In this document: positions 1 through 43,043 of the stretch, in pieces | Numbering within the stretch: the stretch's first letter is position 1 | Layout of the letters: each line of letters begins with the position of its first letter | NCBI GenBank assembly: GCA_007375995.1 | Contig: VMFK01000001.1 | Coordinates: 1-43,043, forward strand | Reading direction: 5' to 3' | DNA length: 43,043 nt | DNA from: Parcubacteria group bacterium Gr01-1014_56 | GTDB lineage: Bacteria; Patescibacteriota; Minisyncoccia; Phycocordibacterales; SBAW01 | Notes under the pieces: generated by a model | What the model saw: the letters and a program-made list of their open reading frames with translations, nothing else | Told to the model about the DNA's origin: nothing | Database searches by the model: none | Made by a program: the position numbers and the translations under genes

Positions 1-1
1 C

Positions 2-562
2 GACCTCATCACCCATCCGGTTATCATCAACGTCGACTTTTCATACATCCACGCGGTCATGGAGAACGCAGGCTCGGCGCTCATGGGCATCGGTATCGCC
101 TCAGGCGAGAACCGCGCTCAGGCTGCGGCGCAAGCGGCTGTCTCCTCCCCACTTCTTGAGATCTCGATCAACGGTGCTAAGGGTGTCCTCTTTGCTATCG
201 CTGGCGGCGAAGACCTCGGCATGATCGAGGTACATGAGGCAGCAAAGATCATCACCGAGTCTGTGGACCCGAACGCCAAGATCATCTTCGGTGCTATCAA
301 AGACGACAAACTCAAGAAAAACGAGATCCGCGTCACCGTTATCGCGACTGGCTTTCCAGCGGCTGGCATCAACCCTCGCGGCACACCTTTGTTTAACCTG
401 AGTAGAGAAAAGGAGGAGGCTCCACTCGGCAAGATATACAATGCTCCTACTATCCCGACAAAAGATGATATAAAGCCTGACACCAAACCAAAAGTTGAGG
501 ACAAAGAGGATGACGATTGGGGTGCGGTTCCCTCATTTCTCCGCCGACCAAAAATAAAGTAA
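2..562 (+). CDS. ftsZ: Cell division GTPase FtsZ, C-terminal part (5' end lies upstream of the window)
   Basis: The frame is open from nt 2 (DLITHPVIINVDFSYIHAVMENAGSALMGIGIASGENRA...AKGVLF...IRVTVIATGF). This matches the FtsZ C-terminal domain, followed by a variable acidic tail. TAA stop at 560-562. Confidence 0.85.
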   Translation, partial: DLITHPVIINVDFSYIHAVMENAGSALMGIGIASGENRAQAAAQAAVSSPLLEISINGAKGVLFAIAGGEDLGMIEVHEAAKIITESVDPNAKIIFGAIKDDKLKKNEIRVTVIATGFPAAGINPRGTPLFNLSREKEEAPLGKIYNAPTIPTKDDIKPDTKPKVEDKEDDDWGAVPSFLRRPKIK

Positions 563-568
563 ACTAGG

Positions 569-1498
569 TTGATGTACGATCTGGCAATTATAGGTGGTGG
601 GCCCTCTGGGGTCGCCGCGGGGGTGTATGCTGCTCGCAAGCGGCTCAAAACCATTTTTATTGCCGAGGCTATTGGCGGGCAATCGACCGACTCAGTCGGG
701 GTAGAAAACTGGATCGGCACGATAAAGATCTCCGGCCTTGACCTCGCTAAGGCCTTTGAAGCGCATCTCAAAACTTACGCGAGCGATGTTGTTGATATTA
801 AGATCGGCGCACGCGCAACTGCTATAAAGAAGGCAGATGGGCATTTTACAATCACCACGAGCCAAGGAGCATTTGAAGCAAAGTCTGTACTCATTGCAAG
901 TGGTGGCTCCCGCAAGAAACTTGAGGTAAAAGGTGCCGCGGATTTTGAGAACAAAGGTCTCACCTACTGTGCCTCCTGCGACGGCCCGCTCTTCTCGGGC
1001 CAAGATGTCGCCGTTGTCGGCGGTGGTAATGCTGGTTTTGAAAGTGCCGCACAACTTTTGGCGTACTGTAAGTCGGTGACGTTGATTCATCGCTCAAGCG
1101 AGTTTACAAAGGCCGACGCCGCGACGGTTGAGTCGGTACTCGCCCACCCCAACATGAAGGTGCTCAAAAATACTGAGCCAATAGAGGTTAAGGGCAGCGG
1201 GTTTGTAAGCGGATTAGTTGTAAAAAATAAGGAGAGTGGAGAAACGACCGAGCTTCCGGTTGCGGGAGTGTTTGTCGAGATCGGTATGCTGCCCTCAACC
1301 GACTTTGCTAAAGAGATTGTGGCACTAGACGAATATAACCGCGTTAAGGTAGACCCAAAAAATCAGCGGACGAGTGTTGAGGGTATCTGGGCTGCGGGCG
1401 ATTGCACCGACGAGCTCTATCACCAAAACAACATCGCCGCCGGCGATGCAGTCAAAGCCCTTGAGGATATTTACTACTGGATCAAGCGAGCAAAATAA
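569..1498 (+). CDS. trxB: Thioredoxin-disulfide reductase-like FAD/NAD(P) oxidoreductase
   Basis: N-terminal GGGPSG FAD motif, redox CASCDG motif (TrxB has CATCDG), a second GGGNAGFE dinucleotide motif, and C-terminal GDC. 309 aa. Confidence 0.75.
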   Translation: MMYDLAIIGGGPSGVAAGVYAARKRLKTIFIAEAIGGQSTDSVGVENWIGTIKISGLDLAKAFEAHLKTYASDVVDIKIGARATAIKKADGHFTITTSQGAFEAKSVLIASGGSRKKLEVKGAADFENKGLTYCASCDGPLFSGQDVAVVGGGNAGFESAAQLLAYCKSVTLIHRSSEFTKADAATVESVLAHPNMKVLKNTEPIEVKGSGFVSGLVVKNKESGETTELPVAGVFVEIGMLPSTDFAKEIVALDEYNRVKVDPKNQRTSVEGIWAAGDCTDELYHQNNIAAGDAVKALEDIYYWIKRAK

Positions 1499-1501
1499 AT
1501 T

Positions 1502-2005
1502 TTACCAAACTCCTCGCTCATTTCGCACGCCTAAAAGAAAACTGTTTATCCGGCGACGATTTGCCGGCGAGAGATTCTCGGGCAGATGGTTTATATCAAA
1601 GAGACCACGTTCCATGATCTCTAGGTTAGGCACAAACTGCATTCTGCCTTCAAAATCCTCCGTGTAGAGGATGATGACAGAATCCTTGCGGCCCATGCGG
1701 CCACGATAAATGCCAACTTGGCCACCAAAAGAGTTAATTTTATAGCCGATCTCCTCAAAAATCTCCCGTATACCAGCCTCGTTTGCTGTCTCGCCTTTTC
1801 TGATCCCCCCACCAGGGAGTGTCCACACGCCTGGGGTAAACCAATGCCGCACTAAGACTACTGTGTCATCATGCACTAAAATTACGCGTACCCCCGCAAT
1901 GTCTTTTTGGCTACCAAAAACCCTAAGCAACCAGTAGCGCGCGATATAGGCGCACCACTCGATGGTGAGAGAAAGATAAAAAAATACGCGCCACAAGTAT
2001 CGCAT
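1502..2005 (-). CDS. NUDIX hydrolase
   Basis: Nudix box GGGIRKGETANEAGIREIFEEIGY. The start is moved to the ATG at 2005 because the longer ORF (to 2092) runs through tRNA-Glu. Confidence 0.75.
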   Translation of the reverse strand: MRYLWRVFFYLSLTIEWCAYIARYWLLRVFGSQKDIAGVRVILVHDDTVVLVRHWFTPGVWTLPGGGIRKGETANEAGIREIFEEIGYKINSFGGQVGIYRGRMGRKDSVIILYTEDFEGRMQFVPNLEIMERGLFDINHLPENLSPANRRRINSFLLGVRNERGVW

Positions 2006-2016
2006 AAATAGACTTG

Positions 2017-2088
2017 TGACCCTACCGGGAATCGAACCCGGATTAACGGCTTGAAAAGCCGGCGTCCTAACCGTTAGACGATAGGGCC
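2017..2088 (-). tRNA. tRNA-Glu (anticodon UUC)
   Basis: Hand-folded cloverleaf: acceptor GGCCCTA/TAGGGTC, T arm CCGGG-TTCGATT-CCCGG, anticodon loop TTTTCAA. No encoded CCA. Confidence 0.85.
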
Positions 2089-2135
2089 TCATGCTCGCGC
2101 GTGCGAGCGTGTTGGTAGCTCACTACGCGACTACA

Positions 2136-2176
2136 CTTGGATTTTCAACAGCATAGGAATGCTAAGAAAATCTCGG
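2136..2176 (-). repeat. Conserved structured 3' trailer of tRNA-Ser (copy 1)
   Basis: On the minus strand, GAGATTTTC-TT-AGCAT-TCCT-ATGCT-GTT-GAAAATC-CAAG lies directly 3' of tRNA-Ser(CGA). The same 41 nt, with a compensatory stem change, follows tRNA-Ser(GGA) at 23127-23167. Confidence 0.7.
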
Positions 2177-2263
2177 CGGAGAGGGTGAGATTCGAACTCA
2201 CGGTAAGGTTTCCCCTACGCCGCATTTCGAGTGCGGTGCCTTCGACCACTCAGCCACCTCTCC
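2177..2263 (-). tRNA. tRNA-Ser (anticodon CGA)
   Basis: 87 nt with a long variable arm. Acceptor GGAGAGG/CCTCTCC, anticodon loop CTCGAAA, T loop TTCGAAT. Confidence 0.85.
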
Positions 2264-2380
2264 TTGTTGCGATCATGGGCACCGCAAGAGAACAAAAACA
2301 AAATACCATTTTTATGGCGATTAGGCAAAAAGCTTCCTTGCCTCGAAACGAGAGAGTCTCTATACTGGTTCTACTTCTGT

Positions 2381-3070
2381 ATGCAAGCAGTTATCCTAGC
2401 CGCAGGCGAAGGCACGCGCATGCGCCCGCTTACGCTTACGCGCCCTAAACCCCTTGTTGAGGTTCTAGGCAAACCTATCATTGAGCATGTGGTGCGTGCT
2501 CTCCCTGACGAAATTGACGAGATCATTATCGTTGTTAAATACCTACAGGAGCAGATCCGTGCCTACTGCGGCGAGACTTTTTGTGGCAAACGTGTGACCT
2601 ATGTTGAACAAGGGCCACAGAGGGGCACTGCAGGAGCACTTAGCTACGCTCGTCCGTTTATAAACGGCCGCTTTCTTATCACGTTTGCTGACGACCTTTT
2701 AGCAAAAAAAGATATTGAGGAGCTACTCAAATACGAGTACTCGACCTTAGTAACCAGGCACGACCACCCGGAGAATTTCGGTGTCGTCTCGCTTAACCCG
2801 GACGGTACGCTCTACACTATCATCGAGAAGCCTGAGCACCCTAAGACAAACCTTATAAGCACTGGTGTAAGTGTGCTCTCCCCAAAAATTTTCGACTACC
2901 AACCAGAAGAAAGAAAAGGCGAGTTTTTTATGACCGGTATGATCACCGGTTTGGCAAAAGACTTTCCTGTCGTAGTTGTCGAAGCAAGCTTTTGGCAACC
3001 AGTTGGCACGCCCGAGGACATACCTAAAGCAGAAACCGCCCTCCTTGAGCGCTTGAGTGACGATAAATAA
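2381..3070 (+). CDS. Sugar-phosphate nucleotidyltransferase (NTP_transferase family)
   Basis: MQAVILAAGEGTRMRPLTLTRPKPLV signature (GxGTRxxPxT). The start is set at the ATG at 2381, because the longer ORF overlaps tRNA-Ser. Confidence 0.75.
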   Translation: MQAVILAAGEGTRMRPLTLTRPKPLVEVLGKPIIEHVVRALPDEIDEIIIVVKYLQEQIRAYCGETFCGKRVTYVEQGPQRGTAGALSYARPFINGRFLITFADDLLAKKDIEELLKYEYSTLVTRHDHPENFGVVSLNPDGTLYTIIEKPEHPKTNLISTGVSVLSPKIFDYQPEERKGEFFMTGMITGLAKDFPVVVVEASFWQPVGTPEDIPKAETALLERLSDDK

Positions 3071-3076
3071 ATCCTG

Positions 3077-3149
3077 TGCGCGATAGAGGACTCGAACCTC
3101 TGACCCTCCCCACGTCAAGGGGATGCTCTACCAACTGAGCTAACCGCGC
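3077..3149 (-). tRNA. tRNA-Val (anticodon GAC)
   Basis: Acceptor GCGCGGT/ATCGCGC, D arm AGCTCAGTTGGTAGAGC, anticodon loop TTGACGT, T arm AGAGG-TTCGAGT-CCTCT. Confidence 0.85.
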
Positions 3150-3197
3150 GTGTTCAAAACAATAGCAAAAACAACGATTCTGCGCTATACCAACAGT

Positions 3198-4238
3198 ATG
3201 AAAGTGCTTGCGATAGAAACCTCCTGCGACGAGACAGGAATAGCGATTGTTGAGGGAGAAAAGATTTCTGACGGTTTTTCTTTTACTGTGCATAAAAACG
3301 TCTTGCTCTCCCAAGCGGCTCTCCACGCAGAGTTTGGGGGTGTATACCCCAATCTCGCTAAGCGCGAACATCAAAAAAACCTCCCTGTTTTATATGAGCA
3401 GTTTAAAGATGAGGTGGTGGATGCGATCGCAGTTACTCAAGGCCCTGGGCTTGAGCCTGCGCTGTGGACCGGTATCGAATTTGCAAAAAAAGTTGCAGCC
3501 GAGCGCGGCGTGCCGCTCCTCCCTACTAATCATATGGAAGGGCATTTAATTTCTTCTCTAGTACAAAATGGAAAACTCGAGAAAGTTGAGTTGCCTGTGC
3601 TTGCACTCCTTGTCTCCGGCGGACACACAGAGTTTGTTTTAATGGAGAGCTGGTTTAAGTATGAAGTTATCGGCGAGACGCTTGACGACGCTGTGGGCGA
3701 AGCGTTCGATAAAGTTGCGCGTATGCTTGGCTTGGCTTACCCTGGGGGCCCCGAGATTTCCAAATACGCCTCCCAAGCCCGTGAGCAAGGTTTAACCTTG
3801 CTCAAAACACTACCGCGGCCAATGCTCAGGTCGGACAATTGTGATGTCTCGTTCTCTGGCCTCAAAACCGCGGCACTCTACGCACTGCGCGGAAAAGAAT
3901 TATCTGAAGATGAGAAAAAAGCCTTCGCACGTGAGTTTGAGGACGCGGTCACAGAAGTATTTTTAGTAAAAACAAAACGTGCGCTTGAGGAGACAGACGC
4001 AAAAACGTTTGTCATCGGCGGAGGAGTTGCCGCAAATACTTATTTGAGAGAAAAACTGAAGGCGGTCGTTAAATCTGCGTTTGCTGAAGTAGACTTTCTC
4101 CTCCCTGAACGTTCGATAACTGGCGACAATGCGATCATGATCGCTGAAGCCGCACTCGCTCGCCGTCTCTCCGGACTTGACGACTCCGACCAGGGAGATT
4201 TCCGCGCTGTTGGAAATCTCTCAATAGAAAAAGATTGA
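3198..4238 (+). CDS. tsaD: tRNA N6-adenosine threonylcarbamoyltransferase TsaD
   Basis: MKVLAIETSCDETGIAIV, HMEGH and LVSGGHT motifs. The ATG at 3198 is chosen because the GTG at 3150 abuts tRNA-Val (3077-3149). TGA stop at 4236-4238. Confidence 0.9.
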   Translation: MKVLAIETSCDETGIAIVEGEKISDGFSFTVHKNVLLSQAALHAEFGGVYPNLAKREHQKNLPVLYEQFKDEVVDAIAVTQGPGLEPALWTGIEFAKKVAAERGVPLLPTNHMEGHLISSLVQNGKLEKVELPVLALLVSGGHTEFVLMESWFKYEVIGETLDDAVGEAFDKVARMLGLAYPGGPEISKYASQAREQGLTLLKTLPRPMLRSDNCDVSFSGLKTAALYALRGKELSEDEKKAFAREFEDAVTEVFLVKTKRALEETDAKTFVIGGGVAANTYLREKLKAVVKSAFAEVDFLLPERSITGDNAIMIAEAALARRLSGLDDSDQGDFRAVGNLSIEKD

Positions 4239-4465
4239 GCCGCCCGGGTTAGGGACGGCTCTGGTGAGACAACGTCAACGTCGCTTTTGATAGCATCATT
4301 TTTCTCGTCTCACTAATTAAGTGCGGGGCATTGTTCTCTTCGACCAAAATGATCAAGTTTAGCTTTGCCCCGCCCGTGCTTTCGCACGGTATTAATTGGT
4401 GGTGACATCTTTCGAATCGTCTTTATAGACAAATCACCCAACGTCACCACCCTGCCTTGCGGCAG
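4237..4465 (-). ncRNA. Structured RNA unit, distal 3' copy (hairpin 4237-4261; modules 4264-4313, 4323-4373, 4398-4451; GNRA hairpins 4374-4389 and 4452-4465)
   Basis: It has the same stems, in the same order, as the unit at 6172-6399. The tetraloops read GAAA/GCAA only on the minus strand. The terminal hairpin GAGCCG...CGGCTC is followed on the minus strand by AATCTTTTTC. Confidence 0.5.
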
Positions 4466-4480
4466 AATGCAAAGAACTTT

Positions 4481-4737
4481 CGGCGGACACCTCATTTGAA
4501 GTCTCAGACAAGACACTAAAATGGTCGTCCGCCGTCCGCATGCCGAAGCTTACGGAATAGGGTGAGGGGTCAAAGGACCGAGCGTATTTCTAAGAGCGAA
4601 ACACAACCTCCATCACGACCCCTCTTTTCAACATCCGATGTTCAGATACTGGAAAGAGAGGCGAAGTGTGCTTGCACACTTCGCCGATGAGACATACTAT
4701 TTTTTGCTCAACAGAGCAGATAATCGTTCGTCTCATC
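4481..4737 (-). ncRNA. Additional RNA modules directly 3' of the recombinase ORF (module 4686-4737, GC hairpin 4660-4685, stem 4564-4624, module 4481-4534)
   Basis: Modules 4686-4737 and 4481-4534 have the 12-hairpin-12 layout. Their stems co-vary with the copies at 6199-6249 and 6330-6383. Confidence 0.4.
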
Positions 4738-4739
4738 CA

Positions 4740-6050
4740 TCACGCTGCTTTTTGACGAACTTCCACCTGCCGCATTGAGGGATACTCAGGGTCGAGCACG
4801 AACTTTTCAGGATCCCCTTCATACCTTGTCCACTCGCGGTAGAGCCACATCACAAACTGCGAGAGCGTGCGCCAGATGGCCATCTTGTGGATATGGCCAT
4901 TGGTGTACTTTTTCACGCCCTTCTCGTCTGCAACCGGTTCTGGATGCACACGTCTGAAGTATGCCTTGTTCGCAAGGAGCTTTTGGCCCCAGTACGAACC
5001 TGGTCGCCTGTTGAACTGGTCGCCAAGCAGATACAGCGCTTGCCGTACATCTGGGTTCCAGTTTGAAAGTTGACCGCTTCTCCTCCTTGGGAACTTCCCA
5101 TTAAGAAGAATGTGCACGCCAGCAAAGGCCTTGAACTTCGTCTTGTCAGAAAACCGCCTGATATCGACAACGCCCGAGACGACGCGCGAGGCAATTGCCC
5201 AGCCCATGCCTTCGATGTCACCGATGACGCTTTGCCATACACCTGTCGCTTTGACGAGCTTTTCGAGCTCACGCTCGCGCCTTGCTTCTTCGGCCAACAT
5301 TGCCAGTAAAATAGCGTCGTTTGCTTTTGCTTCATCGTATTGCTTCTCCAAGTCTCCTTCAGGGAAATACCCGTCAGGACGGCAGAAGATTGATCCAATG
5401 AAACGTTGGCGTAGACGCTGTTCACAAGCAATACGTGCCTTCATCACATCAATGCGAGCACCAAATGCTACCCGCACAGCGATGATCTCGCGGTCGCGCG
5501 GACGCACTTCGTAAAAATGCGTAGGCGTTGCAAGAAATGTGCGTGCAAGAAGCTCGGCATCGTTGTCTTTCGTTACCTCATTACGAAGCATTTTGAGCTT
5601 CGCGGCTGGCATACGATACACAGTAGCTCCGATTTCTTCGCCGCGACGCGCAAGCGCCAAGGCAGAGTAATCGCCGGAACCGCCGAGCACCATAGCAACA
5701 CAGTCGTCTTTTTTGAGGCCATCAAAACGATCCGCAACCTTCTCAATACGATATAGGTCGCGACCAATCATTCTGGTTTGTACGCCCTCGGGCACAACTT
5801 CGTTCTTCTTCACTTTGCGAAGCTTCAGATAGTGGTCTGGGATACTTGATGCAACATCTTCGCCTGCTTGAAGCGGGCGGAAATGCGTCGGGAATGTGCC
5901 AAGCAAGAAATCATATTCTGCTTGTTCGTCCTCAAGCATATAACTCCCGAGAACTGCTCCCATCTCGCTCAACATGACGACTTGCGTCGGGCGAGCTTCG
6001 CCCTCGGCAGTCTGTTTAACGCGGTGGCGAATGCCAATAATGCGTGTCAT
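4740..6050 (-). CDS. Divergent IS110/IS1111-family (Piv-type) recombinase-like protein
   Basis: The C-terminal half resembles the IS110 Tnp domain (GDIEGMGWAIASRVVSGVVDIRRFSDKTKFKAFAGV, RRRSGQLSNWNPDVRQALYLLG). The middle resembles the RuvC-like part (VAMVLGGSGDYSALALA, TKDNDAELLA). AAGGAG lies 7 nt before the ATG at 6050. TGA stop. Confidence 0.6.
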   Translation of the reverse strand: MTRIIGIRHRVKQTAEGEARPTQVVMLSEMGAVLGSYMLEDEQAEYDFLLGTFPTHFRPLQAGEDVASSIPDHYLKLRKVKKNEVVPEGVQTRMIGRDLYRIEKVADRFDGLKKDDCVAMVLGGSGDYSALALARRGEEIGATVYRMPAAKLKMLRNEVTKDNDAELLARTFLATPTHFYEVRPRDREIIAVRVAFGARIDVMKARIACEQRLRQRFIGSIFCRPDGYFPEGDLEKQYDEAKANDAILLAMLAEEARRERELEKLVKATGVWQSVIGDIEGMGWAIASRVVSGVVDIRRFSDKTKFKAFAGVHILLNGKFPRRRSGQLSNWNPDVRQALYLLGDQFNRRPGSYWGQKLLANKAYFRRVHPEPVADEKGVKKYTNGHIHKMAIWRTLSQFVMWLYREWTRYEGDPEKFVLDPEYPSMRQVEVRQKAA

Positions 6051-6171
6051 GCACGTACTCCTTTTTCTCTGGTTTCTAGTTCGTCTGCAAAGCAGACATG
6101 TCAAAGATCTAAAAAGATCAGCGGAGGCAACCCTCCTCTCGGGCGCCGGATAACCAGCACACGGGAGGAAG

Positions 6172-6399
6172 GGCGAAGCGTATTTCTACGCTTCGCCTGA
6201 TGAAACATGTCTTGATTCGCTCAATGCGCATGACAAACTTTGTTTCACCAATAAATGCGGGGCATTTTTCCTCTCGCTCAAAAAGCAAAGACGTGGTCGC
6301 CCCGCCCGTGCTTTCGCAGGGAATTAACTGGTGGTGACAACCTCATTATCGTTCTTACGAACAAAAGGTGTTTCGTCACCACCACTGCCTTGCGACAGA
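6172..6399 (-). ncRNA. Structured RNA unit 5' of the recombinase ORF (GNRA hairpins 6386-6399 and 6306-6321; modules 6330-6383, 6257-6305, 6199-6249; GC hairpin 6172-6197)
   Basis: Three 12-hairpin-12 modules plus GNRA-capped hairpins, co-oriented with the ORF. Two plus-strand mismatches become G-U pairs on the minus strand. Confidence 0.5.
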
Positions 6400-6503
6400 A
6401 TTTGAATAAGCTTTCTCCTTACTTTGTACTATATAAAGATATATATGTCAATACAACCACTCGCCTGCTGTTAAAGGAAGCTTAATTTGTTAGGATAAAC
6501 TCC

Positions 6504-9182
6504 ATGCCAGAGAAGTTTAAGAAGCCCTATGACCACACAGCTGTGGAGGCTGCGGTGTATAAAAAATGGGAGGAGTCGGGCTACTTTAACCCCGATAACC
6601 TACCCGGCGAGCGCAAAGAGGTCTACTCGATCATAATGCCGCCTCCCAATGCCAACGGCTCGCTCCACGTGGGCCATGCCCTCTTTGTGACGCTCCAAGA
6701 CCTGTTTATCCGCTACAAGCGTATGTCTGGATTTAAGACCTTGTGGCTCCCCGGAGCAGACCATGCCGGTTTTGAAACACAGTTAGTGTATGAAAAAAAA
6801 TTAGAGAAAGAGGGCCGCTCACGCTTTAAGATGGACCGCGATGAGTTTTATAAAGAGACACTTGCCTTCACACAAACAAACAAAGTATTTATGGAGAGCC
6901 AACTCCGGCAGCTAGGCGCCTCCTGCGATTGGTCACGCGAGAAATTTACACTTGACCCGGACATTATAAAAACAGTTTATGGAACATTTGAGCAGCTTTA
7001 CAAAGACGGCCTCGCCTACCGCGGTGTGAGGCCTGTTAATTGGAGTACAAAATACCAAACCTCGCTGTCTGATTTAGAAACTAAAACAATTGAGCGAAAA
7101 GATCCGTTGTACTACCTTAAATACGGGCCGTTTGTGTTGGCAACCGTACGCCCTGAGACAAAATTTGGCGACACTGCTGTTGCGGTTAACCCAAATGACA
7201 AACGCTATCAAGAGTGGGTCGGCAAAGAAATTGAATTTGATGGTCTTATCGGCCCAGTCAAACTTAGAGTTATTGCAGACGAGTATGTCGACATGGAGTT
7301 TGGCACTGGCGTTGTCAAAATCACTCCCGCGCACGACCCGAACGACTTTGAGGTTGCACAGCGCCATGGCCTCCCCGCAGTCGAGGTGATCGACAAATAC
7401 GGCAGACTGACAGAAAAGTGCGGTAAGTATGCTGGCATGAAGGTGATGGAAGCGCGCGCGGCTGTTGCAAAAGACCTTGCGGAAAAAGGATTGCTAGAAA
7501 AAGTGGACGAAAACTATACCCACACGATTTTAGTTAACTACAAAAACGAAAACGATATTTTAGAGCCTCGAATCATGCCGCAGTGGTTTATTAAGATGCA
7601 ACCGTTGGCAGAAAAAGCTCGCGAGGCAGTCGAGCAAGGAAAGATAAAATTTGTCACCGACTACCACCAGAAAATATTCTTTCATTGGCTCGATAACTTG
7701 CGCGACTGGAACATCTCACGCCAAATCATTTGGGGCATCCCTATCCCCGCGTGGTATTGCCTCAAGTGCAAAAAACCACAAATAAATTTCAAAATAAAAT
7801 CTAAATGGTTTCTGATAAGGCACGGGTTAACTGAACTAAACGTAAAAGAACTCCTCCAAGGAATGAGCGACTCTAAGCTCACCCCTGAAGGCATTGCCCA
7901 GGCAAAAGCCGCGGGAGAGCGTCTAAAAAATCAGGGTATCGCTATGATAATTAGCTCAGACCTTGGCCGATGTAAGGAAACATCTGAAATAATTGCTGAG
8001 GCAATAGGCGCATCGATTGTATATGATGAGATTTTGCGAGAAAGAGATTTTCGCTCTCTTGAGAAAACATCGTACAAGGATTTTATGGAGAAACAGACGG
8101 TGCCTGGAGTACGCAATTATGACATTCGCCTGGCGGATGAGGAAACGTACCAAGAGGTGGAGGAGCGAGTATGGGGCGCTTTTACAAAACACCAAGCAGA
8201 GCATGGGGGGAAAAATATACTGATAGTAAGTCATGGTGCGGTAACTCGCGCGCTATTAAAAAAGATCAAAGACCTCACTCCGGGTGACGCAATGAGTACG
8301 CCTGCGGTAGAAAATGGCGAAATTTTTGCCCTTGAGGTATCCGAGGACCCCTGTTCTCAATGTGGTGGAGACCTTTTTGAGCACGACAGCGACACCTTTG
8401 ACACATGGTTTTCCTCCGGCCAGTGGCCGTTTGCGACGCTTGGCTACCCAGACTCGTCGGATTTCAAAACCTACTACCCAACGAACGTGATGGAGACCGG
8501 GTATGACATTCTTTTCTTTTGGGTGATGCGGATGATCATGCTTGGGCTCTATCGCACTGGCGAGGTGCCGTTTCGCGATGTGTATTTGCACGGACTTATC
8601 CGCGATGCGAACAAGCAGAAGATGAGTAAGAGCAAGGGCAACGTTATCAACCCGCTTGATGTTGCGAGTGTGTACGGGACTGACGCTTTGCGTATGGCGC
8701 TCTTGGTCGGTAACACTCCAGGGGCTGATATGTCGCTCGCAGAGGATAAAATTAAAGCGTATAAACTATTCTCAAACAAACTCTGGAACATCGCGCGGTT
8801 CGTGCTTGATGGTACAGACGGTACGGTGCCAGGAGCGTTAAACGAAGCTGATCAAAAGCTGCGCGACGAGTGCGACGCGCTTATTGTGGACGTGACTGAG
8901 GACCTCAATAAATATCGCGTGTATATGGCGGCTGAAAAGCTCTACCATTATATCTGGGACCGCTTAGCCGCTGAGATTCTTGAAGAAAGTAAACCTCTGC
9001 TCAAAGGTTCTGACGCGGCGGCAAAGTCATCACGCCAAACACTCCTTCTCTCTCTCCTATCAGACTCACTTAAACTTCTGCATCCGTTTATGCCCTTTGT
9101 GACTGAGGAGATCTGGGGCTCAATGCCAGGAACTCGGGACCTGTTGATGGTTGAAGCATGGCCATCCAAAGCCAGCGAATAA
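6504..9182 (+). CDS. valS: Valine--tRNA ligase with a nested histidine-phosphatase domain
   Basis: HIGH-type PNANGSLHVGHAL, editing-domain TRPET..GDTAV and GTGVVKITPAHDPND, DTWFSSGQWPF, KMSKS. An insert with RHG/SHG motifs lies between CLKC and CSQC. Confidence 0.9.
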   Translation: MPEKFKKPYDHTAVEAAVYKKWEESGYFNPDNLPGERKEVYSIIMPPPNANGSLHVGHALFVTLQDLFIRYKRMSGFKTLWLPGADHAGFETQLVYEKKLEKEGRSRFKMDRDEFYKETLAFTQTNKVFMESQLRQLGASCDWSREKFTLDPDIIKTVYGTFEQLYKDGLAYRGVRPVNWSTKYQTSLSDLETKTIERKDPLYYLKYGPFVLATVRPETKFGDTAVAVNPNDKRYQEWVGKEIEFDGLIGPVKLRVIADEYVDMEFGTGVVKITPAHDPNDFEVAQRHGLPAVEVIDKYGRLTEKCGKYAGMKVMEARAAVAKDLAEKGLLEKVDENYTHTILVNYKNENDILEPRIMPQWFIKMQPLAEKAREAVEQGKIKFVTDYHQKIFFHWLDNLRDWNISRQIIWGIPIPAWYCLKCKKPQINFKIKSKWFLIRHGLTELNVKELLQGMSDSKLTPEGIAQAKAAGERLKNQGIAMIISSDLGRCKETSEIIAEAIGASIVYDEILRERDFRSLEKTSYKDFMEKQTVPGVRNYDIRLADEETYQEVEERVWGAFTKHQAEHGGKNILIVSHGAVTRALLKKIKDLTPGDAMSTPAVENGEIFALEVSEDPCSQCGGDLFEHDSDTFDTWFSSGQWPFATLGYPDSSDFKTYYPTNVMETGYDILFFWVMRMIMLGLYRTGEVPFRDVYLHGLIRDANKQKMSKSKGNVINPLDVASVYGTDALRMALLVGNTPGADMSLAEDKIKAYKLFSNKLWNIARFVLDGTDGTVPGALNEADQKLRDECDALIVDVTEDLNKYRVYMAAEKLYHYIWDRLAAEILEESKPLLKGSDAAAKSSRQTLLLSLLSDSLKLLHPFMPFVTEEIWGSMPGTRDLLMVEAWPSKASE

Positions 9183-9202
9183 AACCACGATATACTAGTT
9201 AG

Positions 9203-9919
9203 ATGCTCTCTCCGGCTCTGTTTATTGCATTTCTGGGCGGAGTTTTGCCCGCTCTCCTGTGGCTCACTTTCTGGCTACTGGAGGACCGCTTGCACCCAGA
9301 GCCCAAGCGCTACATATTTTTTTGTTTTATCGCGGGGATGATCCTGGTAACCCCTATCCATATCGGGGACTACCTTTTTGGTATCGTGCTCCCGCTAGAA
9401 AAGCTCGCTCTGCTGCATCTCTCTGGCATTAAACTCCTTTTTGTTTGGGCCTTTATTGAGGAGGTGGCAAAATTTGCCGCTGCCTACGTCGTGGCACTGC
9501 GTGCGCGGGTTTTTGACGAACCGCTCGATGCAGTGATCTACCTTGTCACGGTCGCACTTGGGTTTTCAGCAGCAGAAAACGCCTTGTTTTTAATGAACCC
9601 GCTCACCCAAGGCAATATCCTCCAAATCGTGGTGACCGGAGACCTGCGTTTTATCGGCGCGACGCTGCTGCACACGCTTTCCTCCGCCACTATAGGCATC
9701 GCACTTGCCTTTGCGTTCTATAAAGGGCGAGAGGCGAGACTGTGGGCCGCCCTTTGGGGAGTTGTCCTTGCCGTTGCCTTGCATACGTTATTTAATTTTT
9801 TTATACTTAAGGCTGGTAGTGCATCAACCTTCTGGATCTTCCTTATTATCTGGCTTGGCATTATCGCAGTCTTACTTGGGGTCGAGCGGATAAAGAAGCC
9901 CGCTCCTATCTATTCGTAA
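9203..9919 (+). CDS. PrsW-family intramembrane glutamic protease
   Basis: Polytopic membrane protein with FIEEVAKF (EExxK) and LHTLFNFF (HxxxN) motifs. Confidence 0.7.
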   Translation: MLSPALFIAFLGGVLPALLWLTFWLLEDRLHPEPKRYIFFCFIAGMILVTPIHIGDYLFGIVLPLEKLALLHLSGIKLLFVWAFIEEVAKFAAAYVVALRARVFDEPLDAVIYLVTVALGFSAAENALFLMNPLTQGNILQIVVTGDLRFIGATLLHTLSSATIGIALAFAFYKGREARLWAALWGVVLAVALHTLFNFFILKAGSASTFWIFLIIWLGIIAVLLGVERIKKPAPIYS

Positions 9920-9940
9920 TCTCTTTTTAGTTATCTTATT

Positions 9941-10453
9941 ATGGCGCGCGACAAAAAATCCTTATTTACTTGGCTAACCGGCGGTGGCGTCGAGCAAGAT
10001 TACTCTTTCGATGACTTAGAGAGCGGCCCGGGGTTTCTGCCGCCGCGCTCTACACAAAAGCGCTCTGCCTCACCCGCGCGTGAGCGAGAAGAGCAGGAAA
10101 CAAGCGCTATTGAGGAGGCCGTGGAGGGCGAGCTTTCTGTCGACGTGTATCAAACCCCTACTCATATAGTAATTAAGGCCATGATCGCCGGGGTTAGGCC
10201 TGAGGACCTCGACGTCTCTATCACCCGCGACATGGTCACGATCCGCGGCAAGCGCGAGCAACACACCGAAGGCTCCACGGGCGACTTTTTCTTTCAGGAG
10301 CTTTATTGGGGCTCTTTTAGCCGCACGGTTGTGCTCCCCCAGGAGGTAGAGATAGAAGAAGCCGAGGCTGTAGAGAAGCACGGCCTCCTCGTGATCCGCC
10401 TCCCCAAAATGGACAAAAGCCGCCAAGCAAAACTCAAAGTCAGATCAAACTAA
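9941..10453 (+). CDS. Hsp20/alpha-crystallin small heat-shock protein
   Basis: The alpha-crystallin domain runs from LSVDVYQTPTHIVIKAMIAGVRPEDLDVSI through GSFSRTVVLP to GLLVIRLPK. Confidence 0.85.
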   Translation: MARDKKSLFTWLTGGGVEQDYSFDDLESGPGFLPPRSTQKRSASPAREREEQETSAIEEAVEGELSVDVYQTPTHIVIKAMIAGVRPEDLDVSITRDMVTIRGKREQHTEGSTGDFFFQELYWGSFSRTVVLPQEVEIEEAEAVEKHGLLVIRLPKMDKSRQAKLKVRSN

Positions 10454-10476
10454 AAATCCCCTGAGGGGGATTTTTA
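10452..10476 (+). terminator. Rho-independent terminator after the Hsp20 gene
   Basis: AAAAATCCCC-TGA-GGGGGATTTTT hairpin overlapping the TAA stop (10451-10453) by 2 nt. Confidence 0.7.
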
Positions 10477-10552
10477 GTTATGGCGTGTGCACTGTCTCGA
10501 AGACTCCCAGTACACACTAAAAATGTACTCGCAAAGCCTCCTTATTTTTAGG

Positions 10553-10625
10553 TGCTTGGGGCCGGGATCGAACCGGCGACCCCCTCCTCTTCAGGGAGAT
10601 GCTCTACCAACTGAGCTACCCAAGC
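10553..10625 (-). tRNA. tRNA-Phe (anticodon GAA)
   Basis: GCTTGGGTAGCTCAGTTGGTAGAGC..., anticodon loop CTGAAGA, T arm GCCGG-TTCGATC-CCGGC. Confidence 0.85.
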
Positions 10626-10668
10626 AATACAAGGGATTCTAGCAAATATCGTGAGATTTAGAAACTCC

Positions 10669-10926
10669 TTATTGGGGCAGGAACCCTTGTGCTTTTTGTT
10701 GAAGTTCTTGGATGTTGTTATACATAGCTAATACCTGATTTATATACGGTTGAAAGTAGAGATAACTGTACACTGACGCCCCGACAAGAACCGCGATCCA
10801 AAGTAGCCGCATAAAGCGAGATACCCATGCGCTACGACGCATGCCGTGAAGTATTTTATTGTTCTCTTCTGAAAGCGCGACACTTCGACGCACCAGCTCT
10901 TTGAGCTCTTCTATTTGTTGATCCAC
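10669..10926 (-). CDS. Hypothetical small membrane protein
   Basis: 85-aa ORF with an N-terminal coiled segment and one TM helix (LLWIAVLVGASVYSYLYF). No recognisable family. Confidence 0.45.
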   Translation of the reverse strand: MDQQIEELKELVRRSVALSEENNKILHGMRRSAWVSRFMRLLWIAVLVGASVYSYLYFQPYINQVLAMYNNIQELQQKAQGFLPQ

Positions 10927-10941
10927 ACTTTGATTTTATCA

Positions 10942-11013
10942 TGCCCTCGCCAAGAGTCGAACTTGGATTCTCGCGTTAGGAGTGCGAAGTTCTGTCCGTT
11001 GAACTACGAGGGC
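10942..11013 (-). tRNA. tRNA-Arg (anticodon CCU)
   Basis: GCCCTCGTAGTTCAACGGACAGAAC..., anticodon loop CTCCTAA, T arm CCAAG-TTCGACT-CTTGG. There is an A31-C39 mismatch. Confidence 0.8.
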
Positions 11014-11038
11014 TACCGATACCCAACACCAAAAAAAA

Positions 11039-11281
11039 TTACGCTTCTAGCCCCAGTTTTTGTGCTAGACGCTCGCGCGAGAAACCAACCATCGCGTCTC
11101 CGCCGATCACAATAACCGGCACACCTAATTGTCCAGTGAGCTGGATCATCTCTGCGCGTTTTGTCGCGTCACTTGCAACATCATAGTTAGTGTACTCCAC
11201 TCCTTTTTCAGTAAAAAATTCTTTTGCCATTTGGCAAAAGTGACAGGTCGGAGTCGAGTAAATAGTGACGTGTTTATCCAT
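11039..11281 (-). CDS. Glutaredoxin-like (NrdH/Grx family) small redox protein
   Basis: 80 aa. TIYSTPTCHFCQMAKEFF has the CxxC active site, and the Grx-type GVPVIVIGG motif is present. Confidence 0.8.
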   Translation of the reverse strand: MDKHVTIYSTPTCHFCQMAKEFFTEKGVEYTNYDVASDATKRAEMIQLTGQLGVPVIVIGGDAMVGFSRERLAQKLGLEA

Positions 11282-11327
11282 AAGTTTATTTGTTATAACT
11301 TTTCTTTCAGTATAACATACGTGTCAA

Positions 11328-11398
11328 GCGGGATTAGTTCAGTGGCAGAACGAGTGCTTCCCAAGCATTAGGCGCGAGTCCGATTCTCGCATCCCGCA
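11328..11398 (+). tRNA. tRNA-Gly (anticodon CCC)
   Basis: GCGGGATTAGTTCAGTGGCAGAAC..., anticodon loop TTCCCAA, T arm GCGAG-TCCGATT-CTCGC. Confidence 0.85.
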
Positions 11399-11401
11399 TG
11401 G

Positions 11402-11794
11402 TTACCAACCGAAGAAAGAATGAAATGTGCGTATTAGAGCGTTCTCTTTTTGAGCCGCCGCTTCAGTCGTTGAAGCTTCATCGCGCACGATTTGTATCGC
11501 GCCCTCTCCGGGGCGGGCGACGCCAAAGCGCTCTCTGACTGCTCGTTCGACTCCCTCTTGCGACTCAAAGGATGCGACAGAAGCGCTGAGGCGCGTGTGG
11601 TCACTCTTAAGTGAGGCGAGCTGCCCTTCGGCACTTTCGCGAGCATCAACGGCAATTTTTAAAGTGTCGTACATCCCCCAGGCCGCTCGGACAACCACTA
11701 CGGTGAGCAAAAAAAGTACCAGCGTCCCCATACTTACGGCAAAAAACTTGAGTATAGTTGAGCCGGTTGGTTGTCGCTTTTTGAATTCTCGCAT
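11402..11794 (-). CDS. Septum formation initiator (FtsB/DivIC-like)
   Basis: One TM helix, a coiled coil, and the C-terminal VERAVRERFGVARPGEGAIQIV motif typical of FtsB/DivIC. The start is placed at the internal ATG at 11794 and is uncertain. Confidence 0.6.
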   Translation of the reverse strand: MREFKKRQPTGSTILKFFAVSMGTLVLFLLTVVVVRAAWGMYDTLKIAVDARESAEGQLASLKSDHTRLSASVASFESQEGVERAVRERFGVARPGEGAIQIVRDEASTTEAAAQKENALIRTFHSFFGW

Positions 11795-11930
11795 ATATGC
11801 TAAGCTTTTGTGTATGTTTGGAATGTTTGGAAAAAACCGCGACCGATACAATAAGATCTTCTCTTGGGTGGTTGGAGTTGCTGTGATCGTTAGTATGCTT
11901 TTGGCGTACTTCTCCCTCCTTATCTAGGGC

Positions 11931-11970
11931 AAATTAAAAAGGCACAGATCGCTCTGAAGCGTATCTGTCC
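11931..11970 (-). terminator. Probable terminator downstream of lepA
   Basis: On the minus strand, an ACAGAT-A-CGCT-TCAG-AGCG-ATCTGT hairpin followed by GCC and TTTTTAATTT. Confidence 0.45.
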
Positions 11971-12034
11971 CTGTGCTCTAGATACTACACCGCTGTGCCC
12001 CAAGCCCCAAGGCTCTCTCCTGTGGATATCTTTC

Positions 12035-13861
12035 TTATTCGCTCTTCACCATCTTGAGGAAGACGTCTTCGGGTATATTGACCCGACCCCGCTCTTTCAT
12101 TTTTGCCTTCCCCTCCTTTTGTTTCTTCCAGAGCTTCATTTTGCGTGTCCGGTCGCCTCCATACATATGTTGGGTCACGTTTTTACTCATTGCAGGAAGG
12201 GTTCTTGAGGAGATAATCCGACCGAGCGCCACTCCCTGGATTTTGGTAGCAAACATCTGCCGCGGCAAAATCCCGTATAGTTTTTCAACCGCGGCAATTG
12301 CCTCTTCGTCTACACGATGCTTCGCGACAATACGAGAGAACGCGGGCACCATTCCGTCCGCAACAAGGATATCAAGCCGTGCTACGTCAGCAGGCCGGAG
12401 CTCACGCAACTCGTAGGAGATAGAAGCATAGCCCTGGGAGACGCTTTTCATCTTGTCGAAGAAGTTGCGCATCAATTCTCTCAGCGGCATCATAACTCGT
12501 ATCATCATCCGCCCTTCTGAAAAGACATCGGTCGACTGGGCGGTGGCCTCATGCTCAAACAAAAGTGGCGTCACGCTGCCCAAAAGATGTGCGGGGAGAA
12601 TTATTTCGGCTGATACAAACGGTTCCCACACATGGACGATTTCGTTATAGGGAGGAAAAGCTGAAGGAGAATAAACGGTGCGACGCTGTCCAGTACTTGT
12701 TTCCACTTCATACGTAATAGTGGGAGTAGTTACTACAAGCGAGAGATTAAATTCGCGCTTCAAACGCTCGGTGATTATCTCAAGGTGGAGCATCCCGAGT
12801 AGCCCGCAGCGAAAACCTCTCCCGAGCATGCCAGAAGCCTCTTCTTCAAACGAGAGCGAGGAATCAGAAAGTCTTAGGCGCGAGAGTGACTGCTTAAGTG
12901 CGGTGAAATCGTCTTGCGACTCAGGGTAGACACTCGCCCACACTACCGGCTTGGGTTCTGCATAGCCGGAGAGCGGCAGGGTACTAGAGCCTCTCCTGCG
13001 TATCGTATCTCCTACGCGAGCAACTCCTGGCTCTTTGATGCCGGTCACGATGTAGCCGATAGAGCCGAGACCTAGCTCGGGCGCAGGAGTAGGTTTGGGA
13101 GAAAAAGTTCCGACCTCAAGCGCACTGAACCTACGCCCGCTTGCGGCAAACTCCAACGTGTCTCCTTTTTTTATACTGCCGCCAAACATGCGTAGGTACA
13201 CAATGACTCCTTGGTGGTCGGAGTATTGAAAATCAAAAATAAGAGCCTGCGGCTCTGCAGACAAAACAGTGGTAGGCGGCGGCACGCGCTCGATAACTGC
13301 GTGCAGGAGTTCCTCGACCCCTTCCCCCGTTCTACCAGAACATAAAAGAATATCGCTCTCAGGAATCTCGAGCAACGCTCCGACTTGTGTCTTCACTCCC
13401 TTTATATCAGCGAGTGGCGAATCAATTTTAGAAATCGCAGGGATTATCACAAGCCCAAGCTCGCGTGCACTCCTAAGCGTCGTGAGTGTTTGTGCTTGCA
13501 CACCCTGTGTCGCGTCCACAAGTAAAATAGTTCCTTCAACAGCGGTGAGTGCGCGCGAAACTTCGTAAGAGAAGTCGATATGCCCTGGCGTATCTATTAA
13601 ATTTAATTCATAGGTACTGTTAGCAAGGTTCGACCTTGCTGGGTCCAGCAAGGTCGAACCTTGCTGCGGATTCCAAAGCATTCTAACGGGCTGCATTTTG
13701 ATCGTGATCCCACGCTCGCGCTCAAGCTCCATAGAGTCGAGCACCTGCTCGCGCATTTTTCGCTTTTCTATGGTGCCCGTTGACTCAAGAAACCGGTCAG
13801 CAAGAGTGGACTTGCCGTGGTCAATGTGGGCAATAATGGAGAAATTTCTGATGTGTTGCAT
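12035..13861 (-). CDS. lepA: Elongation factor 4 (LepA)
   Basis: IRNFSIIAHIDHGKSTLADR, LIDTPGHIDF and C-terminal YGGDRTRKMKLWKKQKEGKAKMK, collinear with LepA throughout. Confidence 0.92.
   Translation of the reverse strand: MQHIRNFSIIAHIDHGKSTLADRFLESTGTIEKRKMREQVLDSMELERERGITIKMQPVRMLWNPQQGSTLLDPARSNLANSTYELNLIDTPGHIDFSYEVSRALTAVEGTILLVDATQGVQAQTLTTLRSARELGLVIIPAISKIDSPLADIKGVKTQVGALLEIPESDILLCSGRTGEGVEELLHAVIERVPPPTTVLSAEPQALIFDFQYSDHQGVIVYLRMFGGSIKKGDTLEFAASGRRFSALEVGTFSPKPTPAPELGLGSIGYIVTGIKEPGVARVGDTIRRRGSSTLPLSGYAEPKPVVWASVYPESQDDFTALKQSLSRLRLSDSSLSFEEEASGMLGRGFRCGLLGMLHLEIITERLKREFNLSLVVTTPTITYEVETSTGQRRTVYSPSAFPPYNEIVHVWEPFVSAEIILPAHLLGSVTPLLFEHEATAQSTDVFSEGRMMIRVMMPLRELMRNFFDKMKSVSQGYASISYELRELRPADVARLDILVADGMVPAFSRIVAKHRVDEEAIAAVEKLYGILPRQMFATKIQGVALGRIISSRTLPAMSKNVTQHMYGGDRTRKMKLWKKQKEGKAKMKERGRVNIPEDVFLKMVKSE
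13622..13665. repeat. Perfect 21-bp inverted repeat with a 2-nt centre, inside lepA
   Basis: AGCAAGGTTCGACCTTGCTGG-gt-CCAGCAAGGTCGAACCTTGCT. Each arm is itself hairpin-capable (AGCAAGG-TTCGA-CCTTGCT). Confidence 0.9.
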
Positions 13862-13866
13862 CTGGT

Positions 13867-15552
13867 TCAGGCGACGTCGCTTGGCTCAACCGCAATGATC
13901 TCAGAGCTCTTGAGGCGTTTCTTCCCAAGGGCTCCAACGATTTCTGCAAGCTCTTTGCTCTTGAGGAGCCATAATACGCCTGCTGTAGCTATAAGGCCAA
14001 TAGAGCCAGCGACAGCCCCTTGGGAGACAATGCCGAGGAGTGTCTGCGTGTCGACCACCGGCTCAAAGAGCTGGAGGGTAAGGTAGGTGGCCACGCCACC
14101 CACTATAGACGCCGTAAAGCTCTGGAGTGAAAGGCGCAGGACCCCCCCGAGCGGCAAGTTAAAGTCCCTGGAGAGCATCCATAGGCCAAGCAGGCACTGG
14201 GTAAGAGAGCCGACCGAAATTCCAAGTGGAAGCATTAGTACCGAGGTCCCTGGTACATCTCCGACGCGCAACAAAGACTCAACAAGTGTTTTAAAAAACT
14301 CATTGCTCCGAAACAGAAGCAAAAGTCCGATAGCCGACGATACCGAGAAAACAATATTAACCGCTGCTAAAAAAAGCGGCTTGCCAGTATTGCCCGCCGC
14401 GTAGTATGCCCTTGCGATTAAAAGAAATATCGCTTGCGCAAGTAAAGAGAACACGAAGAGCGCTAACGCCGCCGCGGTTAGCCTTGTTGCCGACCAATCA
14501 AACGCCCCTGCTCCTAAAACTGAACGGACAAGGTGTGCGCGCAAAACTATAATGAGTACACTCGCTGGAATCGCCCAGAAAATAATATGTCGGAGCGCTC
14601 CTTCTATATGCTTGATAAATTCTTCGCGGTGGCCGCTCTGAAAGAACCGCGCAAGAGTGGGGAAAGCCGCTACTGAGTACGAGACGCCGATAATAGTGAG
14701 CGGTACTGCCTGCAAGTTACTCGCAAAGGTGAAAATTGAGATTGACCCCACAGTTAGTATCGACGCGAGTGCGACAAGACACAACAAAGTGATCTGGCCG
14801 GCAGCCAAGGAGAGCGTGCGCGGCACGGAGAGCACAAGCACTTCGCGCAATATTTTGAACGTTTCTTTAAACGATAAACGTCGCTCGGTTTTCTCTCCAA
14901 AGAAAAATGGGGCCTGCACCAGTGCGTGGAGTAAGGCCCCGATAACCACTCCCCACCCTAGCCCCGCGATACCCATCTTGGGGTACAGTGCCACAATCCC
15001 AAAGATAATCCCAAGGTTATAGAAGAGCGGGCTGATCGAGTAGAGCAAAAAACGGTGTCTCAGCTGCGTTAGGTTGGCGAAGAGATTTGAGAGCCCGAGT
15101 AAAATCGGCTGCAGAAGCAAAATGCGAGTGAGAAGTATGAGCGACTCTCTGCTTGCCCCTTCTGCAATACCCGGTGCGATTGAGGAAACTAGCCATGGTG
15201 TACACACAAACGCCACTCCTGAGACGACCGCCATCGCGACAAAAAACAAGAGTAGCGTATTGCGCATGAACGCAATAACTAAGGACTCGTGTTCACGTTC
15301 AAGCCGGGAGAGAATCGGCAAAAGTGCATAGAGTGAAAGAAGCGAAGCAACCGTTGCGAACAGGAAGTCTGGTATGCGAAATGCCGCGTAATAGACGTCG
15401 AGTGTATGCCCAGCACCAAACGCCGCGGCAAGAAGGCGGTCACGTACAAGCGCTAGGAGCTGCGAGCCTAGCGCAAAGAGCGCAAGCACATAGGCCGCTT
15501 GGTGCATCCCCCGAACTTCAAGCCCAACACTCTGGAGAAAGGAGCGCACCAT
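13867..15552 (-). CDS. murJ: Lipid II flippase MurJ (MviN family)
   Basis: Polytopic 561-aa protein. The N-terminus LALVRDRLLAAAFGAGHTLDVYYAAFRIPDFLF matches the MurJ signature. Confidence 0.8.
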   Translation of the reverse strand: MVRSFLQSVGLEVRGMHQAAYVLALFALGSQLLALVRDRLLAAAFGAGHTLDVYYAAFRIPDFLFATVASLLSLYALLPILSRLEREHESLVIAFMRNTLLLFFVAMAVVSGVAFVCTPWLVSSIAPGIAEGASRESLILLTRILLLQPILLGLSNLFANLTQLRHRFLLYSISPLFYNLGIIFGIVALYPKMGIAGLGWGVVIGALLHALVQAPFFFGEKTERRLSFKETFKILREVLVLSVPRTLSLAAGQITLLCLVALASILTVGSISIFTFASNLQAVPLTIIGVSYSVAAFPTLARFFQSGHREEFIKHIEGALRHIIFWAIPASVLIIVLRAHLVRSVLGAGAFDWSATRLTAAALALFVFSLLAQAIFLLIARAYYAAGNTGKPLFLAAVNIVFSVSSAIGLLLLFRSNEFFKTLVESLLRVGDVPGTSVLMLPLGISVGSLTQCLLGLWMLSRDFNLPLGGVLRLSLQSFTASIVGGVATYLTLQLFEPVVDTQTLLGIVSQGAVAGSIGLIATAGVLWLLKSKELAEIVGALGKKRLKSSEIIAVEPSDVA

Positions 15553-15557
15553 TGTCT

Positions 15558-17939
15558 TTACTCGTTAAGCGGAGCAGTCTTGCGGGTTGCAGGTTGATTA
15601 GTTATTGGCGGCTGTGCAGACTCAAAAGGCGGCTTGCCCTCTCGCAGGTTGCCGAGGATAAGATTCACCTCAGCGCTTGTGGGGTTGCTCCTCGCGAGGT
15701 CCTCAAATTCTTTGAGTGCGTCCGCTGCCCTACCTTGTGTGTAGTACGTGAGACCGAGGAAATATTTGGCGTTTGCGTAGTCTGGCACGATCTTAACTGC
15801 TTGCTCGAGCGCTGGGAGCGCGTTTTTAGTGTCACCGCTGGCGTAGTAGAGAAGCCCGAGCTGGAACCATATAGGCGCTACTCCCGGAGCAGTCTGCGCG
15901 GCGGCTTGTGCAGCACGGATCGCGCTTGGGATATCGTTATTAGCGACATTAAGCTGCACCACAAACAAAATTGCATCGGTGTAGTTTGGTTTAAGTGTCA
16001 GAGACTGTGTTAGATATTTTTGTGTGAGCTCTAGTTTACCTTGTGAGGCCTCAAGACGCGCAAGTGCGAGTGCGATGTCCGGCGCAGACGGGTTTTTAGC
16101 GATGGCGGTTTGGTACTCCGCTTGAGCGCTTTCATATGCCCCTTGAACCTTAAGCGCCGCAAGAAGGTCGTATACGCGAGCGAGCGAAACGTACGAGCGA
16201 TAATCGTTTGGATAAGCCAGGGTGAGGTCTTTGCCCGCTTGTATCGTTTTTTCAACAACAGCCCTGAACTGGTCCTGCGCTGCCTGGGTAGATGCCTCGG
16301 AACTGTTTGCGATCTGTTGGATCTTGAGCATCCCGCCCTCAACCGCGAGGCGCTGTGCATCTGCTGTGACCTCAACGCCTTTTGCTTTTTCCGACTGCAG
16401 GATCGCGCCATCGGCATTACCTACCTGAAGCGCACTTACGCCCATGTTGGTCATTGCTTGCGCGACAAAGCGGCGGTCGGTTGTAAAGGCTCCCCACACA
16501 GATACCGCGAGCAAAAGAGCAACCATGGCCCACCCGCCGAAATGCATAAGAGGCGAAGAGGTTTCTTCGTCGGCTGCGTGTCTCCCCTGTCTCCAGAGAA
16601 ACCCAAATGCAGCGCCTGAAAGTACAAACGCAAGAATAATGACGATAGCACTCGGCACATAGAAGATAATGCTTATGAGGAGGAAGAGGCTTCCTAACCC
16701 TGCGGTGAGCGCCACCACGCGCTCCTCACGGCTCAGTAGCGACAGACGGATAGCGCGAATACTCCCCGCGCACAGGAGAAAAAGCGGTACCAGCCAAGCG
16801 ACAGCCCCCACAAGGCCAACCGTGCCAAGCGCGGTCACGAGCGTTGAGAAACCGACACTAAAATCGAGATTCCAAAACGTCGACTGGTTCACCTCTGCCG
16901 GCTTGTGCATGATCCATGAAGAGTTAAAAGTGTTGGGGCCGGTGCCTATGAGCGAGCGCGTAACTGACCCTTCGCGAGCGAGTGAGATCACATTGTAGGT
17001 GGAGGAATATGAAGGGCGCACCTCAAGCGAGGAGACCGGAAAACGGTTAGTGAGGTCTGTGTTGATAGCAGTGCCATAGAGAAGAAACACTATCGAGACG
17101 AGTGCGCCCACAAGCGAGAACCACGGGACTTTGCGCGACCAGGATGAGTACGCATAGGGGTTTGCGTCTCGCTCAGCAATATCCTCGCTGCGTCCTGTCA
17201 TGAAGGAAGTCAGGCCAATAAGTACGGACAAGACAAGAACTAGCCACCAAGCGAGAGAAAAATTTATAACACCAAGTAGTAGTGCTGTTGCGGCAAAGCC
17301 CAAGCCAAGAATGACACGGCGCGCCAAGGGCGCGCGCGCAAGCTCAGCCTGTACCAAGAGGAAGACTGCCAAGAGCCCGCTCACAAGGCCGAGGTCATTC
17401 CATTTGCCGATCAAGTTAAGAGACCGGTCAGAGAAAATCGAAAACGGAATGACTGATGTCCCGAAGAGAACTATCAGCCACTGGAACATAACGACAGCAG
17501 CAAGTGTCCACGTGAGCACTAAAATAAGAAGCCGCAATGTGCGCAGTGTCTTGAAGAGCCCGAAAGACAACATAAATGCCAAAAACGCGATCGTGGTAAA
17601 GAGTGCCGTGTCAACCTCAACACCAAAGCCCACGATACCAACCGCCGTGTTGCCTGACACATACGCTGAGAGCAGATACGCGAGTGGAAGCAACCCCGCA
17701 AAGAGCGCGAGCAAAAAGCCGTGTGAGTGGACAAGCTCTCTTACGCCACGACCAGCTATAAAGAGAACACTAGCAAAAACAATACTAAGAGCGAACAAGG
17801 CGAGCTTACCTAACTGAAACGGGAACCAAGCGGTCGGGATAATGAGTACAACTGCCAGTACAATACCAGCGAGAAATACCATACGCGACCACGATATGAG
17901 TGGTGAGTACATAGTTAACGATAAACTATTGTGGAGCAC
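15558..17939 (-). CDS. Polytopic membrane protein (O-antigen-ligase-like) with a C-terminal TPR domain
   Basis: About 12 TM segments, followed by several TPR-like repeats (for example WFQLGLLYYASGDTKNALPALEQAVKIVPDYANAKYFLGLTYY). GTG start at 17939 preceded by AAGGAG. Confidence 0.55.
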   Translation of the reverse strand: MLHNSLSLTMYSPLISWSRMVFLAGIVLAVVLIIPTAWFPFQLGKLALFALSIVFASVLFIAGRGVRELVHSHGFLLALFAGLLPLAYLLSAYVSGNTAVGIVGFGVEVDTALFTTIAFLAFMLSFGLFKTLRTLRLLILVLTWTLAAVVMFQWLIVLFGTSVIPFSIFSDRSLNLIGKWNDLGLVSGLLAVFLLVQAELARAPLARRVILGLGFAATALLLGVINFSLAWWLVLVLSVLIGLTSFMTGRSEDIAERDANPYAYSSWSRKVPWFSLVGALVSIVFLLYGTAINTDLTNRFPVSSLEVRPSYSSTYNVISLAREGSVTRSLIGTGPNTFNSSWIMHKPAEVNQSTFWNLDFSVGFSTLVTALGTVGLVGAVAWLVPLFLLCAGSIRAIRLSLLSREERVVALTAGLGSLFLLISIIFYVPSAIVIILAFVLSGAAFGFLWRQGRHAADEETSSPLMHFGGWAMVALLLAVSVWGAFTTDRRFVAQAMTNMGVSALQVGNADGAILQSEKAKGVEVTADAQRLAVEGGMLKIQQIANSSEASTQAAQDQFRAVVEKTIQAGKDLTLAYPNDYRSYVSLARVYDLLAALKVQGAYESAQAEYQTAIAKNPSAPDIALALARLEASQGKLELTQKYLTQSLTLKPNYTDAILFVVQLNVANNDIPSAIRAAQAAAQTAPGVAPIWFQLGLLYYASGDTKNALPALEQAVKIVPDYANAKYFLGLTYYTQGRAADALKEFEDLARSNPTSAEVNLILGNLREGKPPFESAQPPITNQPATRKTAPLNE

Positions 17940-18006
17940 AATGCTCCTTTAATAATAAGGACCTAAAAACAGTATACTACAGTATTTTCTACCCCCAAGG
18001 ATAGGC

Positions 18007-18033
18007 AAAACCCGCCCCAAAAGGGCGGGTTTT
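18007..18033 (-). terminator. Terminator hairpin 3' of RNase P RNA
   Basis: AAAA-CCCGCCC-caaaa-GGGCGGG-TTTT. It is symmetric, so it has a U-tract on either strand. Confidence 0.6.
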
Positions 18034-18043
18034 ACATACTCTA

Positions 18044-18362
18044 GCACGCGCGTCTATAAGCCGAATTCTGTTTCACCTCGCCGAGGCGGGGCCAAACAGT
18101 AATTTATCTGGGCCTCACATCACTGCGAAGCTCGAGCGGCACTCCCGTTGATGTAATCGCGAGGCACGGCCTTGCACTAAAGGGATAAGGATTTAGCCGT
18201 TTCACTCTGCAGTTGCCTGCAGACTCGTCTCTGTTCGCACCTCTTGTGCCTGCTAGGAGCACACGACAGGCGTTACCTGCTACCCTCCCACAACTTGCGT
18301 TGTGGCACGTGTTCGGACTTTCCTCCCCGACCTTGCGGCCGGAGCTACTGTTCAACGCGCTT
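18044..18362 (-). ncRNA. rnpB: RNase P RNA (bacterial type, short)
   Basis: On the minus strand: GGGGAGGAAAGTCCGAAC (P4 5' strand), CAGAATTCGGCTTATAG (P4 3' strand), P1 GCGCGT/ACGCGC and P2 AACAGT/ACTGTT. Confidence 0.8.
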
Positions 18363-18367
18363 CTTAG

Positions 18368-18396
18368 ATTATACGATACATACGTAAGCTAAACAA
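18368..18396 (-). promoter_or_regulatory. Candidate promoter of rnpB
   Basis: On the minus strand, TATAAT (18373-18368) lies about 6 nt before the P1 5' end, with TTGTTT 17 nt upstream. Confidence 0.35.
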
Positions 18397-18526
18397 GTTC
18401 AACTTAGTTTAGCTGGAGCTTGGTGCCTTCAACAAATCAACTACCATTTAAAAACCTGCTTTAGATTTAAGAGTTTACGAAGAGGGTTATCAACAGACCG
18501 TAAAAACTCCTGTAAAATGAAACTAC

Positions 18527-18943
18527 GTGGCTAATTTAATTAAAATCCTCAACTCCCATCAGACAGATAAGCAATTTGTACGATTTTGCCTTATCGGCAT
18601 ATTGAACACTGCTGTTGACTTAAGTTTTTATTACATCTTTACCAGACACTTAGGTTTTGTGGGTGAGTTAATCTTTATAGCTAAAGGAATTTCATTTATC
18701 ATCGCTACTTTTAATAGTTTTTTATTCAATCGATTTTGGACATTTAAGAAAGAAGGTGGTTTTTTATGGAAAGAGCTTTTCACATTCTATACGGTAATTG
18801 GTAGCGGAATATTCATCAATATCGGGGTTCACTTTTTAGACGTCAACTTCTTTGGTATTAACGACTTAGCCAGTAGTATAGTGTCAGCAGGCTTTACTGC
18901 AGTTTGGGGTTTTGTATTGGCAAAATATATCGTCTTTAAATGA
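18527..18943 (+). CDS. GtrA-family membrane protein
   Basis: 138 aa, four TM helices, N-terminal FVRFCLIGILNTAVDLSFYYIF typical of GtrA-like proteins. GTG start. The stop overlaps the next gene's start (ATGA). Confidence 0.75.
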   Translation: MANLIKILNSHQTDKQFVRFCLIGILNTAVDLSFYYIFTRHLGFVGELIFIAKGISFIIATFNSFLFNRFWTFKKEGGFLWKELFTFYTVIGSGIFINIGVHFLDVNFFGINDLASSIVSAGFTAVWGFVLAKYIVFK

Positions 18944-19641
18944 AACCTTATCTTTCGGTTATTATCCCGGTTTTTAATGAAGTTGATCGACTGGTTCCCA
19001 CCCTTATAGCTTGTAAAGAGTATCTGTCACACCAAGTATATTCTTATGAAATTATAGTCGTTGATGACGGCTCAAATGATAATTCGGGTATTTTGGTAGA
19101 AGAACAAAAGTCTCGTATTCCAAATCTTTCGCTCATTACAATTCCTATTAATCAAGGTAAGGGGGCGGCTATTAAGACCGGCATGCTCGCCGCTAAAGGA
19201 GAACGACGGCTTTTTATGGACGCAGACAACTCAACGAGCATTGAACAAGTTGGCAAACTTTTTCCCTACCTTGAGCAGGGGTATGACATTGCAATAGGGT
19301 CACGTCGTATTGCGGGTGCGGTTATCAAAGTAAAACAAAATCTCCTACGCGATTTTCTTGGATGGGTTTTTCGCACCTTGGTACATATATTAATTTCTCT
19401 CAACATACAGGATACTCAAAACGGTTTTAAGCTCTTTTCTGCAAAAACCGCTGAATCTATTTTCCCGAAATTAAAGACTAGGACTTGGAGTTTTGATGTA
19501 GAAGCTCTGTTGCTGGCCAAAAAGATGGGTTACAAAATAAAAGAAGTGCCGATTGTATGGATCAACGACGGTAGAAGTAAGGTCCGCTTTCTTCAAATGA
19601 TAAAGATGCTTGTAGATCTTGTTTACATAAGACTGAGATAA
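18940..19641 (+). CDS. Family 2 glycosyltransferase (GtrB / polyprenyl-phosphate glycosyltransferase-like)
   Basis: LSVIIPVFNE, VVDDGSNDNS and MDADNS (DxD) motifs. Confidence 0.8.
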   Translation: MKPYLSVIIPVFNEVDRLVPTLIACKEYLSHQVYSYEIIVVDDGSNDNSGILVEEQKSRIPNLSLITIPINQGKGAAIKTGMLAAKGERRLFMDADNSTSIEQVGKLFPYLEQGYDIAIGSRRIAGAVIKVKQNLLRDFLGWVFRTLVHILISLNIQDTQNGFKLFSAKTAESIFPKLKTRTWSFDVEALLLAKKMGYKIKEVPIVWINDGRSKVRFLQMIKMLVDLVYIRLR

Positions 19642-19643
19642 TC

Positions 19644-21107
19644 TTAACGGTTGCAACATATAAATGTTGGTAGTTGTAAATCTTTGTCACCGTATATAAG
19701 CGCAAAAATTTTACCTTGATATAAAATCTTTAAGCCTTCATACGCTGGTTTATCGGGAGCAAGGAAAAAATATGTTTCGGCTGGTATAGTTACAAACAAA
19801 TAGAAAGGGGCTTTTAAAATTTTTCCACTACCGCTACGGGGATCAATGGCAGAAATTTTCGTGTTGCCATAGTAGTTAACTGTCTCGTGCACATTCCAAT
19901 CTAGAGAGTATAGAGGTGCTGGTGAGTTATTCCTATATGTTTGCCCAATAGCCTTCTCCTCATATGTATATGGGGGCACTTTAACATACAAGTTACCCAA
20001 AGAGACCCACGCGGCAAACAGTAGAGCAAATACGAATACACTATATAACACTTTTTTAAAAATTTCTGAAATTGAAGATAGGTGATGAAAGAGGATGGCA
20101 ATACAAATAGCAAGTAGGGGAAAGATTGGTATGATATAAGTTCCTAAATGACTTTTTTGGAGAGTAAATAAAACTATGATAAAAATACTACTCAATAACA
20201 AAGCTGCGGTATCTTTAATAGGAATTCTTTCGAATTTCTTTGAGAGACTTAAAGAAATAACGAGTGCAAGTTCTGCTACAAGTACTCATATCCAGGGGAC
20301 GAGGGACCATAGCACCTCCAAATAATCATAATAATTATTTGTGCCTGTCATGGTCGACGTAGCTCTCTGAAAGATCTGGCGGCCTAGATAATCATCCCAA
20401 AACAAATGTCCGAAACGAATACTTTCTAGAATATGCCAAGGTAGGATAATGACCAATGCCAGCAAAAGTCCAAACCATAGATATTTACTTTTTAGCCACC
20501 CCCATTTTCTATAGCAGATACTATAAATGAGAATAACAGGAATTGCTAAAAGCCCTATAACGCTTTTAAATAAAACACCTATCGCAATCAATGGGAATAC
20601 CCAAAAGAAATACTTCTCTCTATATAATCCTCTTATCCAAAAAAATAAAGCCGCAAGAATTGATGCTGTTACCGCCGAATCGAGTCTTAGTTCTCTTGCA
20701 AAAACAAAAAATGAATTTGAAAACAGAAGAATCAAAAAACCAAGAGCTGCAGCTAAATAGTTTTTTGTTTGATCTTTAATGATCAGGTATACAAGCCAGC
20801 AGCAAAGGAGGGCGGCCAAAACGCCAGGGATACGGAATGCATACTCCGCTTCGCCAAAAATCTTTACGCTTGCCATGGTAAACCAGAGGTAGAGAGGCGG
20901 CTTCTCAAACCAATTTTGTCCGTGGAGCTGAAAAGTTGAGACATCCCCACTCTGCAGGGTATCAGTTACTACCTGTGCGTATGTCGCCTCGTCATAATCT
21001 ACCAGAGGACGGTTTATATCTAAACTTAGAAAGACAGTCGCGATAAGAAATAAGACAAGTTGAATAACTATGTTGTATTTCTTAAAAAAAAGTTCAATTT
21101 TTATCAT
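19644..21107 (-). pseudogene. GT-C fold glycosyltransferase (ArnT/PMT_2-like) interrupted by one in-frame TGA (20286-20288)
   Basis: N-terminal part: YDEATYAQV...WFEKPPLYLWF (20286-21107). The same frame stays open for 28 codons past the TGA into ORF 19644-20201. The whole protein is hydrophobic. Confidence 0.6.
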
Positions 21108-21396
21108 ATATACAGTAAATAAATCCCCTACTTAAATAGGTAAGGGATTTTATTTACCTGCCACAAGAAACTTAGTCGCCTACGGATTATCATCATTTAT
21201 GATTGTACAAGTTGCATTTTGTCCAATGCCTATCGTTATTGCGTTACCTGTATTTACGACATCTCCAGGGGCGGGCCTGGTTAAAGAGATTCATGTAAAA
21301 AATTTACAGATAGAATTAATAAAAGGACCAGTGGTTAAAACATCTCTATACTAGCACTTTATTACTAAAAGCGAGTGACGGTTATATAGCGAAGCT

Positions 21397-21852
21397 CTAT
21401 AGCACAATTTTTGTCCCTTCGGCAACCCCGATTTGTTTCGCAAAACCCGCTGGGACTTCAAGCACATAGCGGGCAGGAGAACTCGGATAAAATATATTCG
21501 GATAGGTATCGGGCGAAACATCATGCGCGATCGTTATGACCGTACTGCTCGCATTGATCCAAATGATATCGATAGGAAACTGCATGTCCTTCATCCAAAT
21601 ACCGGCAGTGGCGCCACTCTCAAACACAAAAAGCATACCGTTCCCTCGCAGAAGTGAGCGGCGGCCCGAGAGGCCGCGCTCGCGTGAGCTTTCGGTATCT
21701 GCAACTTCAACAATAATAGTCGTGTCCTCGACCTCTATCGAGCGTGTAGCGTTTTTTGCTGAAGGCATCTGTAGGTTCTGAGACATATACAACAAGAAGA
21801 ATACTCCGGCACATGCGAGGGCGGCAAGCGCATATGTCAGGGTGCTCTTCAC
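21397..21852 (-). CDS. DUF192 domain protein
   Basis: Signal/TM N-terminus. RGLSGRRSLLRGNGMLFVF...MKDMQFPIDIIWI...YVLEVPAG matches the DUF192 pattern. Confidence 0.7.
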   Translation of the reverse strand: MKSTLTYALAALACAGVFFLLYMSQNLQMPSAKNATRSIEVEDTTIIVEVADTESSRERGLSGRRSLLRGNGMLFVFESGATAGIWMKDMQFPIDIIWINASSTVITIAHDVSPDTYPNIFYPSSPARYVLEVPAGFAKQIGVAEGTKIVL

Positions 21853-21853
21853 G

Positions 21854-22267
21854 CTACTTCCACAATGCGAGTATCACACCAATCATACACAGAGCGACCA
21901 AATAATAGCCGCTGTTGATCGCCCAGAGCTTCCACGACTTTCCCTCCCACAAGACGACACCCACCGTAACTGGTGCGACAAACCCGAGCCAATTCCAAAA
22001 ACCAGTCTGGAGACCGGCCATAATGCCACTTTCTCCTAAATAAGTCATTGCAAAAACAAGACTGTGGCTCATTACAAACGCCATAAGGAGCGCTCCGATC
22101 GCTGAGATAGCATAAACTTTTCCGGCGGCTTTCGCGTTCATACTCTCCGGGGTAAAACCCGAAAGTCTCATCCATTCTTTACCGAACAAAGGTCCATACC
22201 AAAGAAAACCCAAACCCATCATGACGATCGCTGAAACAAGAACCGCAAGATAATTAACAGGAACCAT
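21854..22267 (-). CDS. DUF1761-like membrane protein
   Basis: 137 aa, four TM helices, N-terminal NYLAVLVSAIVMMGLGFLWYGPLFGKEW. Confidence 0.6.
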   Translation of the reverse strand: MVPVNYLAVLVSAIVMMGLGFLWYGPLFGKEWMRLSGFTPESMNAKAAGKVYAISAIGALLMAFVMSHSLVFAMTYLGESGIMAGLQTGFWNWLGFVAPVTVGVVLWEGKSWKLWAINSGYYLVALCMIGVILALWK

Positions 22268-22326
22268 ATATAAAAAATATTAATGGTTAAATGAACGCCC
22301 CTAGTATACACCCGGTTTAAGGGGTG

Positions 22327-22355
22327 TTGACATTTAGGATATATGGGTTTATAAT
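22327..22355 (+). promoter_or_regulatory. Consensus sigma-70-type promoter
   Basis: TTGACA (22327-22332), a 17-nt spacer, then TATAAT (22350-22355). GGAGGG lies 6 nt before the ATG at 22406. Confidence 0.7.
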
Positions 22356-22405
22356 CTTGTCTGATTCACTTTGCAATTAAGCAGGGTGCTAATGGAGGGT
22401 TCTTT

Positions 22406-23011
22406 ATGAATAAGTTCTTGTTAATGGCAGGCTCAAGCCTGTTTTTGTCGTTCTTTGCTTTTGCCCCTGGGACCGCACAGGCTAGCGTTCAATGCGAACC
22501 TAGCCTCTATAACAACTGTTGTGAGCGCGTGCGACTGAATGCCAACTACTTATACGCACCAGAATATATTCTGAGTTGTCGTACTGGTGGAGGAGGCGCT
22601 GGTGGTGTGCTTTTTCACAGGGTAAGCCCGCCCTCAACTCCTCCTGATGACGATGACGACGATAATCAGGACGATGAGGATCATGACGATCAAGACGACG
22701 ACGGCAAAGGTGACCAGGATGGCGGCAAGGGCCATCAAGACGAGGGTAAGGGTGACCAAGATGACGGCAACGGTGATCAAGATGGCAACGGCCATGATGA
22801 TCAGGATAACGGCAAGGGCCATCAAGACGGTAACAACGGTGATGGTGACCAGAACGACGGTGATCAGGATGGCGACCAGGGCGATGGTGACCAGGACTCA
22901 GGCCAAGGTGACGGCGATGGTGACCAAGGCGATGGCGACCATGACGGTGACGGTGATCATGACGGTGATGGCGATCACGATGGCGATGGTGACAACGGCG
23001 ACAGCGAGTAA
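22406..23011 (+). CDS. Secreted Cys-containing protein with a long Asp/Gly/His/Gln repeat tail
   Basis: Signal peptide ...FAPGTAQA, a Cys-bearing segment (QCEPSLYNNCCERV...SC), then about 120 aa of GKGDQDG / GDGDHD repeats encoded by imperfect tandem DNA repeats. Confidence 0.6.
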   Translation: MNKFLLMAGSSLFLSFFAFAPGTAQASVQCEPSLYNNCCERVRLNANYLYAPEYILSCRTGGGGAGGVLFHRVSPPSTPPDDDDDDNQDDEDHDDQDDDGKGDQDGGKGHQDEGKGDQDDGNGDQDGNGHDDQDNGKGHQDGNNGDGDQNDGDQDGDQGDGDQDSGQGDGDGDQGDGDHDGDGDHDGDGDHDGDGDNGDSE

Positions 23012-23019
23012 GCAGCGTT

Positions 23020-23052
23020 GGGGACGGAGTAAAATCCGTCCCCTTTTTATTT
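23020..23052 (+). terminator. Rho-independent terminator
   Basis: GGGGACGGA-gtaaaa-TCCGTCCCC followed by TTTTTATTTT. Confidence 0.7.
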
Positions 23053-23126
23053 TCTAAGGCGTATGAATGCTAAGAAAATCTCGGCGGCACCTAATTTTCG
23101 GCGGCACCTTGCTCGACGCAAGTGCA

Positions 23127-23167
23127 CTTGGATTTTCAACAGCGTAGGAACGCTAAGAAAATCTCGG
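23127..23167 (-). repeat. Conserved structured 3' trailer of tRNA-Ser (copy 2); a partial third copy lies at 23065-23087
   Basis: Same sequence as 2136-2176, except that the inner stem AGCAT/ATGCT is AGCGT/ACGCT here (a compensatory pair). Confidence 0.7.
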
Positions 23168-23252
23168 CGGAGGGTGAGAGATTCGAACTCTCGATACCTT
23201 TCGGTATGCCGCCTTTCCAAGGCGGTGCACTAGACCACTATGCGAACCCTCC
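23168..23252 (-). tRNA. tRNA-Ser (anticodon GGA)
   Basis: 85 nt with a long variable arm. Anticodon stem-loop CCGCC-TTGGAAA-GGCGG, T loop TTCGAAT. Confidence 0.85.
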
Positions 23253-23333
23253 AATGTTATAAAAACTACACCGCTTATCTAAAAAAGAAAAGCGGCCGGA
23301 GTATCCCCCGAGCCGCCAGAATCGCCTACGCGA

Positions 23334-23543
23334 TTATTTGATCCGCACACGGCCAGAGTCCATATGGACAAAAGCAGCGTGCTTCGAAATTCGTGGTGTG
23401 CCCGTGCTCCTCCTTGAGCACGAACCTTGGGTAGAATTGGATGTGCCGCCAGCACCTCTTCGTTGAATTGAGATTTCTTTAAACGTGATGGGGATTCCCC
23501 CGTTTTTGTCACGTCTTCCTCTTATTTCAACCTGAACGTCCAT
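23334..23543 (-). CDS. Hypothetical small Arg/Gly/Ser-rich protein
   Basis: 69-aa ORF with GGGAGGA 4-5 nt before the ATG, and a hairpin plus TTTTCTTTTTT run downstream. No family recognised. Confidence 0.35.
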   Translation of the reverse strand: MDVQVEIRGRRDKNGGIPITFKEISIQRRGAGGTSNSTQGSCSRRSTGTPRISKHAAFVHMDSGRVRIK

Positions 23544-23634
23544 TAATTCCTCCCTTGGAATCTGCTTCCTCCCCCTATGGAAGAAGCAAGACGTATTTTA
23601 TAGCACTAAAGGTTTATTGAGGCAAGAACCCTTT

Positions 23635-24522
23635 TTATTTCCCAAGCAAAGCTTGGATTCTTTCTTGAACAGGCGGGTGCGTCATAAATAGTTTTGAGAT
23701 CCCGCCCATCGCAGCTTTAGGGCCGAAGGGGTTTGATATGTAGAGATGCGCGGTTGCGTTGTTTGCGCGCTTCATGGGTGCGGCATATGCACCAATCTTC
23801 TGAAGTGCTGAAGCCAACCCCTCGGGATAGCGTGTGAGGAGTGCTCCTGATGCGTCTGCTAAAAACTCACGCTTGCGCGAGATCGCAAGCTGCAAAAGAG
23901 TTGCGACAATAGGCGCGAGCACAATAAGAGCCACTGCAATGATCATAAGTATCGGGTTGCCTTTGTTGTTGTCGTTGCGACCGCCGAAAAAATGTGCGCG
24001 CAAGAAAAAGTCGGAGATAAGTGTCACAAACCCCACTAAGACCACTGCCACTGTTGAAAGCAACATGTCGCGGTTGCCGATATGCGAGAGCTCGTGCGCG
24101 AGCACACCCTCAAGTTCGCTCTTCTCCATCATCGAAAGTAGCCCTGTAGTTACTGCCACTACTGCATGTTCAGCGTTGCGGCCGGTAGCAAAAGCGTTTG
24201 GCGCTGCGTCGTTGATTATAAAAATCTTTGGTTTAGGGAGCCCGGCAGTGATAGCGAGATTCTCTACAATATTATGCAGTTCTGAATACTCCCTCTCATC
24301 GGCTGGTTTAGCCCCCGCCATCGCGGTGACAATTTTGTCGGAGAACCAGTAACTCGTGATGTTCATCACGATCGCAAATATAACCGCAACGACTAAAATC
24401 CCTGGGTTGTTAAAATAAAATGAGATCGCCCATCCTATCGCAATAACAATAGAGAAAAACACGACCATAAGGACCCAGGTCTTTGCGATATTTTCGTCTT
24501 TGTGGGTGTAGAGCGTCGCCAC
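23635..24522 (-). CDS. htpX: Zinc metalloprotease HtpX (M48 family)
   Basis: HELSHIGNRD zinc motif, four TM helices, and a C-terminal THPPVQERI motif. Confidence 0.85.
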   Translation of the reverse strand: MATLYTHKDENIAKTWVLMVVFFSIVIAIGWAISFYFNNPGILVVAVIFAIVMNITSYWFSDKIVTAMAGAKPADEREYSELHNIVENLAITAGLPKPKIFIINDAAPNAFATGRNAEHAVVAVTTGLLSMMEKSELEGVLAHELSHIGNRDMLLSTVAVVLVGFVTLISDFFLRAHFFGGRNDNNKGNPILMIIAVALIVLAPIVATLLQLAISRKREFLADASGALLTRYPEGLASALQKIGAYAAPMKRANNATAHLYISNPFGPKAAMGGISKLFMTHPPVQERIQALLGK

Positions 24523-24529
24523 AGCAGAG

Positions 24530-25090
24530 TTAGAAGCTGACTTTTACCGGCTCGCGCTGAGCCGCTTCGTCAGCACCTAGCTCAAAGTACTCTCTCGGCT
24601 CAAAGCGGAAGAACCCTGCGATAACGTTGCCGGGGAAGCTCTGGAGGCCGGTGTTGAGGTCGCGCACATTGCCGTTGTAAAAACGGCGTGCAGACTGGAT
24701 CTTGTTTTCAGTGTCTGAAAGTTCGCGTTGGAGCTCGAGGAAGTTTTGGTTCGCCTTAAGGTCTGGGTACGCCTCGGCAACAGCAAATATGCTCTTGAGC
24801 GCTCCGGTCAGCATGTTTTCTGCCTTGCCGCGCTCCTCTACCCCGCCGGCGTTCATTGCGCGAGCGCGCGCATTGGTAACATTTTCAAACGCAGTTTTTT
24901 CGTGTGTTGCGTAGCCTTTGACAGTCTCGACAAGGTTAGGGATAAGGTCGTAGCGACGCTTAAGCTGGACATCTATGTCAGCCCACGCCTCCTTGCATCG
25001 CTGCACCAGCGTTACAAAGTGGTTGTATGCGCCGACCACCCACAGGATGAGCGCTACAGCTAAACCGAGTAAAATATAGATAGTAAGCAT
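24530..25090 (-). CDS. lemA: LemA family protein
   Basis: N-terminal TM helix, then YNHFVTLVQRCKEAWADIDVQLKRRYDLIPNLVETVKGYATHE, the typical LemA signature. Confidence 0.85.
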   Translation of the reverse strand: MLTIYILLGLAVALILWVVGAYNHFVTLVQRCKEAWADIDVQLKRRYDLIPNLVETVKGYATHEKTAFENVTNARARAMNAGGVEERGKAENMLTGALKSIFAVAEAYPDLKANQNFLELQRELSDTENKIQSARRFYNGNVRDLNTGLQSFPGNVIAGFFRFEPREYFELGADEAAQREPVKVSF

Positions 25091-25113
25091 TCTGTAATTA
25101 TACTAGCTTTTCT

Positions 25114-27133
<2,020 letters not shown>

Positions 27134-27169
27134 AAAACGTTTGCAGGTTAAATCTCTAAAGTCGCGCGC

Positions 27170-27198
27170 AGTATAGAGATGTTGAAGGTGTTTGTCAA
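27170..27198 (-). promoter_or_regulatory. groES-groEL promoter
   Basis: On the minus strand: TTGACA, a 17-nt spacer (aacaccttcaacatctc), then TATACT. Confidence 0.6.
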
Positions 27199-27246
27199 AC
27201 TTTTTGACATTGCAAGCGAGCTCCTCCTGTGCTAAGATTCTTATCA

Positions 27247-27477
27247 ATGGCAATAGCGGGGATGTTCCCCTACATACAAATAGTTTTGAGTGTCCTGCTT
27301 ATCGTTTGCGTGCTTTTGCAACAGACAGGAGCCTCTATGGGGGGTGCCTTTGGCGGCGACAATTTTAGCGCTGGCTATCACACACGACGCGGAGCGGAAA
27401 AGACCCTTTTCTACGCTACTATCGTGCTTGGAGTGCTCCTCGCCCTCTCTGCTCTCTTGGCACTTGTGCTACACTAA
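27247..27477 (+). CDS. secG: Preprotein translocase subunit SecG
   Basis: The N-terminal helix ends in LLQQTGASMGGAFGG and is followed by a second TM helix. The start could be 27247 or 27262. Confidence 0.7.
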   Translation: MAIAGMFPYIQIVLSVLLIVCVLLQQTGASMGGAFGGDNFSAGYHTRRGAEKTLFYATIVLGVLLALSALLALVLH

Positions 27478-27495
27478 AAGTAACGTTTTCTCATC

Positions 27496-29271
27496 ATGAA
27501 ATTTATGCGCCGACTCTGGCGTACTCTCACAGAGCCCGTGTACTTACCGCTCGCAGATAAGGCGGAGGACACTTATCGCGCACTCTCCAAGGGGGGCCGC
27601 GGTCTCTTTGTATTTCTCTCAAGCGTGCTTGTTGTGAGCGCGGTTGCTCTTATATATCTACTCAATGCTCAACTGATCGTTGCGATCCCCGGCTATGGCG
27701 GCGGCCTCGAAGAAGGCATCGTCGGCTCCCCTCGCCTTATTAACCCCGTGCTCGCAACTTCAGATGCTGACCGCGACCTCTCTATACTCGTGTACTCAGG
27801 GCTACTTCGCGCAACACCAGGGGGCGACTACAAGCCCGACCTAGCCGAGAGCTACAGTATCTCTCCTGACGGTCGTGAGTATACTTTTGTGATCCGCAAA
27901 AACGTTACCTTCCATGACAAAACGCCGGTTACTGCAGAGGACATACTCTTTACGGTTAGTAAGATTCAGGACCCGGCATTGAAGTCGCCTCTGCGCGCTA
28001 GCTGGAGCGGCGTGGTTGCGGAGGTGGAAGACCCTCAGACAGTGCGCTTCACTCTTAAATCTCCCTATGCGCCCTTCGTACAGAACTTAACGCTCGGCAT
28101 ACTCCCTAAACATTTGTGGCAAAACGTGAGTGTCGAGGAGTTTTCGTTTAGCGACCTCAACGCCTCGCCGATAGGCTCAGGGCCGTTTCGCGTTTTGAGC
28201 GTCTCGCGCACACCCTCCGGTATCCCTTCTTCTTACCAACTGCGCGCCTTTGATAACTATGCACTTGGCAAGGCATATTTCTCATACCTCACGCTCAAGT
28301 TTTATCAGAGCGAGGCAGCACTTAGAGATGCACTTGAGCGCGGCGATGTAGAAGCCGCAAGCGGGCTTTCTCCAACAAGTGTTTCAAGTATCCCAGAGGC
28401 AAATATTATGCGCGCGCCGCTTAACCGCGTGTTCGGCATCTTCTTTAACCAAAATCAGTCGGAGTTGCTGCGCGATATCGACGTGAGGCGTGCGCTTGAG
28501 GAGAGTATCGACCGCGCCACTTTGGTTGAGCAGGTACTCCAAGGCTACGGTACAGCACTTGAGGGCCCGATCCCCCCAGACATTTTGCCTAGAGAAACTC
28601 CGCTCAGGGCGGCGGCGCAAAATAATGCTACCTCAAGCGACAAGGCAACTCTTGCAAAGAACAAACTTATCGCAAAGGGGTGGAAGGAGAGCGCGGACGG
28701 CACACTGAGCAAAACAACCGGCAAGGGCAAAGCCGCAAAAACCACTACCCTCGCCTTCTCGCTTTCAACGGGCAACGTGCCAGAGCTCAGAGCCGCTGCG
28801 GAATATTTGAGACAAGAGTGGTCAAAAGTAGGAGCAGCTGTAGATGTAAAAATATTTGACCAGGGCGACCTTTCACAAAACGTCATACGGCCGCGCAAGT
28901 ACGATGCACTTCTCTTCGGCGAGGTGGTGGGTCGCGAGCTTGACCTCTTTGCCTTCTGGCACAGCTCCCAGCGCAACGACCCTGGGCTTAACATCGCGCT
29001 GTATGCAAACTCGACCGCCGACAAGATTCTTGAGCAGCTCAGAGAAATAGGAGAGGAACAAAAACGTCTTGAGCTTTATAACAAATTTGCAATAGAGGTT
29101 GAGAAGGACATTCCGGCCATATTTCTCTATGCGCCTGATTTCGTGTATAGTATCCCCAAAGACATCGTCGGTGTAGAGCTTGGCTTCATAGAGACGCCAA
29201 GTGACCGTTTCCTCTCGGCACCATTCTGGCACCGTGAGACAGATTACGTGTGGCCCATTTTCGGTAGATAA
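27496..29271 (+). CDS. Family 5 (peptide/nickel type) solute-binding protein, membrane anchored
   Basis: N-terminal TM helix. LVYSGLLRATPGGDYKPDLAESYSISPDGREYTFVIRKNVTFHD is the SBP_bac_5 signature region. No adjacent permease genes. Confidence 0.7.
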   Translation: MKFMRRLWRTLTEPVYLPLADKAEDTYRALSKGGRGLFVFLSSVLVVSAVALIYLLNAQLIVAIPGYGGGLEEGIVGSPRLINPVLATSDADRDLSILVYSGLLRATPGGDYKPDLAESYSISPDGREYTFVIRKNVTFHDKTPVTAEDILFTVSKIQDPALKSPLRASWSGVVAEVEDPQTVRFTLKSPYAPFVQNLTLGILPKHLWQNVSVEEFSFSDLNASPIGSGPFRVLSVSRTPSGIPSSYQLRAFDNYALGKAYFSYLTLKFYQSEAALRDALERGDVEAASGLSPTSVSSIPEANIMRAPLNRVFGIFFNQNQSELLRDIDVRRALEESIDRATLVEQVLQGYGTALEGPIPPDILPRETPLRAAAQNNATSSDKATLAKNKLIAKGWKESADGTLSKTTGKGKAAKTTTLAFSLSTGNVPELRAAAEYLRQEWSKVGAAVDVKIFDQGDLSQNVIRPRKYDALLFGEVVGRELDLFAFWHSSQRNDPGLNIALYANSTADKILEQLREIGEEQKRLELYNKFAIEVEKDIPAIFLYAPDFVYSIPKDIVGVELGFIETPSDRFLSAPFWHRETDYVWPIFGR

Positions 29272-29318
29272 AAAGATCGGTAGATAAATTAAAAAGAGGA
29301 AGATTAAAATTTTAGAAA

Positions 29319-31211
29319 ATGGACGAACAGAAAAAAAATCCCGTGCAGGGTGGGCCTCCGTCGGGAGGAGGAAAAGGTAGAGGCCAACGTCGCGGAGGCG
29401 GTCGGCCATTTGGCGGCCGCCCAGGTGGCAAGGGCGGGAGGCTTCGTCATGGAGGTCCGCGCCCACACCAGGCGCACCCACTTCGTGAGATTAAAGAGTC
29501 AAACGGCAACGGCGAGGAGCAGCAGATCCCGCCATTGGAGGCTGGCAATATCCGCATTATCCCGCTCGGCGGTGTAGAGGAGATCGGCCGCAACATGACC
29601 GCGATTGAGTTTGGCGACGACATTATTATCGTCGACTGCGGGTTCCAGTTTCGCGACGCAGACACACCGGGTATCGACTACATTTTGCCCAACACAAAAT
29701 ATCTCGAAGACCGTAAAGAAAAGATCCGTGGGCTGTTTATCACGCACGGGCACCTCGACCATATCGGCGGCATCCCCTACATAATCGACCGCATCGGCTA
29801 CCCGCCTGTGTACACTCGCCGTTTGACCTCGATCATGATCAAGAAGCGCCAGGAGGAGTTCCCCAACATGAAGCCGCTGGACATGCAGGAGGTTGAGAAG
29901 GAGGACACTATCCGCGCAGGAGATTTGCGCGTGCGGTTCTTCTCGGTGACACACACGATCCCCGACTCTATGGGCGTCATTATTGAAACACCCTATGGGC
30001 TCTTGGTGTTTACCGGCGACCTCAAGCTCGACCATGTCGACGGCGTACCGACCGAGGCGGAGGAAAAAGAGTTCGCCTATTTTAAAGACAAGAAGGTGCT
30101 CTTCTTGGCTGCGGACTCAACCAACGTCGAGAAGGCCGGCTTCTCGATCCCAGAGTCGACCGTTAAGAAAAACATGGACGAGATCATCGCCAATACCTCA
30201 GGACGCCTCATTATAGGAACCTTCTCCTCCCAACTCGAGCGACTCATGCGCATTGTGGAGCAGGCTGAGCGCGTTGGTCGCAAAGTCTTGGTTGAGGGCC
30301 GCAGTATGAAGGTCAACCTCGAGATCGTAAAACAGTTAGGGTTGCTCAAAGTAAATGAGAAGACATTTATCGGCCCAGAGAGTCTTGAGTCGACCCCTGA
30401 CAGCAAGGTGCTCATCCTCGCAACAGGCGCACAAGGCGACGAGTTTGCGGCGCTTATGCGCATCGCAGTCAAGACGCACAAATACGTCAAAATAAAAAAG
30501 GGCGACACGGTCGTGCTCTCCTCCTCTATTGTCCCCGGCAACGAGCGTGCGGTACAAAAGCTCAAGGACAATATCAGCCGCCAAGGTGCGCGCATTATCC
30601 ACCGCGACCAGATGGACGTGCACGCCTCCGGCCACGCCAACCGCGACGAAACATTTTGGATCCATCAAAAAATAAATCCGCGGTTCTTTATGCCACTCCA
30701 CGGTTACCACTACATGCTGCGCGTCCATGCAGACATCGCCAAGGCCTGCGGCCGCTCTGAAGATGAGATTATCGTGCCGGACAATGGCGTGGTTATCGAG
30801 ATAAGGGACGAGGGTCAAAAAATTGTGCGCCTCAAAGAGATGGCCCCAAATAGCTTGCGGCTAGTGGACGGTTTTGCTATCGGCGACCTCCAGGAGGTAG
30901 TGATCCGCGACAGAACCGTGCTCGCACAAGAGGGTATGTTCGTGATTATTGCCACTGTTAACCCTCGTACAGGAAAGTTGCGTAAATCTCCCGACATTAT
31001 TTCTCGCGGCTTCGTATACTTAAGAGAGTCGCAGGAGTTGCTCCAGCAAGCGCGCATCATTGTAAAAAAGACAATTGAGGACAGCGCTCACGGGCAGCAG
31101 CCAGTTAACTTCGACTTCGTTAAAAATAATGTGACCGACGCTGTCGCTCGCTTCCTCTTCGAAAAAACAAACAAAAGACCGATCGTTATCCCCGTCGTGC
31201 TGGGAGTTTGA
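29319..31211 (+). CDS. rnj: Ribonuclease J with an Arg/Gly-rich N-terminal extension
   Basis: Metallo-beta-lactamase/beta-CASP motifs: IIPLGGVEEIGRNM, FITHGHLDHIGG, ASGHANRDE. The first ~60 aa are GGGKGRGQRRGGGRPFGGRPGGKGG-type low complexity. Confidence 0.85.
   Translation: MDEQKKNPVQGGPPSGGGKGRGQRRGGGRPFGGRPGGKGGRLRHGGPRPHQAHPLREIKESNGNGEEQQIPPLEAGNIRIIPLGGVEEIGRNMTAIEFGDDIIIVDCGFQFRDADTPGIDYILPNTKYLEDRKEKIRGLFITHGHLDHIGGIPYIIDRIGYPPVYTRRLTSIMIKKRQEEFPNMKPLDMQEVEKEDTIRAGDLRVRFFSVTHTIPDSMGVIIETPYGLLVFTGDLKLDHVDGVPTEAEEKEFAYFKDKKVLFLAADSTNVEKAGFSIPESTVKKNMDEIIANTSGRLIIGTFSSQLERLMRIVEQAERVGRKVLVEGRSMKVNLEIVKQLGLLKVNEKTFIGPESLESTPDSKVLILATGAQGDEFAALMRIAVKTHKYVKIKKGDTVVLSSSIVPGNERAVQKLKDNISRQGARIIHRDQMDVHASGHANRDETFWIHQKINPRFFMPLHGYHYMLRVHADIAKACGRSEDEIIVPDNGVVIEIRDEGQKIVRLKEMAPNSLRLVDGFAIGDLQEVVIRDRTVLAQEGMFVIIATVNPRTGKLRKSPDIISRGFVYLRESQELLQQARIIVKKTIEDSAHGQQPVNFDFVKNNVTDAVARFLFEKTNKRPIVIPVVLGV
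31163..31211 (+). repeat. Direct repeat, copy 1 (last 15 codons plus stop of rnj)
   Basis: 33 nt are identical to 32031-32063. The next 16 nt differ from copy 2 only at synonymous positions. Confidence 0.85.
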
Positions 31212-31271
31212 CATATATAATTTGTTGTAGTACAATCGTCTTTGGAACAACAGCCAAAAGGAGACCGTTCC

Positions 31272-31442
31272 ATGAAGTACATTTTGATTTATGTAATCGT
31301 AGTGACGGGAGGTTTTGCGGGTGATACACCCGCAGTCACCACTGGGAGCGTTGAATTTGACTCCCAAGCAACATGTCAGAGCGCGGTGGAGTCTATGAAG
31401 AAGGATCTTAAATCCTTGTCCATTTCTTGCCACCAGAAATGA
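31272..31442 (+). CDS. Hypothetical small exported protein
   Basis: 56 aa. AAGGAG lies 8 nt before the ATG at 31272. Hydrophobic N-terminus MKYILIYVIVVTGGFAG, two Cys residues, and a terminator follows. Confidence 0.45.
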   Translation: MKYILIYVIVVTGGFAGDTPAVTTGSVEFDSQATCQSAVESMKKDLKSLSISCHQK

Positions 31443-31450
31443 TGAGGAAA

Positions 31451-31480
31451 GGGGCGGTTTATGTGCCGCCCTTTTATCTT
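31451..31480 (+). terminator. Rho-independent terminator
   Basis: GGGCGG-tttatgtg-CCGCCC followed by TTTTATCTTT. Confidence 0.65.
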
Positions 31481-31531
31481 TCTAATCCAAAATTGAAAAA
31501 CAATTACAAAGCTCCTCTTGTTGCATACTCT

Positions 31532-31559
31532 AAAACACTTCGATATATCGAAGTGTTTT
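31532..31559. repeat. 28-nt perfect palindrome at the 3' end of the HTH gene (terminator and/or operator)
   Basis: AAAACACTTCGATATATCGAAGTGTTTT. The 17-nt core ACTTCGATATATCGAAG recurs at 31968-31984. Confidence 0.8.
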
Positions 31560-31963
31560 TAATACATATCATCTAAGAATTTCCAACGAGGTGCGTGGCG
31601 TGAGCGAGGCCCAGTAAGTAAAAGAGTAAAAACCGCGAGGACAGCCTCGTTCACCTTATTCTTCTTTACTGCGAGTATCGTCTCTTTAAACTTACCTTTC
31701 TGCATCGCTGACCAGAGCCGTGCAACAGTAGAAGAACTCACCTTAAGTTCTTTGCTTATTTCTTCAAACGACACTCCTTCACCCAGCAAGCAAATAATAG
31801 CTAAACGCTTTGCAAGCATGAGACGCTCTGTTCCTGTCAATAACTCCCAACACAGCGCTGACCGCGATTTTGCCGTACCTTTCCGAGCAAAATTATCTAC
31901 GAGCGAAAGTATCAGCTTTTTCTCTAATTGTCCTTTTAAAAATTGTTTTGATAGATGTGGCAT
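31559..31963 (-). CDS. TrpR/YerC-YecD-like helix-turn-helix protein
   Basis: ELLTGTERLMLAKRLAIICLLGEGVSFEEISKELKVSSSTVARLW resembles Trp-repressor-like YerC/YecD proteins. The start is set at the ATG at 31963, just after the palindrome. Confidence 0.55.
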   Translation of the reverse strand: MPHLSKQFLKGQLEKKLILSLVDNFARKGTAKSRSALCWELLTGTERLMLAKRLAIICLLGEGVSFEEISKELKVSSSTVARLWSAMQKGKFKETILAVKKNKVNEAVLAVFTLLLTGPRSRHAPRWKFLDDMY

Positions 31964-31967
31964 AAAT

Positions 31968-31984
31968 ACTTCGATATATCGAAG
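31968..31984. promoter_or_regulatory. Palindromic operator candidate 4 nt upstream of the HTH gene start
   Basis: ACTTCGATATATCGAAG lies between a candidate minus-strand promoter (TTGCAC-18 nt-TATATC) and the ATG at 31963. Confidence 0.45.
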
Positions 31985-32030
31985 CGTTCTAGATATAACA
32001 TAAGAAAAGATAGTAGTGCAAATCTTGCCG

Positions 32031-32079
32031 AAAAACAAACAAAAGACCGATCGTTATCCCCGTGGTACTTGGGGTCTAG
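32031..32079 (+). repeat. Direct repeat, copy 2 (orphan copy of the rnj 3' end)
   Basis: Reads ACA AAC AAA AGA CCG ATC GTT ATC CCC GTG GTA CTT GGG GTC TAG = TNKRPIVIPVVLGV*, the same peptide as the rnj C-terminus. Confidence 0.85.
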
Positions 32080-32143
32080 GGGTTGACGGAAATACATACT
32101 CTGCGTTACAAAGTAAAGAGGACGCGAGTCAGGAGTTCTAGAA

Positions 32144-32335
32144 ATGAAAAAAACGAAGCATAAATGTCCGGGGTGTGATATTGATCAACCCGCGACAGAG
32201 GGTGTAGATGGGAGAGTGATTATGGATAGTCATCCCTTCCCTAACAAGACTTCGGAGTGCCCAGGAAGTGGAATCTCGGTTATCAAGAATCCAACTTTTA
32301 TGCAGGACATCTTCAATAGACTCAGTCTAAACTGA
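32144..32335 (+). CDS. Hypothetical small Cys-containing protein
   Basis: 63 aa. AGGAG lies 8 nt before the ATG. CPGC...ECPG could form a zinc-ribbon-like site. No family recognised. Confidence 0.35.
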   Translation: MKKTKHKCPGCDIDQPATEGVDGRVIMDSHPFPNKTSECPGSGISVIKNPTFMQDIFNRLSLN

Positions 32336-33220
32336 GTACTTGCCCCTTTTGGCTTTGACCAACTGTTCTTTCTTCAATTGATCAAGGACCTTTAAGACCT
32401 CTCCCCTGGTACGGGAGAGGCCTTTTGCTAGAGCGTGAGCGGTTTGTGGGGAGTCAAGTAGTTTTTTTAGTATCGCACCACGCAACTGCCTCGTTGAGCC
32501 TTCAAATTTTTTCTGCTTTGTGTAGTGTTTGCTTTTACTATTGATACGAACGCCGCTTTGTTTTAAAAATGCTCCATAATCCATAAGAGCCGCATAGAAA
32601 TCGCGTGGCTGCATCTTTGATTTCTTGAGTACCTTTTCAACTAGCGGCAAAATCTCCTTATCAGAAACTAATCTGGTATTCTGCAGAATATTAGAATATA
32701 AAAACACAGTGCGGATGTTTGTTTCAATAAAAATTTCTGGCCTGTTATACGCAAATGCAGCGACCGCTCGGGCAGTATAGGGTCCTACCCCAGGCAGACT
32801 CTCCAAAAACTCGGCGCTCAGTTCGGCAAAAACTTTTCGTGCAGGAGTGCGGTATATCTCTCCGGAGCGAAGAGTTTTTGCCGAACTGAGTTTTTTAGCT
32901 GCCTCGTGCAAGAATTTTGCCCGCCGGTTATAGCCCAGCCCACTCCATAGTTTTAAAACATCTGACAATCGTGCTCGTGCTAACGCCCTTGCAGTTGGAA
33001 ATCTTTTTATAAATTTTAAATAAAACGGGACTACACGTTTTGCCTGTGTTTGCTGCAGCATCACCTCGGAGACCAAAATTTTATACGGGTCATATGTCGT
33101 CCTCCACGGCAAGTCGCGTTTGTTCTTCGCATAAAACTTTTTAAGACTGCGTAATAGCTCAGGCACGGTAGCATCATAACAAAAACACTCCCGATTGGGA
33201 GTGTTTTTGTTTGAGAGCAC
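32327..33220 (-). CDS. HhH-GPD DNA glycosylase, MutY-like N-terminal domain with a winged-helix-like C-terminus
   Basis: LPWRTTYDPYKILVSEVMLQQTQAKRVVPFYLKFIKRFPT, WSGLGYNRRAKFLHEAA and LPGVGPYTARAV. No Cys cluster is visible after the HhH domain. Confidence 0.7.
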   Translation of the reverse strand: MLSNKNTPNRECFCYDATVPELLRSLKKFYAKNKRDLPWRTTYDPYKILVSEVMLQQTQAKRVVPFYLKFIKRFPTARALARARLSDVLKLWSGLGYNRRAKFLHEAAKKLSSAKTLRSGEIYRTPARKVFAELSAEFLESLPGVGPYTARAVAAFAYNRPEIFIETNIRTVFLYSNILQNTRLVSDKEILPLVEKVLKKSKMQPRDFYAALMDYGAFLKQSGVRINSKSKHYTKQKKFEGSTRQLRGAILKKLLDSPQTAHALAKGLSRTRGEVLKVLDQLKKEQLVKAKRGKYSV

Positions 33221-33229
33221 CTAAAGGTC

Positions 33230-33481
33230 TTATGCCTTCGGGCGAGCCTCGGAGACCGTGAGCGTACGACCGTCGAACTCCTTGCCGTTCCACATTTCTA
33301 TGGCGGCAGAAGCTCCGGAATCATCTACCATCTCAACGAAGCCGAAGCCCCTTGAGCGGCCAGTTTCCCGGTCGGTCACGATGGACGCGGACGCCACCTC
33401 ACCCGCCTTTGAAAATGTGTCTTTCAACTCATCTCCAGTGGTGCGGTACGGAAGTCCACCCACGAACAGTTTACGTGCCAT
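33230..33481 (-). CDS. RRM-type RNA-binding protein
   Basis: RNP-2 KLFVGGL and RNP-1 RGFGFVEM motifs. 83 aa. Confidence 0.85.
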   Translation of the reverse strand: MARKLFVGGLPYRTTGDELKDTFSKAGEVASASIVTDRETGRSRGFGFVEMVDDSGASAAIEMWNGKEFDGRTLTVSEARPKA

Positions 33482-33612
33482 ATTGCGCGAATCACTTAGT
33501 GTGATGTAACTAATCTTCGCTGCAAGCGCGACCCTCCTTGAGGCTTCCCCAACCTAATAAAATAGATAAAAAGGGTTGCCGGAGAACTTGACTAGCGAAC
33601 GCCCCCACCTTA

Positions 33613-34314
33613 TCATGGCGTTATAAGGCGTGCAACCACGACGAGGCGCTTGTCATATGAGTGCGCATTTCCGTCCCAATCGCCCTCGCAGGTAATAAGC
33701 ACAACACGAGAGGGCCCTGAGGTTGCAAAGATCTTTTCAAGCGGAGCAGCGTTTGTGGGGTAGCTAGTGATATCCTCGACACTATATTTAAGAACCTTTT
33801 TTTGCGCGTCTATTACCTCAACCGTGTCGCCCAGTTTGATCTGGTCTAGGTGCTCAAACACCCCCGCTGAGGTGAGCGCGTTGTTAACATGTCCAGCAAA
33901 AACCGCATTCCCCGGCTCTCCCGGTTTGGAACCAAGTTTGTACCAAGCGAGGGTTAAAAAGGTGCTGGGCGACGCCATCGAGCCGTCTGACTTTTTGCCC
34001 ACGCTCTCAACCGCAGCATTGATCCCAAGTGCTGGTACGACAAGCTTTATTGGTACAAGTGGTTCGCTCAGTTGAGTTGCGGCAATACCCGAGAGCGACG
34101 GGTCGATAAGTATGGCAGCGGGCGCAAAAGCGAGCAAAGAGGCTTGGTCACCAAAAACATTTTTTGAGAGGCGCGTGGCGACGTCAGCTCCCCCAACAAT
34201 GATTGCTACAAGGCCTAAACCTACTGCACTTTTGCGCAGCCAATGTGAGCGCTCTTTTCTGTTCACGAGCACCCCTGCGCTAGCGGATGACAGCAGCAAA
34301 TGATTTTCTGACAT
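33613..34314 (-). CDS. Sortase-family transpeptidase
   Basis: TM anchor, FAGHVNN (His), VLITCEG (catalytic Cys) and RLVVVARL (Arg). The start is uncertain, and the gene overlaps the 3' end of its upstream neighbour. Confidence 0.7.
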   Translation of the reverse strand: MSENHLLLSSASAGVLVNRKERSHWLRKSAVGLGLVAIIVGGADVATRLSKNVFGDQASLLAFAPAAILIDPSLSGIAATQLSEPLVPIKLVVPALGINAAVESVGKKSDGSMASPSTFLTLAWYKLGSKPGEPGNAVFAGHVNNALTSAGVFEHLDQIKLGDTVEVIDAQKKVLKYSVEDITSYPTNAAPLEKIFATSGPSRVVLITCEGDWDGNAHSYDKRLVVVARLITP

Positions 34315-34984
34315 ACGGGAAGAGGAGGACGAAAAGCGTGAGTATAAGTGCAAGCGAAAACGCTACTGCCGACTGAGACATCGGCTCATAACCGGTATTG
34401 GGGAGCGAGGGCGTGTAGCTGGCTACATAGGTCACTGGCTGATACACGACAGGCTGTTGATACTGATATTGGTAGTTGTAGGGATATTGCTGGTACGGCG
34501 GGTAATGATAGGGATAGTTGCCTGTGTACGCACTCGTGAGCGTCACATAGCAGGTGCGAGTTTCATTTGCCACAAGCGAACCTGAACAGCCGGAGGAGTA
34601 TGTGGGGTTGTAGCCTACCTGATTATAGACCGACGCCGAGTAGGAGCCCTCTAGGCGCACTGTGGTTCCGTTTTGCGAGCCGGCAAAATATCGCTCGGAT
34701 GGATTTGCTCCTGATACATAGATAGTAAAGTCCGAGGGCGAGCGATACCCGCCATACTGATTATTAACCTGCACATAAACCGTAAGCGACCCTAGTGTGT
34801 TGCAGTTGTTCCAATAGCTGCTGCTATATGGTGTATATGTCCCACAATTTTGGTAGGGATAATAGTTATAGTTATTGTAACCGTCGTAATAATATTGTGC
34901 CGACGCAAGAGTGGGCACAGCTGTTGCCAGAAGGGTGATTGCGAACATGGACAGCCCGAGAACACATCGTTTTAATAGATGCAT
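34280..34984 (-). CDS. Surface protein with an LPNTG sorting signal, Tyr/Asn-rich
   Basis: Signal peptide ...TLASAQ. C-terminal LPNTG, a hydrophobic helix and an RK tail. The body is rich in Y/N/S/G (YYYDGYNNYNYYPYQNC...). Confidence 0.7.
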   Translation of the reverse strand: MHLLKRCVLGLSMFAITLLATAVPTLASAQYYYDGYNNYNYYPYQNCGTYTPYSSSYWNNCNTLGSLTVYVQVNNQYGGYRSPSDFTIYVSGANPSERYFAGSQNGTTVRLEGSYSASVYNQVGYNPTYSSGCSGSLVANETRTCYVTLTSAYTGNYPYHYPPYQQYPYNYQYQYQQPVVYQPVTYVASYTPSLPNTGYEPMSQSAVAFSLALILTLFVLLFPYVRKSFAAVIR

Positions 34985-35064
34985 AGAATTCAGAAAAGCT
35001 TATAAAAGAGACGCGAACTGCCCCTAATAGTACGCCTCCCCAGGCCTTATGCAAGCACAGGTTT

Positions 35065-35817
35065 TTATTCGTGCCCGAGAAACAAGGCAACGAGGGACAT
35101 AAGTGTCACACCTAAAAGAAAGAGCGCTATATGCCGGACATAATGCGAGGTCCGGAGCGAGTGGCGCACCGAGTGCGGTATCAGGTCGCCGAGCACCACG
35201 ACTAAAAATGCCCCCGCAGCAAACCCGAGGAGCGGGCCTTCAAGTATTTCAAAAAAATCGAGAGCGAGAAAGCCTCCTATAGAGCCGACGAGGATAGTGC
35301 CCGAGACGGCAAAATTGTAGAGGAGTGCCTTGCGGGTGCTGTATCCGGCTTCGCGGAGTATAAAAAACTCCGAGACTTCCTGCAGGAGTTCGTGGATGGC
35401 AATACTCATTGCCGCCGAGGCTCCCACCACCGGCCCGGCGACAAAGGACGCAGCGAGCAAAATACCATCGCCCACATTGTGTAGCGCATCACTCAAGAGG
35501 ACGCGCCGCGGGTCGATAGAATGTTCGGCCTCGTCATCCGCATGGTCGGCATGTCGGTGAAGTGCAGGTAAGAGCTTAAACAGCACAGAGATACACAGTG
35601 CGCCCGCGAGCATAGCGCTAAGCCCAATAAAGAGGCCAGCATGCTCGATAGTCTCGGTAGCGAGATGGTACACGATAACCAGAAACACCCCTGCAGATAA
35701 ACTGACAAGAAAGTGCAGGTTGCGCTCCACCACTCTACCCGCACGTTTCCACAAAGACACCACGCCGACCAGCGAGACCAGCATGATGAGCAGAGAGAAC
35801 AGAATGATTTCAAACAT
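35065..35817 (-). CDS. ZIP-family divalent metal transporter
   Basis: HNVGDGILLAASF and HELLQEVSEFFIL motifs, with a His/Asp-rich loop (HRHADHADDEAEH). Confidence 0.8.
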   Translation of the reverse strand: MFEIILFSLLIMLVSLVGVVSLWKRAGRVVERNLHFLVSLSAGVFLVIVYHLATETIEHAGLFIGLSAMLAGALCISVLFKLLPALHRHADHADDEAEHSIDPRRVLLSDALHNVGDGILLAASFVAGPVVGASAAMSIAIHELLQEVSEFFILREAGYSTRKALLYNFAVSGTILVGSIGGFLALDFFEILEGPLLGFAAGAFLVVVLGDLIPHSVRHSLRTSHYVRHIALFLLGVTLMSLVALFLGHE

Positions 35818-35830
35818 AACGCGTCGCTGT

Positions 35831-36649
35831 TTACGGAGTTACTTGGGCTTCACCAGAAGCAGAGGCGTTAACCTTGAGCGTCTTAAGCCCTTTGACGATA
35901 TCCCCCGCGGCTTTGCGTGCGGCAACAAGGTCTTTGTGTGCGGCCTCTATCTCAACGCGAGATGCCTTGAGAGCTTCAGTATTTGATTTCATTTTTGCTG
36001 CATCGCCACCGTCTGGCGCGAGCGTTGCTGAGCCAGTGACTGCATTTTGTGCATGGACTTGGGCACTACTAAGCGAGGTCCCCATAGCGACAAGCAGTGT
36101 GTTAAGCGCGGTGACATCTGCGCCCGCCGTCCCCGCCTCGGTTATACGCGCTTGGAGTTTTGCTCCGAGCCCCGCTAACATGTTTATGATGGTTGCTTCG
36201 CGGTCGGCGGCGGCGGCGATGCGTGCTTGCGGCGTGATGAGTATAAATATACGATATGCATCACTGATCGACTTTACGTCAGCCCGGAGTATTGCGCTGT
36301 CTGTGTCAGCGTCGATCTTGACCTTAAGTGCTGAGAGAAGTGTTATTTGGTTTTGAACATTTGTGTTCAAATTTTGCTTAAACTCCGCCGAAATTTTAGT
36401 GACACCACTTATGCGCAAGGCAAGGTCATTAAGTGCCTTGATGCGACGATCTATCTCTTTGTTTGCCTTTTCTTTGGCGCGAGTCATAACCGCAGCGCTC
36501 ACGCTTGCTGAAGCTCCAACTCCCGGAGTCTGCACCGTAGCGTTTACTGCAGCGTCGATACCTGTTTGAGCGAACGCGAGCGAGGGTAGCAGAAGTGAGA
36601 GAGCGAGTGCACCCGCCACTGCGCGACGTATGTAGAGGTTGAGAGTCAT
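35831..36649 (-). CDS. Hypothetical secreted Ala-rich helical protein
   Basis: Signal peptide ...LPSLAFAQ. The remainder is long and helical with low complexity. Confidence 0.5.
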   Translation of the reverse strand: MTLNLYIRRAVAGALALSLLLPSLAFAQTGIDAAVNATVQTPGVGASASVSAAVMTRAKEKANKEIDRRIKALNDLALRISGVTKISAEFKQNLNTNVQNQITLLSALKVKIDADTDSAILRADVKSISDAYRIFILITPQARIAAAADREATIINMLAGLGAKLQARITEAGTAGADVTALNTLLVAMGTSLSSAQVHAQNAVTGSATLAPDGGDAAKMKSNTEALKASRVEIEAAHKDLVAARKAAGDIVKGLKTLKVNASASGEAQVTP

Positions 36650-36651
36650 AA

Positions 36652-36957
36652 TTAGAATTCTTGGCTTACTGGCTTGTCATTGATGCTGTTGTCGATATTT
36701 GCAGAGTCTGAGCTGAGGGCCGAGAGCTGAGCGTCCACTGCTGCGGAGTCTTGCACAATTGCTGCGTCGGAGCCGTCGCTGCTCCCTGTCGGCAAATCGT
36801 TCACCGGTGTGGTGTTTTGTGCCGTTTGTGGCGTGGTGGTTGCTTGCTCCTGGGGCCCCGAGGCCACCTGAGACATAAGCGAGGCAAATACTCCGCTCCA
36901 CCAGAGTCCTACACCTATGAGCGCGGCAATCCCGAGCCCGATAATCCATTTAGTCAT
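36652..36957 (-). CDS. Hypothetical membrane-anchored protein
   Basis: N-terminal TM helix (WIIGLGIAALIGVGLWWSGVF) and an acidic/Ser-rich tail. It lies 2 nt from the downstream gene. Confidence 0.45.
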   Translation of the reverse strand: MTKWIIGLGIAALIGVGLWWSGVFASLMSQVASGPQEQATTTPQTAQNTTPVNDLPTGSSDGSDAAIVQDSAAVDAQLSALSSDSANIDNSINDKPVSQEF

Positions 36958-37063
36958 ATCACTGTAACCTTACTTGGGTTATTATTAACACTATCTATGT
37001 CAGTATACCCTATTTATTTCTCTGCATATCTAGACGGGCAGGGTAAACATGTATTACAAAATC

Positions 37064-37477
37064 TTACGGGTTTTGAGTCTCATTTTCGCCAAACTCTAAG
37101 CACACGGAGTTTAGACAATAGCGCTTCCCGGTTGCGGTTGGGCCGTCGTCAAACAGATGGCCCAAGTGCGAGCCACACTGTGCACAGAGGACCTCGGTGC
37201 GGTGCATCCCGTAGGAGTTGTCGGCCTTAAACTCAACCGCGCCAGGGAGTGCCTGGTCAAAAGAGGGCCAGCCTGTTCCTGACTCAAATTTAGCGTCAGA
37301 GGCAAAGAGCGGGTTCCCACAGGCCATGCATTGGTAGACGCCATTGCGTTTTTCTTGGAGCAGTTTGCCGCTAAAGGGTGCCTCTGTCCCCCGCTCGCGC
37401 AACACCTTGTATTGCTCGGGGGTGAGCTTCTTTTTCCATTCAGCTTCGGAGTAAGTTATGTCTTTATGCGGGTTCAT
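37064..37477 (-). CDS. msrB: Peptide-methionine (R)-S-oxide reductase MsrB
   Basis: CMACGNPLF...GWPSF...CAQCGSHLGHLFDDGP. The start is set at the ATG at 37477. Confidence 0.88.
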   Translation of the reverse strand: MNPHKDITYSEAEWKKKLTPEQYKVLRERGTEAPFSGKLLQEKRNGVYQCMACGNPLFASDAKFESGTGWPSFDQALPGAVEFKADNSYGMHRTEVLCAQCGSHLGHLFDDGPTATGKRYCLNSVCLEFGENETQNP

Positions 37478-37511
37478 GTAGTTGTATCGAAGCGTTACTT
37501 GTGTCTTATAA

Positions 37512-38180
37512 CTATTCATATACGACTTCGGTTAACTCAGCGTGAGGGCTAGGTATCACACACAGTACTTTCCCTGCGATTTTGAAGTCTTCCCGGAGAA
37601 CTATCGGCCTATATTTAGGGTTTTTAGACTCCGGGTAGAGAATCGTGACGCCATTTTTACGCTCATATCGCTTGACCGTCACCATGTCGCCGACAATTGC
37701 TGCAACGCGGTCGCCGTTTTGGGCTTCGTCGGTAAAGCGTATAAGTACATAGTCGCCTGGGTTAATGCCTGCGTCTTGCATAGAGTCGCCAACCGCTCTC
37801 ACCGCAACTATCCCGCTCTCGCCTCCACCACGAGGGTCCGCGGCGATAGTTTTGTCTACTTCAAGAAACTCGTCGCGCTCTTCTTGTGCAAAGAGGCTGA
37901 GGTCGTCGCAACCAACGTTTGCGATAACAGGGACACTCATCGTTGAGCCCGCGCCGCCCTCTGCGCGCAGTTCAATATTGCGCTTTGCATTCTTGCGGCG
38001 CACGATGTAGCCCTTGCGCTCAAGCACCTCCAAGTACTGCGTGACCGTACGCAGTGATTTTAATTTAAGCGCCTTACGTAGTTCGTCCAGCGTGGGCGAC
38101 TCTCCTCTCCCGTTCATTTGTTTTTGGAGCTCCGAGTAAACCCGTTGCTGTTTTGTAGTGAGAGGAACATTCATACGCAT
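37512..38180 (-). CDS. lexA: LexA-type repressor/autopeptidase
   Basis: N-terminal wHTH (LTTKQQRVYSEL...PTLDELRKAL...YLEVLERKGYI). S24 peptidase part with VGDSMQDAGINPGDYVLI and a downstream Lys. Confidence 0.85.
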   Translation of the reverse strand: MRMNVPLTTKQQRVYSELQKQMNGRGESPTLDELRKALKLKSLRTVTQYLEVLERKGYIVRRKNAKRNIELRAEGGAGSTMSVPVIANVGCDDLSLFAQEERDEFLEVDKTIAADPRGGGESGIVAVRAVGDSMQDAGINPGDYVLIRFTDEAQNGDRVAAIVGDMVTVKRYERKNGVTILYPESKNPKYRPIVLREDFKIAGKVLCVIPSPHAELTEVVYE

Positions 38181-38244
38181 AATGTAGCATACTTTTTAGC
38201 GCACAATACACAAGATACACAAATTATGTGGATAACTAGAGGAT

Positions 38245-38274
38245 TAGGCAAAGATCAAAATACTGTGCTATACT
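38245..38274 (+). promoter_or_regulatory. Candidate promoter for the metK leader
   Basis: Extended -10 TGC-TATACT (38266-38274), with a weak -35 around TTAGGC/TAGGCA. Confidence 0.35.
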
Positions 38275-38293
38275 CATAAATGACAATTAAATA

Positions 38294-38440
38294 GTGCGTA
38301 TCCAGAGTGCGGCGAGAGATTTGGCTCTACGACCCGCCAGCAACTTGTCCTGAGTTTATTGAAGGATAAAGTGCTCCCAGCCCTTATAGGGAGCGATGCA
38401 AGTAATGACGTCTCCCCTTGCGGGAGATTGTTTGTTATTA
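38294..38440 (+). promoter_or_regulatory. SAM-I riboswitch with terminator expression platform
   Basis: P1 GTATC/GATGC, J1/2 cAGAG, P2 GCGG..GAGAGA..GGCTC..CCGC, GCAAC, P3 CTTGTCCT/AGGATAAG, GTGCT, P4 CTCCC/GGGAG. Then TCTCCC-cttgc-GGGAGA followed by TTGTTTGTTATT. Confidence 0.7.
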
Positions 38441-38459
38441 GCTACTAATCATTTAACCC

Positions 38460-39512
38460 ATGTTTCATTTGCTGCAGTACTACACGACCGAGTCCGTAAC
38501 CGCAGGGCACCCCGACAAAGTGTGTGACCAGATATCAGACGCTATTTTAGACGCGGCACTAGCTGAGGACCCAAAGAGCCGTGTGGCGATCGAAGTTGTA
38601 GGGAGCCACGGCGCAATGCTCATTGCCGGAGAAATTAAAACGAACGCGAATATAGATTTTGAAAAGATTGCAAGAAAGACCTACACCGATATCGGCTACG
38701 AGGACAACTTGGAGATCGCGGTCAGAGTTGCTAAACAATCGAGTGACATAGCGCAAGGTGTCGACCAAGGCGGCGCGGGCGACCAAGGCATCATGTACGG
38801 CTACGCGACCGACGAGACAAAAGCATTTTTACCGCTTGGTGTTGTCTACGCTCATGCGCTCGCAAAAAAACTGGAGGACCTACGCACGAGCGGGACTCTA
38901 AAATGGCTGCGCCCCGACGGTAAAACACAAGTCACTATTAAAAACGGCAAGGTAGTGACCGCGCTGTGCAGTACCCAGCACTCGGAGGAAGTAACGCTCG
39001 AGGAGATCCGCAGAGCACTTACTGAGCACTTGTTTAAAGCAGTGCTCGGCGATATCTCAGGCATTGAGATCCTCGTTAACCCCACTGGCCGCTTTGTGCA
39101 GGGCGGGTTTGAGGCAGACGCAGGGCTCACAGGGCGCAAAATTATGGTCGACACCTACGGCGGGCTACTCCCCCACGGCGGCGGCGCCTTCTCGGGTAAA
39201 GACTCGACCAAGGTCGACCGCTCAGCCGCCTACATGGCACGCTTTGCAGCAAAAAATTTAGTGGCAAACGGCTACGCTAAAAAAGCGCTGGTCTCAGTTG
39301 CCTACGCAATTGGCCGCGTGGAGCCGGTCATGGTTGAGGCCTTCGACGAGAACGGTAAGAACCTCTCGGACATTGTCACCAAGAACTTCGACTTCCGCCC
39401 ACTTGCGATCATCGAGCGCTTGGGGCTCCGCAAACCGATCTTCCAAAAAACTGCTGCCTACGGACACTTTGGCGTCGCCGGAAGGTCGTGGGAGGAGGTA
39501 ATTAAGATCTAG
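38460..39512 (+). CDS. metK: S-adenosylmethionine synthase
   Basis: TESVTAGHPDKVCDQISDAILD, GAGDQGIMYGYA and GGGAFSGKDSTKVDRSAAY. Confidence 0.92.
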   Translation: MFHLLQYYTTESVTAGHPDKVCDQISDAILDAALAEDPKSRVAIEVVGSHGAMLIAGEIKTNANIDFEKIARKTYTDIGYEDNLEIAVRVAKQSSDIAQGVDQGGAGDQGIMYGYATDETKAFLPLGVVYAHALAKKLEDLRTSGTLKWLRPDGKTQVTIKNGKVVTALCSTQHSEEVTLEEIRRALTEHLFKAVLGDISGIEILVNPTGRFVQGGFEADAGLTGRKIMVDTYGGLLPHGGGAFSGKDSTKVDRSAAYMARFAAKNLVANGYAKKALVSVAYAIGRVEPVMVEAFDENGKNLSDIVTKNFDFRPLAIIERLGLRKPIFQKTAAYGHFGVAGRSWEEVIKI

Positions 39513-39520
39513 CTACCGCT

Positions 39521-40171
39521 CTACTTAAACGTGATCGAATTGATCACCATCGCTTCTACTGGGCGGTCATTTGCACCCGTCGGCGTGTTTTCAATTGCCT
39601 CTACAACCTCAAGGCCCTTAATAACTTTGCCGAAGGTAGTGTGTTTGGTGTCGAGGAAGTTGTTGCTCGCAACGTTGATAAAAAACTGCGAGCCATTGGT
39701 ATTAGGCCCAGCGTTAGCCATCGAGATAGTGCCGATGTTGTTGTGGTTGTTTGCGCGGATCTCGTCGGCAAAGTTGTAGCCAGGGCCGCCTGTCCCCCAG
39801 CGCGCGGCCTGGCTGTCGTCACGGCTCAGCGGGTCGCCGCCTTGGATCATGAAGTCTTTGATCACGCGGTGGAACTTGGTGCCGTCGTAGAAGCCTGCTT
39901 GCGCTAGCTTAACAAAATTAGCGACCGTGTTTGGTGCGTCGGCCTCAAAAAGCTCGATCACGATATCGCCCTTGGTTGTGTGGAGTGTCGCCTGCATAAA
40001 TTTGTTATTACTACTAATAGGTTCTGGCGTATTTGGGGCGGAAGTGTTGGTTTGAGCGGTAGTGGTTGCTGTTGGCGAGGTTGCCAGATCGACACTGCTA
40101 GTACCCAAGACCCAGTATGCGCCAAACCCTACGACCAAAAGCCCGACCACGAGCCAAATAATTTTAACCAT
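39521..40171 (-). CDS. Cyclophilin-type peptidyl-prolyl isomerase, membrane anchored
   Basis: N-terminal TM helix. [30 protein letters not shown] and HTTFGKV. Confidence 0.88.
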
Positions 40172-40177
40172 AGTTAT

Positions 40178-40423
40178 TTATAACACCCCCTTGTTGGCGG
40201 TGAGCCAGTCCATCAGCTTTTTGCGGTGTTTGTCGATAGTCCACTCTTTGCTATCTTTAAAAAGTTCTGCGTGCGCAACTTGAAAGAGTTGGAGCGCTTT
40301 TACCGAGGCGCGAGGAAACGTGTCAGGGATATTCTCGTTGTAATAGTGAACAAAGCCAGAAAGAGTTTTTTCTATCAAATTGAGGTCTGGCCCTAAATCT
40401 TTTTTGGAGTGGTGCACGAACAC
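40178..40423 (-). CDS. Hypothetical protein
   Basis: 81-aa ORF packed tightly between neighbouring genes. No motif recognised. Confidence 0.4.
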   Translation of the reverse strand: MFVHHSKKDLGPDLNLIEKTLSGFVHYYNENIPDTFPRASVKALQLFQVAHAELFKDSKEWTIDKHRKKLMDWLTANKGVL

Positions 40424-40459
40424 ACTATATCACAGATTTTGATTTTATACCAGCTCGTT

Positions 40460-40705
40460 TTATTTGAGCCCGCACATCTCTAACTTTTGCTGGCGCGAGA
40501 GTTGTTTAACCCGATACTCCTCTTTGCTCGCGGCCTCTTGGTCGCCAACCTCTTTGCTAAAGATAAGCTTAACCGGCCTGCGCGACTGCGTATACTTAGC
40601 ACCCAGCCCCGCGCCATTGTGCTCTTTGAGGCGTTTTTCTACGTCAAGGGCTATCCCTGTGTAGAGCGTGTTGTCTGCGCACCGGAGGATATAAAGCGAG
40701 AACAT
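40460..40705 (-). CDS. GIY-YIG domain protein (YhbQ/UPF0213-like)
   Basis: FSLYILRCADNTLYTGIALDVEKRLKEHN...YRVKQL has the GIY...YIG pattern. Confidence 0.8.
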   Translation of the reverse strand: MFSLYILRCADNTLYTGIALDVEKRLKEHNGAGLGAKYTQSRRPVKLIFSKEVGDQEAASKEEYRVKQLSRQQKLEMCGLK

Positions 40706-40709
40706 ACCT

Positions 40710-41042
40710 CTAGTGTACCTCTTTTAGCCGCTTGCGTAGAGCTTTATAACTTGGTGTAGTTTGCTGAACTAAGGCCCAGAACTCGGGCGAGTGATTAAAA
40801 GCTCCTAGATGGCAGAGCTCATGCACCACTAAATAGTCTTGGAGCTCAGGGGGTAACCCCACGATTTTATAATTAAAATTTAGGTTCCCCCGGCTCGAGC
40901 AGCTCCCCCAGCGGCTTTTGTGGTTCTTGATAAAAATCTTCTTGAGTGTGAAGTTATAATGAGCATTAAACTGCGCGAGCTTGGCATGCACCAAAGCTCG
41001 CGCAGCCTCTTTATAGGCTAAATACTTTGCCCTGCCTCGCAT
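40710..41042 (-). CDS. YgjP-like (DUF45) zinc metallopeptidase, short form
   Basis: WGSCSSRGNLNFNYKIV...VVHELCHLGAFNHSPEFW (HExxH). Confidence 0.65.
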   Translation of the reverse strand: MRGRAKYLAYKEAARALVHAKLAQFNAHYNFTLKKIFIKNHKSRWGSCSSRGNLNFNYKIVGLPPELQDYLVVHELCHLGAFNHSPEFWALVQQTTPSYKALRKRLKEVH

Positions 41043-41458
41043 TACATGACTGGCTCAATGACACCAAAGAGGTTCCCTTCGGTGTCTTTGTAGTAGCGGA
41101 GCTTCCCCACGCCGGGCACATCCATTTTGTCGGTTTGGGGTTTGCCACCAGCTGCGTCTATCTTCTTGATAGTCGCGTCGATGTCCTTAACCCCAACGAT
41201 CGAGGTAAAAGCGTTTGGGGAAAGGCCGTCAGGCGGTAGAGGCGCGTTACGTTTCATCATCCCGCCGTTTATCCCGATGTCCTCCATCTTGATAGAACCT
41301 TTAGCCATCTCGTCGGGCCCGGGGCCTGTCATGATCATACGGTAGTTGCCGTACTCCGGACCCGTAATCTGAAACTCCCACCCAAAACATTGCTCATAAA
41401 ATTTCTGCGCGCGGTCCAGGTCCTCTGCCTGGATCTCGAAGTGTACAACTCTGTTCAT
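41042..41458 (-). CDS. VOC (glyoxalase/bleomycin-resistance fold) family protein
   Basis: VHFEIQAEDLDRAQKFYEQCFGWEF is a typical VOC N-terminal beta-alpha-beta unit. Confidence 0.7.
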   Translation of the reverse strand: MNRVVHFEIQAEDLDRAQKFYEQCFGWEFQITGPEYGNYRMIMTGPGPDEMAKGSIKMEDIGINGGMMKRNAPLPPDGLSPNAFTSIVGVKDIDATIKKIDAAGGKPQTDKMDVPGVGKLRYYKDTEGNLFGVIEPVM

Positions 41459-41495
41459 AGATCAATTATATACTATGTAATATTTCGTGAGTCTC

Positions 41496-41912
41496 CTACT
41501 GCTGTTTGCGGACCGATAAGCCGTTTGCACTACTCCTATAGACATGCTCCTCGCCTCTCACTTGTACCGTGACCTCGTAGCCCGGCACGATAGCTTGGGT
41601 GCAAAACTCCCCTTCGCGCGCAAGCCCCAAGCAGCCGTCTGGCCACTCCTTTTCGTATGCGGTGAGTATGAGTACCTTGTCCTCGCTCACACCCGCCTCT
41701 TTGGCAGCGAGCGTGCGCACTGCGGCAACGCCGGCCGGGACAGGCAAGTTATGGATTGAGCCCGAGGGCGCACCCTCGGCGGAATTCGGCGGGTTGAAGC
41801 CAAGCCCTTCTGTGTCGCTTGCAGAGGGTGCTTTAGCCATCAAGAGCCAAACCGCACCTCCAACAATAATAAAAGCAACCCCGAGCAGTAAAATATTTTT
41901 CATGTTCCCCAT
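41496..41912 (-). CDS. Hypothetical membrane-anchored/exported protein
   Basis: N-terminal TM helix (ILLLGVAFIIVGGAVWLLM). No recognised domain. Confidence 0.45.
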   Translation of the reverse strand: MGNMKNILLLGVAFIIVGGAVWLLMAKAPSASDTEGLGFNPPNSAEGAPSGSIHNLPVPAGVAAVRTLAAKEAGVSEDKVLILTAYEKEWPDGCLGLAREGEFCTQAIVPGYEVTVQVRGEEHVYRSSANGLSVRKQQ

Positions 41913-41956
41913 ACAGACAGTATATCAAATTATTACTATACCTTTTTGATATCAAA

Positions 41957-42253
41957 CTATTCTAGTTTTTTGCAAAATACTAGAATAAGCTCGGCACGCA
42001 CAGTTAGCTTGTGTCGGACACTCGTTCCGTCGCTACGCTTAAGTAAGAGGCCGGTAATGGCCATTTTGCGCAAATGGTCCGAGGTGTTCATATACCCTAT
42101 TTTCAAACGCTCCGAAATCTCTTCGACTGATAGTTCTGGTTCGCGCTTGAGTAGCTCGAGGATTTGCAAGCGACGGTGGTTTGCAAAACCTTTTATGACA
42201 CGCTCAAGTCGTCGATATGCATACGTCTCTTTTGCCATGGCGGGAGCATACAT
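41957..42253 (-). CDS. ArsR/SmtB-family transcriptional regulator
   Basis: FANHRRLQILELLKREPELSVEEISERLKIGYMNTSDHLRKM is a wHTH. The start could be 42253 or 42238; the longer ORF would run over its own operator. Confidence 0.7.
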   Translation of the reverse strand: MYAPAMAKETYAYRRLERVIKGFANHRRLQILELLKREPELSVEEISERLKIGYMNTSDHLRKMAITGLLLKRSDGTSVRHKLTVRAELILVFCKKLE

Positions 42254-42260
42254 TGTGTCC

Positions 42261-42280
42261 CGTAATTTTGCAAAATTACG
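42261..42280. promoter_or_regulatory. 20-nt perfect palindrome, operator candidate for the ArsR-like gene
   Basis: CGTAATTTTGCAAAATTACG. Related TTTTGCAAAA-centred sites lie at 42317-42342 and 41960-41985. Confidence 0.5.
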
Positions 42281-42412
42281 TATTAACAAACCGAGGAGTG
42301 CCAGGGACTTTGAGTATTCTAGTATTTTGCAAAATTACGTAATAAGGGTGAGGGTTGGTAAGACGGTGGCTTGGTAAAGATGGCCGGGGGTGGAGATGTG
42401 CCTTAGCCTGAC

Positions 42413-42550
42413 TTATTGCACGGTGTTTACTATCGCTTGGGCGAAGTTGAGGATGAGCTCTAGGATCGCAATAAAAAAGTTAACAATGAGCGTTAAGAGG
42501 GCGAGCAAAAAGCTGAGTATCATCTGCAAAAAATTTTGTATCGGGTTCAT
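42413..42550 (-). CDS. Possible 45-aa hydrophobic peptide
   Basis: Hand-translated as MNPIQNFLQMILSFLLALLTLIVNFFIAILELILNFAQAIVNTVQ*. It is below the ORF-track length cut-off and has no clear SD. Confidence 0.25.
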   Translation of the reverse strand: MNPIQNFLQMILSFLLALLTLIVNFFIAILELILNFAQAIVNTVQ

Positions 42551-42568
42551 AGAGAAATTATAGCATAT

Positions 42569-42700
42569 TCACTTGTGCTTTCTGGATTTTTTTCCAAGAA
42601 AGCGGAGAATCAACTTCCTAGTTTCTATATCTGATCTATCAAGGACTACAGCGAGTAATGCAATAGCTAGAACAAGTGTAGTTAAACTTTCCAATGTCAT
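42569..42700 (-). CDS. Possible 43-aa single-TM peptide with a basic tail
   Basis: Hand-translated as MTLESLTTLVLAIALLAVVLDRSDIETRKLILRFLGKKSRKHK*. Confidence 0.25.
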   Translation of the reverse strand: MTLESLTTLVLAIALLAVVLDRSDIETRKLILRFLGKKSRKHK

Positions 42701-42848
42701 GCCATTAAGAATATGGTGTGTGGGTGGAAGGTCAATAGAAAAATCTTAAAATTTGAATGATGACTTTTTTCTCCTGGGCCGTTTACAAGCCACGACCCCC
42801 CAGTTTTTTCGTCAGTTTCACTTTGAAAAATAAGGACTCAGAATTGTT

Positions 42849-43043
42849 AGAGGGGGATACCAGATATCCCCCTCAATTCGCATTCTTTTTAGAATTGATT
42901 CGAAAACATTCTCACAAAAAGTGAAGCGTCAGGAATGAGATTTTGCTTTCAAAAAAAGGGGATACCGTATCCCCGTCGTTTTTGATTATTTTCGGAAGCG
43001 ATTCAAAAACATATTCATAAGAAGTAAAGACTGTATGTGGCTT
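42849..43043 (+). repeat. Tandem repeat of about 105-108 bp (two copies, the second cut by the window end)
   Basis: Each copy has a GGGGATA...TATCCCC hairpin (42849-42873, 42957-42973) and a GATTC(G/A)AAAACAT..TCA.AA.AAGT.AAG block (42895-42925, 43000-43031). Confidence 0.5.

Follow-up and report, generated by a model that had tools for sequence, protein, structure and literature searches.

A probable chromosomal stem-loop TIGR-Tas system with a RuvC-dead TasR in the tsaD-valS gap of a Parcubacteria bacterium

The TIGR-Tas class was first described in 2025. A clade of TasR proteins from CPR bacteria has been published in which the RuvC domain is inactive and the tas gene is flanked on either side by arrays of stem-loops whose spacers are separated by a hairpin in the loop (Faure et al. 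2025, PMC12045711; Xu et al. 2026, bioRxiv 10.64898/2026.09.09.750476). For one protein of this clade, CsTasR, the structure was solved with bound DNA, and the protein was found to repress transcription and not to cleave DNA in vitro (Xu et al. 2026). More distantly, IS110 elements, TIGR-Tas systems and box C/D snoRNPs have been derived from a common Nop-domain ribonucleoprotein (Faure et al. 2025, PMC12045711).

Here we analyzed the gap between tsaD and valS in a stretch of 43,043 nt, hereafter the window, from Parcubacteria group bacterium Gr01-1014_56 (GCA_007375995.1, contig VMFK01000001.1, positions 1-43,043). The gap holds a 436-aa ORF and nine stem-loop modules, all on the minus strand, with three modules upstream and six downstream of the ORF (Table 1). 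We consider it very probable that the gap represents a chromosomal stem-loop TIGR-Tas system of this CPR bacterium, consisting of a RuvC-dead TasR and a tigRNA array. A first-pass annotation had proposed an RNA-guided system of the IS110 bridge-RNA recombinase type. The RNA-guided system is real, but it is of a known kind and not an IS110 recombinase; both the class and the CPR clade of RuvC-dead, stem-loop TasR proteins were known already, and the locus is a further member. As in TIGR-Tas loci, the array is on the tasR strand, on both sides of the gene, and closed by a terminator-like hairpin, which overlaps the tsaD stop codon. No consensus promoter for the array was found in the AT-rich region at 6399-6503.

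Table 1. Features of the tsaD-valS gap, in window coordinates and in order of transcription on the minus strand. CM, score with covariance model R1.
Feature	Position	Strand	Elements	Evidence and remarks
AT-rich region common to divergent valS	6399..6503	-	TTGACA at 6451-6446	Presumed array promoter site
Linker hairpin	6385..6398	-	CUGUC-GCAA-GGCAG	Precedes M1; paralogue 4452-4465 precedes M7
M1	6330..6383	-	Stem GGUGGUGAC; spacer A AACACCUUU; inner hairpin GUUC-GUAA-GAAC; spacer B UAAUGAGGU	CM 44.9 bits, E 8e-9 (match span 6332-6381); fold
Linker hairpin	6306..6321	-	CCCUGC-GAAA-GCACGG	Between M1 and M2; paralogue 4374-4389 pairs perfectly
M2	6257..6305	-	Stem GCGGGGC; spacer A CCACGUCUU; spacer B GAGGAAAAA	CM 41.8 bits
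M3	6199..6249	-	GGUGAAAC-AAAGUUUGUCAU-GCGCAUUGAGC-GAAUCAAGACAU-GUUUCAUC (stem GGUGAAAC/GUUUCAUC, one G-U pair; strands AAAGUUUGUCAU and GAAUCAAGACAU)	CM 18.6 bits, E 0.02 (match span 6200-6248); register from cassette alignment A3; one mismatch in inner hairpin; box C of strand A degenerate (AA)
GC-rich hairpin	6172..6197	-	GGCGAAGCGUA-GAAA-UACGCUUCGCC	Immediately 3' of M3; paralogue 4660-4685, 3' of M4, with co-varying inner stem
tasR leader	6051..6171	-	Small hairpins; ribosome-binding site AAAGGAG	Site lies 7 nt before ATG at 6050
tasR, 436-aa TIGR-associated protein	4740..6050	-		Profile, structure-model and alignment evidence
M4	4686..4737	-	Spacer A ACGAUUAUC; spacer B AAAAUAGUA	CM 38.6 bits (4687-4736); begins 2 nt past tasR stop codon
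M5	4564..4624	-	Stem GAGGGGUC; spacer A GAUGGAGGU; 7-bp inner hairpin; spacer B UCGGUCCUU	Own scanner; CM 16.0 bits, E 0.09 (4565-4623)
M6	4481..4534	-	Stem CGGCGGAC; spacer A CCAUUUUAG; spacer B CAAAUGAGG	CM 27.5 bits (4482-4533)
M7	4398..4451	-	Stem GGUGGUGAC; spacer A UGGGUGAUU; spacer B UUCGAAAGA	CM 41.3 bits (4400-4449)
M8	4323..4373	-	Stem GCGGGGC; spacer A AGCUAAACU; spacer B AGAGAACAA	CM 23.9 bits; G-U pair of inner hairpin present on minus strand only
M9	4264..4313	-	Stem GUGAGAC; spacer A GAAAAAUGA; spacer B CGUUGACGU	CM 33.9 bits
Terminator-like hairpin	4226..4261	-	GAGCCGUCC...GGGCGGCUC (4261-4237), then AAUCUUUUUC	Closes array

From its N-terminus, the protein is composed of a RuvC-like domain, into which a beta-sheet is inserted, a coiled coil and, at the C-terminus, a Nop domain, the RNA-binding domain type of Tas proteins. 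The NCBIfam profile NF052498 (TIGR_Tas_endo) was matched along its full length by aa 193-409, with a score of 132 bits (cut-off 100). Comparison of the family profile with solved structures gave the TasR of 9MTY as the best match by sequence (E 4e-22), and hhalign of TasR against TaTasR returned a probability of 99.1%. An AF2 model (pLDDT 91) again had 9MTY as its top Foldseek neighbour (E 1e-12), followed by IS621 (9e-8). In the model, a beta-rich insertion (aa 40-116) lies between RuvC strands 3 and 4, and there are long coiled-coil helices; a beta-sheet insertion and coiled-coil helices have likewise been described for CsTasR (Xu et al. 2026).

To search the whole window, with filters off, we used covariance model R1, which was derived from 22 modules of four other loci and none from the window. 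R1 identified exactly nine modules, all on the minus strand at tasR, with scores of 16.0-44.9 bits, and no further modules in the 43-kb window, there being no other match below E = 2. The first-pass annotation had suggested a covariance-model search as a check. It had counted eight modules, each of which is where it was placed, and missed M5, whose long inner hairpin is penalised by the covariance model. The module at 6199-6249, to which it had given a strand of 10 nt, has two strands of 12 nt in the register of its paralogues.

That the modules are RNA on the strand of the gene was also borne out. On the plus strand the same nine sites scored only 10-23 bits. Inner-hairpin tetraloops read on the gene strand were GNRA eight times and UUCG twice, and never on the other strand. 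The two plus-strand mismatches that become G-U pairs on the minus strand are as had been described, as are the GNRA loops of the connecting hairpins, save that one GCAA lies at 6390-6393 and not 6391-6394. In addition, the two flanks of the gene folded well below shuffled sequences (z = -7.7 and z = -11.7).

All nine modules have the order stem, 12 nt, mini-hairpin, 12 nt, stem. As first proposed, the closing stem and the inner hairpin of each keep two strands of guide length open. In each 12-nt strand, nine nucleotides are preceded by G-A and followed by U (G-A-N9-U), with a closing C in front and a closing G behind. These parts correspond to box C, a spacer of 9 nt and box D, the architecture of a tigRNA. 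Among 43 modules from five loci, a set filtered for U at position 12 (U in 43/43), position 1 was G in 41/43 A strands and 38/43 B strands, position 2 was A in 36/43 and 32/43, respectively, and the composition of positions 3-11 was near uniform. The units are tandem, as in TIGR-Tas arrays, where spacers are 8-12 nt long, each with two short spacers that have box C before and box D after them.

Compensatory changes that altered both sides were found in 8 of 11 stem pairs, and the covariation score was 0.70 compared with 0.25 for shuffles. As the modules had been selected for pairing, the percentage paired is not independent evidence, whereas the R1 test on the window is independent of that selection. 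The stems are variable yet palindromic, they co-vary, and there are no repeats at the unit edges, as in the stem-loop subtype. The units are arranged in a repeated cassette of about 230 nt with three units each; between 6400-6172 and 4466-4237 the scaffold is 76% identical and the spacers 31%, in keeping with the earlier observation that stems are conserved and the 12-nt strands diverge. A pyrimidine run follows each of the GC-rich hairpins at 6172-6197 and 4660-4685; these hairpins could act in attenuation or as signals for processing.

The RuvC/IS110 catalytic (DEDD) positions of TasR are occupied by R8, G123, K161 and D164, such that three of the four acids are replaced, and N317 aligns to the catalytic serine of IS110 (YESG in IS621). 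The DxxD motif corresponds to K161/D164, to which D102 and D105 of IS621 align. The other two positions were mapped by motif and secondary structure, because hhalign left residues 1-136 unaligned: based on motifs and strand ends in the model, TaTasR D11 (ILAVD) corresponds to R8 (IIGIR) and E43 (VAEN) to G123 (VLGG). Across 42 homologues G123 is invariant and R8 nearly invariant. The RuvC fold is kept, with its canonical acids replaced and an insertion between strands 3 and 4, as in the CPR RuvC-dead TasR proteins. Based on these four residues and N317, we therefore assign TasR to the published CPR clade, which is RuvC-dead and of stem-loop type and whose proteins bind DNA under RNA guidance and act as repressors. 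With a RuvC domain that lacks three of four catalytic acids, the TasR complex would most likely bind DNA without cutting it.

An alternative is that TasR has RNA-guided DNA endonuclease activity, as do TaTasR and ParTasR, and cuts invading DNA with an unconventional or relocated RuvC site. Its family is named "RNA-guided endonuclease" by NCBIfam, an active TasR is known in Parcubacteria (ParTasR, PMC12045711), and acidic residues are kept nearby, D164 being invariant and D116 and D127 invariant or nearly so across the 42 homologues, so that some residual or relocated catalysis is conceivable. However, the NCBIfam match is confined to the Nop domain, the glutamate and the third acid are replaced by glycine and lysine, and the first catalytic aspartate is replaced by arginine, at a position where the D11A mutation abolishes the activity of TaTasR (PMC12045711). 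CsTasR, which did not cleave DNA in vitro, has the same R8 (Xu et al. 2026). We consider an active endonuclease unlikely.

The modules are linked to the gene. At four other loci, whose proteins are 59-83% identical and whose neighbours differ, modules were confined to the intergenic regions on either side of the homologue and lay on its strand, and R1 found none in the outer 3-4 kb flanks. The array layout at L001 and L003-L005 is the same as in the window. L001, the 83% identical relative, has its locus at the same valS-tsaD position, and its downstream cassette ends in the same terminator-like element. The spacers, by comparison, are wholly turned over between the window and this syntenic relative and are unconserved between relatives.

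Spacer targets were sought with the geometry A + rc(B), which was derived from the published tigRNA1 of TaTasR and its target oligos. No such site with up to 3 mismatches was found in the window outside the array itself, and exact spacer matches in viral contigs occurred at chance rate only. Alternatively, the system might be the bacterial counterpart of box C/D snoRNPs: the dead RuvC domain would recruit another enzyme, and the 9-nt spacers would direct it to modify rRNA or tRNA instead of directing DNA binding. Faure et al. (2025) speculated that the CPR clade is a possible intermediate towards box C/D snoRNPs, and the Nop fold of the protein and the box C/D-like motifs of the RNAs are consistent with this. 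However, none of the spacers matched the 7 tRNAs encoded in the window, and single 9-mer spacer matches in the window (7) were as many as expected by chance (7.4). The lack of spacer conservation between relatives would be unexpected for guides against conserved rRNA or tRNA, and CsTasR is bound to DNA in its structure and represses transcription (Xu et al. 2026). We therefore regard an RNA-modifying function as very improbable.

The first-pass reading of the gap, as an IS110/IS1111-type mobile element whose ORF is an RNA-guided recombinase and whose modules are the target and donor loops of one or more bridge RNAs, had grounds in weak Pfam matches to DEDD_Tnp_IS110 and Transposase_20 (E about 2e-4), in IS621 as the second-best structural neighbour, and in a loop geometry like that of bridge-RNA loops. 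This resemblance exists because the homology is real: the protein is IS110-related. It is not, however, a recombinase of that family, as it reached only 48.5 bits with NF033542, whose cut-off is 140, and the suggested check with PF01548 gave 21.6 bits against a gathering threshold of 29, and the DEDD and serine positions carry the replacements described above. The modules are not loops of one multi-loop bridge RNA, there being nine that flank the gene on both sides instead of a single RNA with two loops on its 5' side. Nor is the locus mobile, based on its shared position in the 83% identical relative, and the proposed complementarity of loop strands to the locus boundaries or junctions was not found there or elsewhere in the window. 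Together, these data make a mobile element extremely improbable. Finally, that generic REP-like genome repeats surround an unrelated gene has practically nothing in its favour beyond a repetitive hairpin look, as R1 found no copies elsewhere in the 43-kb window or in the outer flanks of the related loci.

For the TIGR-Tas system, we infer processing, dimer binding, DNA targeting and repression from the published relatives CsTasR, PateTasR and TaTasR. Minus-strand transcription would start upstream of about 6400 and run through three tigRNA units, tasR and six more units to the terminator at 4261-4226. Cleavage of the transcript within its linkers would release stem-loop tigRNAs of about 50-60 nt, in each of which a closing stem of 7-10 bp and an inner hairpin of 3-7 bp would keep two C|G-A|N9|U|G strands open. 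By analogy, a TasR dimer may assemble on one tigRNA via its Nop domains, with one protomer per box C/D pair. Spacer A would then base-pair with one strand, and spacer B with the other strand, of a single 18-bp DNA site, A + revcomp(B), and the DNA-bound complex could block transcription or replication.

Among known systems the CPR TasR clade (e.g., CsTasR of Candidatus Staskawiczbacteria) shares with this locus a CPR host, a chromosomal and not viral location, an expanded RuvC domain that is catalytically dead and carries Arg at position 8, palindromic-stem tigRNA units upstream and downstream of tas, and 9-nt spacers with flanking box C/D, with no conserved C-terminal Y/H processing loop. CsTasR is longer (547 aa compared with 436 aa), the locus here is known from sequence and model, and it differs from the clade in the conserved GNRA hairpins of its linkers and its repeated three-unit cassette. 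Its box C is C-G-A, whereas CCA (TaTasR, ParTasR) and CUU (PateTasR) have been published, a difference that we counted against the TIGR-Tas reading.

The dual-repeat TaTasR of Thermoproteota (PDB 9MTY) is homologous in its Nop domain and RuvC fold, and its system likewise has guides with two 9-nt spacers, UG as box D, a C-G pair closing the spacer regions and a terminator at the array end. TaTasR, however, is an active nuclease (D11, E43, DxxD), an active site that is lost here, and its array has two short conserved repeats and uniform 36-nt tigRNAs in place of variable stems and units of about 50-60 nt. IS110/IS621 (PDB 8WT6) shares RuvC-like and Nop-type RNA-binding domains and internal loops with two guide strands, but has a DEDD site with a catalytic serine, one bridge RNA with a target and a donor loop, and mobility, none of which is true here. 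The box C/D s(no)RNPs of archaea and eukaryotes (Nop5/Nop56/58) have in common with TasR a Nop domain, a coiled-coil dimer and an inactive N-terminal domain, and their guides likewise contain two spacer regions, with box C/D-type motifs at the borders of each. Those motifs are the K-turn boxes RUGAUGA and CUGA, whereas here they are CGA and UG. Box C/D s(no)RNPs work with L7Ae and fibrillarin, and their guides are complementary to rRNA or tRNA; they target RNA, whereas the published TIGR-Tas relatives target DNA.

The window covers a 43-kb contig in full, and the only long reading frame in its 2.26-kb gap between tsaD and valS is annotated in the public record of the contig as a hypothetical protein, and relatives of its 436-aa product carry the label "transposase" in public records. 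The first-pass annotation had taken the product for an IS110-like recombinase and had proposed hmmscan searches for the two IS110-family domains. Those searches gave marginal results: DEDD_Tnp_IS110 scored 21.6 bits, under the Pfam gathering score of 29, and Transposase_20 scored 21.6 bits against 21.3. The NCBIfam IS110 model reached 48.5 bits of the 140 required for this protein. The NCBIfam model NF052498, "TIGR-Tas system RNA-guided endonuclease", matched over its whole profile (aa 193-409) with 132 bits (cut-off 100). The best relative of solved structure was TasR of TIGR-Tas (PDB 9MTY), found at E 2.7e-9 from the single sequence and at E 4e-22 once 42 homologues were combined in a profile; IS621 gave only E 0.017. 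A comparison by hhalign with the full sequence of the published TaTasR had a probability of 99.1%. The AlphaFold model of the protein (pLDDT 91) likewise retrieved 9MTY first in a structure search (E 1e-12), with IS621 and ISCro4 next, followed by TasH. Both public labels, "hypothetical" for this protein and "transposase" for its relatives, need correcting.

The residues at the predicted active site were compared with those of the published TasR and IS621. The TaTasR sequence starts MDNDITILAVD(11)WS and later reads ...VIIVAE(43)NI.... In the model of the window TasR, IIGIR(8)HR ends strand 1 and VAMVLG(123)GSGD ends strand 4. The N-terminal 136 residues of the window TasR were not aligned to TaTasR by hhalign, and the first two catalytic positions, which would be R8 and G123, were mapped by motif and model rather than by a statistically supported alignment. 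Across the 42 homologues R8 was nearly invariant, and H9, R10 and G123 were invariant. The DxxD of TaTasR and IS621 aligned to K161-D162-N163-D164, of which the last acid alone is retained, and the nucleophilic serine of IS621, in its YESG motif, aligned to N317.

The same element lies between the same two genes in L001, a related locus whose tasR product has 83% protein identity, and since it does so the element is non-mobile in this lineage. The genome that carries L001 (L033, GTDB representative CAYZZC010000003.1) is recorded as "uncultured Candidatus Saccharibacteria bacterium", and its tasR locus and synteny closely match this Parcubacteria contig; the taxonomic label of one or the other may be loose.

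Features of the tsaD-valS locus and neighbouring tRNA genes (coordinates in the window unless L001 is named)
Feature	Coordinates	Strand	Remark
tsaD	3150-4238	+	
tasR, sole long ORF of the tsaD-valS gap	4740-6050	-	436 aa
valS	6504-9182	+	
tigRNA modules M1, M2, M3	6330-6383, 6257-6305, 6199-6249	-	upstream of tasR
tigRNA modules M4 to M9	4686-4737 to 4264-4313	-	downstream of tasR
Linker hairpins between tigRNA units	6385-6398, 6306-6321, 4452-4465, 4374-4389	-	GCAA or GAAA loops
UUCG-loop linker hairpin	4535-4556	-	
GC-rich hairpin, two window copies	6172-6197, 4660-4685	-	
GC-rich hairpin, L001 copies	about 3515-3540, 3857-3880		
Seven tRNA genes	2016-2088, 2175-2263, 3076-3149, 10551-10625, 10942-11013, 11328-11398, 23166-23252		
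tRNA-Val(GAC)	3076-3149	-	adjoins tsaD start

Two further observations concern other genes in the window. The valS product, a valyl-tRNA synthetase of 892 aa, has at aa 429-621 (about nt 7788-8366), inside the catalytic core and just past the IPAWY motif, an inserted segment that holds a whole histidine-phosphatase domain (PF00300 His_Phos_1, aa 436-615, E 8.5e-43), in which both the RHG and the SHG motif are present. No such insert occurs in the 723-aa ValRS encoded at the syntenic position in L001, nor are we aware of any ValRS described with one. In the mechanical ORF list, spurious ORFs cross several of the tRNA genes.

The non-coding flanks of tasR were much more stably folded than shuffled controls (6503-6051, z = -7.7; 4745-4230, z = -11.7). 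The first-pass annotation had counted eight modules here, each a closing stem around two 12-nt strands that flank a small hairpin, and had placed the RNA on the strand of the gene. On the minus strand, all eight take the fold that had been described. A covariance model was built from 22 modules of four related loci, namely L001 and three loci with 59-63% protein identity and different neighbours (L003, L004 and L005), with the window excluded from training. Applied to the window, this independent model found nine sites, every one of them within the gap and on the minus strand; these were the original eight and one more at 4564-4624 (M5), which has a 7-bp inner hairpin. No further site was found under E = 2 in the rest of the 43-kb window. 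The one module that had been described as having strands of 12 and 10 nt is 12/12 when aligned to its paralogues. An initial module scanner (stem of at least 6 bp, strands of 10-13 nt) was too loose, with about 240 matches per strand, and was superseded by motif-anchored scans and the covariance model. Rfam held no family for the locus, even at E <= 1. A generic genome repeat was rejected as an explanation of the modules because in the related loci they are confined to both intergenic flanks of the homologous gene and lie on its strand.

The strand was assigned from four features, which uphold the original placement. The covariance-model scores at the nine sites were 16-45 bits on the minus strand versus 10-23 on the plus strand. 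The tetraloops of the inner hairpins, read on the gene strand, were GNRA eight times and UUCG twice, and never on the opposite strand. The order of two unpaired nucleotides before and one after, then UG, was seen on the minus strand only, and the array ends on that strand in a hairpin and then a U-run. Counts of G-U versus A-C in the stems also favour the gene strand, weakly because most stem pairs are Watson-Crick. Compensatory changes were present in 8 of 11 stem pairs, with the qualification that the paired percentage is not independent, the modules having been selected for pairing. A scan for sigma-70 promoters found nothing.

The anatomy of the 12-nt strands was determined from 43 modules of five loci. 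Each strand has a closing C before it and a closing G after it. G occupies position 1 in 41 of 43 modules for strand A and 38 of 43 for strand B, and position 2 is A in 36 and 32 of 43, respectively; positions 3-11 are nearly uniform in composition. Position 12 is U throughout a set that had been filtered for U. A module strand thus reads C-GA-N9-U-G, that is, a C-G-A box C and a U-G box D, with two 9-nt spacers (A and B) per unit. TaTasR tigRNA has the layout CCA, 9-nt spacer, UG (PMC12045711), and the window modules have the same order of box C, 9-nt spacer and box D.

The modules are arranged in a larger repeating unit. The two three-module units of the window and three units of L001 can be aligned as copies of a single cassette, roughly 230 nt long, with the order hairpin, module, GNRA hairpin, GCGGGGC module, short linker, GUGAGAC module and GC hairpin/terminator. 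The small linker hairpins are also kept in the L001 cassettes. Between cassette copies, scaffold identity was 64-89% and spacer identity 28-43%, which is near random. The GC-rich hairpin, GGCGAAG-NNNN-tetraloop-NNNN-CUUCGCC, is conserved directly 3' of the tigRNA with a G(G/A)UGA(G/A)AC stem; its inner 4 bp co-vary (CGUA/UACG versus UGUG/CACA) and a pyrimidine run comes after it. In the window, one copy separates the upstream array from tasR and the other comes past the first downstream unit; the hairpin may serve for attenuation or as a signal for processing. It is without description in the TIGR-Tas papers cited here. Details of possible use to the TIGR-Tas field are the C-G-A box C and the three-tigRNA cassette with its conserved GNRA linker hairpins.

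Targets were sought with the geometry taken from published tigRNA1 and its target oligos, in which one strand carries spacer A and then spacer B as its reverse complement; for M1 the predicted 18-bp duplex is AACACCTTTACCTCATTA. The window held no such site at <=3 mismatches outside the array itself, the target search of the window was empty in either geometry, and matches of single 9-mer spacers in the window were at chance level. Exact scans of viral contigs in the correct geometry gave no match for M1 or M6 and one each for M5, M7 and M9, and the wrong-geometry control gave one. The correct-geometry contigs had 54-62% GC, the control contig 35% and the source DNA 49%, and no viral contig was matched twice. 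These matches are at chance level, and the authors of the TIGR work likewise warn of chance matches for 18-nt targets. A scan of a genome collection (the source genome not among its genomes) with the cassette scaffold pattern returned mostly chance matches in high-GC genomes, and re-found the L001 organism alone.

Similarity between spacers, over 55 modules of five loci, had a distribution equal to that of shuffled spacers. The natural role may lie in silencing either invaders or host genes; because the spacers are not conserved, fixed host-gene targets are mildly disfavoured. The window and L001 tasR genes have 64% identity at four-fold degenerate sites, and neutral drift of orthologous spacers would leave roughly 11.5 of 18 positions matching. 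The best 18-nt match per window module in L001 had a mean of 8.4, versus 7.7 +/- 0.4 for shuffled spacers, and the window array had no common spacer and no recognisable counterpart in L001 3300-3880 and 5300-5735. Within L001, the first third of two cassette copies differed at 7 of 18 spacer positions versus 5 of 90 scaffold positions (Fisher p = 5e-4). The downstream cassette of L001 is mosaic: the first of its modules resembles one of the upstream copies and the second resembles the other, and modules have been reshuffled among cassette copies within this locus. Together, these comparisons of sequence suggest that the spacers outpace neutral sites nearby in their rate of change, in part through exchange of modules. 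The comparisons are no more than suggestive, since it is uncertain which cassette copies are orthologous and since selection acts on the scaffold.

An exception to the randomness of the spacers is the module with the GGUGAGAC stem at L001 3469-3480 and L004 3745-3756. Its spacer A is nearly the same at the two loci (GAAAAUUUU versus GAAAAUCUU, 8/9), which have only about 60% protein identity and different neighbours; its spacer B is not conserved. Spacer A of the window module M9 has the same first five bases (GAAAA).

We speculate, while holding it to be rather unlikely, that the array is a fast-evolving guide repertoire in a chromosomal nuclease-dead system and not a set of fixed host-gene regulators, its spacers being exchanged or diversified well above the neutral rate on a scaffold that is retained. 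If true, this would imply a spacer-specific process of diversification or acquisition, or strong diversifying selection, and would be in keeping with silencing of an adaptive, immunity-like kind in CPR bacteria. Turnover above the synonymous-site rate between two syntenic loci would bear on how TIGR arrays gain spacers.

The raw sequence alone can reveal a whole RNA-guided system, with its protein, guide architecture and strand. The original interpretation was right in seeing guide strands and a system that is RNA-guided and related to IS110, and wrong as to family and mechanism; the likeness to the loops of bridge RNAs reflects real homology, in an element that is neither IS110 nor a recombinase. 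Faure et al. 2025 described "stem-loop TIGR arrays", in which palindromic stems replace the edge repeats, the linker is variable, and two 8-12-nt spacers with flanking box C/D are carried; they also described a CPR TasR clade, its RuvC domain inactive, that is associated with arrays of this type. Xu et al. [quoted passage not shown] Because every sequence-readable feature of the clade in these two reports was found at the locus, we assign it, on that basis, to TIGR-Tas and to the stem-loop, RuvC-dead CPR TasR clade, a class of system already published in 2025-2026 to which it adds an example. In CsTasR of the same report by Xu et al., R8 and V126 occupy the first two catalytic positions and the protein represses transcription with no DNA cutting; the window TasR shows the same pattern at its predicted catalytic positions.

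Follow-up and report, generated by a model that had tools for sequence, protein, structure and literature searches.

Few enzymes are as highly conserved as the aminoacyl-tRNA synthetases; where they bear extra domains, most of these are terminal, most are eukaryotic and as a rule they are not enzymes. In ValRS, IleRS and LeuRS, the CP1 editing domain is nested in the class Ia Rossmann fold with an active site of its own; it is of ancient origin and almost universal, and its substrate is the product of the enzyme itself. Among curated models, a precedent for an extra enzymatic domain in a class Ia synthetase is the IleRS with an N-acetyltransferase domain modelled by NCBIfam (NF040702), in which ~175 extra residues are suggested between model positions ~287 and ~702, upstream of the DxWFxSG region. 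A literature precedent for this GNAT-IleRS (PMC6331615) was rejected, as the term 'inserted' refers there to cloning steps only, and the name of the NCBIfam model is kept. Branch-1 histidine phosphatases, for their part, are found fused to a nucleic-acid enzyme in the bifunctional RNase H/acid phosphatase (NF005567, Rv2228c type).

The valS gene of a tiny groundwater bacterium of the Parcubacteria (Patescibacteria), carried on a 43,043-nt stretch of DNA that is termed the window, encodes a class Ia synthetase whose catalytic core houses a further enzyme, apparently an active one. Like CP1, this histidine phosphatase is a catalytic domain set within the Rossmann fold with an active site of its own, but unlike CP1 it is lineage-restricted, dispensable and exchangeable. 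NF040702 differs in both extra domain (GNAT) and host (IleRS), and the window protein reaches 171 bits against its 1999-bit cut-off. NF005567 is an end-to-end fusion with RNase H, whereas the window protein is a nested insertion in a synthetase; its phosphatase part matches NF005567 at 88-92 bits, far under the 326-bit cut-off, and the protein is not a member. A full-text literature search for a phosphatase within ValRS gave no description of the combination, which the original prediction had likewise not known to be described.

The ValRS body

The valS coding sequence (6504..9182; this and all features below lie on the forward strand) is a single uninterrupted ORF of 892 aa plus stop, and its product is identical to the deposited protein TSC69655.1, annotated just as 'valyl-tRNA synthetase'. 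The whole protein belongs to two ValRS equivalogs, scoring 837.5 bits against NF004349 (NCBIfam; cut-off 704) and 805.1 bits against TIGR00422 (cut-off 612.1). Its best sequence match is Thermus thermophilus ValRS (1GAX/1IVS; E 5e-167), with which it has in common the domain order, HIGH, KMSKS, CP1 editing and anticodon-binding. Structure prediction, for which the alignment was built from database proteins, gave a full-length AF2 model (pLDDT 93.5, pTM 0.89) whose top PDB fold is 1GAX_A (TMq 0.74, TMt 0.76).

The HIGH signature of the class I catalytic site, located by motif search as HVGH (aa 55-58; 6666..6677), has H55, G57 and H58 conserved at ≥90% among 57 fusion sequences, the set from which the conservation counts of catalytic and Cys residues below are also taken. 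The CP1 editing motif TPAHDPND (aa 274-281; 7323..7346), found by motif search and within a PF13603 match, is invariant in these fusions at T274, P275, H277 and D281, and 1WKA/1WK9, structures of the ValRS editing domain, also match this region. DTWFSS (aa 633-638; 8400..8417), with which the Rossmann fold enters its second half, is invariant from D633 to S638, and its W635 aligns with W456 of 1GAX, a residue that we take to be part of the valine pocket. The KMSKS signature (aa 706-710; 8619..8633) retains K706, S708, K709 and S710 at ≥90% conservation, and the anticodon-binding domain (PF08264, E 1.4e-23) occupies the protein's C-terminal end (aa 783-890; 8850..9173). Every one of these ValRS signatures is intact in the window gene. 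The two halves of PF00133 flank the phosphatase and, with the NF004349 score, bear out the earlier view that both flanks are good ValRS sequence.

Missing, by comparison with the Thermus enzyme, are its C-terminal ~150 residues, including the tRNA-binding arm: the alignment of 1GAX to the window ValRS stops at residue 708 of 862, and Pfam finds no match there to PF10458, the C-terminal coiled-coil tRNA-binding arm of canonical bacterial ValRS. Because this loss is common to many Patescibacteria ValRS, it is regarded as a lineage trait and gives no ground for excluding the protein from the ValRS. Directly 5' of the phosphatase cassette, motif search locates the CP2-CP3 linker LRDWNISRQIIWG (aa 399-411; 7698..7736), the counterpart of 453ARDWNVSRNRYWG465 in yeast IleRS, which lines the pocket of reveromycin A, reported to occupy the site of tRNA binding (PMC7955072). 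Other scans of the window added little: Rfam at gathering threshold returned seven tRNAs only and no other RNA element across the whole window, a PADLOC search with the IS110-like ORF gave no match, and a promoter/terminator scan of 4200-6600 yielded nothing useful.

The embedded histidine phosphatase

The inserted domain is a branch-1 histidine phosphatase (His_Phos_1, PF00300; aa 436-615; 7809..8348), matched at E 8.5e-43 with 146.7 bits against a cut-off of 21.7 and with model positions 2-184 of 194 covered; the insert searched alone gives E 6.1e-44. The stretch WFLIRHG begins at nt 7806, and its RHG motif supplies R439 and the predicted phospho-acceptor H440 (7818..7823), each present in 57/57 fusions. 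The second phosphate-binding Arg is predicted to be R489 (7968..7970; 57/57) of GRCKET (aa 488-493), the general acid E513 (8040..8042; 54/57) in the LRER motif of LRERDF (aa 511-516), and the second catalytic His H577 (8232..8234; 57/57) in the SHG motif of SHGAV (aa 576-580). The window protein has the full catalytic set of the PF00300 superfamily (RHG, second Arg, acid Glu and second His), and the phosphatase looks, by its sequence, complete and apparently active, with its catalytic residues kept.

The three exceptions at E513 (L049, L054 and L056) have Gly at that place and HI replacing HG, so catalysis is not kept universally. This loss is consistent with the view of the domain as a non-catalytic expansion of CP3, a subdomain freely variable among class Ia enzymes, in which the fold would be a scaffold that serves in tRNA binding, oligomerisation or regulation, and phosphatase chemistry would be irrelevant; it might, for example, make up for the C-terminal arm, which many other fusions also lack. 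We hold this view, example included, to be highly improbable, for 57/57 sequences retain the two catalytic His, the nucleophile included, and both Arg, and do so even where one cassette has been replaced by another at ~45% identity. Moreover, fusions that bear the C-terminal arm also carry the cassette (P0204 and P0176, with PF10458; L015/L020, whose bodies reach a ~1000-aa alignment), and thus no pattern of compensation is seen.

The AF2 model of the module (pLDDT 93.4, pTM 0.90) predicts with high confidence that the cassette folds as its own domain, independent at the knuckle. The top Foldseek matches to this model are PhoE/YhfR of Geobacillus stearothermophilus (1H2E and 1EBB; TMt 0.82, prob 1.00), which identifies a dPGM/PhoE-type fold, and further matches are HFP (9MMH), PspA (4IJ5) and GpgP (Rv2419c; 4PZA), the fold being shared across these structures at TMt 0.78-0.82, with short phosphatases ranked above dPGMs. 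The cassette and the PhoE/YhfR-type phosphatases have in common a size of ~180-200 aa and the RHG...R...E...H catalytic set, but identity is only 23-28%, and the cassette is distinguished by termini tied by a four-Cys zinc ribbon and by its embedding in a synthetase. Its top sequence models are CobC, GpmB, PspA and archaeal dPGM, and it reaches none of the NCBIfam equivalog cut-offs for phosphatase families. The best-scoring named family, the alpha-ribazole phosphatase CobC (TIGR03162), gives 101-106 bits against 162.9, and the cassette is not a member; the equivalog and subfamily models of dPGM (TIGR01258, NF010713 and related ones), with TIGR01258 at 46.9 against 81.7, NF038349 at 76 against 225 and NF002339 at 77 against 316, and the phosphohistidine phosphatase SixA (TIGR00249; 27.1 against 74.5) likewise remain below their cut-offs. 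The profile match, the catalytic residues and the PhoE-type fold together uphold the original prediction of an intact branch-1 histidine phosphatase within ValRS. An intein or other self-splicing insertion was also considered; it was rejected because the insert is, in both models, a folded phosphatase whose chain runs on into that of the host, and because there is no Hint domain, Pfam seeing just His_Phos_1 in the insert.

The zinc knuckle and the limits of the cassette

The phosphatase had been predicted to be nested, in frame, in the zinc knuckle of ValRS, and its position between the two CxxC halves is confirmed by alignment to 1GAX, in which query residues 7-424 correspond to chain residues 5-422 and 614-889 to 433-708. 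The first half, CLKC (aa 419-422; 7758..7769), aligns to C417/C420 and lies within a β-hairpin in both models (E416-419, E425-427); the second, CSQC (aa 617-620; 8352..8363), aligns to C438/C441 and is placed by the model between strands E607-613 and E624-627. C419, C422 and C620 are present in 57/57 fusions and C617 in 54/57. The coordinates first given for the continuous ORF, both Cys pairs and RHG were all correct. By this alignment, 194 residues between the Cys pairs, forming a whole enzyme domain, replace 17 in Thermus, a difference far beyond chance.

One refinement of the prediction is that, in this lineage, the knuckle is no resident part of the host that a phosphatase invaded. The closest ValRS relatives have ~85-95% body identity to the window ValRS, and its nearest bodies (P0010, P0016 and P0017) have in place of the cassette a 20-aa Cys-free loop, with neither phosphatase nor knuckle; knuckle and phosphatase are therefore gained or lost as one unit. 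The limits of this unit at the DNA level are given by blastn against the syntenic insert-less valS of L083, where homology is lost after window position 7755 and returns from 8391. The cassette so delimited (7756..8390; aa ~419-629) is 635 nt long and stands where L083 has 62 nt, the loop of this relative being KDKEIKIQENSPGEGWVQDQ, which is free of Cys. Its presence and absence among close relatives shows that the cassette is dispensable for ValRS function.

At ~211 residues, the self-contained cassette makes up the CP3 subdomain and is a four-Cys zinc ribbon with the phosphatase at the tip. The fold and zinc motif of CP3 vary among IleRS structures (PMC7191050), and the CP3 site elsewhere holds unrelated expansions of 60-110 aa. 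The zinc-ribbon clamp, in joining the two termini of the domain, may account for the portability of the unit. A 15-nt repeat at 7760-7774/8323-8337 was considered as a pair of terminal inverted repeats marking the cassette ends, and was rejected as a family feature because the other 56 loci stand at chance (8.6 nt observed vs 8.6 nt shuffled).

Recurrence and exchange of the cassette

A survey of related genomes, proposed with the original prediction, reveals that the fusion is not a one-off: the same in-frame architecture occurs in at least 56 species-representative Patescibacteria genomes, with the frame uninterrupted in all, and in many metagenome proteins and contigs from different studies, with 13 fusion clusters at 40-53% identity. 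This recurrence bears directly on whether the window gene could be a chimeric join of two genomes present in one sample, one with a knuckle-less ValRS and the other of a relative that bears the cassette. The window comes from a metagenome-assembled genome, the closest bodies are without the cassette, and the GC3 of the cassette (0.427) departs from that of the N (0.550) and C (0.589) portions of the body, all of which would fit such a join. It would, however, need two exact in-frame crossovers, the flanks have only ~78% DNA identity to the nearest insert-less relative, and the same architecture would have had to be assembled independently in all of those genomes and contigs. Nor is a donor visible among database sequences, as none is closer than 53% identity to the window cassette. 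Misassembly is very unlikely as an explanation of the architecture, and for this one contig we give a chimeric join almost no weight.

In six vertically inherited pairs, dN/dS (NG86) is 0.03-0.07 for the insert and 0.05-0.10 for the body, which shows that a cassette inherited vertically is under purifying selection as strong as that on the ValRS body. Other pairs are discordant. Between L015 and L020 the body is 99% identical in its N portion and 94% in its C portion, at dS 0.12, while the inserts are 53% identical, with dS saturated and no blastn match; the same contrast separates L011 from L008, L012, L013 and L053, and in discordant pairs the breakpoints lie at the CxxC motifs. Near-identical bodies thus carry cassettes that are roughly 50% identical, and the nearest neighbour by body is also the nearest by insert in only 8/57 sequences, as read from metagenome-assembled contigs in which strain-level chimeras are possible. 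Rapid evolution of the insert was rejected as the source of this discordance, given the low dN/dS of the vertical pairs and the pairing of a slightly diverged body with a saturated insert. Diversification of the DGR type was also rejected, the divergence spanning the whole domain and not adenine-targeted patches. These comparisons show that cassette alleles have been replaced by distantly diverged ones through recombination at the conserved ValRS flanks.

The unit also exists free of any synthetase, as stand-alone proteins of 210-235 aa that keep knuckle, phosphatase and both CxxC pairs; near six such genes (P0036, P0043, P0130, P0134, P0191 and P0236) ValRS is absent. Tandem forms have 2-4 copies (P0121, P0158, P0176 and P0204), giving a range of 1 to 4 for the phosphatase unit. 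bAvd genes occur near one free-standing copy (L002). The cassette is shown to be a portable unit, gained or lost whole, and the inclusion of both CxxC pairs in that unit is new relative to the original prediction.

Relatives in IleRS and possible roles

A further refinement is that related phosphatase domains occur in IleRS too, at two different sites. Some IleRS have the phosphatase in tandem at the CP3-equivalent site, and others have one copy there and a second between the KMSKS region and the anticodon-binding domain. Among the best 150 matches from 1.84 billion representative proteins, each of the 16 long proteins (>600 aa) that were scanned is a ValRS or an IleRS, in a search whose profile carried short ValRS flanks and thus favours synthetase matches. 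The multidomain partners identified in this phosphatase clade are class Ia synthetases only, in at least three architectures and at two insertion sites. A candidate ASCH/PUA domain, of an RNA-binding kind, beside the phosphatase falls short in Pfam for P0253 (20.5 bits against a cut-off of 21.2), appears at E 0.029 for P0222 and has no match in L051.

We propose, with about even confidence, that the cassette acts as a phosphomonoesterase in its own right, tethered to class Ia synthetases. The phosphate would be transferred to H440 and bound by R439, R489 and H577, with E513 as the acid. The phosphatase would merely be tethered, with no co-evolved interface, and the selected trait would be proximity to something that class Ia synthetases bind or release. 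The candidate substrate of first preference is the acceptor end of a tRNA that has been phosphorylated or pyrophosphorylated or bears a 3'-phosphate, and that would thereby become chargeable again; the second is a nucleotide monophosphate such as AMP from aminoacylation. Against action at tRNA, the nearest relatives in sequence and structure are metabolic small-molecule phosphatases, and none of them is known to act on RNA ends.

The same relatives could point instead to an ordinary metabolic phosphatase, of broad specificity or belonging to a pathway (PhoE-, PspA-, CobC- or GpmB-like), for which a surface loop in an essential and strongly expressed gene happens to have room. The fusion would then secure joint expression and steady inheritance in a streamlined genome and have no functional tie to aminoacylation or tRNA. 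The best sequence models and the best folds named above, among them the riboflavin-pathway HFP, agree with this, as do the free stand-alone and tandem forms, the variation in copy number and the tolerance of CP3 for insertions, unrelated ones included; that divergent cassettes are interchangeable on one body also argues against a specific interface. Tolerance alone, however, explains poorly why the partners are class Ia synthetases only, across several architectures and both sites, and the absence of a core metabolic enzyme from valS of the closest relatives would be unexpected, unless those genomes have a free copy. On balance we find such a passenger doubtful, if possible.

A more specific form of action beside the synthetase would be that of a counter-measure, mobile and exchangeable, by which components of translation are repaired, which we consider improbable. 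toxSAS-type toxins place (pyro)phosphate on tRNA CCA 3' ends and so block charging (10.1101/2021.04.30.441581, PMC11559606). The cassette might remove such groups, or the 3'-phosphate left by acceptor-end nucleases, or might undo phosphorylation of the synthetase itself, and the frequent replacement of alleles would then reflect an arms race. Its accessory, swappable behaviour, the exclusively class Ia partners among those identified and the position of CP3 next to the linker that lines the tRNA-site pocket are in favour; against it, the cassette matched no family among the PADLOC-DB anti-phage models at E ≤ 0.01.

Significance

If the tethered phosphatase does act on tRNA ends or on the products of the synthetase, translation would have a further, new level at which quality is controlled or damage repaired. 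Should it be a passenger only, CP3 would be a natural permissive site for the grafting of whole enzymes, of use in protein engineering. Even then, essential genes of CPR bacteria swap cassettes of internal domains through recombination, a point of importance for phylogenies based on aminoacyl-tRNA synthetases.

Domain architecture of the fused synthetase

The window protein is a bifunctional-looking valyl-tRNA synthetase (ValRS) whose CP3 subdomain forms a portable unit that joins a zinc ribbon to a PhoE-like phosphatase. Its gene, valS (6504..9182, forward strand), is one 892-aa open reading frame, and the deposited copy (TSC69655.1; 'Parcubacteria group bacterium Gr01-1014_56') is labelled merely valyl-tRNA synthetase. 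Pfam places a His_Phos_1 domain (PF00300) at aa 436-615 (E 8.5e-43), between two stretches of a split tRNA-synt_1 domain, and the 194-aa insert searched alone returns the same family (E 6.1e-44). The whole protein is a ValRS by NCBIfam (NF004349, 837.5 vs a cut-off of 704; TIGR00422, 805 vs 612). The original prediction, an intact histidine phosphatase in a continuous frame between good ValRS flanks, is thus borne out by the profile search it had proposed, and its motif coordinates were all correct on re-examination. The protein has the HIGH (HVGH, aa 55-58) and KMSKS (aa 706-710) signatures, the anticodon-binding domain and the CP1 editing motif TPAHDPND, so the synthetase part looks functional. 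The protein stops directly after the anticodon-binding domain (8850-9182), with no PF10458 and without the C-terminal coiled-coil tRNA-binding arm (compare residues 709-862 of the Thermus thermophilus enzyme, 1GAX), an absence common to many Patescibacteria fusions; PF10458 is present in the database proteins P0204 and P0176, and the synthetase bodies of fusion loci L015 and L020 run well past the C-terminus of the window protein.

CP3, in IleRS nomenclature, is the segment from the 'RDWxxSRxxxWG' CP2-3 linker to the second half of the Rossmann fold. In a phmmer comparison with the PDB, residues 7-424 align to 1GAX 5-422 and residues 614-889 to 1GAX 433-708, an alignment that equates the Cys pairs CLKC (C419/C422) and CSQC (C617/C620) with Thermus C417/C420 and C438/C441, and the insertion accordingly lies inside a Thermus-type zinc knuckle, as had been claimed. 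Whereas 17 residues separate the pairs in T. thermophilus, 194 do so here. Trp635 of the DTWFSS motif, 15 residues downstream of the second CxxC, aligns to Thermus Trp456. Both the topology of CP3 and its zinc motif vary among IleRS structures (PMC7191050), and in yeast IleRS the reveromycin A pocket, lined by the CP2-3 linker, is reported to occupy the tRNA binding site (PMC7955072); the window counterpart of that linker (aa 399-411) lies just upstream of the cassette (aa ~419-629).

Of the related Patescibacteria ValRS showing both flanks, 19 have a short CxxC...CxxC knuckle as CP3 loop, 5 combine knuckle and phosphatase, and 5 have no Cys in the loop; a few carry other expansions of 60-80 aa. 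By this mixture of loop types, CP3 is a variable, insertion-tolerant site. Unrelated expansions at or near this site include an addition of ~110 residues behind the first CxxC of fusion locus L051, with no Pfam assignment, a segment of P0253 (aa ~445-585) with a borderline match to ASCH at 20.5 bits vs a cut-off of 21.2, and stretches without Pfam assignment in P0222 (aa ~225-345), P0066, P0074 and P0096. For insertions into Patescibacteria ValRS, CP3 seems to be a hot spot.

The structure prediction that had been proposed, run on both the module (aa 408-640; pLDDT 93.4, pTM 0.90) and the full-length protein (aa 1-892; pLDDT 93.5, pTM 0.89), shows the insert folding as a phosphatase domain at the knuckle. 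Both CxxC motifs are modelled in β-hairpin turns (strands 416-419/425-427 and 607-613/624-627), a predicted pattern that matches a zinc ribbon holding the phosphatase's N- and C-terminal ends together. The best structural match of the full-length model is 1GAX_A (TMq 0.74, TMt 0.76) and that of the module PhoE/YhfR (1H2E and 1EBB; TMt 0.82), followed by the riboflavin-pathway HFP 9MMH, PspA 4IJ5, GpgP Rv2419c and mycobacterial hydrolases, with the longer dPGM mutases ranking below. No NCBIfam equivalog of any specific phosphatase or mutase was matched at cut-off.

Conservation across the Patescibacteria

A query spanning the junctions retrieved 13 protein clusters (40-53% identity) in which PF00133 and PF00300 occur together. 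The survey of related genomes envisaged at the outset, which took a single genome for each GTDB species, found at least 56 loci matching the whole junction-spanning module. The credibly labelled loci among the matches listed are all Patescibacteria (Kaiser-, Morani-, Lipton- and Colwellbacteria, Paceibacterota, Parcubacteria and Minisyncoccia); the other names borne by a few assemblies with automatic labels are not trusted. One uninterrupted frame runs through the N-terminal half of ValRS, the phosphatase and the DTWF motif in 56/56 loci; the fusion is a conserved family and very unlikely to be an assembly artefact.

Across the window protein and these 56 loci, Arg439, His440, Arg489, Asn571 and His577 are kept in 57/57 sequences and Glu513 in 54/57, while Cys419, Cys422 and Cys620 are kept in 57/57 and Cys617 in 54/57. 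Nei-Gojobori estimates for six pairs with clear vertical inheritance of the cassette, rough values given that dS is near saturation, place dN/dS at 0.03-0.07 for the insert vs 0.05-0.10 for the body. The cassette is under purifying selection. A Liptonbacteria-type subgroup (L049, L054, L056 and protein P0098) reads LRGR, with Gly for the catalytic Glu, and has HI rather than HG at the second His, and L046 has RHA where others have RHG; activity may be lost or changed in these phosphatases.

The locus in the lineage of the window

The nearest ValRS bodies, P0010, P0016 and P0017, are mostly ~85-95% identical to that of the window protein in 20-aa windows and are without phosphatase and without knuckle, their loop being just 'IPAWFKDKEIKIQENSPGEGWVQDQDTFDTWFSS'. 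The contig of P0010 (L083), with the insert-less loop KDKEIKIQENSPGEGWVQDQ, shares synteny with the window across TsaD, ValRS, PrsW and HSP20, and DNA homology between the two covers window 6558-7755 and 8391-8808, limits that leave window 7756-8390 (635 nt) in place of 62 nt of L083. GC3 is 0.427 ± 0.034 in the cassette; the body on its two sides has 0.550 and 0.589. The comparison indicates that knuckle and phosphatase travel together in this lineage.

The insert-less valS of L083 (6001-8111) is called as three consecutive genes of 517, 99 and 121 aa, implying frameshifts, which come from sequencing errors or else mark a gene in decay. Between tsaD (3150-4238) and valS, the window holds a 454-aa reading frame (4740-6104, reverse strand) with non-coding flanks (4239-4739 and 6105-6503) and weak matches to the IS110 family (DEDD_Tnp_IS110, 21.5 bits, cut-off 29; Transposase_20, 21.6, cut-off 21.3); no Rfam family or PADLOC model matched this region. 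L083 lacks this frame at the corresponding, syntenic place, with 10 nt between the end of tsaD and valS, and since the cassette is missing there as well, two insertions set the locus apart from its relative. Close to both cassette ends is a 15-nt inverted repeat of 93% complementarity (7760-7774/8323-8337); it is specific to the window, the other 56 loci being at chance level, and was rejected as a family-wide cassette end. The valS region has a small tRNA cluster on either side, with Glu, Ser and Val-GAC upstream (2016-3149) and Phe, Arg and Gly downstream (10551-11398). A stretch of L083 matches tRNA-Phe at 100% identity, and one elsewhere in L083 matches tRNA-Val at 93%.

Exchange of cassettes between synthetase bodies

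The most unexpected aspect of the finding is the exchange of cassettes. Pairwise identities of insert and body correlate weakly among the 57 sequences (Pearson 0.30), and the nearest neighbour of the body is also that of the insert in just 8/57. Among near-identical bodies, insert identity is bimodal: the inserts of L008, L012, L013 and L053 are 84-89% identical to one another, and L011 is 93-94% identical to these four in its N-terminal body and just 52-57% in its insert. The bodies of L015 and L020 are 99% (N) and 94% (C) identical with inserts at 53%, and their DNA matches at 98.5% upstream and 90% downstream of ~500 nt without a blastn match. The reverse holds for L027 and L028, with inserts 74% and bodies 46% identical. 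Fast evolution of the insert is rejected as the cause of this discordance, as vertically inherited inserts have dN/dS of 0.03-0.07 and L015/L020 combine a body dS of 0.12 with a saturated insert dS; for this pair the insert dN is 0.40. The discordance points instead to replacement by distantly diverged alleles and, with the breaks in identity located by sliding windows at both CxxC motifs, these patterns argue firmly for a unit exchanged through recombination.

Free-standing, tandem and IleRS forms

Stand-alone proteins of 210-235 aa with both CxxC pairs (P0036, P0043, P0130, P0134, P0191 and P0236) are encoded at loci without ValRS, and some keep ValRS-like flanking residues (YFCMSCG..., ...CGGDLYE); the annotated start of P0043 drops the first Cys, which an upstream ATG restores (MPKYFCMSCG). 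Free-standing genes for knuckle plus phosphatase with no synthetase nearby lie at loci L002 (6001-6639, true start about 5983), L003 and L004 (574-1218). Two genes for bAvd, an accessory protein of diversity-generating retroelements, lie ~1.6 kb downstream of the gene on L002.

Among 1.84 billion representative proteins, 657 matched the profile at E <= 1e-30, and the long proteins (>600 aa) scanned among the best 150 of these are class Ia synthetases in 16/16 cases. Two to four tandem copies occupy CP3 of the ValRS P0121 (four), P0158, P0176 and P0204, about 300 unassigned residues separating the two copies of P0176 (1538 aa). IleRS carry two tandem copies at the CP3-equivalent site (P0135, P0139, P0141, P0142 and P0144) or split copies (P0137, P0146 and P0250), the second lying between the KMSKS region and the anticodon-binding domain, a second insertion site; one IleRS fusion is from Candidatus Peribacteria. 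Single-copy ValRS inserts cohere (mean identity 0.43), with free knuckle-bearing proteins nearest them (0.38). The IleRS and multi-copy inserts (0.31-0.32) are no closer to this group than free single-domain phosphatases (0.36), which suggests more than one capture of the phosphatase by synthetases.

Biological implications

Additional domains are already known from synthetases, and one curated NCBIfam entry is an IleRS that contains a GNAT domain. A full-text literature search found no description of a histidine phosphatase in ValRS or IleRS and the public sequences are annotated as synthetases only, in keeping with the initial impression that the arrangement was undescribed. Since divergent cassettes work on one body, copies differ in number and the unit also occurs free, the phosphatase probably acts autonomously, without a co-evolved interface to the synthetase. 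The main rival reading is that of a metabolic phosphatase with no connection to the synthetase, carried along in a tolerant loop; the multidomain partners, as far as seen, are only ValRS and IleRS, in several architectures, and this argues for selection of proximity. The toxSAS toxins pyrophosphorylate the CCA end of tRNA and thereby block charging (10.1101/2021.04.30.441581, PMC11559606), a process to which the present results gave no link for the phosphatase domain. Candidate phosphomonoesters at class Ia synthetases would be nucleotide monophosphates and tRNA ends, and the selected trait is probably proximity to something at these enzymes.

Follow-up and report, generated by a model that had tools for sequence, protein, structure and literature searches.

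A perfect nested palindrome in the lepA gene of Parcubacteria group bacterium Gr01-1014_56 (the window analysed here is the first 43,043 nucleotides of contig VMFK01000001.1) is very probably a REPIN (as defined in PMC3116915), made up of two inverted 21-nt hairpins of subfamily A of the genome's own REP-RAYT (REPtron) system. The reading of the lepA copy as a compact REPIN follows from the copies of the repeat elsewhere in the genome, the RAYT-like gene that accompanies each main variant and the doublets found in other genes. The relevant features of the window are:

12035..13861, minus strand: lepA (elongation factor 4), 608 aa, host of the insert, assigned from its Pfam set and a PDB match
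13622..13666, minus strand: probable REPIN in lepA, two inverted 21-nt subfamily-A REP units with GAC+C between them, 15 codons reading QQGSTLLDPARSNLA
13646..13666, minus strand: probable REP unit 1 in the coding direction, CAGCAAGGT-TCG-ACCTTGCTG, with a 9-bp stem and a 3-nt loop
13622..13642, minus strand: probable REP unit 2 in the coding direction, inverted, CCAGCAAGGT-CGA-ACCTTGCT

The arms of the palindrome are 21 nt each (13622-13642 and 13645-13665), are 100% complementary and are separated by a 2-nt GT spacer, as an earlier note on this DNA had described. Each arm is itself a nested hairpin, again as claimed there. A stem of 8-9 bp closes a loop of 3 nt, which reads TCG in the first arm and CGA in the second: AGCAAGGT-TCG-ACCTTGCT at 13622-13640 and CAGCAAGGT-CGA-ACCTTGCTG at 13646-13666. 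With up to 3 mismatches allowed, a search of the whole window for the arm returned 2 sites, both of them the palindrome's own arms, and the same search of 100 shuffled sequences returned no match. The 44-nt palindrome and the adjoining base 13666 form a coding insert of 45 nt (13622-13666), equivalent to 15 in-frame lepA codons. On the minus strand these read QQGSTLLDPARSNLA, residues 66-80 of LepA and exactly the peptide given in the earlier note. All six frames are free of stop codons, both in the A unit and in the complete 45-nt doublet.

The lepA mRNA segment that contains the doublet has a predicted folding energy of -39.3 kcal/mol (z = -8.3), which bears out the strong mRNA hairpin anticipated before, and the doublet as single-stranded DNA is predicted to fold with -25.1 kcal/mol. 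Two alternative folds are available to it, one 20-bp hairpin or two small hairpins, and these match the "hairpin" and "clover" forms of REPINs (PMC3116915). Two further readings of the palindrome were considered and rejected: a terminator, because a T-run is absent and the element lies inside a gene, and a tRNA T-arm (suggested by GGTTCGA), because the loop is 3 nt long and there is no tRNA context.

On its domain matches the product of the host gene is LepA/EF4, a translational GTPase with a LepA C-terminal domain, and its architecture appears intact. Pfam families GTP_EFTU, EFG_III, EFG_C and LepA_C score above cut-off, GTP_EFTU_D2 scores 24.2 bits (under its 30.3-bit cut-off), and the N-terminus matches Aquifex LepA 2YWE with E=3.9e-39. 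No near-identical LepA allele was found in a collection of 5.8 billion proteins, the next best sequences having 86-89% identity, and the names of homologues indicate Patescibacteria/Paceibacterota. In 20 of 22 LepA proteins from the genus, the aligned relatives that lack the insert, the distance between the PVRM and LNLIDTPGH motifs is 6-15 residues, with 6 and 10 the commonest values; in P0007, the nearest homologue identified (89% identity), the loop is 10 residues long. Here the distance is 24 residues. The loop of G020 reaches 46 residues because of a tandem duplication. It had been proposed that removing the 15 residues restores a loop of normal length. This holds approximately: the 9 residues left fall within the 6-15 range, but are not the commonest 6 or 10, so a known ancestral loop was not simply lengthened by exactly 45 nt.

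Mapping onto structured EF4 proteins, also proposed earlier, places a 13-residue alignment gap of the Aquifex and Thermus proteins exactly at the insert, in the segment that links the switch-I strand to the DTPGH strand. An AlphaFold2 model of LepA (mean pLDDT 80.4) has strands at residues 57-63 and 84-90 joined by an irregular connection at residues 64-83, with a mean pLDDT of 54 over residues 71-80. From these strand positions and the EF4 gap, the insert is modelled as lengthening the beta2-beta3 turn of the G domain into a low-confidence surface loop.

The palindrome belongs to a repeat family dispersed through the genome. In the 661-kb assembly (53 contigs, 49.6% GC), the core AAGGT(TCG/CGA)ACCTT occurs 26 times on 14 contigs at no more than 1 mismatch, against an estimated chance expectation of about 0.02 for a 13-mer. 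The exact 15-mer is present 19 times here, and 18 of 60 further genomes from the genus have it in lower numbers; its reversed control pattern is found neither here nor in any of those 60. The unit, a dispersed and over-represented 21-nt palindrome, falls within the 20-40 nt by which REPs are defined. Perfect hairpins with TCG or CGA loops fall into two main stem variants, and a third is represented by one copy:

Variant A, CAGCAAGGT-loop-ACCTTGCTG: two in lepA, five on contig C31, one each on C47 and C49
Variant B, CTTCAAGGT-loop-ACCTTGAAG: four on contig C25, one each on C32, C38, C42, C44 and C52
Third variant, CCCGAGGT-loop-ACCTCGGG: one copy on C44

At C31:225-245 and C31:428-450 lie units identical to the lepA 21-mer CAGCAAGGT-TCG/CGA-ACCTTGCTG. 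The B unit carries stops in two of its six frames. The five inverted doublets of the genome all consist of a TCG unit followed by a CGA unit, 25-29 nt from start to start, and span 44-49 nt. No shared target motif is obvious by eye in their flanks. The GTAG/CGTC tag is absent, and position counts over 25 oriented units reveal nothing conserved outside the symmetric 21-nt palindrome. Units occur at about 1 per 25 kb and cluster at transposase genes. At least 10 of the roughly 26 lie in open reading frames (lepA, uvrA, a comM-like gene, recG and two RAYT genes, with short-ORF cases uncertain), and the family therefore does not lie mainly outside genes.

The transposase genes provide the second line of evidence. 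A profile search of the whole genome with PF01797 (Y1_Tnp) gave three matches above the Pfam cut-off, on C10, C25 and C31, and the sole NCBIfam match of the three proteins is NF047646, REP-associated tyrosine transposase, with scores of 45, 42 and 73 bits, all under the equivalog cut-off of 80. Translations of the genes show HUH (NHFH/NHWH) and YIHLNP/YVERNP motifs; a phmmer search of the PDB with the C31 protein gave no match. The C31 gene (258-962) is preceded by A units at 134 (TCG-oriented) and 225, contains a further A unit in frame at 428 (KSQQGRTLLE), ends on a CGA-oriented A unit at 941 that covers its last codons (ARSNLA, then stop), and is followed by another at 1323. The C25 gene, which is without the N-terminal ~55 residues, is associated with B units (CTTCAAGGT-TCG-ACCTTGAAG) at 10278 (TCG-oriented) and 10884 (CGA-oriented) and has a degenerate in-frame copy at 10399 (NAGRTLKE), at a position homologous to the internal copy of C31. 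Inverted cognate REPs are thus present around both the C31 and C25 genes, each with its own variant; the C10 gene is flanked instead by a 27-nt terminal inverted repeat.

The third line is the occurrence of the same units within other genes, both in this genome and in others of the genus (G numbers):

C38:3805-3853: doublet in uvrA, in frame, LQGSTLKPGSKRSNLSI
C42:3797-3841: doublet in a Mg-chelatase/ComM-like gene, in frame, PQGSTLKSPELRSNLK
C32: single unit in a recG-like helicase gene, SSRSNLEG
G010: in-frame unit in a 222-aa ORF, putatively holB-like
G076: in-frame unit in a cysteine-desulfurase-like ORF
G061: in-frame unit in mnmA
G061: in-frame unit in a uracil-DNA glycosylase gene

The uvrA insert is missing from most aligned relatives, and G017 and G003, also of the genus, have REP doublets in the comM-like linker. 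The earlier note had suggested a count of copies across the genome, which the 26 core units supply. A sole copy in a loop that all relatives share as a homologous, non-palindromic sequence, which would have made the insert ancestral, is not what was found: other copies exist and most relatives are without the insert.

How might such a doublet have reached lepA? We infer both the mobility of the element and the translation of the insert. The hairpins would form on single-stranded DNA and be recognised by RAYT-like enzymes using IS200/IS605-type chemistry, with the doublet as the mobile unit, as proposed for REPINs (PMC3116915). A RAYT-like enzyme would then have placed the doublet in lepA, presumably before the study genome split from an 86%-identical relative (L049). 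Insertions that survive in essential genes would be in frame and free of stops and would lie in a surface loop that tolerates them, selection removing the rest, and the lepA insert would be translated as a floppy extension of such a loop. Uniformity of the stems may be maintained in the DNA itself, through conversion or replacement from family copies, and not through selection on the peptide.

The comparison with that relative bears on this last step. The two lepA genes share 75.7% nucleotide identity and use identical codons at 44.5% of same-residue positions, but the stems of the doublet are identical at 35 of 35 bases; the same 35-position mask placed at 1693 other lepA offsets gives a maximum of 34 and a mean of 26. 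Differences within the doublet are confined to the spacer and the two loop triplets, which go from TCG to TTA on one arm and from CGA to a TAA-like triplet on the other and are nearly complementary. Homogenisation or replacement by family copies would fit this stem identity better than would drift in a loop free of constraint at the protein level.

The relative is one of several carriers. Several of the best 120 LepA homologues have REP-like doublets in the same loop, and the DNA of these carriers shows the following (identities refer to query residues 1-220):

P0002 (L049), 86%: stems of variant A, TTA loops; same nucleotide position and same 15-nt upstream flank as in the study genome
P0004 (L050), 81%: CCCGAGGT variant, perfect 21-bp arms
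P0005 (L051), 80%: variant B, perfect 20-bp arms
P0008 (L052), 76%: variant A, longer spacer
P0009 (L053), 82% over 89% of the region: decayed TTA/TAA doublet
P0049 (L054), 75%: one B unit only

In LepA trees built without the loop columns, REP-bearing rows are interspersed with short-loop rows. The AU test rejects all nine REP-bearing LepAs as one group (p=2.8e-10), and hence a single origin, and also rejects the four of the nearer clade as a group (p=6.6e-5); the criterion for the tested group was the loop feature, chosen with knowledge of a first tree. One LepA site has changed state repeatedly and has held different variants, in a tree that gives no direction of gain or loss. Two other motifs that recur in LepA loops, SNGSGPAQ and PERSEGQ, were considered as dispersed repeats and rejected; each is confined to lepA in its genome and therefore falls outside the REP mechanism.

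These observations allow a second reading, to which we give a lesser but appreciable weight. An old resident loop in lepA (and in uvrA and comM) may have been rewritten or gene-converted by whichever REP family is current, the patchy distribution then reflecting repeated loss and family switching. The different REP variants held by the same LepA loop in different lineages would follow naturally, as would the coordinated change of the loop triplets, without any change in the stems, between the study genome and L049. A further point in its favour comes from the window itself, where a related hairpin lies in another gene:

3782..3804, plus strand: related perfect 23-nt hairpin in tsaD, TGAGCAAGGT-TTA-ACCTTGCTCA, reading EQGLTLL

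This REP-like hairpin replaces codons and leaves the length equal to that of three orthologues. Against a resident loop stands the length of the lepA loop, 14-18 residues greater than in 20 of the 22 genus relatives and in the nearest homologue, so length was gained at some point; nor do the tree and the AU test separate the losses that it needs from gains. The tsaD hairpin, taken by itself, behaves as codon rewriting, which the lepA copy does not.

A related proposal concerns the site and is put forward tentatively. The LepA beta2-beta3 turn, with similar loops in UvrA and ComM, could be a recurrent landing pad at which variants have been installed or swapped independently at least 4-5 times in related Patescibacteria and then kept uniform at the DNA level. 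If so, it would imply either site-directed targeting or templated in-place replacement, with RAYT-like enzymes rewriting the codons of essential genes. The unchanged length of the tsaD copy hints at in-place templated replacement.

It is improbable that the hairpins are a miniature element or hairpin repeat moved by another enzyme, or by replication slippage, with the proximity of RAYT genes incidental. The units do lack the GTAG/CGTC tag, and 5 of the 18 genus genomes that carry the 15-mer have no RAYT match at E<=1e-15. However, each of variants A and B is found on either side of a RAYT paralogue of its own and, at a homologous position, within it, and ordinary MITE-type terminal inverted repeats with target duplications are absent. 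Of the 60 other genus genomes, 34 encode homologues of the C31 protein, often in several copies, and a RAYT homologue is present in 9 of the 10 genus genomes with at least 2 copies of the 15-mer; these genomes are related and so not independent, which makes the co-occurrence supportive only.

There is still less to commend the idea that the hairpin has been retained for a function in lepA, as a translational pause, an mRNA-stability element or a functional peptide loop. The very stable fold predicted for the mRNA, the conservation of the stem bases above any other pattern in the gene and the occupation of the same loop in several lineages would all suit it. On the other hand the same units are found in intergenic DNA, in other genes and in other reading frames, the insert is absent from most LepAs of the genus, and the peptide varies by lineage while the palindromic form is retained. 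A DNA uptake sequence, another protein-binding motif or an assembly artefact is hardly credible: the motif is short, over-represented and often found in inverted pairs, but its density and its clustering at transposase genes argue otherwise, and an artefact is excluded because palindromes also occupy this lepA site in assemblies made independently by other projects.

The reading as a REPIN can now be set beside known systems. RPE-1 type elements are roughly 100-150 bp long, are known only from Rickettsia and are not known to be linked to a transposase. The earlier note had likened the lepA palindrome to Rickettsia palindromic elements, and part of that comparison stands: the in-frame behaviour, the other copies and the absence from relatives are all found here, and both are palindromic repeats in essential genes that give extra translated surface segments, translation here being presumed. 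Membership of the RPE family was rejected, the present element being 45 nt long, presumably unrelated in sequence, hosted by Patescibacteria and a RAYT-linked REP doublet. With IS200/IS605 elements and their palindrome-associated derivatives the system shares the transposase superfamily (PF01797) and a presumed single-stranded DNA hairpin substrate. Unlike them, it lacks tnpB and has neither a left nor a right subterminal end with a guide sequence; apparently the hairpin doublet is all that moves.

The closest likeness is to REPIN-RAYT systems or REPtrons, which, in the portions of the literature drawn on here, are likewise built on a dispersed short hairpin repeat (Nunvar 2010, PMC2817692; Bertels and Rainey 2011, PMC3116915; Ton-Hoang 2012). 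Also common to both are inverted doublets foldable as one long or two small hairpins, and Y1/HUH transposase genes flanked by their own repeat variant, with several variant-specific genes per genome. The differences are that the units here are perfect 21-nt palindromes without the GTAG/CGTC tag, that doublets are very compact, spanning 44-49 nt (in Pseudomonas fluorescens SBW25, for example, unit starts are 71 nt apart), that a large share of units is intragenic, with units in frame within the transposase genes, and that the host is a 0.66-Mb Patescibacteria genome. The roughly 26 copies are also far under the more than 100 given as typical of classical REPs in the part of PMC2817692 used here. 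Judged on sequence, it is the untagged perfect 21-nt palindrome, the compact doublets, the low copy number, the high in-gene share and the units inside transposase genes that are distinctive of this family.

Intragenic REPs have been published, so the kind of event is already known. According to the portion of Di Nocera et al. (2013; PMC3733652) drawn on here, single and dimeric REPs occur in frame in ORFs, dimers and groups making up more than half of the inserts, and intragenic dimers encode 20-30 residues. That portion also describes repair genes, uvrA included, as frequent hosts, and Xanthomonas recB as holding different REPs at about the same site. The REPs it covers carry GTAG or CGTC tags and come from Proteobacteria, Opitutus and Rickettsia; it does not name lepA as a host, and the repeated occupation of one loop by variants across a tree is examined here and not in that portion. 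The lineage appears to be new in print, no paper among those listed by a literature search joining Patescibacteria/CPR and RAYT.

The streamlined 0.66-Mb genome of a tiny groundwater bacterium thus appears to tolerate a hairpin-repeat and transposase system that would add 7-16 residues to essential translation and repair proteins. The lepA site amounts to a natural series of four stem variants (A, B, CCCGAGGT and the TTA-loop form) alongside many empty states, which could be used to study gain, loss and uniformity of REPINs and the recognition of stem identity by RAYT-like enzymes. Two findings merit further work: that different variants have repeatedly occupied one LepA loop, and that the tsaD hairpin behaves as a case of rewriting. 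For annotation, the family accounts for odd loop extensions in Patescibacteria proteins, such as QGSTL...RSNL.

Three RAYT-like (Y1/HUH transposase) genes are found in the Gr01-1014_56 genome, on separate contigs:

C31, 258-962: RAYT-like gene (locus L003).
C25, 10221-10904: RAYT-like gene (locus L002).
C10, 1322-2051: third RAYT-like gene (locus L001), with the best match to NF047646, the REP-associated tyrosine transposase (73 bits).

The C31 and C25 genes each contain an in-frame copy of their own REP variant at a homologous position, immediately ahead of the HUH motif, and in each a further REP copy lies on or adjoins the stop codon. The C25 gene is missing the N-terminal ~55 residues. In place of REP hairpins, the C10 gene has a 27-nt inverted repeat on its flanks, with 85% complementarity, an arrangement that resembles the 'TIRYT' layout described in PMC3733652.

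Variant-B doublets from this genome (C38:3805-3853, C49:11185-11234 and C42:3797-3841) were compared with those of the genus relatives G017, G003 and G076. By eye, their spacers have in common a motif containing GGGCTC/GAGCCC, in either orientation, which suggests that the entity copied may be the whole doublet of ~48 nt rather than the single unit. Further hairpins were located in the same genome:

C20, 11070-11145: doublet enclosed in a more extended palindrome, about 70 nt long, with flanks AATATCTGG ... CCCAGATATT.
C52, 17526-17546: B unit, reading LQGSTLK.
Window, 3782-3804, plus strand: REP-related 23-nt perfect hairpin, TGAGCAAGGT-TTA-ACCTTGCTCA, within tsaD (ORF 3144-4238).

The C52 unit falls in the apparent leader peptide of a prepilin-like protein (MKALLSGKNLQGSTLKRGVSTLEILIAF...), for which a Pfam search returned no match. 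The tsaD hairpin translates as EQGLTLL and arose without a change in protein length, since three orthologues hold unrelated residues of equal length at these codons.

At the LepA loop, the β2-β3 turn of the G domain, near-identical peptide motifs other than the REP-encoded one (SNGSGPAQ, P-E-R-S-E-G-Q and RRAPS...EGALL) recur on scattered branches of the tree; their carriers include the homologues P0003, P0035, P0047, P0012, P0022, P0026 and P0028, among others, and loci L009 and L040. Searches of G016 and G020 with the underlying DNA revealed no dispersed repeat, and recombination between lepA alleles is one possible source of these motifs. At L040 (G020, contig C52), 23 codons of the loop are tandemly duplicated (VRMLWHPNRAE.SEVP.E..EGQ), giving a 46-residue connection. 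Elsewhere, in the genus genomes G004, G007, G017, G020, G022 and G023, the LepA match is broken near query residue 198-203 within a single open frame. This points to another in-frame insertion where the G domain ends, roughly 12-34 residues long and about 21 in G017.

Follow-up and report, generated by a model that had tools for sequence, protein, structure and literature searches.

The E. coli prophage e14 and phage 21 integrate in the 3' end of icd; they are prophages of 20-40 kb with an integrase and an excisionase of their own, and the duplicated segment is about 165 bp long. CIMEs and similar integrase-less satellites are flanked by att sites and are mobilised in trans by the integrase of a related ICE or phage. 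Integron gene cassettes, which accumulate at one site, measure about 0.5-1 kb each, carry one or two genes and lack a recombinase of their own.

Here we describe a locus in the genome of an ultra-small CPR bacterium of the Adlerbacteria type (G000, a metagenome assembly of 661 kb in 53 contigs, 97% complete). The window, i.e., the whole stretch of DNA that was analysed, is 43,043 nucleotides long. It was compared with 80 genomes of the genus, 74 of which have an rnj end, and with metagenome contigs (L-numbers).

The locus resembles the e14/phage 21 insertions in icd in several respects: an essential or housekeeping gene (here rnj) bears the insertion within its 3' end, the alternative end keeps the protein unchanged by mostly synonymous changes, the displaced original end persists as a pseudo-fragment at the far junction, and direct repeats of the target end flank the insert, while the target gene is intact and relatives have an empty site. 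Contrastingly, the rnj insert is only 0.87 kb long, has no recombinase and is flanked by repeats of about 50 nt. As in CIMEs, a small cargo at the 3' end of a conserved gene lies between att-like direct repeats and includes no recombination genes; however, a cognate element or integrase was found neither in G000 nor in viral contigs, and the crossover position seems to be variable. The units at the rnj end share with integron cassettes their size, the small number of genes, the lack of a recombinase and the use of one site, but there is no IntI, attI or attC, the sole PF00589 match is an Xer-type gene on another contig, the repeat is the coding end of rnj itself and the cassette has its own promoters. 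Unlike insertion sequences and transposons, the insert has no terminal inverted repeats and showed no transposase domain in domain searches, and its flanking repeats are not identical.

The duplicated end of rnj

The features of the target gene and its surroundings are the following (coordinates of the window):

29319-31211, plus strand: rnj (RNase J, 630 aa), intact; Pfam RNase_J_b_CASP, RNase_J_C (profile 1-102/102) and Lactamase_B
31163-31211, plus strand: left repeat (attL-like); 31163-31195 identical to the right repeat and to rnj of the relative G026
31196-31211, plus strand: replacement tail CGTGCTGGGAGTTTGA in the left repeat, from the alignment with the right repeat and G026
32031-32079, plus strand: right repeat (attR-like); original end of rnj, displaced and untranslated, TAG stop; its flank is homologous to the DNA after the rnj stop of G026
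32080-32335, plus strand: ancestral right flank, a promoter/RBS region and orf63; its homologue directly follows rnj in G026
32144-32335, plus strand: orf63, a small CxxC...CxGxG protein of 63 aa; 44% amino acid identity to the G026 homologue
32327-33220, minus strand: HhH-GPD (MutY-like) glycosylase, from a domain search; syntenic after rnj in most genomes of the genus

The preliminary description of this DNA had stated that rnj ends in 45 nt (31167-31211) which occur again at 32035-32079, that the copies share 33 nt exactly and that all codon differences between them are synonymous. A repeat search confirmed the duplication as a direct repeat of 45 nt (31163-31207 and 32031-32075, 91% identity, offset 868 nt). 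The 33 shared nucleotides are placed at 31163-31195; the identity extends 4 nt (AAAA) further to the left than in the earlier reading, and copy 1 has one extra A in this run. Over the last 45 nt of the gene 7 of 45 nucleotides differ, solely synonymously and clustered at one end: the differences fall in five sense codons, all five synonymous, and in the stops (TGA versus TAG), and both copies encode TNKRPIVIPVVLGV followed by a stop. The 29-nt core ACAAACAAAAGACCGATCGTTATCCCCGT has two exact copies in the window, where shuffles predict none, and the search of the 661-kb genome that had been suggested earlier returned only this pair.

Copy 1 is the true end of rnj, as the Pfam RNase_J_C profile is aligned through the last residue (1-102/102). 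The terminal 16 nt and the stop of the gene are now derived from the insert, and the ORF still has 630 aa and is intact. The frame of copy 2 is open for just 20 codons upstream (TAG at 32014-32016) and has no start codon; the ORF listing of the window contains no ORF that ends at 32079, and copy 2 does not lie within a longer ORF. The low G+C content reported for the bracketed DNA was borne out too: the insert (31212-32034) has 41.2%, compared with 54.4% in rnj and 49.6% in the genome, and ranks at the 3rd percentile among equally long windows of the genome. The right-hand DNA (32080-33220) has a low G+C content as well, 44%. The HhH-GPD glycosylase gene, which lies outside the insert, borders the slot on the right as a conserved neighbour.

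Gene content of the insert

31208-31236, plus strand: promoter of the peptide gene, TTGACA, 17-nt spacer, TACAAT (11 of 12 consensus positions)
31272-31442, plus strand: cargo gene; the 56-aa peptide is hydrophobic at its N-terminus and has two Cys (ORF listing, domain searches)
31448-31485, plus strand: intrinsic terminator of the peptide gene, an 11-bp stem (31448-31475) with six G-C pairs, then a T tail
31532-31559, unstranded: perfect palindrome of 28 nt, AAAACACTTCGATATATCGAAGTGTTTT, at the regulator gene's 3' end
31559-31963, minus strand: TrpR/YerC-like helix-turn-helix regulator, 134 aa, convergent with rnj; PF01371, 36.4 bits (cut-off 27)
31968-31985, unstranded: second palindrome copy ACTTCGATATATCGAAGC, perfect over 31969-31984, 4 nt upstream of the regulator start codon

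The insert holds solely the genes of the 56-aa peptide and of the TrpR-fold protein. The earlier claims on the peptide gene, on its terminator and on the TrpR-like gene (PF01371, E=5e-9) were all confirmed, and the ORFs and domain searches agree that the cassette has no integrase. Domain searches matched the peptide to no known family; its homologues occupy the same position in G029 (46% identity) and G091.

The TGA stop of rnj falls inside the -35 hexamer TTGACA of the first promoter of the cassette. This overlap of the stop codon with a -35-like hexamer, with 17-nt spacing, is also read in G029, G091 and L095, and rnj ends in GTT TGA in all three cassettes with the peptide gene (G000, G029 and G091), compared with 3 of 71 other genomes. 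Therefore, the replacement end belongs to the cassette.

The TrpR-like regulator and its palindromes

Both the sequence threshold and the predicted fold indicate that the regulator is a member of the TrpR family. Its profile matches among known structures are PDB 3KOR and 3FRW, and the AF2 model (pLDDT 82.8) has 1TRR and 1TRO (E. coli TrpR) and 3KOR as top Foldseek matches, with a probability of 1.00 and TM (target) of 0.69-0.73. The protein has the TrpR fold, the helix-turn-helix and the palindromic putative operator in common with the TrpR/HisR (YerC/YecD) repressors (PF01371; 1TRO, 3KOR). However, it misses the NCBIfam equivalog cut-offs (18.4 bits versus 67.25 for TrpR, TIGR01321; 17.5 versus 42.2 for YerC/YecD, TIGR02531), it has an extra conserved C-terminal tail, PR.RHAPRW, its gene has palindromes on both sides and travels as a cassette, and further palindromes occur in frame within housekeeping genes.

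The palindrome AAAACACTTCGATATATCGAAGTGTTTT is likely an operator as well as a bidirectional hairpin. Judging from the motifs, the regulator most likely binds the palindrome that brackets its own gene, and a palindrome of about 18-28 bp beside its own start codon suggests autoregulation. The further palindrome copies lie inside leuS and trmD. The one in leuS of G000 is exact and represents a recoding of existing codons, not an insertion; those in the trmD loop have a fixed position and match the paralogue of each genome. The genes leuS and trmD are candidate targets, and ACTTCGATATATCGAAGT is the likely binding site of the regulator. Judging by the exact palindrome inside leuS, the G000 lineage seems not to have acquired the regulator very recently. 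ACTACGATATATCGTAGT is a variant of the palindrome, and the palindrome of the paralogue is ACTTCCATATATGGAAGT. Mobile palindromes of the REP/RAYT or MITE kind were considered and rejected: the protein has a plain TrpR fold, the leuS site consists of recoded codons and the trmD sites are operator-like.

The same cassette architecture recurs at ruvB in the same genome. At G000:C7, ruvB is followed by a palindrome, a TrpR paralogue, a palindrome and then a second, displaced ruvB end, while ruvB abuts yebC in relatives. A ruvB-TrpR locus is present in G010 too, where a motif search for the ruvB end gave no match.

The empty site and the spread of the cassette

In the closest relative, G026, rnj (81-84% nucleotide identity) ends with a TAG stop and runs directly into the homologue of 32080-32335, which is the empty site that the preliminary description had proposed to look for. 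The two flanks of the window, when joined, align continuously with G026 (313 of 438 positions). This empty site and the recurrence elsewhere support the earlier notion of an element that supplies a replacement rnj end and leaves the old end displaced downstream. Nor is the duplication a conserved feature of the relatives: two intact rnj ends are present in only 2 of the 80 genomes of the genus (G000 and G029), and of the 74 in which an rnj end is present, 72 have it just once.

A TrpR-like gene convergent with rnj and placed just after it was found in 7 of the 80 genomes, scattered over the rnj tree, and in several metagenome contigs. The count of changes on this tree took in six cassette genomes; they require six changes, at least four of them forced, and each genome has a cassette-free sister. 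The order of rnj end, cargo gene, palindrome, TrpR-like gene, palindrome and second rnj end is also seen in G029, G079 and L095, which together with G000 are the four cassette loci that retain the second end. At least seven TrpR cassettes linked to rnj are without it (G090, G077, G091, G008, L293, L296 and L298). A metagenome scan for closer cassettes gave few close relatives; the closest were obtained through searches for homologous proteins and for the contigs that encode them.

The differences between the two copies follow a clear pattern. Three of the four repeat pairs differ solely by synonymous changes in sense codons (synonymous/non-synonymous 5/0 in G000, 4/0 in G029 and 5/0 in L095), i.e., 14 versus 0, where the random expectation is 0.29 synonymous (P ~ 2e-8). 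A comparison of the right-hand copy of G000 with that of L095 likewise gave synonymous differences only. This implies that the two copies come from different lineages, in which they worked as gene ends, and that each displaced end was functional as a gene end until recently.

All observed cassettes are 0.65-1 kb long, and none of the genus loci and metagenome contigs examined is linked to an integrase. The element is a family of always tiny, integrase-free cassettes, not a decayed integrase-bearing island. In the wider TrpR-like family, 37 of 80 genome loci have palindromes on both sides, and the scan of these loci for gene-end repeats gave the rnj case only (G079 again), other matches being tRNA pairs and a repeated hairpin. 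Therefore, gene-end repeats are occasional and not universal in the family. The divergence of the regulator showed no correlation with that of rnj (Spearman -0.05), in a test of low power, the rnj identities being compressed to 72-81%.

Discussion

Our data show an insertion with a replacement gene end and without a recombinase; other lineages have it at this site too, and it occurs again at ruvB. It is very probable that an inserted cassette, which brought the replacement end of rnj, makes up the 868 bp between the repeats. The best overall explanation, which we favour as probable, is a Campbell-type insertion via short rnj homology, probably by host recombination. A single reciprocal exchange within the last ~50 nt of rnj would have joined the host rnj end with an rnj-end copy on the incoming DNA. 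After such an exchange rnj would end with the 16-nt tail of the cassette, with the same amino acids and a TGA stop, and the TAG-stop end of the host would be left 868 nt downstream, untranslated and still joined to the ancestral DNA. We infer that host RecA may have acted on competence-acquired DNA from related bacteria, for which the short rnj copy would serve as a portable homology arm.

That host homologous recombination supplies the enzyme has, in our opinion, slightly less than an even chance. RecA and ComEC are encoded in G000, and Patescibacteria are reported to retain homologous recombination and competence genes (PMC12455944). The search for a cognate integrase elsewhere in the genome, proposed in the preliminary description, yielded one tyrosine recombinase, an Xer-type gene that adjoins xth on another contig, and no serine recombinase or other integrase in this 97%-complete genome; on reading, the repeat showed no inverted-arm (Xer/dif-type) structure. 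The identical stretches within the repeats sit at differing places in G000, G029 and L095, thus a homology-driven exchange fits better than a fixed-site exchange. However, the sequences examined showed no circular or free form, no donor and no excision product, and with ~50 nt at 75-90% identity the arm comes close to the minimum that RecA-dependent exchange needs. Additionally, the left 33 nt of both G000 copies are identical and lineage-specific, although differences would be expected there in a copy of foreign origin; to account for this, gap repair, gene conversion or a same-lineage donor must be assumed.

One would argue that the cassette is a cis-mobilisable, CIME-like satellite, moved in trans by the site-specific integrase of a phage or integrative element that is absent from the assembly and has its attB in the rnj 3' end. 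The att-like repeats stop exactly at the stop codon, many lineages reused the rnj site, and the 33-nt identical core of G000 followed by a diverged tail is a classic picture of attL and attR. Nevertheless, we regard this as unlikely: the Xer-type enzyme is the only candidate in the genome, the position of the identical stretch varies among the three loci, and the cassettes remain at 0.65-1 kb throughout with none linked to an integrase. Moreover, 2.9 million viral contigs contained neither relatives of the regulator nor a mimic of the rnj end, and an integrase-bearing element with the same att site was detected neither in these contigs nor in G000, the seven genus loci or the metagenome contigs examined. 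Still less probable is that no cassette moves as a unit and the regulator is an ancient, often-lost resident between rnj and the HhH-GPD gene, the repeats being scars of re-acquisition by one-sided homology and an illegitimate join or by template switching. The cassettes without a second rnj end, of which there are at least seven, mean that the regulator could be such an old slot resident, in which case the "empty" site of G026 could have arisen by precise deletion between the repeats. Group-A regulators, which are 47-72% identical, invariably occupy the rnj/HhH-GPD slot and mostly lack the second end, the DNA downstream of rnj is so variable that rnj is the sole homologous anchor, and the duplicated part proper of G000, 33 nt long, consists of host sequence on either side, in line with the prediction of this scenario. 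What speaks against it is the right junction, which is alike in G000, L095 and G029, with the second end beginning 8-12 nt past the presumed -35 box of the regulator and 40-57 nt before the stop, and which makes independent random joins unlikely; ruvB also shows the same layout.

The remaining explanations concern the repeats themselves. Copies that arose by local duplication or as a long target-site duplication would have been identical at first and diverged in place, and the exact bracketing of the insert by direct repeats, as well as a TrpR unit with a duplicated neighbouring gene end in G092, could be read in this way. But all 14 sense-codon differences are synonymous though one copy is untranslated, those of G000 are confined to the last 16 nt, the stop codons differ, and neither a transposase nor terminal inverted repeats accompany the insert. 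Divergence in place is therefore strongly disfavoured and very improbable. A misjoining of two strain variants of the rnj end is hardly credible, even in a 53-contig metagenome assembly: four independent assemblies share the architecture, the insert has complete genes, a promoter, a terminator and flanking palindromes, and both flanks run for many kilobases within one contig.

CPR bacteria (Patescibacteria) have tiny genomes with few recognisable mobile elements, and their gene regulation is almost unknown. The insertion by short rnj homology favoured here is a clean, datable gene gain inside an essential gene, without a dedicated recombinase and recurring in several lineages. As a broader and rather doubtful proposal, the palindrome-gene-palindrome units of the TrpR type in CPR may be previously unrecognised integrase-less mobile cassettes, which would spread among related genomes with ~50 nt copied from the conserved 3' end of essential host genes (rnj, ruvB and, in other genomes, pgk) as homology arm. 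Host RecA and natural competence would insert them without damage to the gene and would move the regulator, its operators and a small cargo jointly. Were host recombination and a carried gene end enough for insertion, this would also be a design for markerless insertion at essential genes. The regulator and its likely site ACTTCGATATATCGAAGT form a testable pair with candidate targets in leuS and trmD. If host recombination and a carried copy of a gene end are sufficient, they would offer a simple route for gene flow and for the movement of regulators in CPR bacteria.

Results

The source genome G000 (661 kb in 53 contigs, 97% complete) carries the window as contig C27, and the homologues of the window's proteins are labelled Candidatus Adlerbacteria or Patescibacteria. 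A repeat search of the window showed that the final 45-49 nt of the RNase J gene, rnj, recur 868 nt downstream (copy 1, 31163-31207, and copy 2, 32031-32075, 91% identical). The 29-nt core of the repeat occurs exactly twice in the window, with no occurrence expected by chance, and a search of the whole G000 genome found it nowhere else. Both copies encode TNKRPIVIPVVLGV*: five sense codons differ, each of them synonymously, and the stop is TGA in copy 1 and TAG in copy 2; the preliminary description, which reported a duplicated gene end with only synonymous changes, is therefore correct. Copy 2 does not lie inside a longer unrelated reading frame: its frame stays open over no more than 20 codons, lacks a start codon and is part of no listed ORF of the window. 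The enclosed DNA was also rightly described as low in G+C (41.2% versus 49.6% for the genome, the 3rd percentile) and as holding a small peptide gene with a terminator and a TrpR-like gene, with no recombinase encoded in it:

29319-31211: rnj, encoding a complete RNase J that matches the Pfam C-terminal domain up to its final residue
31208-31236: near-consensus promoter TTGACA-17-TACAAT; the -35 hexamer includes the rnj stop codon
31272-31442: gene of a 56-aa peptide with a hydrophobic N-terminus and its own terminator
31532-31559: perfect palindrome of 28 nt
31559-31963, minus strand: TrpR-family gene, 134 aa, PF01371 above threshold
31968-31985: second copy of the palindrome, 4 nt upstream of the TrpR-like start codon

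The displaced rnj end starts about 46 nt beyond the second palindrome. The AF2 model of the 134-aa protein (pLDDT 82.8) gave E. coli TrpR and S. aureus 3KOR as the best folds in structure comparison.

The closest relative in our collection of 80 genus genomes, G026 (rnj 81-84% identical, sister of G000 with 99% support), provides the empty site. It has a single rnj end with a TAG stop, directly followed by GGTTGACCGA...TACAAAGTA...AGGACGCGAG...AGGAGT...ATGAAAAA, the homologue of the window from 32080 onward, including orf63, which encodes a small CxxC protein. When the window flanks are joined at the repeat, they align with G026 without a break (313 of 438 positions), whereas the DNA that follows copy 1 fails to align with G026. 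Therefore, copy 2 and the right flank represent the ancestral end, and on this comparison the insert begins within copy 1, at 31196, and comprises the rest of that copy and the next 0.82 kb. The G026 site could also have arisen by an exact deletion from one repeat to the other. The MutY-like HhH-GPD gene (window 32327-33220, about 44% G+C) is the usual rnj neighbour in most of the genus; it is absent from the G026 rnj locus (contig C3, L091), where an RRM gene directly follows orf63, and in G029 it lies on a different contig from rnj.

A recognisable rnj end was found in 74 of the 80 genomes, and two intact ends only in G000 and G029, so the duplication is not a conserved feature of the genus. 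A TrpR-like gene stands convergent directly after rnj in seven of the 80 (G000, G029, G079, G090, G077, G091 and G008). On a tree built from the last 900 nt of rnj the cassette genomes are scattered: six of them require six changes, well-supported branches force at least four of these, and each of the six has a cassette-free sister. G029 has the full layout of rnj with TGA, peptide homologue, terminator, palindrome, TrpR, palindrome and then ...QRPIVIPVVLGV*. The closest homologues of the regulator in public metagenomes (47-72% identical) all lie between rnj and a HhH-GPD gene, and in one of them, on metagenome contig L095 (72% identical), the second rnj end is complete, TTNKRPIVIPVVLGV*. The second end is absent from at least seven rnj-linked cassettes, and in G079 it has become PIVISVVFG, which shows how a displaced end decays. 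In G000, G026 and G079 the orf63 gene (CxxC...H.P....CxGxG, window 32144-32335) stands outside the insert, and a 98-aa homologue is cargo inside the L095 cassette; this suggests that cassettes accumulate one after another behind rnj and that older ones lose their boundaries.

All three cassettes with a peptide gene (G000, G029 and G091, from three separate clades) have GTT TGA as the rnj end, with the TGA inside a TTGACA or TTGATA hexamer 17 nt from a -10-like box. Such an end occurs in only 3 of 71 other genomes, and the sisters of the cassette genomes stop with TAG or TAA. L095 has the same overlap of stop and -35 box, with TAGACA. Judging by these shared ends, the replacement rnj end is part of the cassette. 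G020, G080 and G082 have no cassette, yet their rnj ends in GTT TGA; these ends may be footprints of excised cassettes, left by a crossover that retained the element's tail.

A second case is found at ruvB. Outside the window, in the region 2044-3610 of G000 contig C7, a TrpR-like paralogue (3093-3509, minus strand, 33% identical to the rnj-linked regulator) is flanked by a palindrome of its own, ACTTCCATATATGGAAGT (at 3059 and 3530). It lies immediately downstream of ruvB in convergent orientation, and beyond it stands a second ruvB end (RLGKEPPQNLNQKLL* versus HLGKELPTDLNQKLL*); in most genus genomes yebC comes directly after ruvB. Over the last 20 nt the displaced ruvB copy is nearer to the native end of G026 than the working copy is, and the polarity is the same as at rnj. 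In G000 ruvB consists of two overlapping frames (C7 2044-2769 and 2757-3026), in relatives of one frame of 338-360 aa; the split may reflect a frameshift or a sequencing error, or ruvB may be a pseudogene here. Orthologues of the C7 paralogue (56-81% identical) in other genus genomes have quite different neighbourhoods (dnaK/grpE, murA/mreB, smc/rnc). At locus L071 (G092 contig C7), modules at 78-345 and 953-1215, either side of the ruvB-linked TrpR unit, share a 5' region of about 40 nt (CCTCCGGTTGCAACGAYACTTTCTGCGCGCTACTCTACACC) and a terminator but contain different small ORFs; this arrangement resembles a cassette array in which the boundaries are conserved.

Discussion

Our data support the earlier proposal that an element integrated into the 3' end of rnj, supplying a replacement end and leaving the displaced one downstream. 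Besides the empty site in G026, this is carried by the synonymous differences. The copy pairs differ at five (G000), four (G029) and five (L095) sense codons, and 14 of 14 differences are synonymous, where random substitution would give 29% (P about 2e-8); comparing the displaced end of G000 with that of L095 again gives synonymous differences only. An untranslated remnant cannot change synonymously only, therefore the two copies of each pair served different lineages as functional rnj ends until they were joined recently, and the exchanges were repeated and fairly recent. In-place duplication and target-site duplication are ruled out by the same 14 differences.

The topology of the insert matches one reciprocal exchange, which would have taken place between the host gene end and its copy on incoming DNA. 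Host homologous recombination is a candidate for performing it, and several observations favour it. A cognate integrase was sought throughout the G000 genome, but there is only one tyrosine recombinase, of Xer type (C11, adjoining xth), and no serine recombinase; neither the regulator nor any mimic of the rnj end was found in viral contigs, and the identical stretch is differently placed in the three copy pairs (G000, G029, L095). RecA and ComEC are present in G000, and Patescibacteria are reported to keep recombination and competence genes (PMC12455944). However, the homology arm is only about 50 nt, and the left 33 nt of both G000 copies are identical and lineage-specific, which calls for gap repair, for gene conversion or for a donor of the same lineage. 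Alternatively, an integrase acting in trans may insert the cassette, or the regulator may be an old resident, often lost and regained by one-sided homologous recombination.

That an element enters the 3' end of a gene and brings a replacement end is a classical principle. A limited literature search, which is no proof of novelty, did not find a recombinase-less regulator cassette of 0.65-1 kb that different lineages carry at the same essential gene, its promoter overlapping the replaced stop codon. Among the cases examined, the rnj locus is the clearest.

All TrpR-like paralogues of the genus have their own perfect palindrome on either side; its centre is ATATAT and its arms are particular to each paralogue. 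These palindromes are best read as operators. In G029 and G091 (L021 2885-2893; G091 downstream +790) the regulator palindrome is preceded, at a distance of 20-30 nt, by a perfect DnaA-box-like 9-mer, TTATCCACA, which reads TTATACACA in G008; this 9-mer may belong to the promoter or be there by chance. Cassette-bearing genomes contain zero to three extra palindrome copies and the cassette-free G026 genome contains none. The extra copies lie in frame within housekeeping genes at fixed positions: in leuS (G000, C37:6434-6451, and G077), rnhB (G029, G090), murD (G029, G077) and, in many genomes, a loop of trmD (G000, C4:5959-6010). The trmD palindrome varies among genomes and is always that of the genome's own TrpR paralogue. 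These in-frame copies, seen in G000 and at loci L206-L212, are translated as TTIYRS or LRYI(V/E)V and are putative intragenic operators. The leuS palindrome consists of recoded existing codons, and we rejected its origin by insertion. With palindromes both beside the regulator and in housekeeping genes, the cassette would bring a regulator that is probably autoregulatory and reaches genes related to translation and to the cell wall.
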